NCBI GenBank assembly: GCA_054600435.1 | Contig: BAAIJX010000010.1 | Location: forward strand, 248,001 to 312,000 | Origin: Neophaeotheca triangularis | Taxonomy: Eukaryota | Length of the DNA: 64,000 bases | Direction: 5' to 3' | Shown: positions 1-64,000 of the stretch, piece by piece | How the letters are laid out: each line of letters starts with the position of its first letter | How positions within the stretch are numbered: position 1 is the stretch's first letter | The notes under the pieces: generated by a model | Seen by the model: the letters and a program-made list of their open reading frames with translations, nothing else | What the model was told of the DNA's origin: nothing | The model's database searches: none | Made by a program: the position numbers and the translations under genes

Positions 1-1
1 C

Positions 2-748
2 AAAATCCTTAACTGGGAGCTCGAGCTTTACGACGTCCAACCGGCAACGCTCGGCGGTCTGAACCGTGAATTCATTTATGCCGGCCGCATAGACGACAAG
101 CTCTGCAGTTGGGCAGCTCAACAAGCGCTTCTCGAAAGCAGCGCGCACGACACAAGCCACAGCAGCCTAATTAAAACCGTCGCCCTATTCGACGACGAAG
201 AAATCGGCTCACAGCTCCGGCAAGGCGCTCGGGGCAACCTCCTCTCCAGCGTGCTCGAACGCGCAGTCGGCTCTCTCGCCAACACTTCCAACGCGGCCAG
301 CACTCCGGTTCCCTCCGACCAATTCGGCCGCTTCTACGCCAATTCTTTCCTCGTCTCCGCCGACGTCACGCATGCTGTCAACCCCAACTTTCTCCCCGCC
401 TACCTCCCCAACCACTCCCCCCACCTCAACACCGGCCTCGTCGTCAGCGCCGACAGCAACGGCCACATGACCACCGACGCCGTTTCCACCACTATTCTGC
501 AACGCTGCGCCGAAACTGTCGGCGCGAAATTGCAAGTCTTCCAGATCCGCAATGACAGTCGATCTGGCGGAACGGTTGGACCTATGCTTTCGAGCGCGCT
601 GGGTGTGAGGGCTGTCGATGCTGGCTTGCCGCAATTGAGTATGCATTCCATTCGCGCGACTACGGGGAGTTTGGATCCCGGGTTGGGGGTGCTCGCTTTT
701 GTGGGGTTTTTGAGTGGGTTTGAGGGGGTGGATGCGGAGATGAGGTAG
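2..748 (+). CDS. APE1: Vacuolar aminopeptidase I / M18 aspartyl aminopeptidase family, 3' part (5'-truncated by window)
   Basis: Frame open from nt 2 (KILNWELELYDVQPATLGG..AGRIDDKLCSWAA). M18 motifs FDDEEIGS, SADVTHAVNPNF, FQIRNDSRSGGTVGP and QLSMHSIR; the NDSRSGGT form matches the Ape1/Lap4 branch. Confidence 0.85.
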   Translation, partial: KILNWELELYDVQPATLGGLNREFIYAGRIDDKLCSWAAQQALLESSAHDTSHSSLIKTVALFDDEEIGSQLRQGARGNLLSSVLERAVGSLANTSNAASTPVPSDQFGRFYANSFLVSADVTHAVNPNFLPAYLPNHSPHLNTGLVVSADSNGHMTTDAVSTTILQRCAETVGAKLQVFQIRNDSRSGGTVGPMLSSALGVRAVDAGLPQLSMHSIRATTGSLDPGLGVLAFVGFLSGFEGVDAEMR

Positions 749-1677
749 GTGGGTAGGTAGTTAGGTAGGGAGAAGCTGGCAAGAGGTGTCGCAATGGTGT
801 TAGGCTCCGTTTGTCCTGTACATAAGCGTTTCTGGGACGATAGAGCTGTTGCAAACTACGCCGTGGCTGCCGAGTACGTCATAACGTTCGCCTTGACTGT
901 TAGCACACCTTGGTTTACAAGTCACTCACACTCAATCGCACTTGCCCAGAGACACACGCACCCACCGAGAATCAATCACGAAGGAAATCCTTGCAAGACG
1001 TGTCTCAACCTCATAGCGTGGTTTCTCTAGTACATCTCAAGCCGCCCAACACGCCATGCCAAACGACATCACCGTGTACCAGCAGCAGCAATACAGTTAA
1101 AAGCCTCGCTAGCCTCGCTAGTGACGGTTGCCCCAAAGAGCAATGCTGCGCAACAAACAACACGCACCGCACCGCACCGTGCAACCCATCAATCATTTCA
1201 TCCCTCTATGCCATCGTCTCACCATGAGAAAGGAAAGAAACCAGCGCCTCACAAAGAAAAGTAACCCCCTCCAGCGCCGTCAGTTCCATGATTTCGGCCG
1301 TGTCATTGAAAGGCAGCGCGAACAAGAGAAAAACACCACACTCCACGCAATTGAGTAAGAATGACCGCATAACCCGAGCAGAATGGATAATGCTCAGCAG
1401 TGTCGCTCGTCAGCGTCTACGAGGAAACGGCCCGGGGGTGACACTAGTTGCCATCTTCATAAGCGCAAGCGCATAAGGGGCATCCGGGTCGCCTTTGAGG
1501 GTCATTGTTTCCACCACCGCGGCCATTGATTCCAGCACCGCTGGCAACTGGTCCAACGCCAACTGACCTGCGGGGCGTCCGCAACCGGTCCGAAAGATCC
1601 ATGCGCCACTGCGAATAAGGTAAGGAGTGTGAGCAAAAGGGTTCGTTTCATCGTCTAGCAAGGCCAGGTAGGCGAGA

Positions 1678-4600
1678 TCATCGGATGTTCAAACTCTCGT
1701 ACTTGACCCAACTGGCTTTGGCCTTGTTGGCATGTTCGAGGCCGAAGTGGTCGTCGGGACCCATTCTATCGGCGAGGATTTCGTCTTCGTTGGCGGTTGA
1801 GTTAGCTTTTGTGTGATGCTTTTTGAATGACTTGAACCATTGCTGGAAGGTACATAGACTGGCGGGGGAGTAGTAGTACTCACCATTATCCTCGACCCAC
1901 GAGGGGCGCGAGTAGTTTTGACCACCCTTTACGATGGCGAAACGGATTTTCTCAAACTGCTTGCCCCTGAGACCCGTGCGTTTGCTCAGGCGTTCCTTGG
2001 TGTCCTTGAACTTTTCGCCGGCCTTCACGAGGAAGACGAACGGCACGCCGTGGGATTTGGAGGGCTCCTTCTCGAAATGCATGCAGTAGACGAGTCGGTC
2101 GCCATTCTCTTTGTCCATGTCCTTCTCTTCATCGGGAATCTTCTCAGCGTAGATTGTCATGAACTCGTTAAGTGCAATGACCGCGTGGGTGAGTGGGAGT
2201 GTCTTGTAAATCTTGTTGCCGTGAACTTCATAGAAGCGCACCTGGTCGAGAGTTTCCTCGGGCAGGGAAGCCTTCTTGGCCAAAGCAGCGAGAACCTCGT
2301 GGAATTGCGACTGCTTCGGTACAAGTACATCGTAGGGCTCCTCTTTGGTGATGCCGTCCGACAGCCAGGTGACCTTCACGTTTTTGCGCTGCTCCAGGTC
2401 CGTCAAGCTCATCTCGAGGACTTCGTAGTAAAGCTGGTCGGGCGCCTGAGTCGGTGTGTAGTTGTAGCCAGAGTATCCGCCGCTTGAGAGGAGGATCGAT
2501 GCCATGTTCACATTTGCCGCGCGTTTGACAATCGCACGGGGCTTGCCACTTTGAGGGTGCACAGTGCTGAAGCGGAGATGGGACGGATCGATGGGGTTAC
2601 CACTGAGCTGGGTCATGTGCTCCGCGGCTCTTATGCAAAGGGCGTCGTAACTGTCCTTCTTCGAAAGCGCAAGGGTGAAGGTCTCATTGTCGTCGTTGAT
2701 GCCAGGAGCGTTGGCAACAGGCTTGGTGCGTGGCGTAAAGTGCACAAACATCCTGTTCTGGAGGAAATCGTAATATTCAGGCGCGGTCAGGGAGGAAGTG
2801 GGATTGATTTGCCTGACGGCAGTCGATTCAGCCTCGCTCAGATGGCGCTGGAAGCAGACAATATCGCCATCCTGGATTTCCGAAGCTGCGAGTGTGTTTT
2901 TTGACTTCATGGCCTCGACATAGGTCATCTTGATTTCCTCGAATAACTGTGGCACAACACCAGGCTCCCAGCCCATTAGCTGCAGTATGGGCGTAGCCAG
3001 GTCTTGCACCTTGTCTGTGGGGTTCATATAGATGTGACCAACACCTTGAAGCTGCTGCTTGTCGACGTCGAAGTGCTTGATGAAGATGATGATGGGCTTC
3101 GCAGCTTGGGGCATATTGCCATTCACCACAGGCGAAGAAGGCACGGAGATATCCTCGCTTGGCCAGACAGGCTCGCCCTGAGCGTTGCGAACAGTTTCTT
3201 CCATGAACACTCGAAATCCAGAGTTCCGCGTGCTGAACTTATCAGCAGCTTCTTGGAGTGTGAGGTCAGGCCAGATCAACGGGTTGTCCGGCCTTATGGT
3301 ACCGTTTTGACGATTCACCATGATCCATGGTCTCAGTAGCTCGGGATCCTGATTGTTCTGCTGCGCAATATACTTGGTGAGATCGGACACGGTCATGCTC
3401 CGTAGCAGTCTGTAGATTGCTGGCGCAGCAGGTTCCTCGTCGTACTCGATGCCCCACGGGACAATGTCAGTGGTGTTGTGAGCCTTGAAGTTAGCCTCGG
3501 TCGCGACTTGCACCTGCATGTAAAGGTGGGCCTCCTCGCGGTCCTTGCGACGCTTTTCGGCGGCAGCTCGCTCTTCAGCGATTTTGGCCGGTAGATGCTC
3601 TGGAGGTGGGATGTCCTTGCTGGGTGGCATAATCTCATCGAGCTTGTTTTCGCGGATGTAAACCAGCATGTAGGCGTTGTTGGAGCGTTTGGTAGACCAC
3701 TGGCGGGTATAAGGGTTTTGACCTTTGGCATTGCCATTCGCGCCATTCGCGTAATCGCCTCCAAAGTTGTCGTCGATGGCCTCTCGCTTCGTTGCCTTTG
3801 TCACGCGGTCGTCGTCAAAGCGGTAAAACTCGCCGTGTTTCTCAGGCTTCAAGAATGCATAGTAATGGCCCGCGTTAAGGTCACCAGAATGCACAAGCAC
3901 GCCGTGAAGATGGTAAATGTAGGGTTGAGACTTGTCCGCTGTCTCGTCGAGGTAGGGCGCAGCGTCGAAGACTTCGGGAAACTCGTAGCGGTCGTTAACC
4001 TTCATCATTGCGTCCCGTTGGAAGTCATACTCGAAGCGTTTCAGTTGCAGATGTAAGACATTCGGGAAGCTCTCAAAGATGACACCCTTCTTGGCATCTT
4101 GCAGGCCGTACCCTTCTGCAGCGTACTTGTTGTCACCCTCCAGAGTCTCTACTTCGATGTAGTTGTTGAAACTCTCTTCCACGCTCTTGCAACCGCTGAC
4201 GTTGAGCTGAAGATCCCAAAAGTCTTCCGTCCGACTCGACTCATAATCGACGTTGATGCACTTGAGGTATGTCTTCATCTTGCCCACAAACATGTCCGGT
4301 AGAGCCTTCTCCGCTTCCGTGCCCTTCATCCTAGCCTCGAGCTTCTCCATCAGGATTCGGCTGAGCTCTTGAACGTCTTGCTGTTCGAAGATCTGTCTGC
4401 TCTCCCAACCAAAGGAATGTGTGAGTTCTTGAGTTGAGACGGGCATGTTGTCCGCTTGGAGACGGTAGAAGAGCCTCTGCAAGCAGTAGGCTGACTGTGA
4501 GTTTTCGCGGTCCTCTTCGGTGGCCGTTGGTATCGCGTACACAGCTTTGCGGAACGCGCCGGTCAGGTATAGTGATTGAAGCAAAGAGTTGAGGTAGCAA

Positions 4601-5517
4601 GTGGCTCCTTGGTTCCGAAGACCGACCATACCCGTCTCTTTTTTGGAGTCGTAGTTGATGAAGTTGTGCCAGAGGACACCGGTGGGATCTTTGAGCACTC
4701 TGACGTAGGCAGTCATCTTGGCGCAATCGTTCTCGACAAGTGGACGGTCGTGTTTCCCTTCGTACTTGGAAGCAAAGATTTTGGTCTTATCCGCAAACCT
4801 TGTGAAACCCCAGTCACCTTCTTCCGCTGTGAACCGGTGGTTGGCCTCATGGTGAAGGTAGATGCTAGGGTCATTCGGGTTGCTGAGCACAAGCATGAAT
4901 TGCGCGCACGCGTACCAGTCTTCGGGAGGTTTGTTGTCACCGAAGCCTTGCTCGAGATAAAAGGACACGCTTTCAGCCGCAGAGTTGCCCGCAGGAAAGA
5001 AGAGTACGCGCCACGGGTGGCCAGCGCACTCGAACTGGGGACCATGTGTCCTCTTTGGTAATTGTCGCCAGTTGTTGATGTCCCATGTGAAAACCGTCTC
5101 GGACTCCGTCTCGTGTTCTGGTAGTGGTGGCATGAATCTATTCCACATGGCGGCATGGTCATCTGCTCTTGGCTCGGCGGACTCGAAGGGTTCGGCGGTG
5201 GGTTCGGCATCATCAGCCATGCTCGCGTCGTCGTCGTTGGTGATTAGCGCTACGTTTTCGTCGTTGGGCGAGACGCGTTTCTCGTCGTAGTCCGAGTCGA
5301 GCAGCATATCGCTACCGAGCTGCGTCACACCTTGGTTAGCTTCGTTCAATGAATTGACGAAACCTGTGAATGGTGACTCGCGGCCTCGGTCGGAATCTGC
5401 GCCTGCGTTGGAAGACCAACTCGGGTTCCATTCAGAGCTTGTAGAAGAGGCAGGGGAAGAGAGGGGGTGCGATCGAGCAGTTTGCGCGGGCTCGTGGTGG
5501 CCGCTTACCTGGTCCAT
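1678..5517 (-). CDS. UBP15: Ubiquitin C-terminal hydrolase USP7/Ubp15 (MATH + USP + UBL domains); introns 5320-5508 and 1785-1883
   Basis: MATH domain (WRVLFFPAGN, DWGF), Cys box GLRNQGATCYLNSLLQ, His box LHGVLVHSGDLNAGHYY. ATG 5517 is followed by a GTAAGC donor; both introns have a GCTAAC branch point. Confidence 0.93.
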   Translation of the reverse strand: MDQVSGHHEPAQTARSHPLSSPASSTSSEWNPSWSSNAGADSDRGRESPFTGFVNSLNEANQGVTQLGSDMLLDSDYDEKRVSPNDENVALITNDDDASMADDAEPTAEPFESAEPRADDHAAMWNRFMPPLPEHETESETVFTWDINNWRQLPKRTHGPQFECAGHPWRVLFFPAGNSAAESVSFYLEQGFGDNKPPEDWYACAQFMLVLSNPNDPSIYLHHEANHRFTAEEGDWGFTRFADKTKIFASKYEGKHDRPLVENDCAKMTAYVRVLKDPTGVLWHNFINYDSKKETGMVGLRNQGATCYLNSLLQSLYLTGAFRKAVYAIPTATEEDRENSQSAYCLQRLFYRLQADNMPVSTQELTHSFGWESRQIFEQQDVQELSRILMEKLEARMKGTEAEKALPDMFVGKMKTYLKCINVDYESSRTEDFWDLQLNVSGCKSVEESFNNYIEVETLEGDNKYAAEGYGLQDAKKGVIFESFPNVLHLQLKRFEYDFQRDAMMKVNDRYEFPEVFDAAPYLDETADKSQPYIYHLHGVLVHSGDLNAGHYYAFLKPEKHGEFYRFDDDRVTKATKREAIDDNFGGDYANGANGNAKGQNPYTRQWSTKRSNNAYMLVYIRENKLDEIMPPSKDIPPPEHLPAKIAEERAAAEKRRKDREEAHLYMQVQVATEANFKAHNTTDIVPWGIEYDEEPAAPAIYRLLRSMTVSDLTKYIAQQNNQDPELLRPWIMVNRQNGTIRPDNPLIWPDLTLQEAADKFSTRNSGFRVFMEETVRNAQGEPVWPSEDISVPSSPVVNGNMPQAAKPIIIFIKHFDVDKQQLQGVGHIYMNPTDKVQDLATPILQLMGWEPGVVPQLFEEIKMTYVEAMKSKNTLAASEIQDGDIVCFQRHLSEAESTAVRQINPTSSLTAPEYYDFLQNRMFVHFTPRTKPVANAPGINDDNETFTLALSKKDSYDALCIRAAEHMTQLSGNPIDPSHLRFSTVHPQSGKPRAIVKRAANVNMASILLSSGGYSGYNYTPTQAPDQLYYEVLEMSLTDLEQRKNVKVTWLSDGITKEEPYDVLVPKQSQFHEVLAALAKKASLPEETLDQVRFYEVHGNKIYKTLPLTHAVIALNEFMTIYAEKIPDEEKDMDKENGDRLVYCMHFEKEPSKSHGVPFVFLVKAGEKFKDTKERLSKRTGLRGKQFEKIRFAIVKGGQNYSRPSWVEDNGEYYYSPASLCTFQQWFKSFKKHHTKANSTANEDEILADRMGPDDHFGLEHANKAKASWVKYESLNIR

Positions 5518-6279
5518 TTTGACGGTGAAGATGGGTGGGTGATGGCGCTGGCAGCAAGCGGGTGGCAGGCCAGTATTAGTGTCGGTGAGAGTATTGTCGA
5601 CTGCAGCAATGGTCGCGCGAGAGAGAGAGAGGGGGTGGGAGGGTAAGGTGAAGATGTATGGCGAGGGATGGCGTTTGCTGATGCGCCTGCGCAAAGCCGA
5701 ATTTGATATGTGAAGTTGAAGCTCAAACGTGCCCGTGAGTTGGTTGGTGGTGGAGAAGGACGTCAGGCAACTTTAGCCTCCCGTGCAGGGACCCCCCGAC
5801 GGGACGCTTAAGGTGATGATAATTCACCTCAAGCTAGGCAGGCGCAACGTCATTGGTCCGGTCCATTCCACGCTCGTGACTTGCATTATTACTTTGGACA
5901 CATACAGTACTAGGCATAACTTATGCTGTATAGGTATCGTTCTACTTGATAACGTGCGAGTATTACATTTGGCGTTTTGTTCAAGATTAAGGTATTGGGT
6001 GGATTGGAACAGCCCTACCTACCTTACCTACTGTAGATTCCATTATTCTGCTCGTCACAATGTCGTAGTTGCGGCAATGCGCAGGAGATGTGCAGGAAGC
6101 CCCCACTATCGTCTCGAAATAGCTTGATGCCGCTTTCACGTGCTAGGTAGGTACCTTAGGTATTATTATAGGAGGTACTAGTTACTACTTTTGCACTCTG
6201 TAGATATCAAAATCTCCCCTTGGCCGTGATTCACACCGAAACAACAAACACTTCCAAACGTCGCTTCAACCGCGACAGC

Positions 6280-7629
6280 ATGCTCAAAAGAGCCAACAGG
6301 TTTTCCGGCCTAGCCCGTTCACATCGGCGCTCAACTGTCAGCAAGTCGTACGCAACGGCGGCAGCAACAGCGACAGCATCACCCTCGACCAACGGCGTCG
6401 TCCCGCCCCCTTGGCGACCCTCCAATGTGCTCGATGACTGGGTACAACGGGAAGCCAGGCCTATCTCCCTACGACAGTTGACCTTTTTCGGACGCACGTT
6501 GACTGAAGCTCGACTCCTAAGCTCAGCCAACTATGTCCGCCTCGAGCTGCCCACGCGCATCGCCCACCGACTGCGCGACATGCAGACTCTACCATATGCC
6601 GCCCTCACAAACCCGCACATCAGCCACGTGTATGAATTGTACTATTCAGCCTTTGAACGGCTTCGCAAGGTGTCGGAAGTCCGTACGCAAGACGAAAATG
6701 ACCGATTCTGCGAAGTCGTCAAGACTTGTCTAAAGGAGCATCTGAGCGTGATTCCTCGTCTTGCCATGGGAGTTCTCGAAATTCAGAACGCTGTGAGTAG
6801 TGGCGAATGTGATCGCTTCATGACGACTTTGCTGCGATCCAGGATCAGCAGGAGAGTCATTGCCGAACAGCACCTCGCCCTGACCGACACCTACCATTCA
6901 CCCTGGCATTTCCCTGACGCGAAAAAGTCAAGCACTGCGCCAGAGGATGACTTTGTAGGCGAGATATTCCTCAGATGCAATGCAAAGGAGATTATTGAGA
7001 AGTGTGCAGATGCTTCTCACAACCTTTGCAGAAAGGCTTACGGTGCTGGCGTCGCGATCCCCGAAATCGTGCTGCAAGGCCACTTGGATACGACCTTCCC
7101 GTACATCCCATCGCATCTCGAATATATCATCTCTGAGCTGCTGAGGAACAGCATGCAGGCGACCATAGAGCGACAAAAGTCTGGCACGCCGCCGCCGATC
7201 GAAGTCTTACTCTGTCAGGCCGACCAGCACATCATTATCCGGATTTCCGACCAAGGTGGCGGTGTTGACCGTGATGTTTTGCGGCACCTGTGGTCTTTCT
7301 CCAAAGGGCCCCGTCGGAAGAAACGTCTGCAGAACCTGGAGCAGGTTCCTGAGCTCGCTGCTACCATGGAAGAAGTTCAACTGCCGCCATCCACGCCTGA
7401 CTCTCCTGTCGCAGGGACAGGAGACGCTTTGACGCCTCTTTCGGCGAGACCGCCACAACTGAGGCTCGGCATGGGTCTTCCAATGTCGAGGATCTACGCC
7501 GAATACTGGGCGGGAAGCCTTGAGTTGCATAGTCTCGAGGGCTATGGATGCGATGCCTTTCTGCAGATCAGTCGTTTGGGCAACAAGAATGAGACTTTGA
7601 GCACACGAGCCGCGATGGATGCGGTTTGA
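6280..7629 (+). CDS. Mitochondrial pyruvate / branched-chain alpha-ketoacid dehydrogenase kinase family protein
   Basis: Arg/Ser-rich presequence, ISLRQL..SANYVRLELPTRIAHR, ELLRNSMQAT (N-box), IRISDQGGG (G1), GMGLPMSRIYAEYWAG (G2). Confidence 0.9.
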   Translation: MLKRANRFSGLARSHRRSTVSKSYATAAATATASPSTNGVVPPPWRPSNVLDDWVQREARPISLRQLTFFGRTLTEARLLSSANYVRLELPTRIAHRLRDMQTLPYAALTNPHISHVYELYYSAFERLRKVSEVRTQDENDRFCEVVKTCLKEHLSVIPRLAMGVLEIQNAVSSGECDRFMTTLLRSRISRRVIAEQHLALTDTYHSPWHFPDAKKSSTAPEDDFVGEIFLRCNAKEIIEKCADASHNLCRKAYGAGVAIPEIVLQGHLDTTFPYIPSHLEYIISELLRNSMQATIERQKSGTPPPIEVLLCQADQHIIIRISDQGGGVDRDVLRHLWSFSKGPRRKKRLQNLEQVPELAATMEEVQLPPSTPDSPVAGTGDALTPLSARPPQLRLGMGLPMSRIYAEYWAGSLELHSLEGYGCDAFLQISRLGNKNETLSTRAAMDAV

Positions 7630-7893
7630 TGAGGAAACGGCTATTGCTCCTGATGGTGGGAAAGCGTGAAGCTATCGGTGGCAAGAGTCGGCGGGCGACG
7701 ACGCCTTCTTCCTCCAAATCAGCCCATGCTTGGCTCGACACAGTTCGCTGCAGGTCTGCTTCTTTTCCAAGAGCAGTGTACCATTGCATCCTAAATCACC
7801 ACTTGGATCAACGGTCCTCATTTTGACTAAATTTGAACGGCTTTACGTCGAGCTTGGACACCATCGACGACATCATTTCTAGCATCGCTAAAG

Positions 7894-9192
7894 ATGACGA
7901 ACCAGAGCACCAACCCGATCGAGTTATCACAACTATTCAGCAGTCCGACCCAACGAATCAATCAGCGCGACATTGTCGAGTTTCTCTTTGGTCGACTGAA
8001 AATTGAAGTGAGCGGCGCTTGTGGACCTCACCGTGAGGCACCTTATGAGTGCTACTATCCTATCCACCAAGCGTATCCGCATCCAACACGACAGGTGGCT
8101 ACTCCAGAGGATCAGAAGGCGATCGTGCAAGACAAGGATATTATATCGACGTGGCGTTTACCCAACATCCCTGCTGCTTGCGAGGTGTATACTTGGGAAA
8201 AGTTGTTCGAGCGCGCGCTGGGCAATGGCACTGCGTATGTTGCCATTGAAGAATTCATAGAAGAGCACCCTGGGATTGGTGCGTGTGTTTTAACTCCTCG
8301 AACACACGCTCCTATCTAATCATACGTAGGTTCACGTCCAGCCACCGCAATCTTAGGCAGTTTTACACGTTTCCTCAACGGCCTTCCCTCCGTTCCCGTC
8401 ACAATCACCTGGTCCAGCCTGATTCAAGACATGGCCGAGACCTACTGGGAAGGGTCGGAAGACTTGCCAGCTCTCTCGCCTTTGAACATTGAACAAGTCC
8501 TGCACACCTTCCTAGCAACCCGCGAGTGCTTCTTCCACTCAAGGACCCACGAACCCGTTGTCTTCCCCACCTTCCACGCAACCCTAGACATGCAAGGCAC
8601 CATCGCCCTCCGTATCTACTTCGCCTGGAACCCCCCTCAAATCTCCTTCACAGAGATAGCCAGCGTCGTTTACGAAAACGACACCGTGTACATCCGCCCC
8701 TGCCTCTCGACTCCCACAGAGAACCCAGCCGGCAAAACCAACATCCACTACTTCATCGGCCCAGCCTCGGACTGGCTCTCCTAGAACGAGAACCTTGAGC
8801 GCTACGAGGGTGTCGTACCAACCTACCTCGCCGCGAACGCGGGCGTCCAGCGCATTTCCGTTTTCACGGTACCGCTCGACCTCACGGCTGTGAGCGTGAC
8901 GGAGTTTGTCGCCGGCATCAAGTACGAGATTACCATGCGGTGCTGTCTGCCCCTCACCATCAAGCGGAAACCCGACTGCTGCGGGGACTTGGAGGAAATG
9001 CTGAGCAGCCCGCCTCTTCCGGGTAGGAATGCTGCGAGCCTTGCGCGTGGGGGACAGGGTAGGAGAGGTGTAAGTGAGTGGATTGACTGGGGTTGGGGAG
9101 AGAAGGAGAGTGGGAAAGGGAGTGTGAGAGCGGAGAGGAGCCCGCTGTCGCCCTCGAGAATGGATGATCCGCTTTCGTTGGCGAGATACTAG
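7894..9192 (+). pseudogene. Orphan two-exon gene (intron 8279-8329) with an internal in-frame TAG at 8782-8784
   Basis: Intron GTGCGT..CTAAT..TAG joins ORF 7894 in frame to ORF 8431; the same frame stays open for 135 codons after the TAG. Confidence 0.5.
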
Positions 9193-9818
9193 GAGGCTGC
9201 TATGCATGCGCATCCAAGGGCGCGCTGAACGTTCGGAAACCCGAGGGTTCGTGAATGAGTGCGAGGTCACGGATGAGCGTCGTCGGGGATTTTGTGAGTG
9301 TCTGCGTTTACAGCAAGTAGTAGAAAGTACGAGAAAGAGCCATTTCATTTCCATGGGCAATTGACTCTCCATTTTTCGTATCACTCGACTGCCCTGTCTC
9401 TCCACGCTTGGCGCCAAAGCCCTACTCCACCAAGGAGGCTGCCGCGGGCCGACCGTTGATGGAGAGCGCAACGCCACCAACACAGCCACTGCAAACCACG
9501 CTAGCGTAGGGCTGCGTCATGTCCACACCGCCACACTTGTCTTGTAAAGGTTGGCAGAGCGGTCCACGGGTAATAGGAAAACCTACAAATAGAGGTATGC
9601 GCCCGTAGCCCTACCATCCTTGACGACCCTTCCATTGTCTCGAGCAGAACTACGGTATCAACCTTACCATCAAACTACTTTAGCATTGCGACAACACACC
9701 TACCAGCGTCACAAACTCATTACCGCAGCATCTTTTGCGACAACCACAAACCGAAACACTCGGGCGCGACGCCATTAGCCTTACGACCCGCGCACCAAAC
9801 AACTAACCTACCACCAAA

Positions 9819-10329
9819 ATGATCTCCGCAGTAATCCTAGTAATCATCTGCATCTTCCGTAAGCCCATCCAACCCACGCATCCAACCTCCCAACCCCAGC
9901 TAACAAATCCCCAAAACAGTACCCCCGGTAACCGTCTTCGCCCTCGCAGGCTGCGGCGCCGACCTCCTCATCAACATCCTGCTCTGCATCCTCGCAGTCT
10001 TCCCGGGCCACATCCACGGCTTCTACATCATGTACGTCTACTACAAGCGGCAAGAGGACGCCGAGCGCGGCATTCTGGATGACCGACCCGCGCCGCTGGT
10101 TTTCAGCGACAAGGTGAATCGTGGGGGCTTGAGCCCGCGGAAGTTGCGCGAGAGGCAGGAAAGTCATCAGGCTCAGCACGCGCCGCAGCCGCAGCCGCAC
10201 CCGCAGCAGCAGATGGGTGGGCCCGGGTATGGGACGATGGGTGAGGGCCAGATGCCGCCGCCGCAGCAAGGCTATCATGCTCAGCAGCAGGGGTTTGCGC
10301 CGCCGCCGCAGTATGAAGGGCAGAAGTAG
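9819..10329 (+). CDS. PMP3/UPF0057 plasma-membrane proteolipid with Gln/Pro-rich C-terminal tail; intron 9859-9919
   Basis: Spliced product MISAVILVIICIFLPPVTVFALAGCGADLLINILLCILAVFPAHIHGFYIM carries the Pmp3 signature (LPP..V..GCG.DL.INILL). Confidence 0.88.
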
Positions 10330-10626
10330 GAGTGGAAGTTCGACTAGGGGTGAAGAGGGATGAGGGATGAGGGATGAGAAGGAAGGGGTTTTGGATATCT
10401 TGTTAGGAGGAGCTTCGATGGCTTCGATGGGAGAGAGGAGTGCGTAGCAGACGGAATACCCTGAGTTTTGATTTCGGCGGAGCGCTGGCGTTTGGCAAAG
10501 CTGTTTTTATTCTGTATACTATAAGGTTCAGATTCGATACTCGGTCGTTGTGTTTGCAGTCATTGCCTCGCCGCTGGACGGTGCACACGATCGTAGTATA
10601 GCAACACATTGCGCTCAACAAGCAAC

Positions 10627-12186
10627 TCACATCATGTCTTCCCCCCCGAGAGCAGACCCGAGCAAGTTCTCCATTCCATTGGGCACAGCACACAGCAACT
10701 GTAATTCAGCTTTAACACCCAAGACCAACATCCGCTGCAACTCCCTTCTCACATCCCGCTCACCTTCATCCACACCTTCCACATATTGCTCTAGCATCTT
10801 TGCGGCCTTGCGTCGATCTCTCTTGGAAAGTGGCAGTAACCCCTGCGTAGCATGTAAGTCCTCGCCACCAAACACGACATGTTCGCTCCGCAGCCCAAGC
10901 CACTCGATCCGGGGAACGCACAGCTTCGGACCCTCGTGTGCAAGCCGCGCAGAGCCAAACTTATACGTGTTGAGAATGGCGAGGCCGTCTGGATCAAAGT
11001 CCACGAGCCCCAGGACTCGGGGTGAGGCATAGCCGTTCCTGGACGAAGGCGTGGTCATGAAGTGCAGCAGCGCTCTCGTAGCGATGTCAGGGTAGCCTTT
11101 CCCAGTAATAATGACGCCGTGTTGAGACAGCGCGGGCGAAAAGGCTGAAGCCGCAATGGAGCGGAAAGTGGCCTCTTTCTCGACAACTAGGACCCACTTG
11201 GTCGCTTGCATGTTCACGGAAAGTATGTCTCGAAGACTGGGAACTAGAGTGCCGTCTCTGTCAGCTGCGACGCTGAGAGTTGAGCCGTCGTTGCGGCAGA
11301 AGGTTGCGGCGCCGGCGATCAAGCCTTTGGCTGCTGCGGTGACGTTTAAGAGGGACCGTGGAACGTTGAAGGTAAGCGCGATGTCGTCGACGTAGCGGTC
11401 TACGGTAGATTGGTTGTTGAAAAGTTTGGGGTCGCGGTAGTACATGTCTCTATGGGTTTCGGGTTAGGTAAGGCCGGATGGTACATGTTTTTGGCGTGGT
11501 ATAGGTTCTACCGTTTGGTGATGACTTTGCCGCCGAGAAGCGCTTCGTGCATCATCTCTAGCAAGCGGGCGACAACGGCTGGCGAATGTTAGCTTTTGCG
11601 AAGAAGATAATATGAACTACTTACTGAATCGCCATGCCTCCTCTGCGTTCTTTCCCGGGAAGCTGGTCTTCCTGTCACGTGAGCTGCTCATCTGGCTCGG
11701 AGAGGGCGTATCCTTGGACACTCTAGTCTTCAGCAGAATGCTCAGCTCGCCTCGTTCGTTGAGCATGTCATCCACCATTTGTTCGAAGACAGCTTCGATT
11801 TTGTTAATGACGCTTTCGCCCGGAGAGGTGTCGACAGACGGTCTGTTGGAGACTGTCGCCGTGGGTAGCCCCACTGTGGGCTCAGGCTGCTGAGTTGAAG
11901 TTGCAGCGAGGTCGTGATCTACCTGCGGGACCTGCTCGCTTTGCACTTGATGTTCGGCGTGAGAAAGATAGGTAGGCCAAGTTGGCGGCAACGATGTTTC
12001 ACTCATCGTGTCTTCTATTTCATACTCGAATTCTCCTTCTTCCACAGGCGCATAGTCTAGCATAGATTCATCCTCGCTCTCATGAGTTGGCAAGTCTTCG
12101 TTGGGCCCAATGAACTCCAGCTGAGAGTGGAAGTCGGTGTTCTCGGATTGCTGGAGAAGCTGGTCGAATTCGTCGTCGTTGTCCAT
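10627..12186 (-). CDS. SPO11: Meiotic recombination protein Spo11 (topoisomerase VI A-like); introns 11579-11624 and 11450-11511
   Basis: Spliced EAWRFTVVARLLEMMHEAL..ITKRDMYYRDP (catalytic Tyr); TOPRIM motifs VEKEATF, ITGKGYPDIATR, DFDPDG; C-terminal KAELQ. Confidence 0.93.
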
Positions 12187-12530
12187 GATGAGTCGTCACC
12201 GGAGCTCCAGGCTGCATACAACGAAGATTCGCCTTCTAATTCCTGAACCTGAAGTAAATCTCGCGTCACGCATATACGAACACCACGAGGGCGAGAGGAG
12301 AGTAGTGAAGACCTATGGAGTGAAGTCGAGGGCTTATCAGTGCCAAGTCTAGCGCGATAAGGGAACGCGACACGAAGACGCGAACTGAAGCTCGGACCAT
12401 TGGCGCGTCTGCCTCTCCCACTTCCACTTCCACTTCCACTTGCGCAGGACGGAAGGAACACTTTGAGGAAACGACGATAACGGCAACCTAACTCAACGCA
12501 ATCCGCACTTCCATTCTTTCCTCTCTCGCC

Positions 12531-14543
12531 ATGGCAGAAGTGTTTCAGTCGAAAGCACCCGTTGACGACATCATCTCATCGCCGCCGTCATCCAACCCAA
12601 GAAAGCGTGCAGCACCGGAACGAGATTCACCATCCAAAAAGCCACTGAATCTCAAGGGGGATCAGTTCATCATGCCTACCCCACCAGATACCGACAACTC
12701 GAGCCCCACCAATAACAATGATCGAGCTGCCTCTCCTGAAAGCTCCGCCCTTAGCTCGGTCGACGACTCTACAGAAGGCACAACGCCGGGGTCAACGACC
12801 AAGCATGCAGCTCAAGAAGCCACACCGATCGCGACTGCACAGCCTCCAGCGAAACGCAGGAAACTCACATTGGCCGAGAAGGCCGAAAAGGAGCGTCTGA
12901 AGGCTGTCAAGGAGCGGGAGAAAGCCGAACTGAAAGCCAAAAAAGAGGAGGAGAGGGCGAGAAAGGAGGAAGAGAAGGTGCGCAAGGATGAGGAAAAACG
13001 CTTCAAGGACGAGGAGAAGCGGAAGAAGGCAGAAGAAAAAGAGGCTAAGAAGCGGGAGAAGGACCTTGAGAAGGAACGCGCCGAGCAGGCTGCGCTGAAG
13101 AAGCAGCAATCGCAGATGAGACTAGGTGCTTTTTTTCAGAAACCTTCTACTCCAATTAAGCAGGATGATACTGGTGCAGCGGTTGAGGGAACGGCAAGCT
13201 CGGCTAGGCGCAAGTCGCTGTCCCTTGAGCCTTTCGACGCGGTTGCTGAGCAAATTCGCAAGGATAAAGGTGCTGGCAAGGGAACGCCTCGGACGGAGAA
13301 ACAGGCCCAATCCGACTATCACAAATTCTTCTTGCCATTCGAGCTACCTTCACACACGACTTTAGCACCGACTTTGCAATTCGAGACCTCACAGCGCGAT
13401 GCGGATGCTGCACAGACTTCCTTTGACTCTGAGCTCGACGACCCTTCTCTGCGGGAAAAGTACGACCTCGGTCTAATCTCATCGTACGCCAGCATGGAAG
13501 CTCACTTTGCGAGCGAGAGAGTCCAACGAGGCATCCCAGTGCAATCTGTAGCCGACCTCATCAACCGCATGAACGGAACCTGCCAGCGGCCAATTGATCT
13601 GACCGGAGAAGCGGCAGCTGAGCAGTCCATCGATGCACTTCGAAAACTTCCTATGAGGCATCTGCATTTTGCTGAAGACTTGAGGCCTGCATACTATGGG
13701 TCTTACACAAAGTTGAGATCATCAAGGGCAGCGGCGAAGCTTTCGCGTAATCCCTTCGCCCGCGAAAGGAAAGATACCGACTACGACTACGACTCAGAGG
13801 CTGAGTGGGAAGAAGGTGAAGAAGGAGGCGAGGACATCCTGAGCGATGGAGAAGACGACGCCGAGAGCCAGGGTGATGCGGAGGATGCCGAATTCCTTGA
13901 CGATGAAGAAGATGTTCTCAAAAACAAGCGCAAACCGATCGTCACTGACCTGATTCCAGTGAGCACAAACCTTTGCTGGCAAGACTCAGCGGGCAAACTC
14001 CAACCATCGTCCACAAATCCAGATCCAGCCAACGACCTTACGGGCATGAGTATGGGCTTCCTCCTCCCTGGTCTTACCACCACTAGCATCGATCCCTTCA
14101 GTACATCCTACTGGCAACCCTCCACCCAGACAACCTCCACCACAACCCCCAGCACCCACCCTCTCCTCTCCACAACCATGCCCCCGCCCCGCCAACCCCT
14201 CCAATCCCGCAACACGAACACCACAACCCCTCCTTCAACCAGCATGCCCCTCGTTGGCGCGGCCGAAGGCATGAAAGGCCCTATCGACAGCCTCGCAGCG
14301 ACGCAGGCCGCTTCCCAAAAAGGCCGCAAACCCGCTCCCAAAACTCTCAGCGCGGAAGAGCTGGCGGCTTTTCGCGATGCAGTTGTGGGCAGTGGTTTGA
14401 ACAAGGCGGATTTGAGCAAGGGGTTGAAGACGCGGTTTCCGAAGTTGACGAATGAGGCTATTAAGGAGACTTTGGGGGAGAAGTTTGCGCAGATTGGGTC
14501 GAGTAGGGCGGGAAAGAAGTGGGTCTTTGTTGGGGGGAATTGA
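12531..14543 (+). CDS. CAC1: Chromatin assembly factor 1 subunit A (Cac1/Rlf2)
   Basis: KER coiled coil, PIP-box-like QMRLGAFF, F.ED.RPAYYG, DYDYDSEAEWEE acidic motif, C-terminal winged-helix-like region. Confidence 0.9.
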   Translation: MAEVFQSKAPVDDIISSPPSSNPRKRAAPERDSPSKKPLNLKGDQFIMPTPPDTDNSSPTNNNDRAASPESSALSSVDDSTEGTTPGSTTKHAAQEATPIATAQPPAKRRKLTLAEKAEKERLKAVKEREKAELKAKKEEERARKEEEKVRKDEEKRFKDEEKRKKAEEKEAKKREKDLEKERAEQAALKKQQSQMRLGAFFQKPSTPIKQDDTGAAVEGTASSARRKSLSLEPFDAVAEQIRKDKGAGKGTPRTEKQAQSDYHKFFLPFELPSHTTLAPTLQFETSQRDADAAQTSFDSELDDPSLREKYDLGLISSYASMEAHFASERVQRGIPVQSVADLINRMNGTCQRPIDLTGEAAAEQSIDALRKLPMRHLHFAEDLRPAYYGSYTKLRSSRAAAKLSRNPFARERKDTDYDYDSEAEWEEGEEGGEDILSDGEDDAESQGDAEDAEFLDDEEDVLKNKRKPIVTDLIPVSTNLCWQDSAGKLQPSSTNPDPANDLTGMSMGFLLPGLTTTSIDPFSTSYWQPSTQTTSTTTPSTHPLLSTTMPPPRQPLQSRNTNTTTPPSTSMPLVGAAEGMKGPIDSLAATQAASQKGRKPAPKTLSAEELAAFRDAVVGSGLNKADLSKGLKTRFPKLTNEAIKETLGEKFAQIGSSRAGKKWVFVGGN

Positions 14544-15042
14544 ATTGAATTCAATGTGGGGACTTCGTTGATTGGGAGGACTCATGGCGAATGCAGAGGA
14601 TGAATGGCTTGGCACCCATGTTGACTTTGCTTCTTTGACGAAGCTTTTTTTCATTTGCTGCATTTCAGCTCGAGCGGTTAGCGGATGCATGATTTAGGCG
14701 TAGGGGGCTATGGTTTGGCTGTGATGAAGAAGGCAGCATGTGTAGCTTGCTAGACTTGTTCAGTAGACATGAATGTTGCAAGATGCGCTTTTGTGTTCTT
14801 CGTCGCTTCATCCTCGGGTTTTACTATGCTTAACGGGCTCGTCTATTAACACTGGACAAAAAGGCCGGGTATCCTCTCGTTTTTGCCTTCGCCGTCATCT
14901 TTTATGAAGCGTTGAGTGGAGCTAATGGATAGCCCGCAACACAATCGCTCGCAGTCGAAGTCTCCGAAACCTGCAGGCTCCAGGGAACAGTGCTTTTCCA
15001 CTTGCACCTCCAGACCACGTGTTCTGCTCATTCTCTCCCAGT

Positions 15043-17221
15043 TCAACCAACCTTAACCTTCTTCTCCCCGCCAGCATTCCCAGCCTCGTCCACTTTCCTC
15101 TTCTCCCCCACCGCTCCGCCAGCAGCAGCAGCAGCAGCACCCCCGTTCTCTCCCGCCTTCTCCTTCTCCCTCGCCGCCCTCCTAGCCTCCCGCTCCCCCC
15201 TTTCCTTCTCCTTCCTCAGCGCCTTGGACTCAAACTCATGCCACTCACCGACCAGCTCCTCCAACTCGACCGGCTTCGCCTCCTTGGGCTCCTCGCTAGC
15301 GAAATAAGGGTGCTCGAGCACTTCAGCAGCAGATGGGCGCTTGGCGTGATCATACTGGAACATGGCCGCCAAGAGGTCGAACGCTTGCTCGGAGACGCGG
15401 TCTTTGTACTTTTCGGCGAAGGAATTGGGTTGGCGTTGACCAGGGCGGAGGAGCTCGTACCACTGCAGGTCAACGATGCCGGGCCAGTCGGTGCGGCTGG
15501 GCGTGCCGAGGACGTTGTAGATTTTGTCGAGTTGGTTGATTTCGCCGCCGTCGCCGGGGAAGATGGCGTGGCGGGTGAAGACCTCTACGAGGACGCAGGC
15601 CGCGCTCCAGATGTCCACGGCCGGGCCGTATTGCGTTTCGCCCAGCAGCAGCTCGGGGCTGCGGTACCAGATGGTGATGACGCGGTTCGTGTAGTCCTGT
15701 TTCGCGCGTTTCTGATAAAAGCGCGCGAGACCGAAGTCGGCGAGTTTAAGCTCGCCGGTCTTGCTGACGAGGATGTTGGCGGCCTTGATGTCGCGGTGAA
15801 GGACGCCGCGGCGGTGGAGGTAGTCGAGGCCTTCGAAAAGTTGGCGCGCCAGGTGCTTTTTGTGCGCCGTCGTGAGTGAAAAGGTTGGGTGGTTGAGCAG
15901 GCCTGTGAGGTCGTGAGAGAGGTACTCGAATACCATGAAGCAGTCGTTGCGTTCAACCATTACTTCTTGTAGGGCCACTATGTTGACATGCTTGAGGGAT
16001 TGGAGGAGCTTGATCTCGCGGATGGCGGTGACCGGAAACTGATCGCCATGGTTAGCAAGAGCTCTGGAAGTGGATGTGTCTGCAGTGAGGACTTACCCCG
16101 TCTCTTTCACCTTCCATGCGGATCTTCTTGAGCGCAACCAAACCTCCTGTGTACACGTGCACTGCTTTGTATACTTTGCCATAAGTGCCAGAGCCCACAA
16201 CGGACTCATTACCTGTCTTTCTGAAATACACACTCTCAGAGCTTTTGAACTCTTCGCCGAGCTCTGGTCTAGGCTTTAGTCTCTTCTTCTTAATCTTTTC
16301 CTTGCGAACCGGTGGAGGGGAGGGCTTCTTCGGTGTAGTGTTCACCCGCGTGTTTCCAACGTAGTTCGCACTCTTGGGCGCAGCAAGTTTGGCTACTGCC
16401 GGATCCGGAGGCGGTTTCGTGACAGGTGCATCTGCGATCGGATTCTTCCTTCTAAGTACAGGCGACGGCTCGCGAGCGGCTTCCTTTTTAGCAGCACTGC
16501 CCTTGATCGAAAAACTCATCTTTGGCTTAGGTGCCTCGGTATCGGCGGCTTTCGCTTCCTCAGGCTTTACCGCAACACTTGAAGGAACGCTTGAGTTCTG
16601 AGCTGCGCCAGCGGTTGAAGGGTGTGAGGTCTTGCGCTTCTTGTGGGCGCCCTCGTCCTCGGCGCGCAAGTCTGCAGGTGGTCGGAAAGGGTTGTCGTCG
16701 TCGTCGTCGTCTGTCGGTGGGTTTGCGAGCGCGTCTTGTGTAAGGTCTTGTCCGGAAGCGGAGGCGGGCGGTGGGGGCGCTGAACCGGAACCTTGACGTT
16801 GAGTACGTGCAGCATCGCCAGGTTTAACAAGATGCCCACCTTTCACACCATCACCTGGCGTCCACGACAGATTGGCAAAATGTCCTCCTCTAGCACCTGT
16901 TCCGCCTCTCGCAGCGGGGCCACCTCTACCCCGCGAACTTGCTGCTGCATCGCGTGGTGCGGCTGGCCCGCCATGGTTCGGCGACGCACCGTAAGATGAC
17001 GAGACGGGAGCTGGTGGCTGATGGTGAGGTCCCGAAGGCGCGCCCCTATATTGTTGCTGATAAGCATATGAAGATTGGCGGTTGGGGTAATTGTGCATCG
17101 ATGATCCGTGATGCTGCGGGTAGCCCGATGGTGGGTAACCGTGATGGCCGTATGATGAGTGTGACGGGGGGTAGCCGCGGCCGGAGCCATACCGTGGATC
17201 ATAGCCACCGCGATTGTACAT
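15043..17221 (-). CDS. CTK1: RNA polymerase II CTD kinase subunit (Ctk1/CDK12-like); intron 16039-16096
   Basis: GSGTYGKVYKA, ERDG|FPVTAIREIKLL, HRDIKAANIL, DFGLAR, YTNRVITIWYRSPELLLG. The start at MYNRGG is inferred. Confidence 0.88.
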
Positions 17222-20200
17222 TTTGCTGGCTGCAGCGATGGCGCGCTGATCAGTACGGCAGAAGTGTGGGTGGTAGGGTGATGGTGGTGTTGCAGTATGG
17301 GAATGTGCGTGCTGGATTGCACGGAGGAGCCTTGTTCCAGTGTCGCGACGTCGCAAGTCTTCGCGATGGTGACGTCGTTAACAGCTTCTCTTGGCGGGTC
17401 AGATCCCAGTGGGTCGTTCCCCTGATAGTCGCTCTTGCTATGTGGCACTAGAAAGGACAAAGTTCTCGCGCGTGATGTAAACTCAAGGGTGGCCTTTTGT
17501 ACCGCAATTCACGCTTCTGCTCGAGTTTCTGGACACTCTTCCGATTGTCTTTCTCCGCAGGCCTGATGTATATTGTGCACCGTGCCTCACGTGCAGCGAA
17601 GCCCAGTGGTTATGTGCTTTCTCTTTCTCCTCCTGTAGCCGCTGTAAAGTTTCAAGTCACCGCGTCGCTTCTGAAGGCACAAGCTTAGGTCTTGAAATAA
17701 GCTGGCTCGAGGTCATGAATATGATGTCGGTCGTGCAGATGCGGGTATTGTATTTCACAAGTGGTGTGGTCGTGCGTGGCCCTCGGTGGGCTTCGCCTCG
17801 TTGGTTTGGGGGACGTAGACAGTCGCAATGCGAGAACTAGCACGTGTTCTGTGCCTCGGAGGGTTGTTTTTGGCAGCTTCAGTTCGGGTCTCAATGACCG
17901 GGATGAGGGTGTGGGAATTCAAACTCGTGTCGTGGTCGTTGTGGTAGGCGGCGCATTCAGCAGCGGTACAGGTGAAGTGAGTGATGGTCAGCGGGATGTA
18001 CTTCGGCTCCCGCCTTGCCCGAGACGCTGCGAGGACGGGTGAAAGCGAAGGGTTGGTGGCGTATTCAGTGTTAGTAGAGACGTTGCGTGATTACGCTTTC
18101 TCTCCCGGCGCTGTTACCACTCTTCCTTCGCGTGACAATGATGGTGCGTGATGCTCGACTAGGAGGTACGTTCTAAAGCCCAACTTCGAGATGCGATGTC
18201 GAGCGGTGCCTTGGAAATTTTGCCGAGAACGGCAGCCAGATGGTCTCCCATTACCCAGAAACGCATCAAGACGAACAAACACTTTCACACCACGTCCGGA
18301 CAAATTTCTACGTAGGTCCACATGTCAATCATTGACAGTCCGACCACCGCAAAGCGTAGTTGTGCACGATAGCGTCGCATGAAGGGGCGCATCCAGGCGC
18401 TATACCGTCAGCTGGAAACCTCGAGCTTCGCCGGTGGCACAAATGCAGAAGCGTCTTCCGTGGCTACTGACTGCCCTGACGGAATTGCCGAGCGGCTGTC
18501 CTTTTTTCCGCGTGATTGGTATCGCTGCACACTATAGCGAGGATACAAGGTGCACATCATACGTACCTCACTCCCAGCTTTCCGTCAGGTGTGTCCTCCA
18601 ACCCCGACCTGCTTAGTTCACTGCGAACGTCTGCACACTTCTACTTGGAGTATGCAAACCACGACCCCAAGGAACTGCCGATCAGGTACGCCTGGCCACA
18701 AGCAGATAAATGCTTTCCAGCTCACACATTACCGGTAGGGATACCCTAAGGGCAATGCAAATCTGCCAACTGTTGCTTCGATGGCGTCCTGAGTGTTAGC
18801 GGTCTTGATGTTCCAGCATCTGCATATATCGTGCGTGACTCGATGTCTGCTGACCGCTGCGAATGTGATGGCAAGAAGCACGAAAACGAGTCGACCGATC
18901 GTGATGTATAGGGACCAAGCGTTTTCGCAGATGGCACAACAAGCCCAGTTAACGGTTTCAGCACGACTCAAAGTCGGCAGCAGTGGACCATGGAGGTTTA
19001 AATGACGTCTCGGGGAGTGTTCTGTCGGCTCCAGCAGTCGACTACCTCATAGGTATCCGGCAGAGCGTGAAGGTCTTAGACAAAGGCCACATGCCGTAGC
19101 AAAAATGGGGGTGCTGTATCTGTAGTTTGTTGTCTAGTGATTGATGTTGTTCGACTCTGCATGTGAGTTTTGTCCGGACTGTAGAGGCACTGGAGAGGTC
19201 TCGCAGTACCTATACCCGTTGCTGCAATTGCAATGGCAACCGTCTGTACAGTCCCATTCTCGCGCCCAAATAATGGTCTATCTAAATGGTAAACTTGAGA
19301 GGTGATCAAGAAGTGAGCAAGGGAAGTCTGAGTGCTTCTGCTCAGCACTGAAGTGATTTCCAAGCGTAGCTCAGTATCCGCCACTATAACTGGCCTCCGC
19401 CCGGCCGCAACGCTGCGCGGGCATCGTCAATAATGGCTTGCAGGACACTAGAGACAGTGGCCTGGCCGTCTGGGGGAGTATCTTTCAAAGCAGCAGACTG
19501 GCAAACAAAGCCTTTTGAGGGAGGTAAGTTGAAAGTGCGCACGAGCAGCGCATGTGAGAGCTCTTGGGGCGAGGCAAGTTCATCCCCTGTTTCTCGTGAA
19601 TTGCGTTTACTCGACTGATCATCACTAGAAAGGTTATGGTAGATCCCTGGGGGCGGTGATGAGGGGGATGAGAGGAGGTGGTGGTGGTGAGTAGAGCGCC
19701 TACCTATTGCTGGGCTGCTGTTACGGTACGGGAGGGGCAAAGCGTTCCAATTACAACTTACGACCGACACGGATAATAGTCACGTGAGATGGAAAATCAA
19801 GCTAGTCCTGATTCGGAAGTGCATTGTTTTAACTGATAAGAGGTTAAGGGACCGTCAGGTGCGTTACATACAACATGTACTCGCGTACTAGACAAGTACC
19901 CAGGTACAACTAGGTACAGTACCTACTAGTATGTAGGCATGTAGGCAGGCAGTATCTCAGTATGTAGTACCTCGACAGCGAGTCACCGTAGACTAGGCCC
20001 AATTAGATAACTGCTTCCGAGCCAATACTAATACTACTATCCACGACCACACCGTCAACCGCCGACATGTCCGATCGGTCCAACGTTAGCAGGTAGAAAG
20101 TTTACTTTGACTTCAAGCAACGACGGCCAGCTCTCTGAAGACCAAGGGTCCAGGGAGCTCAGATCGCATCGCTCAGGAAAAAGTACTGGAAGGAATACAT

Positions 20201-20394
20201 TACCATATCTAGCTTCTCGTTTCGTTTCATATAATACAACCAATGCATCTTGAGCCTCGCCAAATCAACGCTTCACTGCTACTGTCCACCATCCATCGAC
20301 TCTGACTGAACCTTTGGCCCGACCAAGATATATCTTTCCCCGCTGTAGAACCTAGACTTCGTCTCAACTTCTGCCGTCGACTCACATTCAAATC

Positions 20395-21524
20395 ATGGAC
20401 CACTCACCACACGCCCCCCGACCCAAACCTATCCCTCCACACCTAGTCAACGGTCACTCGCCTCTACATCCGCGCGCCAACGGCGCCCACTCCAAAGACG
20501 AACGTGACAGCACCTTTGCCTCGATCAAATCCAGCATGGGTCCCAAAAAGGAGCCGCTCGACCTCGAGAACCCTTCGCAGTCTCTCAACAGCCACGCGCC
20601 ATCCTCCTCGTCCTCTTCATCCCTCCCCAACGGCTCGCAACAACAAGAAAACTCCTCCCGCCAGTACGAAGAAGTCCAAGACAACGACATCAACCACATC
20701 GACCTTTCCAGCATCGACCTCAAAGTCGCCGCCCGCGATGGCCGTGACGAAGCACCCCAGACCCCTCTCGCAACCGCCCGCTCCAACTCTCCGTTCACCC
20801 AAAACCCCACCATCGACTTCGAAGGCCTGTCATGGCCCTCAGTAGGCACGCTCTCTCGGCTCCAAGAGCGCGAATCCCCCGCCGATGCGCAGGCGCGGTT
20901 GGAAAAACTCTCAGGGGCTGTGCGAACGATACTAGAGTGCATTGGCGAGGATCCAGACCGCGAAGGTTTGCACGGCACGCCGGAGCGGTACGCCAAGGCT
21001 ATGATGTTTTTCACCAAGGGCTATGAGGAGAATTTGCGCGATATTGTTAACGGGGCTGTCTTTCATGAGGATCACGATGAGTTGGTCATTGTGAGGGACA
21101 TTGAGGTTTACAGTCTTTGCGAGCATCATCTGGTGCCATTCACCGGGAAGGTAGGTTCTCCCTTGCTGAGACCCGTAGGCTGGTAAGGGCTGTGGGCGGT
21201 GTGATGCTAACTTCATCATAGATGCATATTGGCTATATCCCCTCTCGCAGAGTCATTGGTCTCTCGAAGCTCGCGCGTATTGCTGAGATGTTCAGCCGCA
21301 GACTGCAGGTGCAGGAGCGCTTGACCAAGCAGGTTGCTCTCGCGCTGTCCGATGTGCTCAAGCCGCAGGGTGTGGCGGTTGTCATGGAGAGTAGCCATAT
21401 GTGTATGGTTATGCGTGGCGTGCAGAAGGCCGGGGCGACGACTACGACAAGCTGTATGCTGGGCGCCATGAGGAAGAGGGCCAAGACAAGGGAGGAGTTC
21501 TTGAGCCTGCTCAAGGGTCGGTGA
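20395..21524 (+). CDS. FOL2: GTP cyclohydrolase I; intron 21151-21221
   Basis: [61 protein letters not shown]. Confidence 0.95.
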
Positions 21525-21990
21525 GGACAGGTTGGTCACGTGAAAGAATTGCGGGAAAGGTGGATCAGGTGACATACAGGTGAAGGCATGGTGTTTGCGG
21601 CGTTTGGCGTGACTGGTGTCGAGGTTGAGGCTGGCATTGTTGTTGCCATGGGCGGAGAATGGTGGCCAATTCAACAGGCACGGGCATGAAAATGATACCA
21701 CGACGCTCAACGCAGCGTAAGTCTTGCTTTTCTCTTGTCTTCGAAAAAGTAAGGGGCTTACTACACTCATTCAGTACAGCTCGAATTAAAACTTAGATGA
21801 CAATACTCGCTGGCGTACCAAGCACGGGAAAAGAAGGCGACCTCAGGCCAGCCCACGGAGTGCACGTCCCTATCGGTAGGAGAGAATCCCATCAGTTGCA
21901 ATGGGTCTATATATTCGTCTCGCCGCGCTAGCCTCCATAAACCAGGACGCCTCTGCCCCTGTAGCAACCTAAGTTGAACATTAACTACAG

Positions 21991-22164
21991 CGGGAGTGGA
22001 ATGCTAGTGTAGTGGTTAGGCTTAAGTTCTAACCGCTACCTAGTCAGCTTGCAATTAGCAAAGCCGGCGAAATCGCTAACCGGCCTTGGGTGTCCTTGTT
22101 TGATCGAAGGCTCTAGGTTCGACTCCTATACCAAAGTCCATTCGGATGGCGCCTCGATATTTTT
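21991..22164 (+). ncRNA. Putative Pol III-transcribed, tRNA-derived structured RNA (not a canonical cloverleaf)
   Basis: A-box-like TAGTGTAGTGG 22005-22015, B-box GGTTCGACTCC 22116-22126 in a T-arm hairpin, several further stems, and oligo-T runs from 22160. Confidence 0.55.
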
Positions 22165-22663
22165 GCCGTTTTTCACGGGTTTTCTTTTTGAGCGGCTGCA
22201 GGTGGGAGAGGTGAGGTGGATTTTTTTTACTATGTGAGTGTATTGGACATCTGGTTTTCTGTCTATCACTGGATGGTACTGACAATAGAGTGTAGCCTTG
22301 CTATTGTCGTCGCCTAGCAACCTTGGGCTTCAACGTCACCTCACGCCCCTTGAAGCTTTCAAAACTGCGCGCGCGACTTTCAACAGCAACACCCTCTCTC
22401 TCACACCCAACATTCCTCTCTCGTTCCGCATCTTCGGCACTATCTGAACATCCTCATCAGTGGCTTCTCTACGCGCTGATCATCATCATATTCAGTACCA
22501 TCAGCGCATTGCAAAGCTGCAGACCTCGCATCCTCACCACACCCGTATTCCTCACTACCAGACTTCGACGCATCGTCAGCTCAAAGACTCTGCCAGTCAG
22601 GTACATCACTTTCCTTCATACCATCTTTCACCTTCACACATCCCCCAAGGATATGGCAATCTA

Positions 22664-23827
22664 ATGGCCATCGACAGACTCTACTACTTCTGCGTGACGG
22701 TGTTCACGGTCACCTTCTGCTACACCACGCACTACCAGAACTGGGACGGTCGCAAGGAAGGCGGCACCGTCGGCAACATCTGGCGCTACAGTGAGGAGAA
22801 GAGCAAGAAGGCTGCAGAGAAAAAAAATACTGAGCACTCATCAAAGCATAGGCGTAGAAAGGAGAGGCGCTCATTCCGCCACCGTCAAGCAACCAGAGCT
22901 CGCGAACTCGACGACTTTCTGTACGCTAGAGATGGAGCAGTCGGGGAAGACTTCCTCCGCGCGCGCGACGGGTTCATCATCGGAGAATCCGCAGCAGCAG
23001 GACATGGAGATGTTGGACACGCCTCAGAGCCATTCCCAGCCTACCCACAACCCGCAGCCACCGCCTACCCTCCTTACCCAAGCTCAACCCAGTGGTATGA
23101 GCCCATCCCAAGATACACAAGCAATGAGGGCGCATCCCCCCGTTACCATCACTGGGCTAACAGTTCTGACGCAAGGTCTGGGGATCGGGCTAGGTCTGAC
23201 CATGGCCAACGCCGAACCAGCGAGCGCAGGCAGCGCAGCTCAAGGCACGGCGGAGGATCATCTTCCAGCTACAGCCCCAACAGCACCGACTGGCGTCACG
23301 GAGACACCGTCCGCTCAGACGGGTCAGTCCGCCGCGCAGGCAGTCGCACTCCATCAGCTGGCAACGCCTCCGACGACATTGAGCTCGACACATACCCACA
23401 CTCATCCTTCGAGCCAGCACGCGATAGCCGCAACCGCAACGACGCCTTCGAGCGCTCTCCTACCAGCAACCGCGCCTATGTTATACCACAACGTCGCTCA
23501 AGCTCAGGCCGCACCCAATCTAGCGTCGTCGGCCGCCCCCCTATCGGCTCCGATCGTCCCGCTTCATCCATCAACACTCAGCGCAACAGCGCTTCAGTGG
23601 CCAATGAGCGCTTCGATGAATATTACGGGCCTGCCGCCCCCCAGGAGCGCAGGGGGACGACCGATGCTATCCCCCGCGACGTTCCCGATGGACACGGTGG
23701 TGGCGGAGCAGGCGGAGATGGCCGTACAACATCGCGCCTTCATTCAGAAGAGCGTCGCCCAGGTGGCAGACAACGTAGTCGCAGCTACTCTAGCAGGCGA
23801 CGGAGCGAGTCTCACCAACGATACTGA
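22664..23827 (+). CDS. Hypothetical 387-aa protein: N-terminal hydrophobic segment plus Arg/Ser-rich disordered tail
   Basis: Long ORF with C-ending codon bias in its non-overlapped 5' part; hydrophobic LYYFCVTVFTVTFCY; overlaps the next ORF in another frame. Confidence 0.55.
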   Translation: MAIDRLYYFCVTVFTVTFCYTTHYQNWDGRKEGGTVGNIWRYSEEKSKKAAEKKNTEHSSKHRRRKERRSFRHRQATRARELDDFLYARDGAVGEDFLRARDGFIIGESAAAGHGDVGHASEPFPAYPQPAATAYPPYPSSTQWYEPIPRYTSNEGASPRYHHWANSSDARSGDRARSDHGQRRTSERRQRSSRHGGGSSSSYSPNSTDWRHGDTVRSDGSVRRAGSRTPSAGNASDDIELDTYPHSSFEPARDSRNRNDAFERSPTSNRAYVIPQRRSSSGRTQSSVVGRPPIGSDRPASSINTQRNSASVANERFDEYYGPAAPQERRGTTDAIPRDVPDGHGGGGAGGDGRTTSRLHSEERRPGGRQRSRSYSSRRRSESHQRY

Positions 23828-25385
23828 AAACGTTGCGCTGGATCCTAGCTCGGAGACGAAGCCGAAGCTTGGGGGTTTGCATAAGCGCCGCATGACAATT
23901 TCGCCAGAGAAATTCAACACTGGGCAATTCGAGCCCATGCCCATCAAAACGAACATGGACACGGCACCAATGAAGCGTGCCAAACTAACTACTTCGAATA
24001 CCGAGAAGGTGTTGGAACTGATGAACAAAAAGTCTCCATCTAGCGGCACTGGCCGGGAACCCCGTAACTACAGCTTCTCAGTTCTCACAGCTCTCTTCAA
24101 ACACCTAGAGATACTCTTACACATGGTTTCCTTTCTCAACGTACCGTCGTTGGTCTCTCTTTACTCCATCAGCAAGGCCTTCCACTACCTATTCAATTCC
24201 TGCCCCACAGCTTTCATCCTGTCTCTCAGTCGGGTCATAGCCCCTGGAGCCGAGCGCATCTTTCCGTGGTGCAACTACAAAAGCCTCTGCATCAACGACC
24301 CAAGCCTGAAGACGAAGAGCAAATACGCTGGCCTGGATAAGGTGCCCGAGCACATGTTGATCCGCGACGCACCCTCCCTACGCTGGCTACAAATGGTAGT
24401 CTGGCGCGAAGGCGTATGCAGAGACATTGTCATCCAGCTTACGCTACAAGGCCTACGAGTGCCTCATCCGTGCGTCGACGCCCTCAAGCGCATGTGGTTT
24501 CTCATGGACCTACCACTCAACTCCCACCGGATTGCGCTCTTGCGCAACAGAAACTACTTCACAAACTGCCACATCTTCCTACTCACCCTCTTCTTCCTCA
24601 AACTCGACATGGCCTTTACCTCACCCACCGCACCCCTCTACCCTCGCGGTCACAGCAACCAATTCCTCTACCCCAACCACTTAGCAGACTGCACCTTCAT
24701 CGGCGTCAACCTACGCGAAACGCTCCTGGCTGAACGCAACCTCTCGTCCCTCTGGCGGGTCCTCCACGGCTGGTCCCCAGATGCCAAATACCTCCAAACC
24801 CCCTTCTCCCGGGGTGACATCTTACGCCTGCAAGTGCGCCACCACTTCCGCTTCCCGGACGGCCTAGCCGCAGACAGCAAAGCCCGGAATCTCCCGATCC
24901 TGGGTGTCCCCGCCGAAGAAGTGGGCATGGCGGGCATGGAGCGCATCAACAAGGCACCAGGCCACACGGCGCCACAGTATCTCAACGCGCCCTTCGTCCC
25001 CGGCCCCTCGCCTTCCACCGCCTGCACCCCAACGCCGGCCGGCCGCTTCTACCCCCACGCCACCCCCGTGCACATCAACCTCCCCACCGCCCGCCCCGCT
25101 CCCCTCCCCCTCTTGCGCCCAGACCAGCTCATGATGCGCGAGGGCATCCGCCGCTGCCTGAACCTGGCGCGCAATTGGGGGAGGATGATGGCGTGGGGGT
25201 TCGTGGATAAGTTCGGCCGGCCGCTGCCGAAGTATTCGGAGAAGCAGTTGGGGAGAATTATGGCTGGGTTGCCGCCGGGGGAGGACGGTGAGGGGAGGGT
25301 CGAGGTGGTGGAGGACGAGGTCGAGTTAGTGGATCAGTATGGGGAGCCGATCATGAGCGTAGCGGAGATATTGGGGAAGGTTTAG
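22932..25385 (+). CDS. Hypothetical protein with F-box-like motif and conserved-looking C-terminal domain (true start uncertain)
   Basis: 817 codons from ATG 22932; F-box-like LFKHLEILLHMVSFLNVPSLVSLYSISKAF; globular-looking region ~24070-25260; low-complexity N-terminus. Confidence 0.65.
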   Translation: MEQSGKTSSARATGSSSENPQQQDMEMLDTPQSHSQPTHNPQPPPTLLTQAQPSGMSPSQDTQAMRAHPPVTITGLTVLTQGLGIGLGLTMANAEPASAGSAAQGTAEDHLPATAPTAPTGVTETPSAQTGQSAAQAVALHQLATPPTTLSSTHTHTHPSSQHAIAATATTPSSALLPATAPMLYHNVAQAQAAPNLASSAAPLSAPIVPLHPSTLSATALQWPMSASMNITGLPPPRSAGGRPMLSPATFPMDTVVAEQAEMAVQHRAFIQKSVAQVADNVVAATLAGDGASLTNDTENVALDPSSETKPKLGGLHKRRMTISPEKFNTGQFEPMPIKTNMDTAPMKRAKLTTSNTEKVLELMNKKSPSSGTGREPRNYSFSVLTALFKHLEILLHMVSFLNVPSLVSLYSISKAFHYLFNSCPTAFILSLSRVIAPGAERIFPWCNYKSLCINDPSLKTKSKYAGLDKVPEHMLIRDAPSLRWLQMVVWREGVCRDIVIQLTLQGLRVPHPCVDALKRMWFLMDLPLNSHRIALLRNRNYFTNCHIFLLTLFFLKLDMAFTSPTAPLYPRGHSNQFLYPNHLADCTFIGVNLRETLLAERNLSSLWRVLHGWSPDAKYLQTPFSRGDILRLQVRHHFRFPDGLAADSKARNLPILGVPAEEVGMAGMERINKAPGHTAPQYLNAPFVPGPSPSTACTPTPAGRFYPHATPVHINLPTARPAPLPLLRPDQLMMREGIRRCLNLARNWGRMMAWGFVDKFGRPLPKYSEKQLGRIMAGLPPGEDGEGRVEVVEDEVELVDQYGEPIMSVAEILGKV

Positions 25386-27042
25386 GATGGAGTTGCGGGG
25401 GTTTGTTTGCTGGGGTTGCTAAGGGGTGGCTTGCTAGGGGCGTTTTGCTTGCGAGGTAAGGTAGATAGTTCAGCGGCTTCGTTAAAGTGTATCCATTTGC
25501 TATGAGTCTGCTCCTTCTCGGCGTCCTTGACTTGCTTTTTGTCCCTTACTAACCCAAATATTTCAACCCGAATGATCTTCACCCCGGCAATTACGAGGGA
25601 GCGGTCTGGTACCAAGGGATACAGGCGCTTGCCGAGGGTATTGCGACAACCCTAGTACGAACTTAAACACGTCTTACGCAACCGACCCTGGCTGATATCT
25701 CGACAACACTACCGCAAACCACGAATCCTCAACCCCTGAGTATCTCACAATCGCTCCCCTATCCAATACCAACGCTTACCACCAACAATAAGCTCGCAGG
25801 ACGCCAAGAGCGACATGAACAGCCTTATCCGGAAAAAATTCGATGCTCAAATAGCTTCCAAAGCTCCAAATACCTCGCAGCGATGCGTTCTCAGCCGATG
25901 CCTCAACCAAAAGCACTTGCACTAGATTGAAACCTCAGTACCCAATTGCGGGAACTGTCTACTCGACGCCAACGCTCCATGCACATGAAAAGCCTGGCAT
26001 GGCCGGGAACGACCTCAACAGCACAGCCTTCAAGACTTTCGATCTTCCCGGTGAACTATTGACGTCTAGACGTCTTTGCCACAGCTTCGATATCCTGCTA
26101 GGACGTGGGTAATGCCGACACTGTCACAATTACCATGAATGATTGGAGCGGTGGATTCGCTGCCGTGGAGCTACCACAGGCTGGCTGAAGAGGACAAAGG
26201 AGTGGTATCTCGGCATCGTAGAGCCCATGGACCCCTAGCAGTACCACACCTTAGCGAAGCGACAATTTCACCGAATCACCTTCTGGGCGTTCCGGTTGAG
26301 TTGGTAGATGGTTGGAACTGTGGGTGACGGCCCTTCTAGGATAGGAACATGTTCAAGGTGCCGCTAGCTACCCAGCAGAACGGCGTTTGGCTAGATTGAA
26401 GGCCAGGGACAGGCGCTGGCTGTATAGAAAAATACAACATTTCCATCCGATTGCATTGTCAACAAGCCAAAAATTCTCAAAGGCTCAGCTTTCCGTTATA
26501 GCCATTGCTGTATGGGAGGGCAAGGGAGTAGCGGCCGTGAAGCACCAAAATAATGGCGGAGGCCAGCTCGAGCGCCTTGTCGGTTCTCTACGTGAGTGGT
26601 GACGGTAGTGAATCCTCGGCCGTTCATGGAACTCTGTGGTGTTGGGAATGCTGAACTTGAGAAGGTCGTAACCCTCACATTGGCCATAAGTGGATCGGTG
26701 TGGTGCCTAGCGCGGCCGGGAGAATGTTCAATTTGCTAACATCGACAAGGCGTTCCAGAAGATGACCTGCCTAGCTGAAATGCACGTGTGTCAGGTTGTG
26801 GAGCACAGATTTCTCGCGAGATCGCGAGATAACCGGAATAAAGCTATGGAATGCACGCGATGCAGCTTGAGATTGTTCGCCATGGCACGTTCAATGCCCT
26901 CGAGAACCGTGACCCTTCGCGTTGACATCTTGATCTAGATTCCGGGAAATCTAACCAGCCTCCTCTTGAACGACTGACGCGAGGATCGATATCCACTCCC
27001 TAGTTGATGTCCGATAAAAGACGACCACACCTCCCCAGGCAA

Positions 27043-27770
27043 TCACGTGGAGTACCATACTTTGCAGACTTCGGTTTCCCCTTCGTGGTCGTGATACTTG
27101 CATCTCTTGTCCAGAGTCGGCCGGAGCAACTCGCTGTGCTCGGCGTATCGAATCAACATGTCGAGAAGCAGGTCCTGGGGCAGGTTTTGGTGATATCGCT
27201 TGAGACGATCGGATGAAGCGGCTTAAACGTAGTAGTCCACGACAAGACGGCGCAAGGGACACTCCGCAGTGAGCGAAAAAACAAGCTTGATTGCTTCCGA
27301 GTCCTTCAACATCCCTAAGCCCAATAGTCGAGATTCTTGATCCAGCGTCTCGAGAGCATTGCGCAAGGGGGTGGTCATCAGGACATCTGCTAGGATGTAG
27401 AGCTTCACCAGTCCAGTGTTGACTAGCGACTTGTGGTCCTTCTTCTCATTGTCGCTCGCGGAGTCCCTCAGTGGCTCTGTGATGACAATGGCTTCTGTAT
27501 ACACCCACTGCAAGTACGCCGCGAAGATGGTTTTGTCGGCCTCTGGCAGCTTGATCTTCCGCTCTCTCGCGACTGGAGGGAAGCGAGAGAGTGCGACCTT
27601 GGAGAAATAGGAGTCGCGCGTGAGGATGCTTTTCGGAACAGTGAAGCGAGTCTCTCCTGGGCCAACGAGTACAGCGACTTCGTCGGAGAAATCTCTGCAT
27701 TAGTCTCGCACTTGCCAACTGTTATGTCCTATACTCACTTGACCCTCTTGGGAGCAGGCTGTTCCCCCAT
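27043..27770 (-). pseudogene. BTB/POZ domain gene with one internal TAA (27223-27225); intron 27695-27738
   Basis: Spliced MGEQPAPKRVKDFSDEVAVLVGPGETRFTVPKSILTRDSYF..IKLPEAD..FAAYLQWVYT..LVKLYILAD..PLRRLVVDYYV*, then continuing in frame to a CKYHDH motif typical of this fungal BTB family. Confidence 0.75.
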
Positions 27771-28294
27771 GACGACTGTCCTCAGTGTGGGGTTCGTTCG
27801 CAGCTTGGGAGGTTGCTGTTCTTGCGATGAGAGGAGGTAGAGTACCTAGGTAGTGGGAAAGTCAAGAGGGAGAGGTAGTCCTCCAGCTTGCCGCACGGAC
27901 CGCCAAGGAGCTGGAGTAAAGCTCATATGAGCGAGATGCAGGGACAGCAGAACAGGTTGCTCGACGTCGGTTCCTGGGAGTTCGGAAGGATGAATCGGGA
28001 GCATCCACAGAATGCAAGGTGACATGGGAGGATAATCTCCAGCGGAGGAGGCAGAGTGGTGAGATTAATCAAGAGGGGGAAAGTGTTGGTTGTTCCTGTT
28101 AGTTGAACACAACCGTTGAGAGTTGAAGTGAAGTGAAGTTCTTTGGGTAAACAAGGTCCAGAATCGCAAAACGCGATGCTTGACGTCCGTATTTGGGATT
28201 GTGGGATGTGGGAGGCTTGCACCTACAAACCCCTGAGTGAAATGGAAACAACTCTTGGCACTTATACAGGGAACGAGGCACCTACATACCAGAC

Positions 28295-29153
28295 CTAAGC
28301 AGGAGATCCCCTGTTCCTTTCGCCACCGGTCTCAGTTCTCAGATCCTCCTTCTTAACACTCTCCGACCCCTTCAACGGCGGGAACTCAAAAATCTTACTC
28401 CTGCCCCCCTTCAAACCCTCCCACCACCCAAAGGTCCTTGCATTCGTCCAAGTCAACACGCCCACCCACGGCTGGACATTCCAATGCAGCGTCAGCGTCG
28501 CATTCTCTCGCTCCGCCAGCTTCCCTGAAACGTCCGTGACCTGGTATTTGGGTTTCTGGTTCTTGAGCTTCACGATGCCTGGGTTTTTGCCCTTTGGGTA
28601 TGCTTTGAGGCCTTCAGCGCGCTGTTTCTTCTTCGAAGAGGGGACTTTGTCTGTCGGGTGAATGTAGGTGTTGAAGTGCTCTGGGGCGAGGTCCGAGGGG
28701 ATTATGGCGTCCCAGATTACGACTTCAGAGGGGGGGATTGTGGAGGGCGAGTCGGAGGGGTACGTGGCGGTGATGTACATGAAGATTTGCTTCGTGTTCC
28801 AGTTAAAGAGGGTGCTTAGGTCTGAGTGAGGGTTTAGTAGGCGCGGGAACGGGGTTGTATGGCTTGACGGCACGTACCGGCGTCCAGGTCAAAGGTGATG
28901 TGGGCGTATTCCTCTTTCTTGGTGCTGTAGTAGTGCGGTCGGCCCTTGACGCTGTTGGCTGCACGTCAGCATCGATCCATCACATGCTACCGGACATGAA
29001 GACTCCATACACCTGCACATTTCGAAGCTCGAGGCTAGCATTGGGCGATTGAGGGCTGAGCACGACGCTGAGAGCTACGGCGGCCGCAACGGCGAATGCC
29101 ACGCTGGTGAAGAAGCCGAAAGCATTCTGGATACGTACAAGAGACGAATGCAT
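28295..29153 (-). CDS. SPC3: Signal peptidase complex subunit 3 (SPC22/23); two short introns
   Basis: MHSSLVRIQNAFGFFTSVAF.., VKGRPHYYS.KKEEYAHITFDLDA|DLSTLFNWNTKQIF.Y, EVVIWDAII, WNVQPWVG. Confidence 0.92.
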
Positions 29154-29576
29154 GTTGGAGATTGTTTTTGGGCGATTGCAAGCCCCGAGTGTGCTGTGTT
29201 CAGTTCATTGCTGGCAGATTGAATGTTTAGTAGGTTCAGTTAAGCTTGGGGTGAGGTGGCTGTTTCAGGCGGTCCGTGCGTGAAGCGCGATCAAGGGGTT
29301 AGCGAAGCTTGATGAAACAACGACGATCGAATGCCAAAGAGATGTAAATTAAAGAGATTGGGAAAAAGTCAAGTTGTGCTGGATCTGTCTGCGTTATACT
29401 TCGAAGCTGATCAATTGTTCGAAAAACGTACGGAATACACTATTGGTGGTGTTTGGAGCACCAAGCCGTGGTTCTGGGGTATCTCAAGTCCACTTCATCT
29501 TAACTCCTTTGCAATATTCCTGCTGCATCAAATATTCTTCATGATCCACCATCTAGCACCTTCCTTCTACATTGCC

Positions 29577-31244
29577 TCATTCTTTCGTAGCTTTTTCCTT
29601 CTTCCTGATCATGCTACCAGCAAGCACGTTCACCCCTGACTCCGGCGCTACAGCAATCTCCTGCTTCCCATCACTCTTAACAGGCTCAGCAATCTTTCGC
29701 TTCCTCTTCACCATCCCACTCAAGTTGTTGACCACAGGCTCTCCACTCTTCGTAGCGCCTATGTCTGCCTCCTGCAGGGCAGCCTTGCCCTCCACGTCGA
29801 TCCCCCAATCTCCTCTAACCCCACAAAGACTCGCAACATTTGCGACCCACTTCCTCGACGAGACTGCAGCAATTTCTGCGTTCGCAAAATCGAGATGCAG
29901 CATCGTTTGCATAGCCTTATCGTAGCCCTCTTTCGTCAACATCAAGCCCTCGCCTTGCCCACTGCCTGCCTGGCTATCAGGCTCGACCATCGCAGACAGA
30001 TTAGAAGAAGAGCTCATCTTCAGTCTCGGCTGCCGTGCCATGATGGGTCCCGTCAGCTTCTTGCGACTAGGTTTGCGTGGACTACGCGTTCTGCTTGCTG
30101 GCGTCTTACGCATGCCCTGGGACGATTCGAGGCCTTCTGCTTCCGTCGTCGACACCTGACTGCTGCCCGGAATTTGGCTGCCGGTCGTGACCTGGCTATT
30201 GGGTTCCGACGTCGGAATTCCTTTCGATGAAATCACCAGCCATAGAAACCCAACAACACGACCAGAAGAGCATTCCTGTCGGAACTCCATGGCTTCCCAG
30301 AAACGCTCAAGGTCACGGAGGCCACTCCATTGGCCCCCACGTTTGCGCTTGCTAGGACTTGAGAAGTGCTGCAAGTCGTCAACGATACCAGCTTCGTCGT
30401 CAAGATCTTGCATGTAGCGTGCCTTCGGGTCGTCTGGGAAGCGAGGAAGTAAGCATCGAGGCGGTGCGTCTGGGGATACACCTCGGGCTTCTGCGAGCTC
30501 CGGCAACGGATTACCTGCTTTCCAGCGAACGTCGCCGGTCGCAGAGCGATCTGACAGTGGTGAGAATTGAGTGATCTCTCTTTGGCCTTGGTATCCGGGA
30601 ACTGTAAGATAGCCTTGATAATGTGCATCGTCTGTGCTAGAGGTTTCCTTCCCGCTGACTGCTGGAAATAGTGGATCGAGCACGCGTGCCCACCACTTTA
30701 TCAATTGTCGATCATCTAGAACGTGCTTCTTCGAGTGCTCCGCTGAGCCTGGAAAGAGGTACTGCGACTGAGCTCGGGCAAACAGCGAGACCACAACTTT
30801 CCTCGAAGGATGCTCCTGCCGCTCCTGTTCCGTAAGCCATCGCAAAAACGCCGTGGCAACACACTTAACCGGAGACGGCTTTGCCTTTGTAATGAAGCCT
30901 GTCGAGTCGGCCTTGCTCACAAAGATGGTGGTCATTCGTCTAGTCGTGTAGACCATGACTTCCATGGCGAGGCCAAGAATGCCTTCTGCATCATCAGTAG
31001 TCTTTGTCTTCGCATTCGAGGAGTCGTCAACGCCAGCTCGAGTGCTGATTGTGAGGAAGTGAGTGGCCAGTCTGGTCTTTTCTAATTCCTGATCTGGCGG
31101 AGGCGAGAAAAGGGGATCGCAAGCCTTTGGGAGCGTGTGAACGTAGTGCGCTTTGCAGCGGTAGCTTGATGGAAGAGCGGACTCGAGGTCCTCTTTCAGT
31201 GATCTAGATGACCCATCTTTCGGCTTATTAGCTACTTGGCTCAT
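29577..31244 (-). CDS. RTT109: Histone H3K56 acetyltransferase
   Basis: FVSKADSTG, LFARAQSQYLFPGS..KHVLDDRQLIKWW, PRFPDDPKARY, FWEAMEFRQECSSGRVVGF. Confidence 0.93.
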   Translation of the reverse strand: MSQVANKPKDGSSRSLKEDLESALPSSYRCKAHYVHTLPKACDPLFSPPPDQELEKTRLATHFLTISTRAGVDDSSNAKTKTTDDAEGILGLAMEVMVYTTRRMTTIFVSKADSTGFITKAKPSPVKCVATAFLRWLTEQERQEHPSRKVVVSLFARAQSQYLFPGSAEHSKKHVLDDRQLIKWWARVLDPLFPAVSGKETSSTDDAHYQGYLTVPGYQGQREITQFSPLSDRSATGDVRWKAGNPLPELAEARGVSPDAPPRCLLPRFPDDPKARYMQDLDDEAGIVDDLQHFSSPSKRKRGGQWSGLRDLERFWEAMEFRQECSSGRVVGFLWLVISSKGIPTSEPNSQVTTGSQIPGSSQVSTTEAEGLESSQGMRKTPASRTRSPRKPSRKKLTGPIMARQPRLKMSSSSNLSAMVEPDSQAGSGQGEGLMLTKEGYDKAMQTMLHLDFANAEIAAVSSRKWVANVASLCGVRGDWGIDVEGKAALQEADIGATKSGEPVVNNLSGMVKRKRKIAEPVKSDGKQEIAVAPESGVNVLAGSMIRKKEKATKE

Positions 31245-31607
31245 TGCTGCGCCCTTGCGGACAGTGGTTTCGAAGCGGGTTAAATGAAATGGCCGAATTG
31301 TGCTTCACAATTCTATTGGTAGTAGCTCCAAGAAACGCGGCGATAGTCATGCAATGCTATCGCATTTTGAAAGATTGTGCTGCGTTATAGACTTCTGTTC
31401 CGGAGTTTTGTGTCTTTACTTATTAATTGAAGGAAAGTAAGGTAGCCGACTGCTGGCCTAACACGCGCGGTCTGGAATAAGGTTTCGGATTCGGATTGGA
31501 CGGGAAAGCCAAGACCTCTCGCCGCAACTCCAAGTCCAAACCTCCGTCTTCAATCCCTAAAGACGATGCGTGCGTACCAAAGGGCAAAACATCCACAACC
31601 CCCCGCC

Positions 31608-32456
31608 ATGGCACCATCCAGAGCCCCCTACGTCTGCGCGAGCTGTGCCCGCAGTCTCCGAGCCGAAGCCAAACCAAAAGTCGCCCGGACTTTCGCAACC
31701 TCAGCGCAGGTGCAGCAACAGGCGCAGCCGCAAAACCCGCCTCGAGACCAGTTACCAAGATGGGAGAAGAGACCGCCGGAGATGCGCATGCCTGTCAGAT
31801 TGCGGCCGATGCCCAATCAGCCGGTGTGGAGGGTCAACAACAAGCTTGAGCCGCTGGACGAAATGTACGATACTTTCATCGGCAAGGCAGGGGAAGGGGC
31901 AAAGGGGCAAGGGCTGTCGAGTACACGAGGGCGGGATCTGCTACCAGATGTGATCAAGGTATGCTGGGAGTAAAATACCCTCGAAATTGAAGGAAAGATG
32001 CTGACAGAATCGAAAAAGTGGCTAGCAGTAACCCACCGCTCGTACGAACACGGCGCAATCGGCTTCAACGACCGTCTCGCTTTCCTCGGCAAACGTATTC
32101 TCGAATTCCAGACTTCACTCGCTCTTCTCAACAGTCCCAGTACGCCCGCTACACGCGTCAACTCACAACACGTCTTCAAACACCCCGCGCTCGAAGGCGT
32201 GGAAAACATTTCGACTCTCTCGCGGCACAACGTCCTCGCGCCCAGCAGGCTGGCGCAATTGGCGATGAGCTACGGGGTAGACAAGGTGATTAGATGGAAG
32301 CCGAGAAAGACAGACAACCTTCAGAGCAGCGGTATCAACACGGTTCTGGCGCACACAATGTATAGTATAATAGGTGCTTTGGCGCTGCAAAGAGGTGGGG
32401 AGGTCGCAGCGAGAACGGCAAGAGAAAGGGTGTTGCAGCCGTTGGGTTTGAGCTGA
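31608..32456 (+). CDS. MRPL15: Mitochondrial ribosomal protein with RNase III-like domain (mL57); intron 31959-32018
   Basis: Presequence with CxxC, then K|WLAVTHRSYEHG..GFNDRLAFLGKRI, RWKPR, YSIIGALALQRGG. Confidence 0.8.
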
Positions 32457-33277
32457 TTGTGGGATACTATTAAGCATGGCGTTTGTAACATATTGTACCT
32501 TTATCGAAATACCGAAAATGTACGGCCAGCATTTCAGACAGTGGATTCCAGAAATCCTCGTACGGCTTACTGTCAGCTGCTTCAGACTTGGTCTTTTTCG
32601 CCTTCAAACAGTATCCAGTTCGCAAGGAAAACCGCCAACGTCATCAAGCAAGTGACGCCGAAGTACACCTAAAGCCATCTACTCCCTCTAATCCAGGTTC
32701 CAGCACTCAGACGTTGGCTTTGGAAAAAGGACAGGGTCTCGTCACCTGATAATTAAGAAACCTCGGCGCTGATCAAGGCAGTAAATCGTACCAGGACAAA
32801 AGGACACGGGGAAGAACAGCATATTCGTGAGCGCCACCACTGGCTTGGACGCCTTATTCGTATGCGCGGCCAAGTCAACCTGCGTTGAATCTGGAGCCAG
32901 CTCCATCTTGCCCGTGTTTCCGGAGATCACGTTTGCCTTTCCTCAATAGAAGATACAAACCACCTCCTAAACGAGTTCGTAGCCGGAACTACGGTTTTGG
33001 CGTCCTCGAACCTCTGACCTCCCCACCAGTGGAAGTGAAAAGCTCAACTCGCCAATGCAAGTACAGTAGTACCTCTTACGAGCTTCACCCAGTTCCAACC
33101 AGAACGTATTTGACCCGTCTAGCCTCGCTACCCCCCTGCTGCGTGGTCTTTTATGGGAACAAGGCAGCTTGTCTTACTCGAAGAGACAACACTGCCGCGA
33201 AGGTAGAAATCGACCTTGTCACCCCTATGGTCGCGGAACACCAGAGGTTTATCCTTCACAATCACTGCCTCCCCCCA

Positions 33278-34609
33278 TCAAAGCCCCAACTTCCCCAACG
33301 GCATCCCCTCAGTAAAAATCCACCCCCTCTCATCACCGTCCAACCTCAATCCTCCATCCTCCTCGTAAATCGCTCTCCGCCAAACCCACGGCCCACCCTG
33401 AAACCCCACTCTCTCAACCGTCCGATCCCCCAACTCCGGCATCCCCTTCCAAAACCCCTTCCTCATCATTCTCCCCAAAACCGCCACTGGCAACCGCATA
33501 ACCCCATCCCACTCCGGTCGGACGTATTCCTCCCTCAACGGACACCCGCGCTCATTAGCCTCGTACCAGTGTATGAGCTCCGCATCCGGCAGGGGCACCA
33601 ACACTACAATCTTACCCCTCAGACTCTCCACAGCGACCTTATCCTTTCCATCCGGCGAATTCGTGACATACCGGATTTTGTCGTCTGGTGCGGACATGGT
33701 TGATACAACCCCGCCCACCACCGCTTTCTCAAGCGCATATCCCGTTTCCGCCCAGACTTCGCTATCGCCGAGGAAGGGCTCGTACTGGCTGTCGAGATTC
33801 CTGCGAGCCGCCATGACAAGAGCGTGCCCGAATTCGTGGAGTAGCGTGGTGGCTAGGTTCCAGATGTGGTGGAGTTGGGCGGCGGGGTCGACGGGGAGTT
33901 GTTGTTTTTGGAGAGCGAGGAGGGGGGTATGTAAGCGTGACGCGAGGGCTATGTGGCTGCCGTGCCCGGGGAGGGGATAGGGGGGAAGGTTTTGTGGGGG
34001 GTTAATGGTTATGGGCTCGCGGTTGCGGTGGGTTTCGCCGCTGGTGAGTTGGTGGTAGAGGGCGTCGGTCTCGGTTTCTGCGGGGCGAAAGGAAATGGTT
34101 AGGTGGTTGCTGAGTTCGGCGAGGGTGGCGAGGATGCTTGTCCATTGCTGTGGACGAGGGCGGGCGGTTGAGGGGTTCGCATATTCCGGGTGGGGGTACA
34201 GGATGTCGACGATTCCTGATGCTTCGTCCCCGGAGAGCACATTTCTGGTGAAGGTGGGGTGTGCGGCGTCGTTGTAGGGGTAGCGGTCGAGGATCGTGTG
34301 TATGACTGTGAAGGCGCCAACGGTGCAGAGGAGTTGGGAGGCGAGCCGGCAGGCTTTTTCGGCGACTTGGAAGTAACTTTTGTTTGGCCAGACCTTCTCG
34401 GAGAATACGGGTAGGATGGGGAAATCCTCGTCGAGCTCGTCGGTGCTCATCCCGCTTAAGTCTTCTAGGAAGTCGTAGAAATAGGTTGGGCGACGGCGTG
34501 GATTGTCCAAATCGGCTTCGTTTTGGCTGTCGATATCCATGGCATCGTGGTCCAAGTAGGGAGTTGCCGATGGAGGAGCGTCTAGCATGTCGACGTCAAA
34601 GTTATCCAT
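33278..34609 (-). CDS. Hypothetical protein with zincin-like HEXXH motif
   Basis: 443-aa ORF; LATTLLHEFGHAL followed by AETGYALE. Confidence 0.7.
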   Translation of the reverse strand: MDNFDVDMLDAPPSATPYLDHDAMDIDSQNEADLDNPRRRPTYFYDFLEDLSGMSTDELDEDFPILPVFSEKVWPNKSYFQVAEKACRLASQLLCTVGAFTVIHTILDRYPYNDAAHPTFTRNVLSGDEASGIVDILYPHPEYANPSTARPRPQQWTSILATLAELSNHLTISFRPAETETDALYHQLTSGETHRNREPITINPPQNLPPYPLPGHGSHIALASRLHTPLLALQKQQLPVDPAAQLHHIWNLATTLLHEFGHALVMAARRNLDSQYEPFLGDSEVWAETGYALEKAVVGGVVSTMSAPDDKIRYVTNSPDGKDKVAVESLRGKIVVLVPLPDAELIHWYEANERGCPLREEYVRPEWDGVMRLPVAVLGRMMRKGFWKGMPELGDRTVERVGFQGGPWVWRRAIYEEDGGLRLDGDERGWIFTEGMPLGKLGL

Positions 34610-35440
34610 GTCTCTCGACCGTTTCGTTTTGACTTCGCCATGCCTTGTGTTCTAGTTGTAGCGCCCTGGAAAGGCGTGGAAATCGTTGTGGATGGTCTTG
34701 GTGCTATCCGTCTTCCCAAGAGGGAAAGTATAAGTTCTTCGCTCAAGAAGCCGGTTCGATCGCAGAAAGATACAAGCGTTACAAAGCAGGGATACTACGG
34801 TGCGGTAGCATTATGCGTTTGTCTCGCAAGGTAATCTAGGGTCACACTAGCCCAATACCTCTTGTGTGGGCTTCATCTTCACTGCATGCTCAAAGTGAAG
34901 TGGACCTCAACATAGTGAAGCGGAGGCTGCCCAACATGTAGTCCAAAATTTGTCAATCAAGTCAGACCGACAGAACCATGCCCGGAGCTTTGGTGTCTAA
35001 TGTTGAACAACTTGTTGCGAGAGATGTAGAAGAAAAGCGTGAGATGTGCACGGGCCTTGCGATATCTCTACGCAATACCAGAACAGCCTCTGTATTCGAT
35101 GTCGCAGACATGCTTCGCCTAGGTCTTCTCTCTCGAAGAACATGCCATACACCAAAGCTCTGTAGTAGAACTTCGGTGTAGCGGGAAACCAATCCGGCCT
35201 TAACTATGGCCTACGCTTAGGGCCCAATGTCCACTAAGTGTTAGGTGGGAGGTATCACAAGAACCCCCGTCCTTTAGATAAGTTTAGGAGTTGGAACGTG
35301 TCGCGATCCGGAAGGCTTGATTTTTGCCCTTTTTTGCTGCCATGTAGAATAATTCCGTCTTGCGGCTTTAAAGTGTCTAATGTTCTTAATCTGGCTCCTG
35401 TTTCTCGCAACAAGGGAAAGGCACATACAGTCCCTCAAGT

Positions 35441-36124
35441 CTAGAGTCTTTTTCCGCTAATAGTCTGCACGTTTTTGCGTATCCCTGGCCCCGGTGGCAT
35501 CACCCCTCCTGCAATCGCGCCAGTCCCCGCAGCCGGCGACGCAGCCGGCTTCACACTTTTCCGCCCAAACAGCCTTCCCGCCACACCAACAACAGGCACG
35601 AACGTCCATCTCGCAAACCAAGGCGTCGCCCACACGCTCGCAACTAAGCGTAGCGGCAATAGCGCCTTCGTCAAAGCATACGCCGTCGCAATCTCCAACA
35701 CAACCTTCACGCCCTCTTCCCCCTGATACTTCCCCTCAGCAGCATAAAGCTCCTCCGCACCACTCCCCTCCCTATCTTCGCTCTCCTGCCCCACCCACCC
35801 CTTCTTCCGCAAATACCGCCCAAATTTCTCCGACCCCTCTCTCACAACTGCCGAATCCACGAGCGAGCTGGGCAGCCAGTCGAAATAGTGAAACGCGGCC
35901 GCGAAACCAAACAGCGGGACAACGGCCGTGATCTCGTGTAAAATTAGAAATGCGGTGATATGGGAGACGGGGGCGGATTTGAGCGGTATGGTGAAGCGGT
36001 GCAGGAAGCGGGGCAGGCGGGCGTTGATGCGGTCGATGCTGTATTTGGGTGTTGGTGGTTTGGTGGAGTAGAATTTTGAAATGAGGGGAGAGGGTTTGAG
36101 GAAGTTGAAGATGGGGCGGATCAT
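35441..36124 (-). CDS. MRX11: Mitochondrial membrane protein, Mrx11/DUF1279-like
   Basis: Presequence, then RLPRFL..APVSHITAFLILHEITAVVPL and ATAYALTKALLPLRL..SVWATPWFAR. Confidence 0.72.
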   Translation of the reverse strand: MIRPIFNFLKPSPLISKFYSTKPPTPKYSIDRINARLPRFLHRFTIPLKSAPVSHITAFLILHEITAVVPLFGFAAAFHYFDWLPSSLVDSAVVREGSEKFGRYLRKKGWVGQESEDREGSGAEELYAAEGKYQGEEGVKVVLEIATAYALTKALLPLRLVASVWATPWFARWTFVPVVGVAGRLFGRKSVKPAASPAAGTGAIAGGVMPPGPGIRKNVQTISGKRL

Positions 36125-37507
36125 CGTGGGTAGTCGTTGGTGCGGACCTGGCAGTGTCTTGATGCGATTGCGGATGCTCACAGGTGAGGTCGGGATGTCC
36201 GGCGTTCACTCGGGCCGACGAATTTGGTGGAATGAGCGTCAGTCTCCAACCTCGATCTCCCTCCCATTTTCCACCCATCTACCATATCACGCATCATCGC
36301 ACTTAGAGGTCAGCGCTGAAGTGAATTGTTGAGAAACCTTTCTGCCCGCAGATGTGGCGACGGCGTTCCATCAGAAACAAAGATCATTGCTTTCAGTAAT
36401 GATCGCAGAAGGAGCCATGTGCATGCCTTTCAAGACTCGAGAAAAGGAGGCCCGGATGTTCTTGATGGCTTGAGACAAAGAGTATTTAGGTATGGTAGGT
36501 ATGTATCTCGTGAAAAAGCATATGCTTCTGGCATACCTCTGGTACCGTTCATGTCCTTTTCCCATCGTCCATCTGGTCACTTCACTGCAAAAAGCTGTTC
36601 CCCTTTAAGCTCCCTGTCAAGATATGGAAAGACCTCCTCGCGCACGCAGATGCCCTCGACACTGGCTTGGGTAACATCTTAACTGGAGCCCCCAGGATGC
36701 GAGCAGGGTCTGTACTTGGCTCCGACTGCGTAAGGTGCTCCCTTCCCGGCCGCTACTCTTTCAGTCTCTTTCTCAGAGCGACTGCTAATGCTCGACCTCA
36801 AGCAGTGCGACGCCCGAACCAGAATACGATGGCGGCGAATGGAGGACGCAAGCTAATGGCCAAGCATGGCGTCTGCCCTCGCTACCTACTTCTAGGCCAC
36901 TCTCGGCCTTCTGGAGGAACTTCAGGGTATGCAGTGTTGAGGGTGAGGCCGGTGAGGCTCGCCCGCCAAAGCCTTCCAATGTGTTTCTAGAGGTACTGCC
37001 GAAGAAGCTAAGGAGGGGCCTTGGTGTTCGGCTTCTCGCAAGGTCGTCGGGCGGTAGAAGTATGTTCCGCCGAAACAGTCCTTGAGCATCTTAGTTCGAG
37101 TCTCGAGGCAAATCCTCGTTACAACTATAGCCAGGTAGGTACTTGAGCAGTCACAGAACAAAAAATAGATACACGCTCACTTTTCAATGATAGCGGCAGT
37201 GCTTAGAAAATCCTACGTGCGAGTATTCAATGTTGAAGTTGAAGGTGGAAAGTCGGCTAATCTTTGGAGGAGGTGCTTCCAAGGTGTCGTACCTTCCTAC
37301 TCGGTTCTCAAGGCAGTCGCACGCGTCAGTCCCGTGTTTACGCGCACTTTCACAACGCGAGCAAGGCATCCGGGGGCATCTGTCTTCTTCAGCAACCTGC
37401 ATCCTCCCACAACAGCACAACACCTGACCCTCCATTGCTCAAGACGGAGAAACGCGCAAGGTATTTTCAATATCAGGTTACAGAGCTGGTAAACACATGT
37501 TTTGCTA

Positions 37508-39856
37508 ATGCACAAGCCAGGCGCAGCAATTAGCCAAGAGGGAGTCCCACCGGCTCTGGGCAACGGCACTGACGAGAGCAGCAGCAGCAGCAGCATGCAG
37601 CAACCTCATGAAGGCCACGTGCCTGGTCTTGTTGGGGCTGATGTACATCACACTGCGGCCCATGACGAGGAGAGTGTCCCACAATCTCCGTTGCATGAAT
37701 CAGCAGCGCAGCCTGCCTTCCGCGATGAGGAGGCTCCGGTTCTCATCGGTTCTGGACGAATGAATCGTACTTGCCCAACCGCATCAGCCTTACCGAGACT
37801 GGGAACATCCAGCCCCAACCTCGACCCCTCCCTGCTTCGTCCTCAGAGCCAACCGCAATCATTCTTCGGGGTCCCTGGGGACGGACTGGCTACTCGCGGG
37901 CAATTTTCGCCTCTGCGCCAGCCTGCGGCCTTGAACGTCGGTGACACGACTTCCAACGTTCTCACTGCCCAGGCTTACGGCTCTGGTTTGAAGCGTACGC
38001 GCAGCCCCGCCGGCGAAGGTGAAGAGCCCTGCAAGCGCGTTCAGGTGAAGACAGAAGGTGGCCTTGTTGACGGTGATCTCATGCATACTCCTGCTATCTC
38101 CGCTGCCGTTGGGCTGAGCGCTGAAGCATCCGCTACGAACGCCGTCGCGATTGACTTGCTCGACACGCTTGAGCAGGTCATCAAGCACAACACATCTGAG
38201 GCCCTTGATGGGCCAGATGGCGCCTGTTACGAGGGCTTGGTCAAGGCCAGCCGAATCGCTTCTCCGCATGTCGAGTCGGAACCCTCATCGTACATGGCGC
38301 CTGAGGTCTCTTCAGATGTAATGCACGTCATCGAGGCAAGCCGACCTCTACCCCATCACGCTGCGGACTTACAAACAAGTTCGAGAACAGTCACTACTGA
38401 CAATGCCATGGAAAGCGCTGGCTTGCTCAATACCTCAGAGGTGGCCGGGTTCGACGGTATTCACCCTGCCAGAGTTGCTTTGATAGAGAATGGAAAGGAT
38501 TGTATCCCGTGGAATCTGGAGGCTGCAGGAGCTAGAAGCTCTTTGGGGGGTACTGGAGCGAACATTCAGCCAATGTCCAAGCCAGAGGTTCGTCTCTTGT
38601 CTCAACCAGGTGACTCCACCAGTCCCGACGTCCAGCAGTTGAGGGGAGACACTCCCAGGCTGGATTCGATCCACCCTGCCAGAGCTGCATTGCTCGAGTC
38701 GCAGGACAACGAGTACGGACTGCCATGGAACTTGGAAGCTGCAAAGGATGGAAGCGTGAGCGGTACAGGAGCGAACGGGCAGCCACTTTACGCCGTCGCG
38801 GCCCTTTCGCAGTCTCAGTTGGCCGATACTCAAGCTGCACCCAAGCCGCATGCCGCGCATCCTTACAAAGCCGCCGCTGGTCGAAATCGCACAGCCCGTG
38901 CAGCAGCATTAGCTGCGCGTACCAGATGGAGCGCAAAACCACAAAAGAACTTGACAGCTTTGCGCCGCAAGATCCTCGACGACATAACCACCGCACTTGT
39001 TCCGCAGGCCAAAGTAAATCAGCGCGGGTGTCCTGAATACAAAAAAATTCAAGGTCTACTTGACAACCTCATGGGTGGATTGAGGAAGATCGCCAAAAAA
39101 GGAAAAGGTGGTGCGTCTGAACAAGCCAAGTGGTCGAAGGCTGCCACCAAGAGCTCGGTTCCCGCGAAGGCTGATTCCGAAAGCGTGCACGAGGCCTCGA
39201 CTGACACCACATCTCTGCGCACCCAAACTCGCAGAGATTCTGGTGTGGTGATCGATACGTCGCTGCCGAAAGAGTCCCGTCTTGCGCGTGCTGATTTATA
39301 TCGTGCCCCTGGTCGCGTTGACGCGGCCTACCCAGACGCGAGCCGGCCGGATCACTACCGCCCCGGAATACCAGCTCCGCTTGATGCCACTTATTCTGCT
39401 CCCGTGGCTCACGCTGCCTACCATCGCCCCGTGTCAGCTCAGTCTACTCGGAAGGAGACACCTCAAGCTCACCCAGCGCCGCCTCCTGCCACTGTCGTGG
39501 GGTTGCCGTTGTTCTACGGCTATAACGCACCCCTGGCCCCAAACTACTACGCACATGCACCCAACATCACTCCAACTAGTGCATACACCAGCAACATGGC
39601 TAGCTACGCGTACCACCAGCACCGTCCGTCGACTCAGGATCAGTACCGCCCTCAAGAGCAGCCGCCGAATGAGGCACGCGCGCGCAATCTACTTGAGGCC
39701 GGCAATACTTACGATTCGAGTCGCTTGAATCGCTTCGAGAGTAATTACCAGACTACCTACCAAGATTGGCACGATTACTTCAGTCGGCCCAGCCACCGTG
39801 GTAACATTCGTCCCGACACCAACTCTGAAGGGAGAAGATTCCTCGATTACGATTGA
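37508..39856 (+). CDS. Hypothetical low-complexity protein with an internal duplicated ~42-aa module
   Basis: ~780-codon ORF; two copies of IHPAR.AL.E..PWNLEAA..GTGAN.QP. The start may involve an upstream exon. Confidence 0.65.
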   Translation: MHKPGAAISQEGVPPALGNGTDESSSSSSMQQPHEGHVPGLVGADVHHTAAHDEESVPQSPLHESAAQPAFRDEEAPVLIGSGRMNRTCPTASALPRLGTSSPNLDPSLLRPQSQPQSFFGVPGDGLATRGQFSPLRQPAALNVGDTTSNVLTAQAYGSGLKRTRSPAGEGEEPCKRVQVKTEGGLVDGDLMHTPAISAAVGLSAEASATNAVAIDLLDTLEQVIKHNTSEALDGPDGACYEGLVKASRIASPHVESEPSSYMAPEVSSDVMHVIEASRPLPHHAADLQTSSRTVTTDNAMESAGLLNTSEVAGFDGIHPARVALIENGKDCIPWNLEAAGARSSLGGTGANIQPMSKPEVRLLSQPGDSTSPDVQQLRGDTPRLDSIHPARAALLESQDNEYGLPWNLEAAKDGSVSGTGANGQPLYAVAALSQSQLADTQAAPKPHAAHPYKAAAGRNRTARAAALAARTRWSAKPQKNLTALRRKILDDITTALVPQAKVNQRGCPEYKKIQGLLDNLMGGLRKIAKKGKGGASEQAKWSKAATKSSVPAKADSESVHEASTDTTSLRTQTRRDSGVVIDTSLPKESRLARADLYRAPGRVDAAYPDASRPDHYRPGIPAPLDATYSAPVAHAAYHRPVSAQSTRKETPQAHPAPPPATVVGLPLFYGYNAPLAPNYYAHAPNITPTSAYTSNMASYAYHQHRPSTQDQYRPQEQPPNEARARNLLEAGNTYDSSRLNRFESNYQTTYQDWHDYFSRPSHRGNIRPDTNSEGRRFLDYD

Positions 39857-40245
39857 GGGTGCAGTGTGGCCCATGGGGAGGTCGATTTGGCACAACACCC
39901 CAGCGAGGCATAGCGTGTGCATCATCCTTGACGCATTCCTAGAGGCAGCATGGCGATGTGAAAGACCCAGCTTTCTTTGTGTATTGCTCGTTCCTCAGTC
40001 TCTCGACATGGACGGAGCAGCATCGGTGGTGCTGTGACGAAGGCGTGGCTCCTCGAGACAGACTGCAGGCTTTATAGTTTAGCGCATAGCTTAGCTGGTA
40101 TGCTATCCCGTACCGTATGAACAATTCTCGCCTCCATCATGCATGTCAAAGCATTTGTCTATACCGCCTTTTCCCAAAAAGACCCAAACACCGCGCTAAA
40201 CCCAGCAAACCCAAGAACAACATCTTTCGTCTCCTCTCTCAAGTC

Positions 40246-40689
40246 TCAACCCAACCTAGCAGCCTCCCCCTCATCCTCCCAAACCCCTAACTCCTCCTTC
40301 CCCAACATCTTCTTCACTCTCTCATCCCTCAACATCCTCGCATCCTTCCTGGGATCCTCACCTTCAACTTTCAACTCCGCCTGAGGCTCCACAGCCTCCC
40401 GATAGAAATGATTATCGCAATGCGGACAGTACTCATCGCTCTCTTCGAATTGCTCCATATCTTTGCGGAAGACTTTGCGGCATTTCTTGCACGCGAAGAC
40501 CATTTCGAGGGTTTGTTTGAGATTATGGGATGGTTGTTGCTCCGCGTGGCATTCGGCACAGTCGAACCATTGTCTGCAGCAGGGGCTGCGGATCGCGACT
40601 TGGGCGTTGAGGATGTGTTTGCTAGGGTTTGGGTTAGTTGACGTGGGTTGGAGGGTTGGTTCGGGAGGGTAGAGGGGGGCTCACCACAT
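40246..40689 (-). CDS. CHY-type zinc finger protein; intron 40622-40684
   Basis: Spliced MCKHILNAQVAIRSPCCRQWFDCAECH..FACKKCRKVF..YCPHCDNHF. Confidence 0.88.
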
Positions 40690-41405
40690 GGTGTTTGTTT
40701 GGACTGCGGTGTTGGTTGCCCTCTTTGTCTTTCGTGGTGAAACAGTGTAGATGTGAGTGACTTGGAGTTGTGATCACCACCTGCACTTGTTGTTAATGGT
40801 GAGACCCGCGTCTTCACTCCGCGTCGGCTCGAGTAAGAGGTAAAGTTGATGTGTTTCACAAACCCATGCGCGCGACGGATCGCACCTTCCCGCTTGACGA
40901 TCTCGTGTCAGAAGTCTGGGGTAGGTAGTGAGCATATTGCGTGGCTCCCGATCGCGTGGCATGTCTCAACTGCGCCTAATCAGGGTGAAGTGAAATACCT
41001 GGAATACCAAAGAAACACAGCCAGGGAGACATTATTGCAGTCAATTGCGAGAAGAGGGTGTCCGATCTACCTACCTATTCCACTTCCACTTCCACTTCCA
41101 CCAACAGCTGTGACTACTCTACCAATTGCCATCCCGCCCATCTACACCTCACCGAATTTTCTTGGACGGGCTTTTACCCGGACCTCAAATCACTGCGGGC
41201 TCTTCAAGAAAATCACTGCCTGGCAGATAAGGGATCTCTTAACGGACCGGATACCAATCGTAGCACAAAAACGTACAACTGTGGTACACAAGAGGCGGGG
41301 GCTGGGGGCCTGAGAGGAAAGCCTCGTCAGATGGAGGACGAGGCGCTCCATACCACGCTGCATAGTGGTTAGTAGAGGGGTACAGAGTCTCTCTCTGGCA
41401 AAACA

Positions 41406-44400
41406 ATGGACTCCAGAGAGACCAGTGACGCGCCCTCTCCTGTCAGAGGGGTGTCGTCTTTAAGATCAAGATTTGAGAATCTTGGCAAGGATAGCGAAGC
41501 GCCTCCGAGCCCAGCAACGAGTACGCGACAATTCTCTTGGGGCTCGCAGGTCAGCAATAACACGGTGACCAATGGCAGACCGAGGACCTCTGCCGGGGAG
41601 GGCAGTGACGCGAGTGGGTTTTCAGCCCCAGGCGAAGCCCCTGCTGCTGCTGCGGTACCACAGCTCGCTGCCCCTCAACTTCGCAAACGTCCTGGCCTCA
41701 CACCTCCAAAGCCGAGACCGGAGTCCATGATTTCCGTAGTGCCTTCTCAGCAGTCACCGCCTATGGTGACAGTGAATTCTCCGCGGACACCTGCCGTTAA
41801 CTCTTCCGTTGACTTTCGCATGGCTGACACTTATGCTTCTACCGATTCTCCTGTCACTGCGTCTCGTACCGGGTCTCCCACACGAAGCAAATTCAAAGTC
41901 CCCAGTCAAGCTAGCACGCCGCTCCCTGAAGCACGCATGTCTGCTTTCTTCCCGTCAGAGCAGTCTCAAAGCAGTAGCGTCCCCCCGCAAATACCGATGG
42001 ACAGCAAGCCAAAACCTTCAAGTGGTCCACCACCTGTAAATAGAGCTGGCAAACCAGCGGTACCTAAGAAGCCATCCAACCTCGGAAAGCCTTCTGATGG
42101 TCTTTCTGCGCCAGAGCAAGCCGCTGAGCTCACGGATCACAGCGCGTCGCCTTTTCATACTCCCCCTAGTAGTGGGAACAACACCCCAGGGGAACGTAAA
42201 ACGGCCGAGCAGCGAAGCAGCGTCCATTCAGATGCTTCGTTTGTAGAAACCATCGCCGAGCGAGCGAGGGCAAACTCAAATGCATCCTGGGTAGAAAGAG
42301 TGCGAGGTGACTCCAATGCCTCGACCATGTCGTCTTCGTCATTGCCACGGGAAGGCTTTTTCCAACCGCCGCCTACTCATCATGCCGTGACTGCACGGAG
42401 AGAACAACAGGCAAACGACACCTCCAGAACTCCACCCATGAAGCCCTCACGCTACACACCCATGCATAGCAGAGATATGAGCGCTGCTGGGGATCTTCCC
42501 AGCAATCGGCCGTCGCTTCCCTCACGTCCAGAACTGCAGACTAGGGCACGACAGACGAGCCCGCGCAGAACAAGCCCCCGAAGAACAAGTCCTGGAAGAA
42601 CCAGCCCGGGTAAGCCACGCTCTGGCCGCACTAGTCCATTGAAGAAGGTCCTCAATCAGCAACCTTCTCATGGGCCGCCTAAGCGGACGAACACCTTTGG
42701 GGAATCAAGCACACCTCGAATACCGGCGACCAAAGCCCCTCAGAAATCGGCGCTCTCGCTCGGCTTTGACCGCGCAACGCAGGCACCAACGTCTACTGCA
42801 CCACCCGCCATTCCTGCTCCGAGAAGATCAATGGACCGTAGACTCCAGATACAGGCAGAAACACCACAAGCGGAGGCTCTCAAGCCACGAAGCCAGGATA
42901 ACACGCCTACGAATGCGACTAACGGCTCGCATGACGATATACCTGAGCCACCATTGTCAGGTCCTGGGCCAGCGGATTTTCCAGATTCATCTCACGCAAA
43001 TCGTCGGCCGCCCATGTACAAGCAGAGACCCTGGCAAATACCCACAGAATACGACACTAGGCTGTTTAGAGTGTGTGGCGAGATCGTCTGCACCACGGGT
43101 TACTTGACAAAGGCTTGGAATATGCGCACTGGCGAACAGCTTCTCAACATGGCGCATCATGAAAACGTCCGCGTGACTTCTCTGGCATTCAAACCTTCCG
43201 CCAGTGTGGATGATGAAGGTAAGCGTATATGGCTAGGTACTAGTATCGGTGAGATCCACGAAATCGACATACCTAGTCAGAGCCTTGTCAAGACTAAGAC
43301 GGGTGCTCACACACGGCGCGAAATTATCAAAATGTACCGGCATAGCTCTAGCCTCTGGACGCTCGACGATACTGGTGACTTGAGCGTCTGGAGAGCCGAT
43401 AGCAAGGGCATGCCGAGTCTCGACGCTCAGGCCGCGCACTTCCGCACCAAGCGAGGCCACAGCTTCTCCATAGCATGCGATGGGCATTTGTGGCTTGCCA
43501 CTGGCAAGGAGGTCCGGGTCTACCTGCCGAGTGCAAAATCTGATGAAGAGTTCAATGTGTTGAAAGAACCATTGACGCAGCACAACACGAGCGACATCAC
43601 TTCTGGAGCGACTATCAGCAGCAAGCCAGATTTGATCTACTTCGGTCATGGAGACGGCAAGGTCAGCATCTACGACCGCCGCAACTTCTCGTGTGTTGCT
43701 GTCGCGAATGTCAGTCTGTACAAGATCAGCTCCATGGCAGGCGTCGGCGACTACCTGTGGGCTGGTTACAACACGGGCATGGCATACGTGTACGACACCT
43801 CTGTGACGCCGTGGCGTGTGAAGAAAGACTGGCAAGCACACGACAAGCAGATATGTGGCATGATCGCCGATCAGTCTGCTGCGTGGAAGTTGGACCGCTT
43901 GCAAGTCGTCTCGCTGGGAACAGATAACATGCTTCGCATTTGGGACGGCATGCTTGAACAGGATTGGATCGAATCACAAATGCAGCAGCACGACTCTGAA
44001 TACTGCTCATTCCGCGAGATATCAGCTGCGGTGCTGACGTGGAATGCTGGCGCCAGTAAGCCTGGACAGCTGCAGTACACGAAAGAAGACGATAACTTCT
44101 TCCGAAAATACCTGACAGCGCAACAGGAGCCGCCTGATGTCTTCGTGTTCGGGTTCCAAGAGCTAGTTGACCTCGAAGACAAGAAGGTCACAGCCAAGTC
44201 CTTCTTCAAAAGCAAAAGCAAAGCCGCTGGCGAGCCGGAACACATGAGCCACCAATACCGCGCCTGGCGCGACTATCTGACCCGAAGTCTCGAAGACCAT
44301 ATGCCCTCGGATACTCCCTACACACTCCTACACACGGCCAATATGGTCGGTCTATTCACCTGCGTCTTCGTCAAAAGCTCCGAACGCACCCACATCCGGC

Positions 44401-45310
44401 ACGTTCACACCTCCGAAGTCAAACGCGGAATGGGCGGTCTTCACGGCAACAAAGGCGCCCTGATCATGCGTCTCGTCCTCGACGACAGCAGCGTGTGCTT
44501 CATAAACTGCCACTTGGCAGCCGGGCAAACGCAAACCATCAACCGCAACAACGACATCGCAGCCATCCTCGAAGCCGAAACTCTACCCACTTTCCCACTC
44601 TCCCAAACCAGCGCTGCCGCCCACTCGGACGTCTTCACCTCGGGCGGCGATGGCTCCATGGTACTCGATCACGAAATCTGCATCCTCAACGGCGACCTCA
44701 ATTACCGTATAGACACCATGGGCCGCGACACGGTCGTCAAGCACATTGCGCAACGCAACCTGCCACGCCTGCTCGACCGCGACCAACTGCTACTTTCGCG
44801 CAAGAAAAACCCGGGTTTCCGCCTCCGTGCTTTCCGCGAAAACGACATCACTTTCCCGCCGACGTACAAGTACAATGTCAACAGCGACGACTACGACACC
44901 AGCGAGAAGAGGCGCGCGCCTGCTTGGTGCGATCGTATTTTGTACAGAGGGTTGGGTAAGGTGCGGTGCGTGGATTATAGAAGGTGGGAGGATTTACGCA
45001 TCAGTGATCACAGACCCGTCAGCGGTTTCTTCAGGTTGAGGGTCAAGAGCGTGAATGTGGAGAGCAGGCGGGTGGCGTGGGAGAGGTGTTTGAAAGAGTT
45101 TGAGGCTGTAAGGGGGAGGGTTTGGCGTGAGGTGCAGTGAGTTCGATCCCTTTGTTGATCCCTTCCTTTTTTTTTTTTTTTTTTGGTCTTTCTCTTCTTT
45201 GAGCGGCGGTTGCTAACTTGTATTGCAGACTTGATTACTTGACCAATACGTTTGGTTTGTCGAAGGAGACAGCCATGGCGGCGCTCAAGGGGCAGACGGA
45301 TCCGTATTAG
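41406..45310 (+). CDS. Inositol polyphosphate 5-phosphatase with Pro-rich N-terminus and WD40-like beta-propeller; intron 45137-45228
   Basis: TWNAGA, FGFQELV, GNKGA, NCHLAAG, GDLNYRI, FPPTYKY, PAWCDRILY, SDHRPV; last exon QLDYLTNTFG..Y*. Confidence 0.92.
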
Positions 45311-45764
45311 TAATGTCGAATCGACGGTTTGTCCTGAGGACCTGAGGAAGTCGAGTGTAGAGACGGATGAACGCGGTTGACGAACGAGGTCGTCAGATCA
45401 CTAAAATCACCTAGTTTGCTGCTGTCTACACAAACCATGCAATCTGGAAGGCATCAAATCTAGTGAGGTCCAGGTATTCTTCTATTGGACATGATCGGGA
45501 CGTACCTAGGTACCTAGCCACAGATCGTCCAGCCTCAACCCTATCTCAATCGATTGTGTGGGGAATTTTCCCGATCCAGCCCCTCGGTGGCCCCTGCTTC
45601 ATCCTTCTACGTCACCATGTGATATTCACGCGTCACTGGCACGCGAGAGCTCCTGTCCATCAAGTCGGCCGCTTTGGCAGATTGTCGTTCTTTCTGGCAT
45701 CTGCCCACTACAAACAGAACCTGCACTCTCTCCTGCCAATCCAACCCTTTTCAATACCAATCTC

Positions 45765-46667
45765 ATGTCCACCCGCATATTCACACCCCGTCTCCTAACC
45801 ACTACAACCAAAAATCTCGCCCGCACAAGCATCCCCCAGCAGTCCAGTAAAATAGCTGCCGCCAGAGCTACCCAAACCCTCCGTTTCTTCAGCACCACTC
45901 CCACAAGAATGGACCCCAACGAAGCCAAAGGCCAGTCAGTGCCGGGCAAGGACGAATGGAAGCAGCGCGCACCCTACCGCATTCATGAGCCCAACGAGGG
46001 CTTCAAGACTCGCTACGAGGCCAGCTGCCATTGCGGCAAGGTCAAGTACCAGCTAAGCCGTGAAGAGCCTCTCGACTCCAAGCTCTGCCATTGCACCACA
46101 TGCCAGACTCAGCATGGTGAGTAGCTCTTATCATGCCATTGGCTTTCACACCCAATGTGAAACAGATTGCTGATGCGTATTCCTAGCCGCCCCTTTCCAA
46201 TGGGCCGCCATCTTCCACAAAGACGACATCAACTTCCTGCACGGCCACCACAACCTCGAATGGTACGACCCGACTGAGAAGAGCATCGAGCACAAGCTCC
46301 CTTGCAAAGTGCGCTGCGACTTCTGCCATTCGCCCATCATGGACGAGGGCCGCAACATGATCTTGCTCTTCCCCAGTCTCGTGCACTTGAAGACGGATGA
46401 GGACAAGGCGAACTTCAAGCCCAGGTTAGTATTGTCCCCTCTGGCTCGGACATCGTGATCGTTGTTGCTGATGTTTTCGGTGTCTGTAGATGCCACATGT
46501 TTTACGGTCAGCGCGTGATGGATATCCCCGATGGTCTGCCCAAGTGGTCCGGCTTGAACCAAGACAGCGAGTTGATCGAAGACAGCCCACCGGAGATGGT
46601 CAAGGAGCACCAGAGGAAGATGGAGAAACAACGTGAAGAGAAGTTCAACAAGGGCGAGAACCAGTAA
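45765..46667 (+). CDS. GFA / CENP-V (Mss4-like) zinc-binding protein; introns 46117-46186 and 46425-46489
   Basis: ASCHCG.V, CHCTTCQ..H, CDFCHSPI, P.CHMFY. Confidence 0.88.
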
Positions 46668-47451
46668 GGGCTGTGCTGCGTAGCAGTCACTTTTGGTGAT
46701 ACTAGCACCGATTAAGTCGGCGGGGCTTATGTGGTTTATGTGGGTTGAGTTGAGCGTCGGCGTTGTGAGTGGTATGGCATGATTAAATGGTTTGTGGTCC
46801 TGCGAGGGCTCGCCAACAGTGCGAGGGTTGCACGATTCCTTGCTATCGAAGAACGCTAGGTACAGTGTTCATCCGAATTGTACTAAAACACTCATCAGAT
46901 ACATCATGTCTTGTTTCACTTGTGCGCTATCGTCAGACTTCACTTTCCAGTGATGGCTTCTTATTGTGGTAGTAGGTAGCTGCTTTTATCAGTAATTGCT
47001 TGCCACTGAATGCCTTTCGAGCACTTTCAAATTACTACTTGAGCCTTCATAAACCAGCCAACTTGACTCGATACTACTCCATGATACTTGCTTCCTTGCC
47101 AACACAAAAGACTAACTGTCGACAAGCATAACTCCATTGCTAAACTCCACAACATCATCGGGGTACCTAGCTAGGTACTACCTTGGGCCTCCACACCTTC
47201 ATCTTCTTACTTCAGGAACCTGGAAGTCTCCACAACCAAAGAAAGCCTTCTCCCAATTGGGCAAAGCCCGCCAAGCCAAACCCTCGACACGACATCTCGA
47301 CTTCACCACCACAGTGAGTTCCCGACGCGCCCAACACCGCGTACGTAGATTGAAACGCGATTGCCAATCTCAAAAATTCAATCGCAGGCAGATGACATGC
47401 ACTAAAATCTTACAATGGCAGTTTTCGTGGTTGTGATAGCCGCCGGCCAGG

Positions 47452-50400
47452 ATGCCTAAACGCAAGCGCGGCCAGGCACAAAGTCTCTCGAGTACAGCTC
47501 CTAAGAAAAGACGTGGTAGACGTAAGTATAGCCCCCCCAGCGCGCCAATACCATCCACTGCATTATCACCAGGTGTCGCGCTCGCTCCATCAATTACTAA
47601 CAACCTCGTCAATAGCAAGCAACTCACCCCCCTCGCCACCAGCACAACATCCCCACGGCGACATCGACGCCGACCGCGAGTACAAACTCCGCAATATCCT
47701 CAACGAAACCAGCACCCACTACCTTATCGACTGGGAAGACGACACCGAGACCGGCGAGAGTTTCGATCCTTCGTGGGAACCCAAGGAGAACGCGAACCCG
47801 GAAGCCGTCGCTGACTGGGAGAACGTCAAAGCTGCTAAATCCGCTTCCCGGAGGATTGCAAGTGCGTCGCCTGCGGTTGAGGGTGCGAGTGCGCCGTCGA
47901 ATAAACGGCTGAAGCGCGGTAGGCTTAGGAAGCGGGTTGTGGAGAGCTCGCCTGAACCTGTTTTCACTGCTAGGCGCGACGAGGACGACGACGAGGAGGC
48001 TGCGCCAGTAGCAATCTGGGAACCGGAAGCCGAGCAGGAGCTTCTGGAGATTGGCGAGTCCCAGCACGCTACTGCAGGCGCCGAGCGTGAAGTCACAGGG
48101 AACCAGAGTCCGCTTTTTGTCTCTCGAGACGTTTCGCCTGTGCCGTCACGGAAATCGCCGCGTGCCAGTGCTACCGTCCAGGTTTCTGATCCTCCTTCGA
48201 GCTTTGCTGCTGGTGATTACGAGCGCTTTAGCTTGAGCCAGAGGAAGGGACACGAGGGTTCGCAATCCGTGGGAGACTCCGCGCAGACGTTCCAGAATCG
48301 AGGAGAAGCCGCTCTTGACACTTCTACTTCTGCCACTGCTGCAGAGCCCCACGCTCAGGAGAAGCCGGAGCAATCGCAACAACCTATAAACACCGCCACC
48401 GCCAACAACAGCAACGCAATCACTGATTCCTCCACTTCTGGCATCGTAGTTCAGCAAGAAAGGAAATCTCCAGAACCATCCCAATACATTCCCGACCACG
48501 CGGATACCTCCAAGGAAACTACCGACACTTCGGCGAATCCCACGACACCGAGCCAGCAAATTCAGACCGAGCTTGAGGTTGGCGAGACTGTCGTTACTAC
48601 CGTTCCCGATTCACAGAGTTTGCCTGATTCACAGAGTTTCGTGCCCAAGTCTACACAGGGAGAGACAAGTGGCGAGACTAGTGGGGAAAACCAGTTGAAA
48701 GGTACCCTATCAGAAGAGCAAATCGCCACCCAGAATATTCAGGCCTCTGAAGTAGAAGCCGCACCTTCCACGCAAAGGGTACAAGAGTCTTCACAAGTGG
48801 TAAACGTGCCTCCAACACTTTTCGAGAATTCAGCTCGGTCGCAAGATTCACGGGAAACATCCGACAAACAACAGCCTTCGCAGCAAGTGCCGCCTAGATC
48901 CACCGCCGACGAGATCGACGACTTCTTCGCCGGCGCTATCAGTAGCACCAACCCAGCAGACCTCCACAAGCCCGCATCACAGCAGGAATCTCATAGCGGT
49001 CTAATTGAAACAGAGACTGCCAAAGAACCAGGTCAGCAATCTTCAGAGGAAGGTGCAGAAAACGCTGTTGGTGATCGCTCGGAAGAGGAGCGGCCTACCG
49101 TACCTGAAAAGCAATCTCAGCAAAGTGACTCGCAGGATCTGTACCGTACATCTGTGCCCCCAAGGCAACGATCTCGCTCGCCCCAAACTCAGACCGAGCC
49201 TCAAAGCCAGGAGAGCCATAGTAGTACACAACAAGAAAACAGAGAGCCACTAAAGGATCCGCCTGCTCCTTGGGGCTTCTTCAGACAATTCCATAATCGC
49301 GATTCTGATAAAGCTCCAACCGCGAGCAGTGACCAAACGGTTGCAAGCGTCCAGAGCGATCCGGCCCCGACAAGCTTCCAGAAGCAGAACGATAGTCAGG
49401 CTTTGGACGTATCGAACCTTCAAAGGAACAGCGATAGGAATCCCATTTCGATTTCCAGCGGGCAACCCACCAGCAGTGAAAGTATCAACGAGCGTATTGC
49501 TGCTTCGATAGCATCAGGCACGGTTTCTGGCCCTCACAGTCAAGCCGTTCCGCCGGAGCCTGAGCAGCAAAAATCTGTCGAGGTCACAAGGCAGCATCTA
49601 CCAAGCCAGTCTCAGGGTGCAAACTACGCTGCTGCTGCTGACATCAACGGTCGTCAGATCAACAGGCAAGACGACCAATCGAGAGGCTCAGAGGATAACA
49701 CGGACTCTTCGGCCTTTCCCTTCATCACTCAGATAGGGGTGCATCACGGCGAGACACCTGCTGAGCGTCGAGCTCTGTTTCTAGGACGCAACCATCAGCC
49801 GTTCCCGTTTGCGCGGCAGCAAAAGCAACACCCCCCCTCGGATATCCCTCTCCACGGTTCAAGCCAACCGCAACCTGCTGCTGGCTCATCTATACAACTT
49901 TCCAGCCCCTTTCCATCGTTCCCGACCCATTCACCGCCAACGTTTGGTGAAAGCGCGCCGCCTCGTCCACAAACACCGTCGACGCCTGACCTCGAAAACA
50001 TGCAGTCTTCGCCGCAGACAGGTGAGCCTAAGCTTTCACTCACAGCGAAGATCAATCGCATGCGTGAAGCTCGACGCAGCGAGACACAGGCCCGACTTGG
50101 CGAAACACCCAATGCCGCCGCACAGACCCCTTCCGAGCCTGTCCGCCCTAACGCCGTTCCCGAAAGGCTAACCTCTCCAGCTCCTTCCGCGTTGCCTGCG
50201 CGTCTCACCTCGCCTGCACCTGCTGAAGGAGCGCGCTCGCCTTCTGCAGTTCCTGTCATGGAGCCTCTACCAGTGATTTCACAAGAAGACCAGACCACGT
50301 CCGAACGGTATTACACCCTTCTACCTGAAGCGCATGGGAACGGTGAGGACACCAGAATTCGCAACGGCAACTCCACCTTTCAACAAAATTTCGACACAAC

Positions 50401-52402
50401 CGATACCACAATGGCTGAGCCGGAGCCTCAATCGGGCAGCAAATTCCACGTCGTGCCGATTGCCATGATAGGCCATCAGCGCGATCACTATCCCCAAACG
50501 GTCTATTACGGGAAAGAACTGGTTAAACGCTTCACCGCGACCGAAGCTCCCGATGAGGCTCTAATGCAAGAGGCCGAAGAGTTCGTCATGCGAATCAAGC
50601 GCATAGTCAACCACCCGGACCTCGATAACCGAGAGGCCATGACGCAATACGATGTATCTCCTGAGCAGCAAGCCGAGTGGTCTATCCATTGCAGTGCCAA
50701 GTTCAAATTTCTGAGCGAGCTTATCAGCGGTTTCAAAGCCAAGTATCCGAGTTCGGACTTCAAGGTTGTTCTTCTTGCAAGCTCTTCGGTTCTGGCCACC
50801 ATGCTTTTCAATCACTGCAAGACCTTGCCAGCCCACACGCATCTCGAGCTGGATGAGGAAGAGCATGAATCACAGATCGAGGGCTCTGGTAATATCACGG
50901 TCCACGTGTCCTCCGTCCCTGAGCCACAGTGCATCAAGACCGACGGCGCGGATCTCTTGATTGCTTTTGATGATGGCTTAGAGGATGTTTCTGTCGTTAG
51001 ACAGCTAGACGGGTATGCGCTGCGCCGCGATATCCGCCTCGTCCTTCAGCTCGTAGTTCCTCGTTCTGTTGAGCATATCGAGCGTCGACTTGCTCCCTCT
51101 CTGTCTGCTCGTGCACGCCTTCACGCACTACTCAGCGGAATCTTTAGACTTCGCTCTGAGGCTGGTAGGCTCGAGGAAGATCAGGTTCCCCCTAAAGAAG
51201 CGGCAGCGGCTATTGTGGACTACATGCTTGCGGATGGTGAGGCGTCCGCAGAATGGCCTCTCGCTACCCTCAGTCGTCTCGATCAGCTTGACAGCCAGAC
51301 TGAGAGCGAGCTGGAGCCTCAGACATCTGAGATCGTTGGGAGTGCTGAATCGCAAGAGATGGCTCACACTGGCGTGAAGAGGGGATTCGACACGGCGAAC
51401 ATGGGGGTGATGGACTCGGATCCGAACAAAAGAGCACGTACAGACATGGCTTCAGTGACGAACAACGCCGCGATGCCTGTCACCATTAATCCTGCAGAGC
51501 TGGATATCACACATGTCAGCGACTCTGTCGACAAGCCAACCCAAGGGAACTTACTCACCTCTTCAATACCGCCCTTCCCCTCTGACACCGAGAGGCGTTT
51601 GAGAAAGCTGCTCAAAGAGACACAAGATCGGCTTGACGAACATGTCAAAGCCATGAGCGAGCTGCAGTACCGCCACGAAGATCAGCGCAACGAGATGGTC
51701 GAAGCATGCACCGACCGTGACAACATCACGGAATCGGCAGCTAGAGCCATGAACCGTGTGCAAGAGCAAGACGAAGTCCTCAAAGCACTCCGTATCGAGC
51801 GTAACGAGCTCAAGACCAAGCTTCTAGAAGCTGACGAGCGTCTCCTCTCCCACTCCGTCCCAGAGCGCGCTGAGCTTGAAGCCCTCCGCATTGCCAAAGA
51901 CAAAGCGCAAGCGGAAACTGAACGCCTGCAGACGCGCCTCGAAAGCGCAAACGGCGAACTCGAGTACATGCGCACCATGTACCAAGACACGTCTTCCAAA
52001 GCGCAAGCCCTAGCCCAGCAGAACGGGCAATTGGAAAACGAGCTCGCCATCGCCCAAAACAAGGCCACGGGCACGCAGGTCGCGCTGAAGCAAATGAGCC
52101 AAGACACATTGACGAAGAGACTCCGCGCGGAGAACAAGAAACTCGCCGCCGCGATCGCAAACCGCGAAGCCGGGCTCAAGACCCGCGACGAGGAGATTGC
52201 GAGGCTGAAGGAGGCGAGCCGCGGAAGAATGGGGACGAGAGCTACGAGCGTGCCCCGGAGTCCTAGACTCGGCAGTCCGTTGAAGGCCGCGACGAGCGGG
52301 AGCGGCGGTAATGGAGGCAGCGCGAGTCGCCAGGGTAGTCCGAGCGCTAGTGAGTTAAGAGGTCGTGCTGGCCCTGGCTTGCATCCTTTGCGGAATGGTT
52401 AG
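47452..52402 (+). CDS. AT-hook + chromodomain + HDA2/3-like + coiled-coil chromatin protein; intron 47522-47615 (short isoform)
   Basis: Chromo-like YKLRNILNE..HYLIDWE..SWEPKENANPEAVADWE; HPDL..CSAKFKFLSELI resembling the HDA2/3 family; long heptad region; intron GTAAGT..TACTAAC..TAG. Confidence 0.75.
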
Positions 52403-52445
52403 ACTGGTTGAAGATTGGAGAATGCTGACATTGTGTTTCTGGTAG

Positions 52446-52963
52446 GTTCAACTTCTTCTTCTTCTTCCGCCGATGAAGTGCCGGCGGTTGCTCATGAGGA
52501 CGTTTCTTCTGACTATACAGGCACTGGCTCCCCCTCCCCTTCCGACTCGGACAACGACAACGACAACTACAACGAGCACGAGAACGAAAACGAAAGCGAA
52601 GACGAAGAGGAAGACGCCCCCTCCGGCTCCACCACCACCAAACCCCAGAAGAAAGAAGCACGCTTTAGCGTCAGTTCCCCCGCCACCGTTGCCATTGCCA
52701 CTGCCACTGCCACTGCCACTGCCCCCAAGCCCCGCCCCCGACCTCGCGGCCGCCAGCCAGCCACTGACGCTTCTAGCAAAAGCCATGCCTGCCAGCTTTG
52801 CCCGCGCAATTTTGGCCGAGCTGAACATCTCAAGCGCCATGTTGCGACCTTGCATACTGGTGCTAAACCTCACAAATGCGGTGTTTGTGGGAGGGATTTT
52901 TCTAGGGCGGATAATTTGGCGCAGCATGTGCGGACTTTGCATGAGGGTGGTGGGGGGGTTTAG
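52446..52963 (+). CDS. Terminal exon with two Msn2/Seb1-type C2H2 zinc fingers, splice-joined to the upstream gene via intron 52398-52445
   Basis: RGRQ..SKSHACQLCPRNFGRAEHLKRHVATLHTGAKPHKCGVCGRDFSRADNLAQHVRTLH; no in-frame ATG; intron GTTAGA..GCTGAC..TAG keeps the frame. Confidence 0.7.
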
Positions 52964-55309
52964 AGCGTTGAGGGTTTTAATAGATGAGGCATAGGGGGTG
53001 GCAGTGGAAGTCAATAGTCAGAGGATGGCGGCGGTGTTTGGTGTGGGGAGAGTGCGGTTGGTGCGTGAAGGAGAAGAGACGGAATGAGTGAGAAAGGCAG
53101 TGGGTTGGAAGTGTCATTGCTACTTTATGTAGCCACACTATGGAAAGCGCTGTTGATTCGCAAGGCTTTTGCTGCAGTATAGTTTAAACTATTGGTAAGT
53201 GCACCCCTATAAACTATTGTACAACTACTCTGGACTACTCTGCTTCAGGATGTCAGAGCCATCGGTCTCTAGTAATCCCAAAGCTTGGCGGTGCTCCATT
53301 AGCAGCGCTTCCGTTTCAGGCTTCCTCAGCACTACAACACATTAACACCTTAATAGGGCCAAGCACCTCTACCACTAGGATAGCGGCGGTGATAGTCTGC
53401 CCTGCAACTTAACAACGTGTGTCCTACAACAAGTTACGAACTAACACTGGTAATTTTCTTTGATTTCACACCGCTTTATCGGGTTTTCGTACTGACTTGA
53501 CGCAATCTCAGGGGTTTTGTGAACCCTGCTTGTGGAAGGGGCACTGTGTACCAGACTTTCACATTCGGTATCCATCGACCCTCCGGTGGAACTCGCACTC
53601 TTGCGGAAGAGGTCTAGATCCATTGCAACTCCAGAGACAAGAGTCACACTCCCAGCTCTATCTCCGCAACATTGCCACCGGTTCGAAAAGGCATTTGGTA
53701 TCAATTCGCCAAACAAGCCGCATAACATCACCTTTTGAAGTGCAACGGCGGTCTCCATTCTCGAATGCGCGCCATAGCAGCCTTGACGAAAGCCTTGGTG
53801 ATACTTTCCTCATCTCGTACAATTACTTCTGCGCCTCTCCGCAACGTAAAAACATCTACAAACACCATAAAGCGTGAACATGCCTGTCAAAGTCCGAGCC
53901 CAGTCGCTAGCCAAGGAGAACGCCAGACCTCGTGAGGACGATCTACATTTTCTGTTCCTGACCTTGCCGGCGGAGTGCATACGGAATTGGACTCACACCG
54001 TCAACACCGACTACAGGTGCGTCCTCAAAGCACGGAACCCTTTTTACATCATGCTGGACGTTGGCTTCCGACTCGAGTCAATCGAGGCTCTTCCACCTAC
54101 AACACCCAAAGACGCAACCCGTGCCACCTCCGTTATGGTATCGCATCACATCATAAGCATCATGGCTAGGCAAGCGTGGATTTTCAGAAACGAGATAAAT
54201 ACCGATCGCGAGCTTGGTATCCCCATTTGTAAGATGCATTGACCTGAATGATGAGACAGTTGGAAGCGGGCATCAGCCAAAGGGACGCTAGAAAGGAAGA
54301 CCGTACCAAAATGGCTTGAGTTCGGGATATTGGGAAGTTGGGAACAGACTAAGGCTGGACACTTAGCGAAGCGGGCGAACTGACGAATGTTCTGGAAACT
54401 GATCAATGTCACTGAGACGCGGGTTCAAGATGAAGAAGGGTCTGATAGAGTTTGTTGCAGCGGCATACATTTCTTTTGTGCCTCATAGACGGGGCAATAA
54501 TGAAATACTCGTCTGGATGCAAATTGGCTCTGGAAAAGACAGCAACTAGCCCAAGCGTGATACAAGTATCTTTACCGTCATTCAATCACACTGAAATGCC
54601 GGTCGGATCGATTGCCTGCGTGGTTTACTCGCCCTCCCTAGCTTGTAGATTGAAAGTCTTCTTTTGCAAAGCAGAATGAGTGCAACTGCAGAGGGCTACC
54701 GGGAAGAAATAGAGTCGCCGTTGTTTGTGGGTTTGCATCAGAAAAGAAGTTGGCAGCGCGCAAGGACAGAAGTGGTTGCTTTTGCCAATGGCAAGGCTCA
54801 ACAGAAGGTCAAGAGTGGAAATGAAGAAAGAAGAGCGACAAGGAAAAGTTGAGAGAAGACTCGCAAGAGTGAAAGCGAGGCTTCTAAAGTGTTCAAGCAG
54901 AAGACTGGTGAGTAGAAGTTGAGAAAGGAGGCGAGAAAGAAGTAGTAGTGCACAAGTATGATTTCCATTCGCTACTCCGCCAACCGCTCAGTCCTGTAAA
55001 CCAGAGCAGTCGGCAGAAGGCAGCTTTCAAATCTAGATACTGTGCATAAGGAGCGACTACAGTCAGTCGGAGAGCAAAACACATCAAGTCATGGAGAGAA
55101 GGAGGAGAGCCTGATTCTCTCCTGGGTCCTTCTCCTTCAGATCAATCCATCACTGCTTCCCATCACAACTTCCATCCCAAACAAAAATCGAAAAATCCCC
55201 CAAATTGTTCCAGTGGGCTCGTTCGCGGAAAAGACCAGCAGTCCCGGTACTAGAGTCGTGGTAGCGTTGGGGGTGGCTTCGTGGAGCCTCGTGTCGTCGG
55301 TAGAGTAGT

Positions 55310-55949
55310 TTACCAGACCGAGGAGGCGACCTTGGCCTGGGCTGCGGGGGCAGCCTCGGCACCACCGTAGGCAGCAACGGCCTCGGTGAAGTCGCCGTCG
55401 ATCTTCTTGAGTGCGGCCTGGCCGTCGGTCTTGGTGTCCGCGGCGGCGATGCCGATGTAGCTCTCACCAAGGGCGTTGGTCTTCTCGCGGAGCGAGTTGA
55501 TGTCCTTGGTGGCTTTGCCCTTCAGGTTGGACCCGTCGAAGGCATCCTGCTTCTCAACCATCATGTCGAGCGTTCCGGCAATGCTGGGCTCGAGCGTGGT
55601 GTTGATGTAGTTGATGAGCGAGTTGGAGTCCTCGCTGGAGAGCTCCTCGGAAGACTTAGCGTTCTCGCTGGCGGTCTCGATGCTCTTCTCGAGCTTGCTC
55701 TCAGCAGACTCAACAGGGATGGCAGAGACGAGGCCACCGCCGTACTGAGGAGTTGGAAGTTAGCTTTGCCATCGAGATAGTTGTGCTGCGAATGCGTACC
55801 TTGTTGACCGCTTCGGTCAACTGAGTAAGGTCGGAGTTGATCGTCTTCAGGTCAGAAGCGATGGTCTGGACATCGCGGCGGAGGACAGCAGCGCTGACGG
55901 CGGTGGAGACGCTCAAGGCGGAAAGGATGACGTTCTTGACGGAAGGCAT
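55310..55949 (-). CDS. Secreted HsbA / cell-wall mannoprotein family protein; intron 55745-55799
   Basis: Signal peptide, dibasic RR site, helical DVQTIASDL.TI..L..L..AV.., KIDGDFTEAVAAY; strong codon bias. Confidence 0.8.
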
Positions 55950-57859
55950 TTTTGTTTGTTTTTGAAGTTTGGCTCGGTCAACGAGTTGAAAAGCGAAAAG
56001 TGATAAAGAAGAGAGTGAAAGAGTTGAAAGAAGTGCTTGATTGAATTGAAAGTTGTGTTTGTCTGGCCAGAAGAAGATTTGGGATTTACCGGGCAGGCTG
56101 GTTCTCTTTATACTTGACGGTGAGGTCCAACGCTTGGCAGCGACCTCTCACCGCCAGGTCCTTCTGACTCGTCCAAGTCTATACACTTCGCCGCAGCAAA
56201 GCATCTATTGTTTCGTCCTTGCATCACGAAGGATGGTGTTGCGGACGGAGGACCCTAGTTCGGTCGCAAGCAACGTCTCGCTAGTGTTGCGCAAGGACTA
56301 GACTGTGTCATGAACAATGAGTTCAACGGTGGCCGTTCGGGATCTGCAAGTAAGCATTTGGGGTCTCCGCAGACTATCTTGCGGCGGGTGGTTTGGTACA
56401 CCGCTACTTCGACATTCGGGGACCATGTTACTCCAGTACTATGTCAACTTCACCAGTGGCAACTGTAGCTGCCGGAGGGGGCGCCGGAGGCTCGATGCAG
56501 CTGCAGCGGTTCTCCTTGAATGGCTACCTTTACGAACGGAACTGGCCACCAGAGTTTGCCAGTCTCGTTCTGATACTTGGGAAGCAAACCAAGAAGCTTC
56601 ACAGAATCACAAGCCGTATCAAGAATGTCTCGAAGCTGCAACATGCTGACTCAACACGACCTCACCAAAGCCTCGCAGCTCCGCGGACCGCAGCCAAACA
56701 TCCCCCAAGCCTCCACATGGCCAGTTCTCGTGATACCATGGTGGGAGCTTTCGTCTCGAGGAGGGACCTTTTCGAAGCTTCTCAGTGGATCTCGCCACGA
56801 TGGGAGAGTCAGGAAGAGGGTCTGCACGGGTTTGTCGAGCACACGCCAGGCTGCTTTTCAGACTGCAAAACATCAGCGGAAGGCTTGGTTGGAGAGGGGG
56901 TCTAACGAGGCCAGAAGCGGTCTGGATAAGCGTTTAGAAGCGTGGGGCCGGGTGCATCAGGCGATGGCCAAAGCGCTGGAGAGCGCACCGTGCTGAAGCA
57001 CCCATGATGCCGATTGCGTGAATGGATCCACTACTGGAATATCTCTCGCCATCCGTTTGATCATGGCAGCGCCAGGCGCGCCAGAAGTACGTTCCAGAGA
57101 GCTCCATTTGCTGCATTCTGAGTATCGGAGTTCGGTCGGCTGATTAAAACATAGCGGTGAAGCAGGAACCTCGAACTCTATTGTTAAAGCGTGGCTGCAG
57201 CGAGTCAGTATGTAAGCATTTTAAGGTCATGGGCCTTGACTCAGCAGCAGTCTGGGCCAAGTTCTCGCTATTTTGTGAGACAATGGTGGAGCAGTGCGAG
57301 CGTGGAGGCACGGGAGGTTGAAATAGAGTTTAAAGCCCCCGACCACTGCCCGAGTGGATGGCTTGGCAAGGAGCCTGAGGCAGCCCTGGAGCAGCGATTG
57401 ATGCTACCTCCGGACGTACTTTCTACAAGACTATCGGAGCACCGGAGGTAGGTACGATTTTTTGGGCAGGTCACGGGCCTGATTTGCGGGATTTTGGGTA
57501 CTGCCGGCTGTGGTGGGAATTCATCGTATGTCGCTAGCTGACCGACCCCGACCGTGTGGCGTTGAAGACAGCGCTCGCAGGCGTCGACTATACGTGGCGA
57601 GAGCAGGTTGCGGAACCACAGCTCATGACCTTGCCTTATTACTCCGGTGTTTTCCGTTCTTCCACGGAAGCCCTGCCGTTCGAGGTTGGGACAAGGGAAC
57701 CCGCTAACCAGTGGATATTCAGTGCATCTTGATCGTAAGCATACAGCTTCGCATTGTGCTCGGGATATAGTACACCATGCATGTAGCAGCTCTTCCCGCT
57801 GAAGCCAACGCCATGCTATGCGCGCCACGCCACGCCCCTGGTCCCAACTACGACCCCAT

Positions 57860-58817
57860 CTACTCAGGTTGACCGCCCTCACCAGCTGGCCGGCTAGCAA
57901 GTACGCTCTCCGGTCCCTGGGCAGCCGGTGCGCCAGCACCACCAGCAGCACCGCCCCTACCAGCTCTCCTCTGGTTCGCCTCAGCATCCTTCTCTGTGTT
58001 GATCTTGTCCACAATCTTCTCAATGTCCTCGCTTGCGAGCATCTCCACTCCCTTGCCCGGAGCCATGATGGCGATTTCGATGTTCTTGGCGCCGGTTTGA
58101 ACGACCTCGAGTAGGGATTTGATGGCCAGCTCGATTGTAGCGGAACGGTCCATGTCGTCTTTGTGGTTGCGTTCGAGGAACTCACGGACGGTCTTAGAAG
58201 AGCGGCCGATGGCGTTTGCCTTCCTGTAGCGGATGTTAGCTCGCAGTTCTTCGTACGATCTTCTCTTCCTGTCACTCTTACCATGCGCTGTAGATACCAC
58301 TGGGCTCCGTCTGATACAGCCTAGGCTGCTTGCTTCCCGGGTCAAAGCCAACCACCAAAGTACTGATACCAAACGGCCTCACACCACCACTTTGTGTGTA
58401 CCTCTGCTGCACACCAGCAGTGTACTTGGTAATGTACTCGATCGTACAAGGATCCTCAACAGTGAGACGATGCGATTGTGCTTCGAGACGAGCCTTGTCC
58501 ACCAGGATGCGGGCGTCTGCGTTGAGACCGGCGAATGCGAGGCAGACGTGCGTGTCGACTAACGAGAGCTTTGAGGGTGTGATGCGGGTGTCTTGGAGCT
58601 TCATCGCGGACTTCTTCTCGCAGCCTAGCACTACTATGTCACTGCCTTTGACTCCTACGGCGCATGTGCCACGCTTGACTGCTTCGAGGGCATATTCGAC
58701 TTGAAAGACGTGTCCGTCGGGAGAGAAGACTGAGACCGCAGTGTTAGTGTCGACTTCTCGAGCTCCTCACTCGCAGCTGATGTGCATACCTGAAAGGGCG
58801 CGATCGTAGCCGGACAT
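57860..58817 (-). CDS. PRE6: 20S proteasome subunit alpha 4 (PSMA7); two introns
   Basis: [67 protein letters not shown]. Confidence 0.95.
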
Positions 58818-59918
58818 GTTGAATCTATCTCGGAGCCGGGTGGCTCACTCCTGCTGCTTCGGGTATCTGCTGAATTGTTGCTATGGTACGGATTGTGCGG
58901 CGAGGGAGGGTTCAGATGTACGGTGGTTCGATCCGTGACAGGTAGAGAGCTTCGCGGGCGGATGGTTGTTGAATGGTTGTCAGTTCGATGTTTCGAGATG
59001 AGGTGAAGCTCCTCCCAGGCTGCGAGTTGACGCGCGAGGCAAACGAGCTCCTGGCTTCCGGGAAGGTTTGCCGAGGGAGCTCTGCTACCCAAACCCATAC
59101 CCTAGGACACCTGGTGTCGTTGATGAAACGGGGTTAGGAGGTCTAGGTATATTTGCTCTGTTAATGAGGTATACTTATTGGTGAATGCGACGCCTGTGAT
59201 GGCCTTTAAGATCGTTAACACATCTCTTACCACTATCACACATTTATGTCATGTGCTTTCTGGAGGTTGAAATGAGCTTTGAAGCGGTTGCGGTACCCGA
59301 TAAACAAACACTCGCACATCAACTGTAGCAATGATGGGTTCAGACAACGACCAGGCCATCGAGCACGAGGGACAGCGTGAATACAAAGAAGCTTATGGAG
59401 CTCACCACAGAGCCACGCACATCACAAGCTAAACAATACGTCTCCGCGTCTGCACTCTCTCATATCAACGACCCTCACGAGGCACAACACGTCTCGAAGA
59501 GAAAGAAACAAAGAAGAGAGTACCTAATACAGCCTAACATACCCCCACCGTCCCCAGGGTATCATCCCCGAAAAAGAGTACAGCCCCTTCCTCTCAACGA
59601 ATGCACCCGCGCAGCCACCGGCCAGAAGAAAAAGAACGCAACTCAACAGCCCACATTTGACCTTGTTTGTTGTCGGAATGATTGTTGTTGTCAAGAATGA
59701 AACTCCCCCATTATAGCCGACCCACCAGCCGACGCCTTCGCTAAACCTCAACCCTTTGTGGCCATACGTTGTGGTATGGCCCCCAGCCAGCGCCGTCGCT
59801 AAGGTTATGTCGAGCTTCTTTCCCCATTGCCTCTGCTATCACCACTGCATTCCCATATGTTCTAGAATTTTCAATGCCCGTCTTGTTATGTAGACAGATT
59901 GTCGATCAGCTACTCTCC

Positions 59919-62409
59919 TTACTGGGGGGACTTGGCACCACCCTGACCGTTGCGACGGTCGCCGTCATTGCCGAGACCAAGGTTGCCCATGCCAGTGTTG
60001 AGGAAGGACAAGTTGAGGTCAGCGCCGCCGTCGTTGCCGCTGTATCCAGCGTTGCCGTAGCCGGAGTTGCCATAAGAAGCGCCGTTGGGGTAACCAGGAG
60101 CGCCGCTTGCGGCCGACTGGTTGCCCTGGTTGAAGGCCTGTTCGGCACGGCTGTCGAACCCACCAGCGTTGGCCTGCATACCGCTAGAGTAGCCGCCAGC
60201 CATGTAAGGGCTAGGAGCGCCCAGACCGGAAGGAAGAGCGTAGGTCGATGGGGGACCGCCGTAGTTCTGACCGTCGTAGCCGCCCGGGGGACCGCCCATG
60301 CCGCTGTTGCCACCATAACCACTCTGAGAGCTTGGGCCCATCCCACCGTAGCTGCTACCACCCATGGAACCACCACCGTAACCACCAGCGCCACCGCCAG
60401 GTGGACCATAGTTGTTGCCGGGAAACTGCTGCATGCCACCTTCCGCAACAACAGCGGCGTTGCTCCTGGAAGCACCGCACCTCAAGCATGATACGTTCTT
60501 GGCGAAGTTGTGGTAGGCGCAGCCTTCGTTGCCGCACTTCCAATCTCCAGCCCTGAATGGAACAATGCCACCGCGGCTGCTAGAAGAACCTCCCATTCCA
60601 CCCATGCCACCACCGTATCCGCCACCATGCATGTGAGGTGGTCCACCCATCATACCAGGGTGGTTGCCGTAACCGCCACCGTAAGGACCATGCTGCATAC
60701 CGTATCCACCGCTGCTGTAGGGGTCAGCTGGGCCGGCACCCATGGCCGGGAAGGAGCAACGGAAGCATGCTGTGCGACGCTGAAAGTTGCTGAAACCGCA
60801 GCTTGGGCAGGTCCAGTCACCAGGACGAGGCCTGTTCTTGGACGGGGGGAACGGAGTGAGGAGCGGTGGACCACCTGGTGGGTGGGAGCCTGCGGCGCGG
60901 TCAAGCACTCTGGAGGAGGAAGGCGAAACCTCGATCGCGCGGTCGTTGAGTGCGCGTCCGTTCATGCTAAGAGACTCAGCAGCCTGGAAGAGATTGTTAG
61001 CTCGGCCTCAGTCTGTGTAGAACTGTACTCGAGTAGTGACGAGCTGTGGCGTATTCTTTGTTTTTACAGAGGCGCCGCAAATCAAATTTGAAGGAAACAG
61101 ACCGCACTTTGACCCCCTGTCAAGATCAGGAAGACATGACGTCAAGTGTCGGACGATCGGTTGCATTGCCGACACCAAGCAAAAAGTACCTCAAAGCAGG
61201 AGTAATTAAAAGTAGAAAAAAAGCGTTGACGAGAGAAAGCAAGGGAAATCGCGAAAACTGACCTCTTCATGACCGCCAAAAACAACAAAGCCGCTGCCGC
61301 TCGGCTTTCCGCCCTCGGGCGTGCGGAGTGTCCAGAAAGCAATCGGGCGACCTCCATACTGAGTGAACCAAGATTCCAATTCACTTTGGGTCGTGTCGTG
61401 AGGAAGACCGCTCAAGTGGAGGACCTTGGAACGCTCGGCAAGGAATGCCCTAACGTCGCTACGAGCATCGAGAGGCCGAGTCATGACATCCATGTCACCC
61501 TGGGGGTTCGTCTGAGAAGGACGCGACTTCTGGACAAGCGAGCGAAGGCATCGAGTCAGAGTCAGAGCCTCCTCGAGAGCGCGGCGCGGCGAGGATGGCG
61601 CGAGTGCCTGCAAGTGGAAGGGCAGACCTCCAGTGACTTTGCCGGAGGAGCGGACCTCCTCGACCTCAAGACCGGCGCAGATGGACGATAGGCTAGATGA
61701 GCTGAAAGCCAGGGTCTCGGGGTGGTGAGACTGGAAGGTCTGGTACTCGCCGCGAAGGCCGAACAGCACTGGGTGCTGAAGGTATGGGGGGAGCACAACG
61801 TTCTTGTCGCGAGCCTCACGGGGCAGCTGCACACGAAGATCCCATGGCGTCAAGGTGACGAAAGCGAACGTTGGAGGCGCGCCAGGTCCCGCATCCTTGG
61901 GCACAAGGTGCTCACTAGCATAGGCATCGAAAGCCGCAATGGCATCGCGGAAGCTGCCAGCTTGACGGACGTGCTCCCAAGTGAGAGTGGTCAGGGAAGT
62001 GCACAGGGGCGTGATCGGCGTGTTGACGGGCTTGACGAGGACGGACTGGTGGTGGAGCTGCGGAGAGATTAATGAGCCATCACTATAATACGTTTACCGC
62101 AGAAATACATACCTCCGGAAGGGCAGGGTCCCTCGCATCCACAACAGTCCAGCCGAGCTCGATAACCTCTGCGCTGTCCTTGGTTACGTAGACGCCGTGC
62201 TCATCGCAGGTAGTAGCGATGTGAATGATGCAGTACTTGTCGAACTGCGGCGGCTGGGAAGCCGCCGTGGGAGGGTATTGGCCTTGAGCAGACTGGCTTT
62301 GGCGAGATTCAGTACCGTAGGGCGCTGGTGCACCGCTTTGTGGGCCCGCGGAGCCTGGGGTTGGGTATGGGTTGCCCTGGTAAGGCTGGGCTTGGGTGGG
62401 AGTTGCCAT
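59919..62409 (-). CDS. NRP1: RNA-binding protein (exonuclease-like N-terminal domain, RRM, two RanBP2 zinc fingers, Gly/Tyr-rich tail); introns 62058-62112 and 60984-61262
   Basis: ATTCDEHGVYVTKDSAEVIE, LSGLPHDTTQSELESWF, RPGDWTCPSCGFSNFQRRTACFRC, RAGDWKCGNEGCAYHNFAKNVSCLRC. Confidence 0.88.
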
Positions 62410-64000
62410 GGTTTCTTTGGTATCCTTATTTCCCTAACGCCAAACGCCCAAGGTGATGTGTGAAGTACGTGATCGTATGGATGAAGTAGGGTAAGAAAGC
62501 GGTCGTTGGCGAAGGTGCTGCTGGAGCCTGAAGATTGTTATTGAGGTGTGCGGAAGAGGTGAGGTCGGAAGTAAGCGTACCTGCTTAAATGGCGAGATTC
62601 CAGGTGGATGCTCCTACCGATGACGTCTCTTTCTTCACGTGGAAGCGTACCTAATATACCACGTGCACACTAGGTATTGGTATGGGTACAGGCAAGCGGA
62701 CAGCGTTGTGAGAGATGAGGAAGATAGTTAAAGTCGTGGAAAAGGGGGTTGATGTTGAAGTAGGAAGTCGACGAAGCTCGACACGACGTCGAGCACAAAT
62801 TTGCCGGAGGTACTAGGTAAGCCTGTAAACGTGAAACTCGGCTACGGATAACAGCTAATAACTAGCGCTCGGGTGACCAATGCCTGAAGCAACCCGACGT
62901 CATTGCATAAACAATATAAAATATCACGTACGCCCGGGCGGTTACGAGCAAAGCACATTGACTTGACAAGCAGATGGATCATACCTAGCACATCCGCAGG
63001 GAATCGTCTCTGCCAAAATTCTGCAAGTCGGTCTTTGCATTAAAAGCGGCCAGCCAAGGCAGCACAATGAGACCTTCAAAGCGACCAAAGGTCCACAAGG
63101 CACGTCGATCAACCTTTCCTTGTTTACAATTTAGATGCGCTCGCGGCGTGACACAAGACTACCTGATGAGTACCACGCGCAACCTATCCACAGGCTCATG
63201 AGCCATGGCAGAATGGCACCTTGCACGTGTCACTGTTGCACAATGCAGCTGCAACTCGCTCGATCAAGCCCTGAAGCCGTTCCCAGTACCTTGGACACCT
63301 GTCGAGAAGGCAACCATACAGGGCGATACCGTTTTAAATAGAACGGGTGCCTGTTCTCGTGCAAGCGAAGAGTGAACAAAACTGGCCCGGCGCTGGAGGC
63401 ACGCACCCGAGCAGCGGTCCAGGTACTGGGGGATTGAGCTAGTCGGACAAGGACAACTCGTGACTCGAGAAGGAGTGAGAAGGCAACGAGCACTGGTACG
63501 GTACCATGTTGTGTAAAGTCGTTAAAGGTGAGGTCGTGGGACTCAACTCTGAGTATGTCCCAATGTCTGAAGAAGTAACTGGTGAATCGATAGAATTCGT
63601 CGGTCTTATAGTATATCATTGCTGTGAAACTCGCCGAGCAGCTTTGATCGGCTTTGACGAAGCATGATTCTAGCTCTGAATCGGGAGGGACATCACAGGG
63701 CTGCTGATAATGTTATGAGACTGAGGCAACTAAGGCATCGAGTTCGACATAGTGATATATCTGTAGGCTTTAGTAGCTCCTGGCGAAGGAGACCACTTGT
63801 GTTGAAGGCAAAGACCTATTGATTCAGGCAGCTCGCAGATCATGAGGTACGAGTATCCACGCCTGTCGGACTGGTGAAGCTGTCCATCATTGCCGGGAGG
63901 TGCTACTGCGCTTTTGATATCTCACCCACGGGGGAAAAATATGCATTTCAAGATGTGATATGAATCGTGAAAATTCTTGATTCTGTACAAGTCTTGGGAA

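Follow-up and report, generated by a model that had tools for sequence, protein, structure and literature searches.

Relics of tRNA genes that retain an A/B-box promoter have been described in yeast: ZOD1 goes back to an ancient tRNA-Ile gene and still shows weak Pol III transcription, and the YGR033C relic descends from a tDNA-Arg, while RNA170 is a yeast Pol III RNA of unknown function (cited sections of PMC5356446 and PMC5911963). The element described here (21991-22164 of the window, i.e. of the whole stretch of 64,000 nt that was analysed) resembles these relics in that it appears to be a single-copy, intergenic ex-tRNA gene with a retained A/B-box promoter. It differs in that the yeast loci, according to the same sections, still bind the Pol III machinery and give rise to low levels of transcript, whereas the evidence for the present locus is its sequence; moreover, its spacing between A and B box is unusually long, and it carries a 16-bp hairpin that arises from its own D-arm word and an inverted copy of it. 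The yeast relics and this element have no sequence relationship.

A second group of relevant elements is AfuSINE2 of Aspergillus fumigatus, whose members are 140-493 bp long, contain A and B boxes together with a tRNA-unrelated part, and form no cloverleaf; three were single copy by Southern blot and five of eight were transcribed (PMC5063351, in the sections cited). The likeness to the present element comprises the host (a filamentous ascomycete), the length range, the tRNA-related head, the absence of a cloverleaf and a low or single copy number. However, the AfuSINE2 boxes are degenerate and target-site duplications of 4-14 bp flank the element (PMC5063351, same sections), whereas the present element has two perfect boxes and neither a convincing duplication nor a tail, and its T-run terminators lie directly 3′.

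Two further systems share part of this organization. The ETC sites of Saccharomyces cerevisiae are isolated perfect B boxes between Pol II genes, and this locus, like them, could bind TFIIIC and act as DNA; ETC sites are TFIIIC-only in the sections cited (PMC5356446), while this locus adds an A box and terminators, which complete the layout of a gene. In Neurospora, Pol III transcribes the hairpin RNA milR-4 together with tRNAs, and RNase Z frees it (PMC3547838, in the part cited), thus providing a fungal Pol III unit that joins a hairpin to a tRNA-type module. However, milR-4 is located between two intact tRNA-Ala genes according to the same text, whereas the hairpin of the present element lies upstream of a degenerate, D-arm-less module, which is predicted not to fold. 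The main texts of the literature on fungal Pol III RNAs offered relic, SINE and milRNA precedents, and no description of this element was found in them.

Genomic setting and layout of the element

The element is preceded on the + strand by a two-exon GTP cyclohydrolase I gene (20395-21524), with exons at about 20395-21150 and 21222-21524 separated by a short intron; Pfam PF01227 matches with E-values of 4e-26 and 3e-41, and the nearest Atlas clusters of this gene are ascomycete. Long + strand frames follow downstream, from 22448, and they match no Pfam family. With the ascomycete-like GTP cyclohydrolase I on one side and the long frames on the other, the element lies between genes of an ascomycete, whose genome amounts to about 33 Mb by contig totals. 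A CT-rich, promoter-like stretch (about 22385-22430) lies ahead of the long frame of the next gene, and the cluster of T runs listed below is found 160-280 nt upstream of that stretch; alternatively, this cluster could serve the next Pol II gene as a poly(dT) element of its promoter.

Every motif listed in the original prediction was found at its position when read back from the sequence. The features are:

22005-22015, + strand: A-box-like word TAGTGTAGTGG, read from the sequence
22005-22019, + strand: A-box / D-arm-like word TAGTGTAGTGGTTAG, from a search allowing at most two mismatches; found in D-arms of tRNA-Gln and tRNA-His genes
22116-22126, + strand: perfect B box GGTTCGACTCC, an exact consensus match
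22114-22128, + strand: T-arm hairpin enclosing the B box, the sole match of the tRNA model R1
22003-22044, + strand: long hairpin of 5 + 11 pairs, with one bulged T and a 9-nt loop
22049-22061, + strand: small hairpin TTGC/GCAA, read from the sequence
22063-22084, + strand: hairpin GCCGG/CCGGC, read from the sequence
22085-22092/22129-22136, + strand: acceptor-like stem with one G-A mismatch
22094-22110, + strand: anticodon-like hairpin CCTT/AAGG, 4 pairs and a 9-nt loop
22085-22137, + strand: D-arm-less, tRNA-like 3′ module, consisting of acceptor-like stem, anticodon-like hairpin, T arm and a discriminator-like T
21994-22000/22137-22143, + strand: closing stem of 7 pairs, one of them G-T
22160-22228, + strand: terminator-like array T5, T5, T4-C-T5, T8, from the T-run count
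22160-22164 (T5), 22169-22173 (T5), 22180-22183 (T4), 22185-22189 (T5) and 22221-22228 (T8), + strand: the single T runs, from the same count
21795-22226, no strand: invariant block of 432 bp, without any difference in strain X2, with the element inside

The arrangement corresponds to that of a type-2 Pol III unit, since the A box is followed by the B box on one strand and an oligo-T terminator is found shortly 3′ (T5 at 22160, then T5, T4CT5 and T8). A distance of 96 nt separates the D-arm word TAGTGTAGTGGTTAG from the perfect B box, which follows it on the + strand as it would in a tRNA gene, and the T-run cluster begins 34 nt past the B box. The A-to-B-box spacing in ordinary tRNA genes is shorter than these 96 nt between the words. 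Between the D-arm word and the anticodon-like hairpin there is a spacer of about 74 nt, which contains an inverted copy of the D-arm word. Around position -30 relative to the expected start there is no TATA-like word; the closest is TATATATT at 21909-21916.

Pol III signals and tRNA ancestry

Most of the signals are weak when they are taken singly. The A-box consensus TRGCNNAGTGG, from which the word of the element deviates at one position, has 35 matches with at most one mismatch in the 64-kb window, compared with 26.8 expected, i.e. not more than chance. The B-box consensus GGTTCGANTCC is matched exactly by 22116-22126; this is the one exact match in the window, where 0.20 are expected, and 18 of 100 shuffles contain one. 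The 15-mer TAGTGTAGTGGTTAG, with up to two mismatches allowed, also has one match, compared with 0.05 expected in 64 kb, and the D-arms of tRNA-Gln and tRNA-His genes on metagenome loci L001, L003 and L006 carry the same 15 letters. Runs of five or more T number 41 on the + strand and 48 on the - strand of the window; the sole cluster of at least three such runs within 75 nt, on both strands of the 64 kb, is that at 22160-22228. Together, the D-arm word, the B box in a T arm and the T-run cluster stand out, and since this combination exceeds chance, the sequence indicates that the tRNA-gene origin and the Pol III gene layout are real.

The opposite reading, that the motifs co-occur by chance within ordinary intergenic DNA, is very improbable. 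It may appeal to the A-box consensus and the B box, each unremarkable singly, and to the fact that scanning very many windows yields accidental pairs; however, an exact 15-mer, a B box in a 4-bp T stem, order, strand and a unique T-run cluster coincide at this locus, and multiplying the single expectations gives, roughly, a figure far below one per genome.

Searches for known genes gave a consistent picture. ARAGORN reported no tRNA gene in the 64-kb window, nor did it when anticodon-loop introns were allowed at the default threshold; with introns and a threshold of 70-80%, two poor models were obtained, overlapping each other on opposite strands. None of the 4,227 Rfam families matched at the gathering score in the 64 kb, and none matched 21850-22300 at E-values up to 10. 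Two of the checks that had been proposed, an Rfam scan and a tRNA finder, were thus both without a match, in agreement with the original prediction, which had seen no motifs of 5S, U1-U6, SRP or RNase P/MRP: these families have no Rfam match here, and the same is true for vault, Y and snoRNAs.

A set of deletion variants was produced by removing every single segment of 8-130 nt from 21970-22165. Among these 13,808 variants, each lacking a single segment and run without a positive control, none restored an ARAGORN tRNA on the + strand; within the reach of ARAGORN, this excludes an intron-containing tRNA and a tRNA with one insertion, wherever it may lie. Rfam E-values carry a factor of 4,227 for the number of families; for this reason R1, a covariance model of tRNA, was built from 20 tRNA genes in the fetched metagenome loci and run with filters off. 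Its sole match is the T arm at 22114-22128, with 11.2 bits and an E-value of 0.0034 on 551 nt, corresponding to 0.4 for the whole window, and the alignment does not extend past the T arm. ARAGORN, Rfam, the deletion variants and R1 all bear out the absence of a canonical cloverleaf.

The case for a tRNA ancestor thus comes from a D-arm word identical to that of real tRNAs, from a T arm that is the sole R1 match, and from their placement on the same strand in the expected order; these features support a tRNA origin. The proposed assignment to tRNA-Gln(UUG) could not be established, since tRNA-His genes share this D-arm word; furthermore, the anticodon-like stem has only 4 pairs and a 9-nt loop.

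Predicted folding

The 174-nt + strand has an MFE of -60.5 kcal/mol, with a shuffle z of -2.78, and 3 of 200 shuffles fold equally well. The proposal that nearly the whole interval can pair does not, however, go beyond chance, since 144 of 1,277 genomic 174-nt windows fold equally well or better than the element; the foldability of the whole element is ordinary for this genome. The specific multi-stem architecture fares no better than shuffled sequence, as its energy (-49.0 kcal/mol) equals the shuffle mean (-49.6) and is 11.5 kcal/mol worse than the optimum. Five of its seven helices, namely the closing stem, the GCCGG hairpin, the acceptor-like stem, the anticodon-like hairpin and the T arm, have ensemble pair probabilities of at most 0.03, which leaves this fold unsupported. 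For the closing stem (21994-22000/22137-22143) the value is 0.0, and the MFE optimum pairs 21992-21997 with the B-box region rather than with the closing-stem partner. The 3′ module (22085-22137) shows pair probabilities of at most 0.01 in the full RNA, and when folded alone it adopts a different structure at -9.5 kcal/mol.

The long hairpin (22003-22044) is predicted with pair probabilities of 0.7-1.0 and an energy of -22.5 kcal/mol, a value matched by 5 of 5,330 sampled 44-nt windows. According to the folding model, these 16 bp are the only thermodynamically robust stem among those proposed, together with the core of the small TTGC hairpin. The right arm of the hairpin repeats the D-arm word imperfectly in inverted orientation. 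At the two positions where the arms differ, the + strand has G-U wobbles, and an RNA from the - strand would have A-C mismatches. These two wobbles may be a weak hint of tolerance at the RNA level, with a probability of about 1 in 10 of arising by chance by our own estimate.

The original prediction of a tRNA gene remodelled into a structured Pol III RNA is therefore retained in one part, that is, the tRNA-gene origin and the type-2 Pol III layout, while the specific multi-stem structure is not supported. The tRNA-derived feature is real and of a known kind, and the structural claim was an over-reading.

A gene on the minus strand was also considered and rejected: the absolute energy is weaker (MFE -52.9 vs -60.5 kcal/mol) with a similar shuffle z (-2.74 vs -2.78), and the promoter/terminator logic is missing on that strand.

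Two other observations concern this region and the window. The palindrome GCCGG-N12-CCGGC at 22063-22084, whose RNA hairpin has a probability of at most 0.03, can be read as CGG-N12-CCG and lies inside the element, upstream of the next gene. Inverted CGG pairs are the kind of site bound by fungal zinc-cluster factors. In coarse scans, the strongest folding stretches of the + strand are at about 15450-15880, 55250-55530, 60085-60128 and 62233-62290, with extremes of -85.3 and -83.0 kcal/mol for 174-nt windows and of -28.9 and -26.0 kcal/mol for 44-nt windows.

Strain comparison and readings of the locus

In strain X2, which carries the same organism label, one contig of 3,212 nt covers 21300-22800 in one piece. 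Over this stretch it differs from the window by 26 substitutions and one 9-nt insertion, and a block of 432 bp (21795-22226) is free of differences, while its flanks differ by about 2.8%. The chance of so long a clean gap is 0.004 when the whole stretch is considered and 0.0006 for non-coding positions only. The block, which ends within the last T run (T8), is 2.5 times as long as the element and hence, in this one strain comparison, does not single the element out. The insertion, whose length preserves the reading frame, follows position 22500 and falls into the downstream gene's long + strand frame. A 15-nt inverted repeat (21762-21776/22228-22242; 80% complementary) brackets the invariant block and resembles transposon ends; a MITE was nevertheless rejected, as the repeat is weak and holds three strain differences, and no other copy was seen in X2.

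No second copy of the element with at least 80% likeness was found among 124,999 X2 contigs, which show presence better than absence; the copy-number check that had been suggested thus returned a single copy in X2, as a weak test on assembly contigs. In organism C, the main contig follows the coding part of GTP cyclohydrolase I at about 80% likeness, skips 21512-21660, matches 21661-21722 and is then unlike the window, which leaves the element uncovered. Run X3 provides short low-depth contigs at 21846-21996 and 22095-22245, and run X4 a low-depth 250-nt contig at 22006-22252, with 8 differences, one of them at 22230; both may stem from a minor component. Run X5 covers pieces outside the element only. 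The cover from organism C, X3, X4 and X5 speaks neither for nor against conservation. A metagenome pattern scan for the D-arm word, followed after 81-111 nt by the B box, returned 8 loci, 6 of which are neighbouring pairs of ordinary tRNA genes and two of which (L002 and L005) are unrelated tRNA-like repeats; no homologue of the element is among the 8.

The reading that we prefer, with a probability of about one half, is that of a tRNA-gene relic that would keep a working or poised type-2 Pol III unit, like yeast ZOD1 or AfuSINE2. The element would be a single-copy, lineage-restricted relic of one tRNA gene, or of two tRNA-gene fragments, in which the acceptor stem, the 3′ strand of the D-stem and the anticodon stem decayed or were rearranged, while the A box, the perfect B box and the downstream T-run array were kept intact. 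Because the boxes are letter-perfect and terminators are present where the tRNA parts are lost, it is the promoter, rather than the tRNA, that appears to have been kept. From the layout we infer that TFIIIC would bind the B and A boxes and place TFIIIB about 30 nt upstream of roughly 21990, and that transcription by Pol III, at a low level, would yield an RNA of about 170 to 240 nt with its end at one of the T runs between 22164 and 22228; the sole stable feature of this predicted RNA would be the 16-bp hairpin at 22003-22044. If the locus has a selected role at all, the DNA itself is a likelier basis for it than a folded RNA: TFIIIC or Pol III may be bound here, between two Pol II genes, or the relic may simply be transcribed neutrally. 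Counted against this reading are the weakness of the A-box and B-box signals when each is taken singly, the possible origin of the T-run cluster in the next gene's promoter, the E-value of 0.4 for the T-arm match at window scale, the box spacing that exceeds that of ordinary tRNA genes, the absent TATA-like word near -30, the width of the invariant block together with the reliance on a single strain comparison, and the X4 contig with its differences.

Neither tRNA nor SINE nor new structured RNA family is an appropriate name for the locus, and the finding is one at the annotation level. If TFIIIC or Pol III does bind here, the locus would become a documented tRNA-gene relic outside budding yeast in which the promoter survived the loss of the tRNA; such a pattern bears on Pol III sites that are kept for chromatin or boundary roles, and also on the origin of new Pol III RNAs.

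Among the other readings, a dead relic, i.e. a tRNA gene decayed in place and bound by nothing, is unlikely, although it does account for several of the observations. The tRNA shape is wholly lost, and the pattern scan of metagenomes found no homologue. On this reading the T runs, which lie upstream of the CT-rich promoter-like stretch, and the invariant block, which is much wider than the element, would belong to the downstream Pol II promoter or reflect a haplotype or gene-conversion tract shared by the two strains. Neutral decay, however, should not spare both promoter boxes letter-perfect while the rest is lost, and no T-run cluster of this kind accompanies any other promoter in the 64 kb, whichever strand is considered. 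It is distinctly improbable that the locus is a SINE-like retroposon related to tRNA and present in few copies, as AfuSINE2 is, and inserted here as the copy of a composite Pol III transcript. The size, the A and B boxes, the lack of a cloverleaf and the single copies reported for AfuSINE2 (140-493 bp; PMC5063351, in the sections cited) agree with it, and a 9-nt direct repeat, TAGCAACCT, is found at 21962-21970 and 22315-22323; yet chance alone should yield about 0.8 such repeats in a search of 651 nt, by our own arithmetic, and this one encloses five T runs, which a retrocopy could not contain because they would stop Pol III. Nor is there an A-rich or simple-repeat tail, with no A run of at least 4 in 21901-22360, and the X2 contigs, a weak test, held no second copy.

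It is improbable, too, that the locus encodes a functional structured Pol III ncRNA of about 150-170 nt, built from tRNA parts and selected for its fold or for a cut product. Such an RNA would be in line with the Pol III layout, with the rarity of so strong a hairpin among the sampled windows, with arm substitutions that keep pairing on the + strand only, with the better absolute energy of this strand, and with the invariance of the block in X2; the release of milR-4 by RNase Z from a Pol III transcript containing tRNAs provides a precedent (PMC3547838, in the part cited). Against it stand the architecture no better than shuffles, with most of its helices improbable, the ordinary foldability of the whole element, the two wobbles, which are weak evidence, and the homologue searches, which found none and so gave no covariation support. 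The milR-4 precedent also underlies a variant, held to be just as improbable, in which the locus would be a recent Pol III gene, confined to this species and put together from pieces of tRNA, whose RNA of about 170 nt would have a hairpin leader serving as a small-RNA precursor. The 5′ part would be the 16-bp hairpin, derived from an inverted copy of its own A-box region, and the 3′ part a mini-tRNA-like handle without a D arm (22085-22137), which RNase P and RNase Z would recognise, releasing the hairpin leader; by analogy, the unit would be a mirror image of Neurospora milR-4 and of the herpesvirus tRNA-miRNA units. If this were true, the invariant block would reflect selection on that unit.

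Related tRNA-like elements, which have no relationship to the present one, were seen on two metagenome contigs (L002:103-215, - strand; L005:1465-1567, + strand). Each of them contains a D-arm word, an insert of about 60-70 nt, a repeated word of the GGACTCGTGATC type and a B box, and ARAGORN calls no tRNA in either; they are probably tRNA-derived repeats of an animal host.

Follow-up and report, generated by a model that had tools for sequence, protein, structure and literature searches.

The locus lies within a window of 64,000 nt, the whole stretch of Neophaeotheca triangularis DNA that was analysed (assembly GCA_054600435.1, contig BAAIJX010000010.1), and all coordinates given here are positions in this window. 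The window matched a public N. triangularis protein model at 100%. Two open reading frames (ORFs), A and B, were found on the same strand and share 896 nt (22932-23827). An earlier note, made from the letters alone, had given these coordinates, strand, and shared length, and all were reproduced by the ORF list. The start contexts it had described, weak for A (ctaATGg) and strong for B (gagATGg), were also recovered, as was a later B-frame Met at 23892, which is 65 nt past the ORF A stop. The features used in this analysis are as follows:

22664-23827, plus strand: ORF A, 387 aa in the ORF list, a real coding ORF of an uncharacterised family
22664..22786, plus strand: N-terminal block of ORF A (MAIDRLYYF...THYQNW...GNIWR), conserved in 21 sequences
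~22676-22735, plus strand: hydrophobic segment within this block, read by eye from the sequence
22698..25385, plus strand: B frame without a stop, an 895-codon stretch bounded by stops
22932-25385, plus strand: ORF B, 817 aa in the ORF list, +1 from ORF A
22932..22934, plus strand: candidate leaky-scanning start of B (gagATGg), the first ATG in any frame after that of A
22932..23824, plus strand: open stretch of ORF B lying within ORF A, with a frame-A substitution pattern, read as a shadow of A
23825..23827, plus strand: ORF A stop (TGA), the junction at which the selected frame switches from A to B
23859..23891, plus strand: KPKLGGLHKRR, from a 20-sequence consensus and the translation, 32 nt past the end of the A stop codon
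23859..25385, plus strand: conserved B body, an F-box-like family of Dothideomycetes with 38 homologues at E <= 0.001
24075..24197, plus strand: F-box-like helical segment FSVLTALFKHLEILLHMVSFLNVPSLVSLYSISKAFHYLFN, the best-predicted part of the AlphaFold2 model

A tRNA-like stretch farther upstream (~22000-22135) was discarded after ARAGORN and Rfam returned no match.

ORF A and the conserved body of ORF B

Five homologues were recovered with the N-terminal 54-70 aa of ORF A (E 3e-10 to 5e-5), and a search of representatives with the first 110 aa added five more weak matches (E 3e-6 to 1.5e-4). Within the N-terminal block, M1, R5, L6, Y7, W27, G37, and N38 are invariant among the 21 sequences. 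The hydrophobic N-terminus and R/S-rich tail noticed earlier were seen again, the tail being disordered, basic, and Ser-rich, and the hydrophobic segment is a putative membrane anchor. Standalone A-like ORFs numbered 37 in the protein collection, 34 of them spanning at least 88% of the query. Across loci the length of ORF A ranges from 86 to 387 codons, and from its start to its stop the third codon position changes fastest in comparisons of related loci. Its C-terminus and stop are also conserved (one group has PG[ST]R[AP]FS-stop, another PIQRWR-stop), which argues that A is read to its end. Comparison among homologues shows ORF A to encode a real, conserved small protein that is read as far as its own stop at 23825. 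Searches with ORF A gave no match in Pfam, no usable match in the ESM Atlas, and no match in a single-sequence word search against proteins of 212-678 aa.

The B-frame block common to all homologues opens with KPKLGGLHKRR, and downstream of the junction it is the B-frame third position that changes fastest. The globular part that the earlier note had seen in B and called F-box-like resembles F-box proteins only weakly. In the ESM Atlas the clusters nearest to B are F-box clusters of Ascomycota (score 0.96-0.97, PF00646 being present in 95% of members), and UniRef gives two B homologues the name F-box domain-containing. ORF B matched no Pfam family at E <= 1, and the Pfam F-box models (PF00646 / PF12937) matched 0 of 20 aligned B family members at E <= 10. 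The AlphaFold2 model of B was poor overall (mean pLDDT 54.5), with helices 80-131 at a block pLDDT of 72-76. Foldseek gave 0 matches to this model at E <= 0.001, and six of the weak rows listed were F-box proteins (E 1.4-3.7); a PDB profile search with B gave just three irrelevant rows (E 0.26-1.1). B is thus like F-box proteins in having a helical segment near the start of its conserved body and unlike them in having neither a profile match nor a significant structural match, and this weak resemblance is only a lead. A complex prediction for ORF A with the B body (score 0.02, mark 0.34) says nothing either way.

Conservation of the pair and selection in the overlap

In orthologs, where the earlier note had allowed that ORF A might be absent or riddled with stops, an A-like ORF followed by the B domain in the +1 frame was found at all 15 judgeable loci (the window and 14 of 16 metagenome loci, L004 and L007 being excluded from the offset count given too little upstream DNA). 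The A stop lies 46-178 nt upstream of the B motif LG.LHKRR in every one of the 15. The window has 1213 nt from the A ATG to LHKRR, and the distances elsewhere were 436, 490, 502, 817, 832, 844, 850, and 856 nt; all are equal to 1 mod 3. Both frames are open over 896 nt in the window and over 203-1127 nt in 10 loci. These comparisons show that the A and B genes stand head-to-tail, with zero spacer and in the +1 relation, in many related black fungi. By itself the 896-nt overlap is no more than chance; what exceeds chance, as judged across these loci, is the conserved arrangement. The persistence of this zero-spacer +1 arrangement argues for a coupled unit, and at somewhat below even odds the locus would be a conserved two-cistron unit that yields two separate proteins.

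Substitutions were then assigned to codon positions. Among four close locus pairs, mismatches at the first, second, and third A-codon positions within A were 25/17/50, 32/27/65, 36/24/67, and 38/35/83, and past the junction the same pairs gave 56/24/17, 82/26/25, 81/17/15, and 71/27/22. The substitution phase flips from A to B within ~30 nt of the A stop. Between the window and its relative P0002, minimal changes at the second and first B-codon positions were 137:91 upstream of 23898 and 58:92 downstream, ratios of 1.5 in the overlap and 0.63 downstream (Fisher P = 6e-5). Within the overlap the A third position, which is the B second, changes as fast as the B third position does downstream. 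Purifying selection on both frames and a lowered synonymous rate were looked for in the overlap and were absent. The codon-phase count for the spacer between the A stop and LHKRR (14/23/17) was too small to read.

These patterns show that selected B coding starts only beside the A stop, in the +1 frame, and that the first ~300 codons of ORF B, which lie inside A, are without amino-acid constraint; this part may be translated as an unconstrained leader. Across ORF A, 1.7 stops in the +1 frame were expected from codon shuffling and 3.5 from synonymous resampling, and 1 was seen (P = 0.45 and 0.10, respectively). The B frame is open inside A largely because ORF A is poor in NTA/NTG codons, as the caveat attached to the earlier note, that the openness of the B N-terminus may be a shadow, had anticipated. 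A GLGL motif in frame B was set aside as proof of B coding, being the +1 reading of RS/GS-rich A codons. What survives of the proposed overlapping or bicistronic locus is that both ORFs belong to conserved coding units on one strand. At the amino-acid level the overlap does not code in both frames, its substitution pattern being that of frame A alone, and the proposed check in orthologs found both frames open and no synonymous-site constraint in the overlap.

Possible routes to the B protein

In the window there is no ATG in any frame at 22667-22931, and the Met at 22932 is retained in the alignment with P0002. At all 10 loci tested, the first ATG outside frame A is in frame B and is unbroken into B. 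The null probability of this was 0.10-0.58 per lineage, and the joint P was 1.3e-3 (synonymous resampling) or 9e-5 (codon shuffle) over six lineages and ~0.01 when only three groups were counted, values that are optimistic because the lineages share ancestry. From the first B ATG to the A stop, no locus has a +1 stop (joint P 0.02 or 0.003). In L006, 410 nt pass before an ATG appears in any frame, and that one is a B-frame gcgATGg; a purine stands at -3 in 9/9 first B-frame ATGs. L009 departs from this layout, its B-frame ATGs all being preceded by a C-frame ATG at +44. The A start has a pyrimidine at -3 only in groups 2a and 2b and in the window, and a purine there in L001, L002, L005, L006, and L009. 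B-frame ATG enrichment was nominal and confined to the window and L016, and depletion of C-frame ATGs was not significant. The B-frame ATG of the motif SKHATVQS was rejected as a fixed B start, as it is lost in L013 and the variation of the motif fits frame A.

This start-codon layout fits the production of two proteins from one transcript, and an open frame-B ATG as the first outside frame A at 10/10 loci favours leaky scanning on one mRNA. Our preferred reading, to which we give a probability of roughly 0.4, is that one mRNA carries ORF A and ORF B and that B is reached by leaky scanning past A. Some scanning ribosomes would bypass the ATG of A (weak ctaATGg in the window) and would initiate at the next ATG, 22932, which is in frame B and in a strong context. 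These ribosomes would then cross an unconstrained low-complexity leader before translating the F-box-like body, and the overlap would need only to keep frame B free of stops and to hold no decoy ATG ahead of the B start. A stronger form, for which the odds are against, holds that this is a deeply conserved, obligate bicistronic Dothideomycete nuclear mRNA with B made only from ribosomes that leak past A. The +1 frame of A would in that case be read for hundreds of codons, with selection barring stops and decoy ATGs and the stretch otherwise drifting; if true, such an mRNA would fix the A:B ratio and explain why the two were never separated.

It is unlikely, although less so than the alternatives below, that two overlapping transcripts are made, with a B promoter and transcription start in the 3' part of ORF A and a B start codon near the A stop. 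The window starts would be 23721, 23691, or 23664, the A mRNA would end inside or after B, and the remaining N-terminus of ORF B would be a pure shadow that is never translated. One mRNA per protein is the fungal default, B-frame selection starts only near the A stop, and every lineage has a B-frame ATG within ~175 nt upstream of that stop. A precedent is given by a passage of a Zymoseptoria tritici study, in which same-strand neighbours have overlapping 3' and 5' UTRs (10.1101/2023.04.26.537486). Separate transcripts do not, however, predict that the first non-A ATG always falls in an open frame B or that this frame is stop-free far upstream. The nearest B ATG also moves among close relatives (-146, -8, and +7 in one group), and the persistent zero spacer across lineages is left without a reason.

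Public gene models join the frames by splicing. Two elements of the model for this locus were checked:

21686..21717, plus strand: annotated first exon (MKMIPRRSTQ), joined to 22651 via a ~930-nt intron, doubtful
23681..23747, plus strand: annotated 67-nt A-to-B intron, judged spurious

The exon lies ~160 nt past a GTP cyclohydrolase I ORF, and unlike the model that uses it all A homologues begin at the MAI(G/D)RLYY Met. The intron has the donor GTTCCC, the acceptor TTCAG, and no CTRAY branch site, as against GTAGGT..GCTAAC..TAG in a real neighbouring intron. It would remove the C-terminus of A itself, and the ORF of P0002 runs in frame through it. The intron has no support, and the earlier observation that A and B lack a joining intron signal was upheld.

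A spliced fusion, in which this or a cryptic or alternative intron yields a membrane-anchored F-box-like protein, is quite improbable. Models in several species do join the frames (P0001, P0025, P0026, P0028, P0030, and P0011), a retained coding intron would explain an offset frozen at +1, and a 40-nt GT..AG candidate at 23809-23848 is of the right length class. The models change frame at different places in different species, however, and the conserved C-terminus and stop of A count against them. Junction mini-introns of 40 nt in the window and of 43-52 nt in L015 and L010 were rejected for their poor donors, and they are not conserved: L012 has no GT, and the sole good donor of group 2b gives no valid frame. 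All close pairs and L010/L014 hold phase through A and the junction; the only losses of phase were in some intervals of L001/L005 and L001/L002, both at ~60% identity, and at sites far downstream. Gene predictors have bridged the frames with invented introns at differing points in several genomes, and whatever the mechanism, chimeric A-B proteins of 640-900 aa have spread through databases.

Fusion by recoding, either a programmed +1 ribosomal frameshift or polymerase slippage from A into B, was judged very improbable. A conserved +1, zero-spacer ORF pair is the antizyme- or Ty-type signature, frame B is open at every point of a possible shift, and an A8 run in the window (22820-22827) lies within A where frame B is already open. 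Against this, the A stop varies (TGA, TAG, or TAA), as does the last sense codon (CGC, GAT, CGA, ATT, GAC, ATG, or TAC), and 9 of 10 loci have no homopolymer run of at least 6 in A; the A8 run, confined to the window, was rejected as a slippage site. No shift site conserved among lineages was found, whether codon, stop context, or homopolymer.

Least probable is that ribosomes finishing A on one mRNA reinitiate at a nearby B-frame ATG, a coupling described in excerpts on fungal viruses and some cellular mRNAs and matched by B ATGs within 10 nt of the A stop at four loci (L006 -10, L013 -8, L016 -8, and L014 +7), given that the B-frame ATG closest to the stop stands at -104 in the window and at -41, about -62, +64, and +106 at other loci, that a long upstream ORF such as A (86-387 codons) disfavours reinitiation, and that a conserved upstream element was looked for and not found.

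Significance and comparison with known systems

For a nuclear gene of an ascomycete it would be unusual to yield two proteins from one mRNA, the second read through an overlap of ~900 nt, and our literature search found no ascomycete nuclear case of this kind. If both proteins are made from one mRNA, the locus would represent a rare and old instance of bicistronic, overlapping nuclear expression in an ascomycete. The comparative signature, a frozen +1 offset with a second frame free of stops and decoys, can be searched for elsewhere. The analysis also defines an uncharacterised family of small proteins, putatively anchored in the membrane, whose partner is always a single F-box-like family. 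Such constant pairing suggests a shared function, possibly, as speculation, the recruitment of a ubiquitin-ligase adaptor to the membrane.

Same-strand ORFs on one transcript are described in portions of work on green algal nuclear and fungal polycistronic or read-through transcripts, with leaky scanning proposed for the algal mRNAs (PMC7896298, PMC11291117, PMC4503453), and Z. tritici Iso-Seq, in a section of that report, has rare polycistronic reads judged likely to be read-through (10.1101/2023.04.26.537486). A and B are likewise neighbours on one strand, and unlike those ORFs, which are separated, they overlap by hundreds of bases. In antizyme- and Ty-type frameshifting, the upstream ORF ends in a stop and the downstream +1 ORF needs no start of its own. 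The conserved +1 relation of consecutive ORFs across species is similar here, whereas for A and B conservation of a shift codon, of stop identity, or of context was not found.

For mammalian dual-coding mRNAs, parts of two sources propose that both proteins are made from one mRNA by leaky scanning (PMC2329644, PMC10742948). The present locus is like GNAS XL-alpha-s/ALEX and POLG/POLGARF in having two long same-strand ORFs, the second being in the +1 frame and starting past the first ATG. In those systems the second protein has a function in the overlapping part as well. At the present locus, by contrast, the overlap is without frame-B amino-acid constraint, and the functional body of B lies wholly downstream of the A stop.

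The two ORFs and their surroundings

An ORF listing placed both ORFs where the earlier note had put them, on one strand, offset by +1 and with 896 nt in common. The locus and its neighbours are as follows (window positions).

20356-21524, same strand as A and B: GTP cyclohydrolase I, upstream neighbour
22664-23827, forward strand: ORF A, 387 aa, start context ctaATGg
22932-25385, forward strand: ORF B, 817 aa, +1 from A, start context gagATGg, with a further B-frame Met at 23892
Downstream, opposite strand: signal-peptidase subunit, neighbour
Downstream, opposite strand: Rtt109-type acetyltransferase, neighbour

The window DNA is fungal; its closest protein match was P0001, the public gene model of this locus (899 aa, 100% identity), named "hypothetical protein" of Neophaeotheca triangularis in its source. 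Immediately 5' of ORF A, a three-codon mini-ORF (ATGGCAATCTAA, M-A-I-stop; 22653-22666) duplicates the first three codons of A (ATGGCCATC), its stop overlapping A's start as TAATG; its ATG, at -11, is the sole ATG in the 300 nt upstream of A's start. Further upstream, the stretch at ~22000-22135 ends in a GGTTCGA-type motif recalling a tRNA T-arm, and no tRNA or RNA family was called there by ARAGORN or Rfam.

In the A protein, a hydrophobic segment lies at the N-terminus and the tail is basic and Ser-rich; Pfam and Atlas searches gave no family match. For B, the nearest Atlas clusters were Ascomycota F-box proteins, and Foldseek on its structure model returned only weak rows, some of them F-box proteins. 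Given that the model was poor (pLDDT 54.5) and that Pfam F-box models matched 0 of 20 family members, the "F-box-like" label of the earlier note is kept as a lead, not as membership.

Conserved arrangement and selected frame

Every homologue of ORF B at E ≤ 0.001, 38 in total, came from Dothideomycetes or a metagenome. The first 300 residues of B were aligned by the relative P0002 only; all other alignments began at about residue 290-310, at LG.LHKRR..SPEKFN, which opens the conserved B body. The first 54-70 residues of ORF A matched the N-termini of five B-homologue proteins (E 3e-10 to 5e-5). A-like ORFs also stood alone in 37 cases, 34 of them with query coverage of at least 88%, and A by itself is a full protein.

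A metagenome scan yielded 16 related loci. An A-like ORF lay 5' of the B body, with B always +1, in the window and in 14 of the 16, the other two being left out because their ends were too near the match to judge. These ORFs begin M-[AGT]-[IV]-[GD]-R-L-Y-Y...GN[IV]W, and their C-terminal motif and stop position are kept within groups. The distance from A's ATG to LHKRR was 1213 nt in the window and 436, 490, 502, 817, 832, 844, 850 or 856 nt elsewhere, always 1 mod 3; for locus L006 the count starts at exon 2 of A, since in that copy a canonical GTAAGT...GCTAAC...TAG intron follows the anchor exon. The gap from A's stop to LHKRR was 46-178 nt (52 nt in the window).

Canonical introns directly follow the anchor exon in two lineages (L006 ~5286-5357, GTAAGT..GCTAAC..TAG; L009 ~999-1049, GTGACT..TACTAAC..CAG) and are absent from the window and the other loci. 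In L016, a premature TAA (996-998), 8 nt downstream of a B-frame ATG, shortens the A-like ORF by 47 codons. Conservation of the A frame continues past this TAA, where the close relative L008 reads CAG; the TAA is either a variant or a nonsense mutation of recent origin.

Mismatches between close locus pairs were tallied by A-codon position (1/2/3; A position 3 = B position 2). Inside ORF A, A's third position was fastest in four pairs (25/17/50, 32/27/65, 36/24/67, 38/35/83); beyond the junction it was the third position of B that changed fastest (56/24/17, 82/26/25, 81/17/15, 71/27/22), the switch falling within ~30 nt of A's stop in 30-nt bins. For the window lineage, minimal codon changes per replacement were counted in the B-frame alignment to P0002, because this relative was available as protein only. 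Upstream of 23898, B position 2 took 137 changes vs 91 at position 1; downstream, 58 vs 92 (Fisher's exact test, P = 6e-5). By both counts, A is coding over its entire length, and B's amino-acid sequence is under selection only from about A's stop onward.

The earlier observation is real, and its interpretation was half right. The locus is a conserved two-ORF unit, apparently not a single spliced gene, and on the same counts the overlap does not code for a selected protein in each of the two frames. The shadow-frame caveat of the earlier note held, with 1.7-3.5 +1-frame stops expected in A and one seen, in the hydrophobic N-terminal part. Given that A's tail is poor in codons with T at the second position and that few +1 stops are expected, B's long opening is unsurprising by itself.

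Expression of the two ORFs

Because frame B has no stop where it crosses the end of A, nor ahead of the ATGs that lie downstream, ribosomes appear to enter it inside A. The favoured reading, at a probability of roughly 0.4, is that a single mRNA would yield two proteins by leaky scanning. The first non-frame-A ATG after A's start was in frame B in 10 of 10 loci, with the frame running on uninterrupted as far as the B body, and no +1 stop lay between that ATG and A's stop in any locus (joint P 0.02 or 0.003). Between 22664 and 22932 the window has no ATG in any frame; L006 has none for 410 nt and then a B-frame gcgATGg. The null chance of the first-ATG layout is 0.10-0.58 per lineage, and jointly 1.3e-3 or 9e-5 over six diverged lineages, which are not independent, or roughly 0.01 with three groups as independent. 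This non-independence counts against leaky scanning, as do the C-frame first ATG of L009, a weak start context of A in only three lineages and the small contribution of the ATG counts. In the next, rather unlikely alternative, nested transcripts would carry the two ORFs.

Fusion of A and B by splicing, an improbable reading, is what the public models depict. P0001 has four pieces: a short exon at 21686, ~160 nt downstream of the GTP cyclohydrolase I ORF; a ~930-nt intron linking it to ORF A (exon and intron together 21686-22650); frame A at 22651-23680; and, after a 67-nt "intron" (23681-23747), frame B to 25382. The first-exon extension was absent from every homologue. In the passages covered of a genome announcement for this species, the word RNA-seq does not occur. 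Models from other genera (P0025, P0026, P0028, P0011, P0017, P0030) also carry an A-like N-terminus fused with the B body; their frame-switch sites differ from model to model, the pattern expected of a predictor forced to bridge two frames. The 67-nt intron has a GTTCCC donor and lacks a branch-site consensus, where the real intron of a neighbouring gene reads GTAGGT...GCTAAC...TAG, which bears out the earlier remark that no intron signal joins the ORFs; no junction intron fits all lineages, and close pairs hold phase in every window across A and the junction. Cryoendolithus and Rachicladosporium each hold two copies of the locus (P0023/P0026 and P0024/P0025); across a stretch common to both copies, the gene model of one follows the A frame and that of the other the B frame.

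Fusion by recoding seems a little less probable still. ORF A contains an A8 run (22820-22827) at a point from which frame B can already be read, in the window only and with no counterpart in related loci; no frameshift site is conserved, A's stop being TGA, TAG or TAA after a varying codon. Only two other A/T runs reach a length of 8 within the 64-kb window. Termination-reinitiation is the least probable, with the nearest B-frame ATG lying anywhere between -174 and +106 as counted from the stop of A.

Among the known dual-coding and polycistronic cases that literature searches turned up, which come from mammals, algae and some fungi, none was of the A/B family or of an equivalent ascomycete locus.

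Follow-up and report, generated by a model that had tools for sequence, protein, structure and literature searches.

An in-frame zinc-finger tail behind the conserved stop of a CDP-2-like scaffold gene in Neophaeotheca triangularis: a possible optional 3' extension

Does the DNA just behind the stop of a long reading frame still belong to the gene that this stop closes? The question is raised by a locus in the 64,000-nucleotide stretch of Neophaeotheca triangularis DNA analysed here (the window), where an initial annotation had read a short, stop-containing intron as a switch fusing a chromo/HDA2-3-like protein to two zinc fingers resembling those of Msn2/Seb1. The sequence features on which it was built, i.e. 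the stops, the GTTAGA donor, the GCTGAC branch and the TAG acceptor, were all found where it had placed them. The coordinates of the locus are collected in Table 1.

Table 1. Features of the scaffold gene and of the region behind its stop (positions in the window)
Feature	Position	Strand	Remarks
Exon 1, CDP-2-like gene	47452..47521	+	ATG 47452; 23 codons + 1 nt; N-terminus of P0001 = exon 1 + exon 2
Intron 1, CDP-2-like gene	47522..47615	+	94 nt; GTAAGT donor, TACTAAC branch, AG acceptor
Exon 2, CDP-2-like gene	47616..52402	+	Ends HPLRNG, then TAG 52400-52402; 100% identity to P0001
Consensus donor GTGAGT	52350..52355	+	Candidate, within conserved C-terminal codons; with acceptor 52445 an in-frame 96-nt intron
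48-nt candidate intron	52398..52445	+	GTTAGA donor, TAG acceptor; holds in-frame stops TAG and TGA
Ser-rich/acidic segment	52446..52669	+	Coding-like in the long-ORF frame, no Met there; second open frame with ATGs 52473 and 52494
113-nt GT-AG intron	52670..52782	+	GTCAGT donor, CTGAC 52764-52768, AAG acceptor; one RNA contig
Two-finger C2H2 exon	52783..52963	+	Stop TAG 52961-52963; atypical codon usage
Stretch behind finger stop	52974..53146	+	Exact 173-nt contig, runs X2/X3

The long ORF (47396-52402) is that of the annotated N. triangularis protein P0001, and intron 1 is supported by the lengths of exon 1 and exon 2, which sum to the 1618 aa of this protein. Exon 2 comprises a chromo-like N-terminal segment, an HDA2-3 domain and a coiled-coil-like C-terminal part. 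Pfam recognised HDA2-3 (PF11496) at ORF residues 1014-1265 (E=1.1e-16, 61.3 bits against a cut-off of 27), while the N-terminal segment stayed below the Chromo threshold (E=0.41, 11 bits against a cut-off of 25.1); UniRef names the orthologues 'Chromo domain-containing protein'. A sequence search of the C-terminal half against the PDB gave no matches. Judged from its sequence, the scaffold represents in N. triangularis a family that is conserved among Dothideomycetes and combines a chromo-like N-terminus with an HDA2-3 domain. In architecture it is similar to CDP-2 of Neurospora, which serves as scaffold for the HDA-1 deacetylase complex: the HDA2-3 domain known from CDP-2 and from yeast Hda2/Hda3 is found together with a chromo-like N-terminal segment also here, a likeness of domain architecture in which the Chromo match stays below threshold. 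The NCBI gene model ends at the TAG, and the region 52403-52963 is absent from the current annotation.

Whether relatives end at the same point or run on into fingers, a check proposed with the initial annotation, has a clear answer. In 101 of the 109 scaffold homologues the protein ends at HPL[RKS] followed by at most eight residues, and a C2H2 finger is carried by none of the 109, including every CDP-2, Hda2 or Hda3 relative found. The TAG at 52400-52402 is therefore the conserved natural stop, and the default product of the scaffold gene stops at the conserved HPLRNG end. Nothing resembling the tail was found just 3' of the gene at any relative's locus compared, and tblastx of positions 52403-60000 against the 43 loci gave no matches. 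Weak C2H2 matches about 640 nt 3' of the gene in two distant relatives (L024 and L025) were rejected as tail homologues, because they lie in a separate 543-codon ORF with another kind of finger. An in-frame pseudo-intron across the stop occurred at none of 16 loci of relatives where the sequence continues for more than 200 nt behind the gene. Of 12 other long-ORF ends in the window, 3 were positive for a pseudo-intron in the same scan, each adding at most 40 codons, against 147-172 codons at the scaffold stop. By these two comparisons the stop-spanning in-frame arrangement exceeds chance, and the 172-codon tail is, as far as the relatives compared can tell, specific to this lineage. The recent capture of a finger domain that had been suggested fits this absence; the captured piece itself is what we infer, and the 0.56-kb lineage-specific piece probably derives, by capture, from the 3' end of a gene for a two-finger transcription factor.

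Two candidate introns span the stop. In the 48-nt candidate the TAG lies within G/GTTAGA (GT at 52398) and is followed by a second in-frame stop (TGA 52409-52411), as described initially; the branch GCTGAC (52424-52429; CTGAC 52425-52429) has its A at 52428, 17 nt before the acceptor, and the acceptor TAG/G ends at 52445. The ends are thus GT and AG, the branch fits CTRAY and falls in the range of 10-40 nt ahead of the acceptor, the length respects the fungal minimum, and the 48-nt spacer is intron-like also in composition (GC 0.42; negative codon scores and stops in all three frames). Its length is a multiple of three, and the claim that its removal joins the long ORF in frame to 172 codons, closed by the TAG at 52961-52963, was borne out. 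The donor GTTAGA, however, fails the consensus GTRNGT, with T at +3 and A at +6. A pyrimidine at +3 is used in this genome, in GTTAGT at 46425 (by homology) and GTCAGT at 52670 (by RNA); position +6 is T in all four supported donors here. The donor at 46425, which the initial annotation had named as a similar one, does exist and borders a gap of 65 nt that separates two conserved coding blocks in the neighbouring GFA-type gene. The second candidate, missed initially, starts at a GTGAGT that sits 48 nt upstream of GTTAGA and matches the consensus perfectly; the resulting 96-nt intron also yields the 172-codon extension and would remove the last 16 conserved residues. The RNA contigs, which represent a small share of each of four runs, leave 52322-52549 uncovered and are hence uninformative on both splices and on the junction 52397/52446; an exact RNA contig covers 52136-52321, inside the long ORF.

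Behind the shared acceptor, the frame followed in the initial annotation is uninterrupted from 52446 to 52963 and contains, as it had said, no Met, so that it can be entered only from an upstream exon. A basic low-complexity stretch and an acidic tract precede the fingers. Codon usage favours the long-ORF frame across 52446-52782. Over 52446-52669 the codon log-likelihood is +33.0 in this frame against -10.1 and -50.7 in the other two, a score that leans partly on 3n-periodic simple repeats; in a calibration on 75-codon windows, the true frame was best in 61 of 61 (mean +16.4, never below -1.0) and off-frames never exceeded +1.6.

The single finger exon of the initial annotation is interrupted in the RNA. 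One exact RNA contig (211 nt, 0 mismatches) from run X4, a metatranscriptome, aligns to 52550-52669 (120 nt) and to 52783-52873 (91 nt) and removes the 113 nt between them, a splice that the initial annotation had missed. The branch CTGAC lies 15 nt before the acceptor, and no word longer than 6 nt is shared at the joint 52669/52783, which had been dropped from the automatic joint table for spanning a repeat. Most contigs at 52537-52593 were set aside as simple repeats of other organisms, with 2-4 mismatches. The exact contig, the GT-AG ends and the branch site together show transcription and splicing of the tail region on the + strand. The intron has a GC content of 0.69, against 0.42-0.52 in the other introns here, carries a (GCCACT)n repeat and is coding-like in the long-ORF frame (codon score +7.4). 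As 113 is not a multiple of three, its removal shifts the frame between 52446-52669 and the fingers: the long-ORF frame then meets a stop 13 codons after the joint and does not reach the fingers, which come into frame with another ORF carrying its own ATGs. With the 113 nt removed, a fusion of the long ORF to the fingers would have to start from GTGCCC, GTTGAA or GTTAAG, none of them a credible donor because all depart from the consensus. Because the splice seen in the lone RNA fragment shifts the fingers out of frame, the proposed fused scaffold-finger protein is unproven. Of the splice switch as first put forward, the in-frame and Met-less tail, the intron-like spacer and the high codon score stand; the conserved stop and the frame-breaking splice speak against it.

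The reading that we favour, tentatively and with less than even confidence, is an optional 3' extension governed by two introns, in which the fingers are read solely from transcripts that keep the 113 nt. The captured piece would here act as an optional 3' extension of scaffold transcripts. Removal of a stop-containing mini-intron, from either GTTAGA (48 nt) or GTGAGT (96 nt) to the acceptor at 52445, would open the acidic extension in frame; if the coding-like 113-nt intron is then removed as well, the extension would end 13 codons later and be finger-less, and if it is retained, both C2H2 fingers would be joined to the scaffold. A finger-fused protein is possible under this scheme, depends on two unobserved conditions and is expected to be a minor form at best. 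Exitrons are introns within coding exons that have coding potential, and the 113-nt intron is like them in being GC-rich, open and coding-like in the surrounding frame, yet spliced in RNA; it differs in that it is seen in the spliced form only and in that its length is not a multiple of three. Several observations count against the favoured reading: one 211-nt contig from one metatranscriptome is all the RNA across the tail, codon usage jumps at the finger exon, which is odd for one translated unit, the ATG-bearing frame of the spliced form suits a separate gene equally well, the 96-nt alternative deletes the conserved motif, and GTTAGA is off-consensus at +3 and +6.

The finger exon encodes two intact C2H2 fingers, as had been claimed. 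Both have the spacing C-x2-C-x12-H-x4-H and are joined by the linker TGAKPHKC; the Pfam matches are zf-C2H2 (PF00096; E=1.7e-12, 47.4 bits against a cut-off of 25.2) and zf-H2C2_2 (41.1 bits against 40), and a pattern search placed C2H2 matches at 52790 and 52877 only. Aligned to PDB fingers they form a canonical pair, in which all eight zinc ligands, the hydrophobic core and the canonical linker are kept. The likeness to the STRE-binding factors Msn2/Msn4/Seb1 lies in the position of two C-terminal fingers, in the acidic and basic low-complexity sequence ahead of them and in the helices R-x-E-H-x-x-R and R-x-D-N-x-x-Q, read from the sequence. Their residues presumably match those of Msn2; the same helix residues, however, occur also in P0111 and in the STE-domain protein P0112, and the tail lacks an N-terminal part of its own. 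These two proteins came from word-based searches with the tail, which gave one weak and two moderate matches, none from N. triangularis; the finger pair of P0111 is 59% identical, and the closest, that of P0112 with its STE domain (Ste12-like), 65%. No database protein containing the tail was found in these searches. HMMER against 1.84 billion representatives returned 87,682 matches, of which the best 150 were all long poly-finger proteins with no recognisable orthologue, and the ESM Atlas gave generic fungal C2H2 clusters only. The third-position C/(C+T) of the exon is 0.27 against 0.625 in the reference (p=2e-5), and codon usage shifts sharply between the preceding segment and the finger exon.

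Such non-native codon usage would suit a transcribed relic, i.e. a fragment of recent origin from a zinc-finger gene, duplicated or truncated, that has lost its 5' exons and lies in the 3' UTR or in a read-through region, the 113-nt splice being cryptic and no protein being made beyond the conserved stop. The finger frame has no Met, is unannotated and is contained in no database protein, the tail is missing 3' of the gene in relatives, and the splice seen in RNA takes the coding-like segment and the fingers out of a common frame, all of which agrees with a relic. Moreover, across the tail stretch three of the six frames stay open over 182 codons or more, so that its openness is partly compositional. 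We nevertheless regard the relic as rather unlikely, if worth serious consideration, in view of two fingers that keep their ligands, core positions and linker, of an in-frame arrangement with intron-like signals over the stop that is absent in 16 relatives, and of the still excellent codon statistics of the upstream segment.

By the RNA-supported splice the fingers also fall precisely into the frame of an ORF that begins with an ATG and whose frame is open from 52446 onwards, and the contig is unbranched through the joint, so that the spliced form dominates in that sample. This would be expected of a separate small gene, transcribed from within or just behind the scaffold 3' end, translated from ATG 52473 or 52494 and encoding, once the 113-nt intron is out, a two-finger protein of about 119-126 aa that has a basic stretch ahead of its fingers. 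Its frame, however, scores -10.1 over 74 codons, whereas no true frame of the calibration lay under -1.0; from the upstream stop to the ATG there are only 70 nt, hence no promoter room; both ATGs have C at -3; database searches with the tail found no homologue of such a protein; and the frame coincidence is one in three, with 52550-52669 open in all frames. A separate gene is thus improbable. The simple switch of the initial annotation, in which the 48-nt splice alone makes scaffold plus fingers the principal alternative product and the 113 nt usually stay in as coding sequence, draws on the single uninterrupted frame 52446-52963 and on the coding-like character of the 113 nt in that frame. 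We judge it very unlikely, since the lone RNA across the tail has the 113 nt removed and the retained form was not seen in the contig set (small shares of four runs), the stronger GTGAGT donor competes for the acceptor at 52445, and codon usage changes sharply at the finger exon. An internal-promoter isoform, starting within the last few hundred scaffold bases with an in-frame Met (e.g. 52229) and followed by the 48-nt or 96-nt splice into a small protein that would carry the conserved C-terminal peptide and the acidic tract, perhaps together with the fingers, shares the frame logic of the fusion and could account for the exact contig 52136-52321, but this contig is equally explained by full-length mRNA, and such an isoform is most improbable.

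If the optional extension that we favour does produce the finger isoform, a chromatin-modifier scaffold would have been caught gaining sequence-specific targeting through gene-fragment capture and alternative splicing. According to PMC10349943, CDP-2 links HP1 and HDA-1 in the HCHC complex (HDA-1, CDP-2, HP1, CHAP) of Neurospora crassa, and CHAP, a separate subunit, binds AT-rich DNA via AT hooks. Relative to that description, a finger-bearing scaffold would be similar to CHAP in supplying DNA recognition to a deacetylase and would combine both in one polypeptide; CHAP, however, is a separate gene product in HCHC, whereas the fingers would here be fused by putative splicing. One may go further and propose, unlikely as we think it, that a CDP-2-like scaffold in one black-yeast lineage has recently captured the C-terminal part of a stress-type C2H2 transcription factor and has three C-termini, by which the deacetylase would be steered to promoters on demand. 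The stop-containing mini-intron and a frame-shifting exitron would then provide these three ends: the conserved one, the acidic one and the DNA-binding fingers. A literature search found no publication combining CDP-2, zinc finger, alternative splicing and histone deacetylase. Should there be no finger isoform, what lies here is an ordinary conserved gene with a transcribed gene fragment behind it, and the practical lesson is that an in-frame tail does not prove itself by being open and having plausible splice signals, because one RNA contig shows an extra intron that alters the reading. In both cases a gene model built on transcripts is needed for 52403-52963. The stretch just behind the finger stop, matched exactly in two runs whose RNA nature is only a guess, may represent a 3' UTR.

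The long plus-strand ORF (47396-52402), the scaffold gene, is 100% identical to P0001, an NCBI protein of Neophaeotheca triangularis with 1618 aa, and carries an HDA2-3 domain (Pfam, E=1.1e-16) together with a sub-threshold chromo match (E=0.41), its orthologues being named chromo domain-containing by their sources. In architecture it resembles Neurospora CDP-2, which links HP1 to HDA-1 in the HCHC complex (PMC10349943). The proposed check on whether orthologues end at HPLRNG or carry zinc fingers came out for the former: 101/109 homologues end in HPL[RKS] followed by no more than 8 residues, the terminus being exactly HPLR[NQ][GSA] in 63, the remaining 8 have ends that appear truncated or divergent, and a C2H2 pattern or finger Pfam domain occurs in 0/109. 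The set includes many bare ORF translations, which are blind to splicing, and the NCBI eukaryotic gene models in the set have the same endpoint. The homologue termini thus indicate that the default product ends at HPLRNG, and TAG 52400-52402 is the natural end of the scaffold family.

Features of the region and their codon scores
Feature	Position	Codon score	Remarks
1254-codon ORF	41376-45140 (+)		
GFA-type gene	45900-46670 (+)		glutathione-dependent formaldehyde-activating-like, Cys-rich; two short introns, ~46117-46186 (GTGAGT donor) and 46425-46489 (GTTAGT donor)
Scaffold gene model	ATG 47452 to TAG 52400		94-nt intron 47522-47615 (GTAAGT donor, TACTAAC branch), then second exon
48-nt spacer	52398-52445	negative in every frame	GC 0.42
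Acidic segment	52446-52669	long-ORF frame +33.0; ATG frame -10.1; third frame -50.7	halves concordant
113-nt intron	52670-52782	+7.4 in long-ORF frame	GC 0.69 vs 0.42-0.52 in other introns
Finger exon	52783-52963	-5.5 in long-ORF frame	third-position C/(C+T) 0.27
ORF-poor stretch	52964-55300		GC 0.46-0.51
Minus-strand gene	~55310-56150		

The initial annotation had placed this stop in a 48-nt intron, and the elements are as it described them: the stop lies within G/GTTAGA, a second stop (TGA 52409-52411) shares the frame of the long ORF, GCTGAC is found at 52424-52429, a TAG/G acceptor ends at 52445, and excision of these 48 nt, a multiple of three, extends the long ORF by 172 codons, lacking Met, to TAG 52961-52963. 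The similar donor predicted at 46425 is present in the GFA-type gene, at a gap separating two conserved coding blocks. A perfect GTGAGT at 52350, made by conserved Ser-Glu codons, had been overlooked; with the same acceptor it gives an in-frame 96-nt candidate intron, whose excision would remove the last 16 conserved residues. An in-frame, intron-like configuration spanning the stop was seen at 0/16 relatives' loci, while a pseudo-intron occurs at 3/12 other long-ORF ends in the window, with extensions of at most 40 codons vs 147-172 here.

Four sequencing runs (X1-X4) were aligned to 47000-53600. Record 12 of X4, an RNA metatranscriptome, is an exact 211-nt contig in which 52550-52669 is joined to 52783-52873; the 113 nt skipped begin with GTCAGT, end with AAG and contain CTGAC (52764-52768), 15 nt ahead of the acceptor. 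No word of more than 6 nt is common to the sequences flanking the joint, which rules out a repeat-driven false join. This splice in RNA, seen in one contig of one study, was read from the alignment table, the tool's joint table omitting the joint, which spans a (GCCACT)n repeat. The tail 52446-52963, taken earlier as one uninterrupted exon, is open in the DNA, and in this RNA it has lost the 113-nt intron. Further exact or near-exact contigs lie at 52136-52321 (X1) and 49363-49516 (X4), and coverage has a gap at 52322-52549, where the candidate junctions 52397/52446 and 52349/52446 would fall. In the part of the genome note on this species available, no mention of RNA-seq was found.

Because the length of the 113-nt intron is not divisible by three, the spliced RNA shifts frame between the acidic segment and the fingers, and the long-ORF frame stops 13 codons past the joint, ahead of the fingers. 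Once these 113 nt are excised, no credible donor was found that would connect the fingers to the long ORF; if they are kept, the 48-nt and 96-nt candidate introns both do so. A codon log-likelihood trained on 12 further long ORFs from the window chose the true frame of the scaffold gene in 61/61 windows of 75 codons (mean +16.4, minimum -1.0; off-frames never above +1.6). From the scores of the acidic segment we infer, as for any translation past 52402, that it was translated in the past, or is so now, in the long-ORF frame, which lacks its own start codon. Openness alone is weak coding evidence in 52446-53017, where three of six frames (two plus, one minus) stay open over 182 codons or more owing to simple repeats with 3n periodicity, namely (TCT)n, (GACAAC)n and (GCCACT)n.

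The two C2H2 fingers are intact (zf-C2H2, Pfam E=2.7e-10 for the whole ORF and 1.7e-12 for the last 59 codons of the tail). Third codon positions of the finger exon hold 27 T vs 10 C (reference C/(C+T) in genes of the window 0.625, p=2e-5), a T preference absent from the preceding 337 nt (0.67-0.69 in the two segments), suggesting that the exon has another origin or is under relaxed selection. The codon history of the fingers differs from that of the acidic segment, and the X4 splice disconnects one from the other. The putative Msn2/Seb1 membership of the fingers is based on helix residues; the same residues are present in the database protein P0111 and the STE-domain protein P0112.

The tail is lineage-specific. 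Among 43 metagenome loci with relatives of the scaffold gene, the 23 closer ones gave no match 3' of the gene to the finger peptide or to either candidate upstream frame (tblastn), window positions 52403-60000 matched none of the 43 (tblastx), and the tail was not found in database proteins of 100-2000 aa. Weak matches in two loci, L024 and L025 (about 1825-2004), were rejected as tail homologues, since they fall in an independent ORF of 543 codons whose fingers are of another type. This ORF (L024 14296-15927, plus strand; a distant relative, 27% identity) encodes unusual C2H2-like fingers about 260 nt past the scaffold stop on the same strand; although unrelated in sequence to the tail, it provides another instance of a finger gene adjoining the scaffold gene.

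No single model accounts for all the evidence. Tentatively, and at somewhat less than an even chance, we favour a scaffold gene with an optional 3' extension controlled by two introns: excision of the stop-containing 48- or 96-nt intron would open the tail in the long-ORF frame, and the frame-shifting, exitron-like 113 nt would let the fingers be joined only upon its retention. The boldest reading, a three-way C-terminal switch with one DNA-binding form, is rather unlikely. In HCHC, DNA binding falls to a subunit of its own, CHAP, via AT hooks (PMC10349943). A finger-bearing scaffold would by analogy be a fused variant of this logic; our literature search found no paper joining CDP-2, zinc finger, alternative splicing and histone deacetylase. 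A young transcribed relic with cryptic splicing is doubtful but deserves weight. A separate small gene from ATG 52473 or 52494, whose frame is open from 52446 and includes the fingers in the spliced RNA (product ~119-126 aa) and scores negatively over the acidic segment, is improbable. The one-step switch of the initial annotation, in which the 48-nt splice alone yields scaffold plus fingers, is more doubtful again, as the sole RNA seen speaks against its simple version; the underlying observation holds and the interpretation is partly supported, but the finger-bearing scaffold is not demonstrated by the evidence. An isoform from an internal promoter is barely credible.

In many relatives, the distant L024 among them, the scaffold gene is immediately preceded by the GFA-type gene, so that the pair is conserved. 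The 1254-codon ORF, read by eye as a probable inositol polyphosphate 5-phosphatase whose N-terminus is long and disordered and whose middle part resembles a beta-propeller, is syntenic with both in relatives, in varying orientation, and this upstream synteny extends even to L024. The ~2.3 kb past the finger stop hold no ORF of at least 140 codons before the minus-strand gene, and may contain unannotated transcripts; an exact contig of X2/X3, runs whose RNA nature is a guess only, lies there at 52974-53146.
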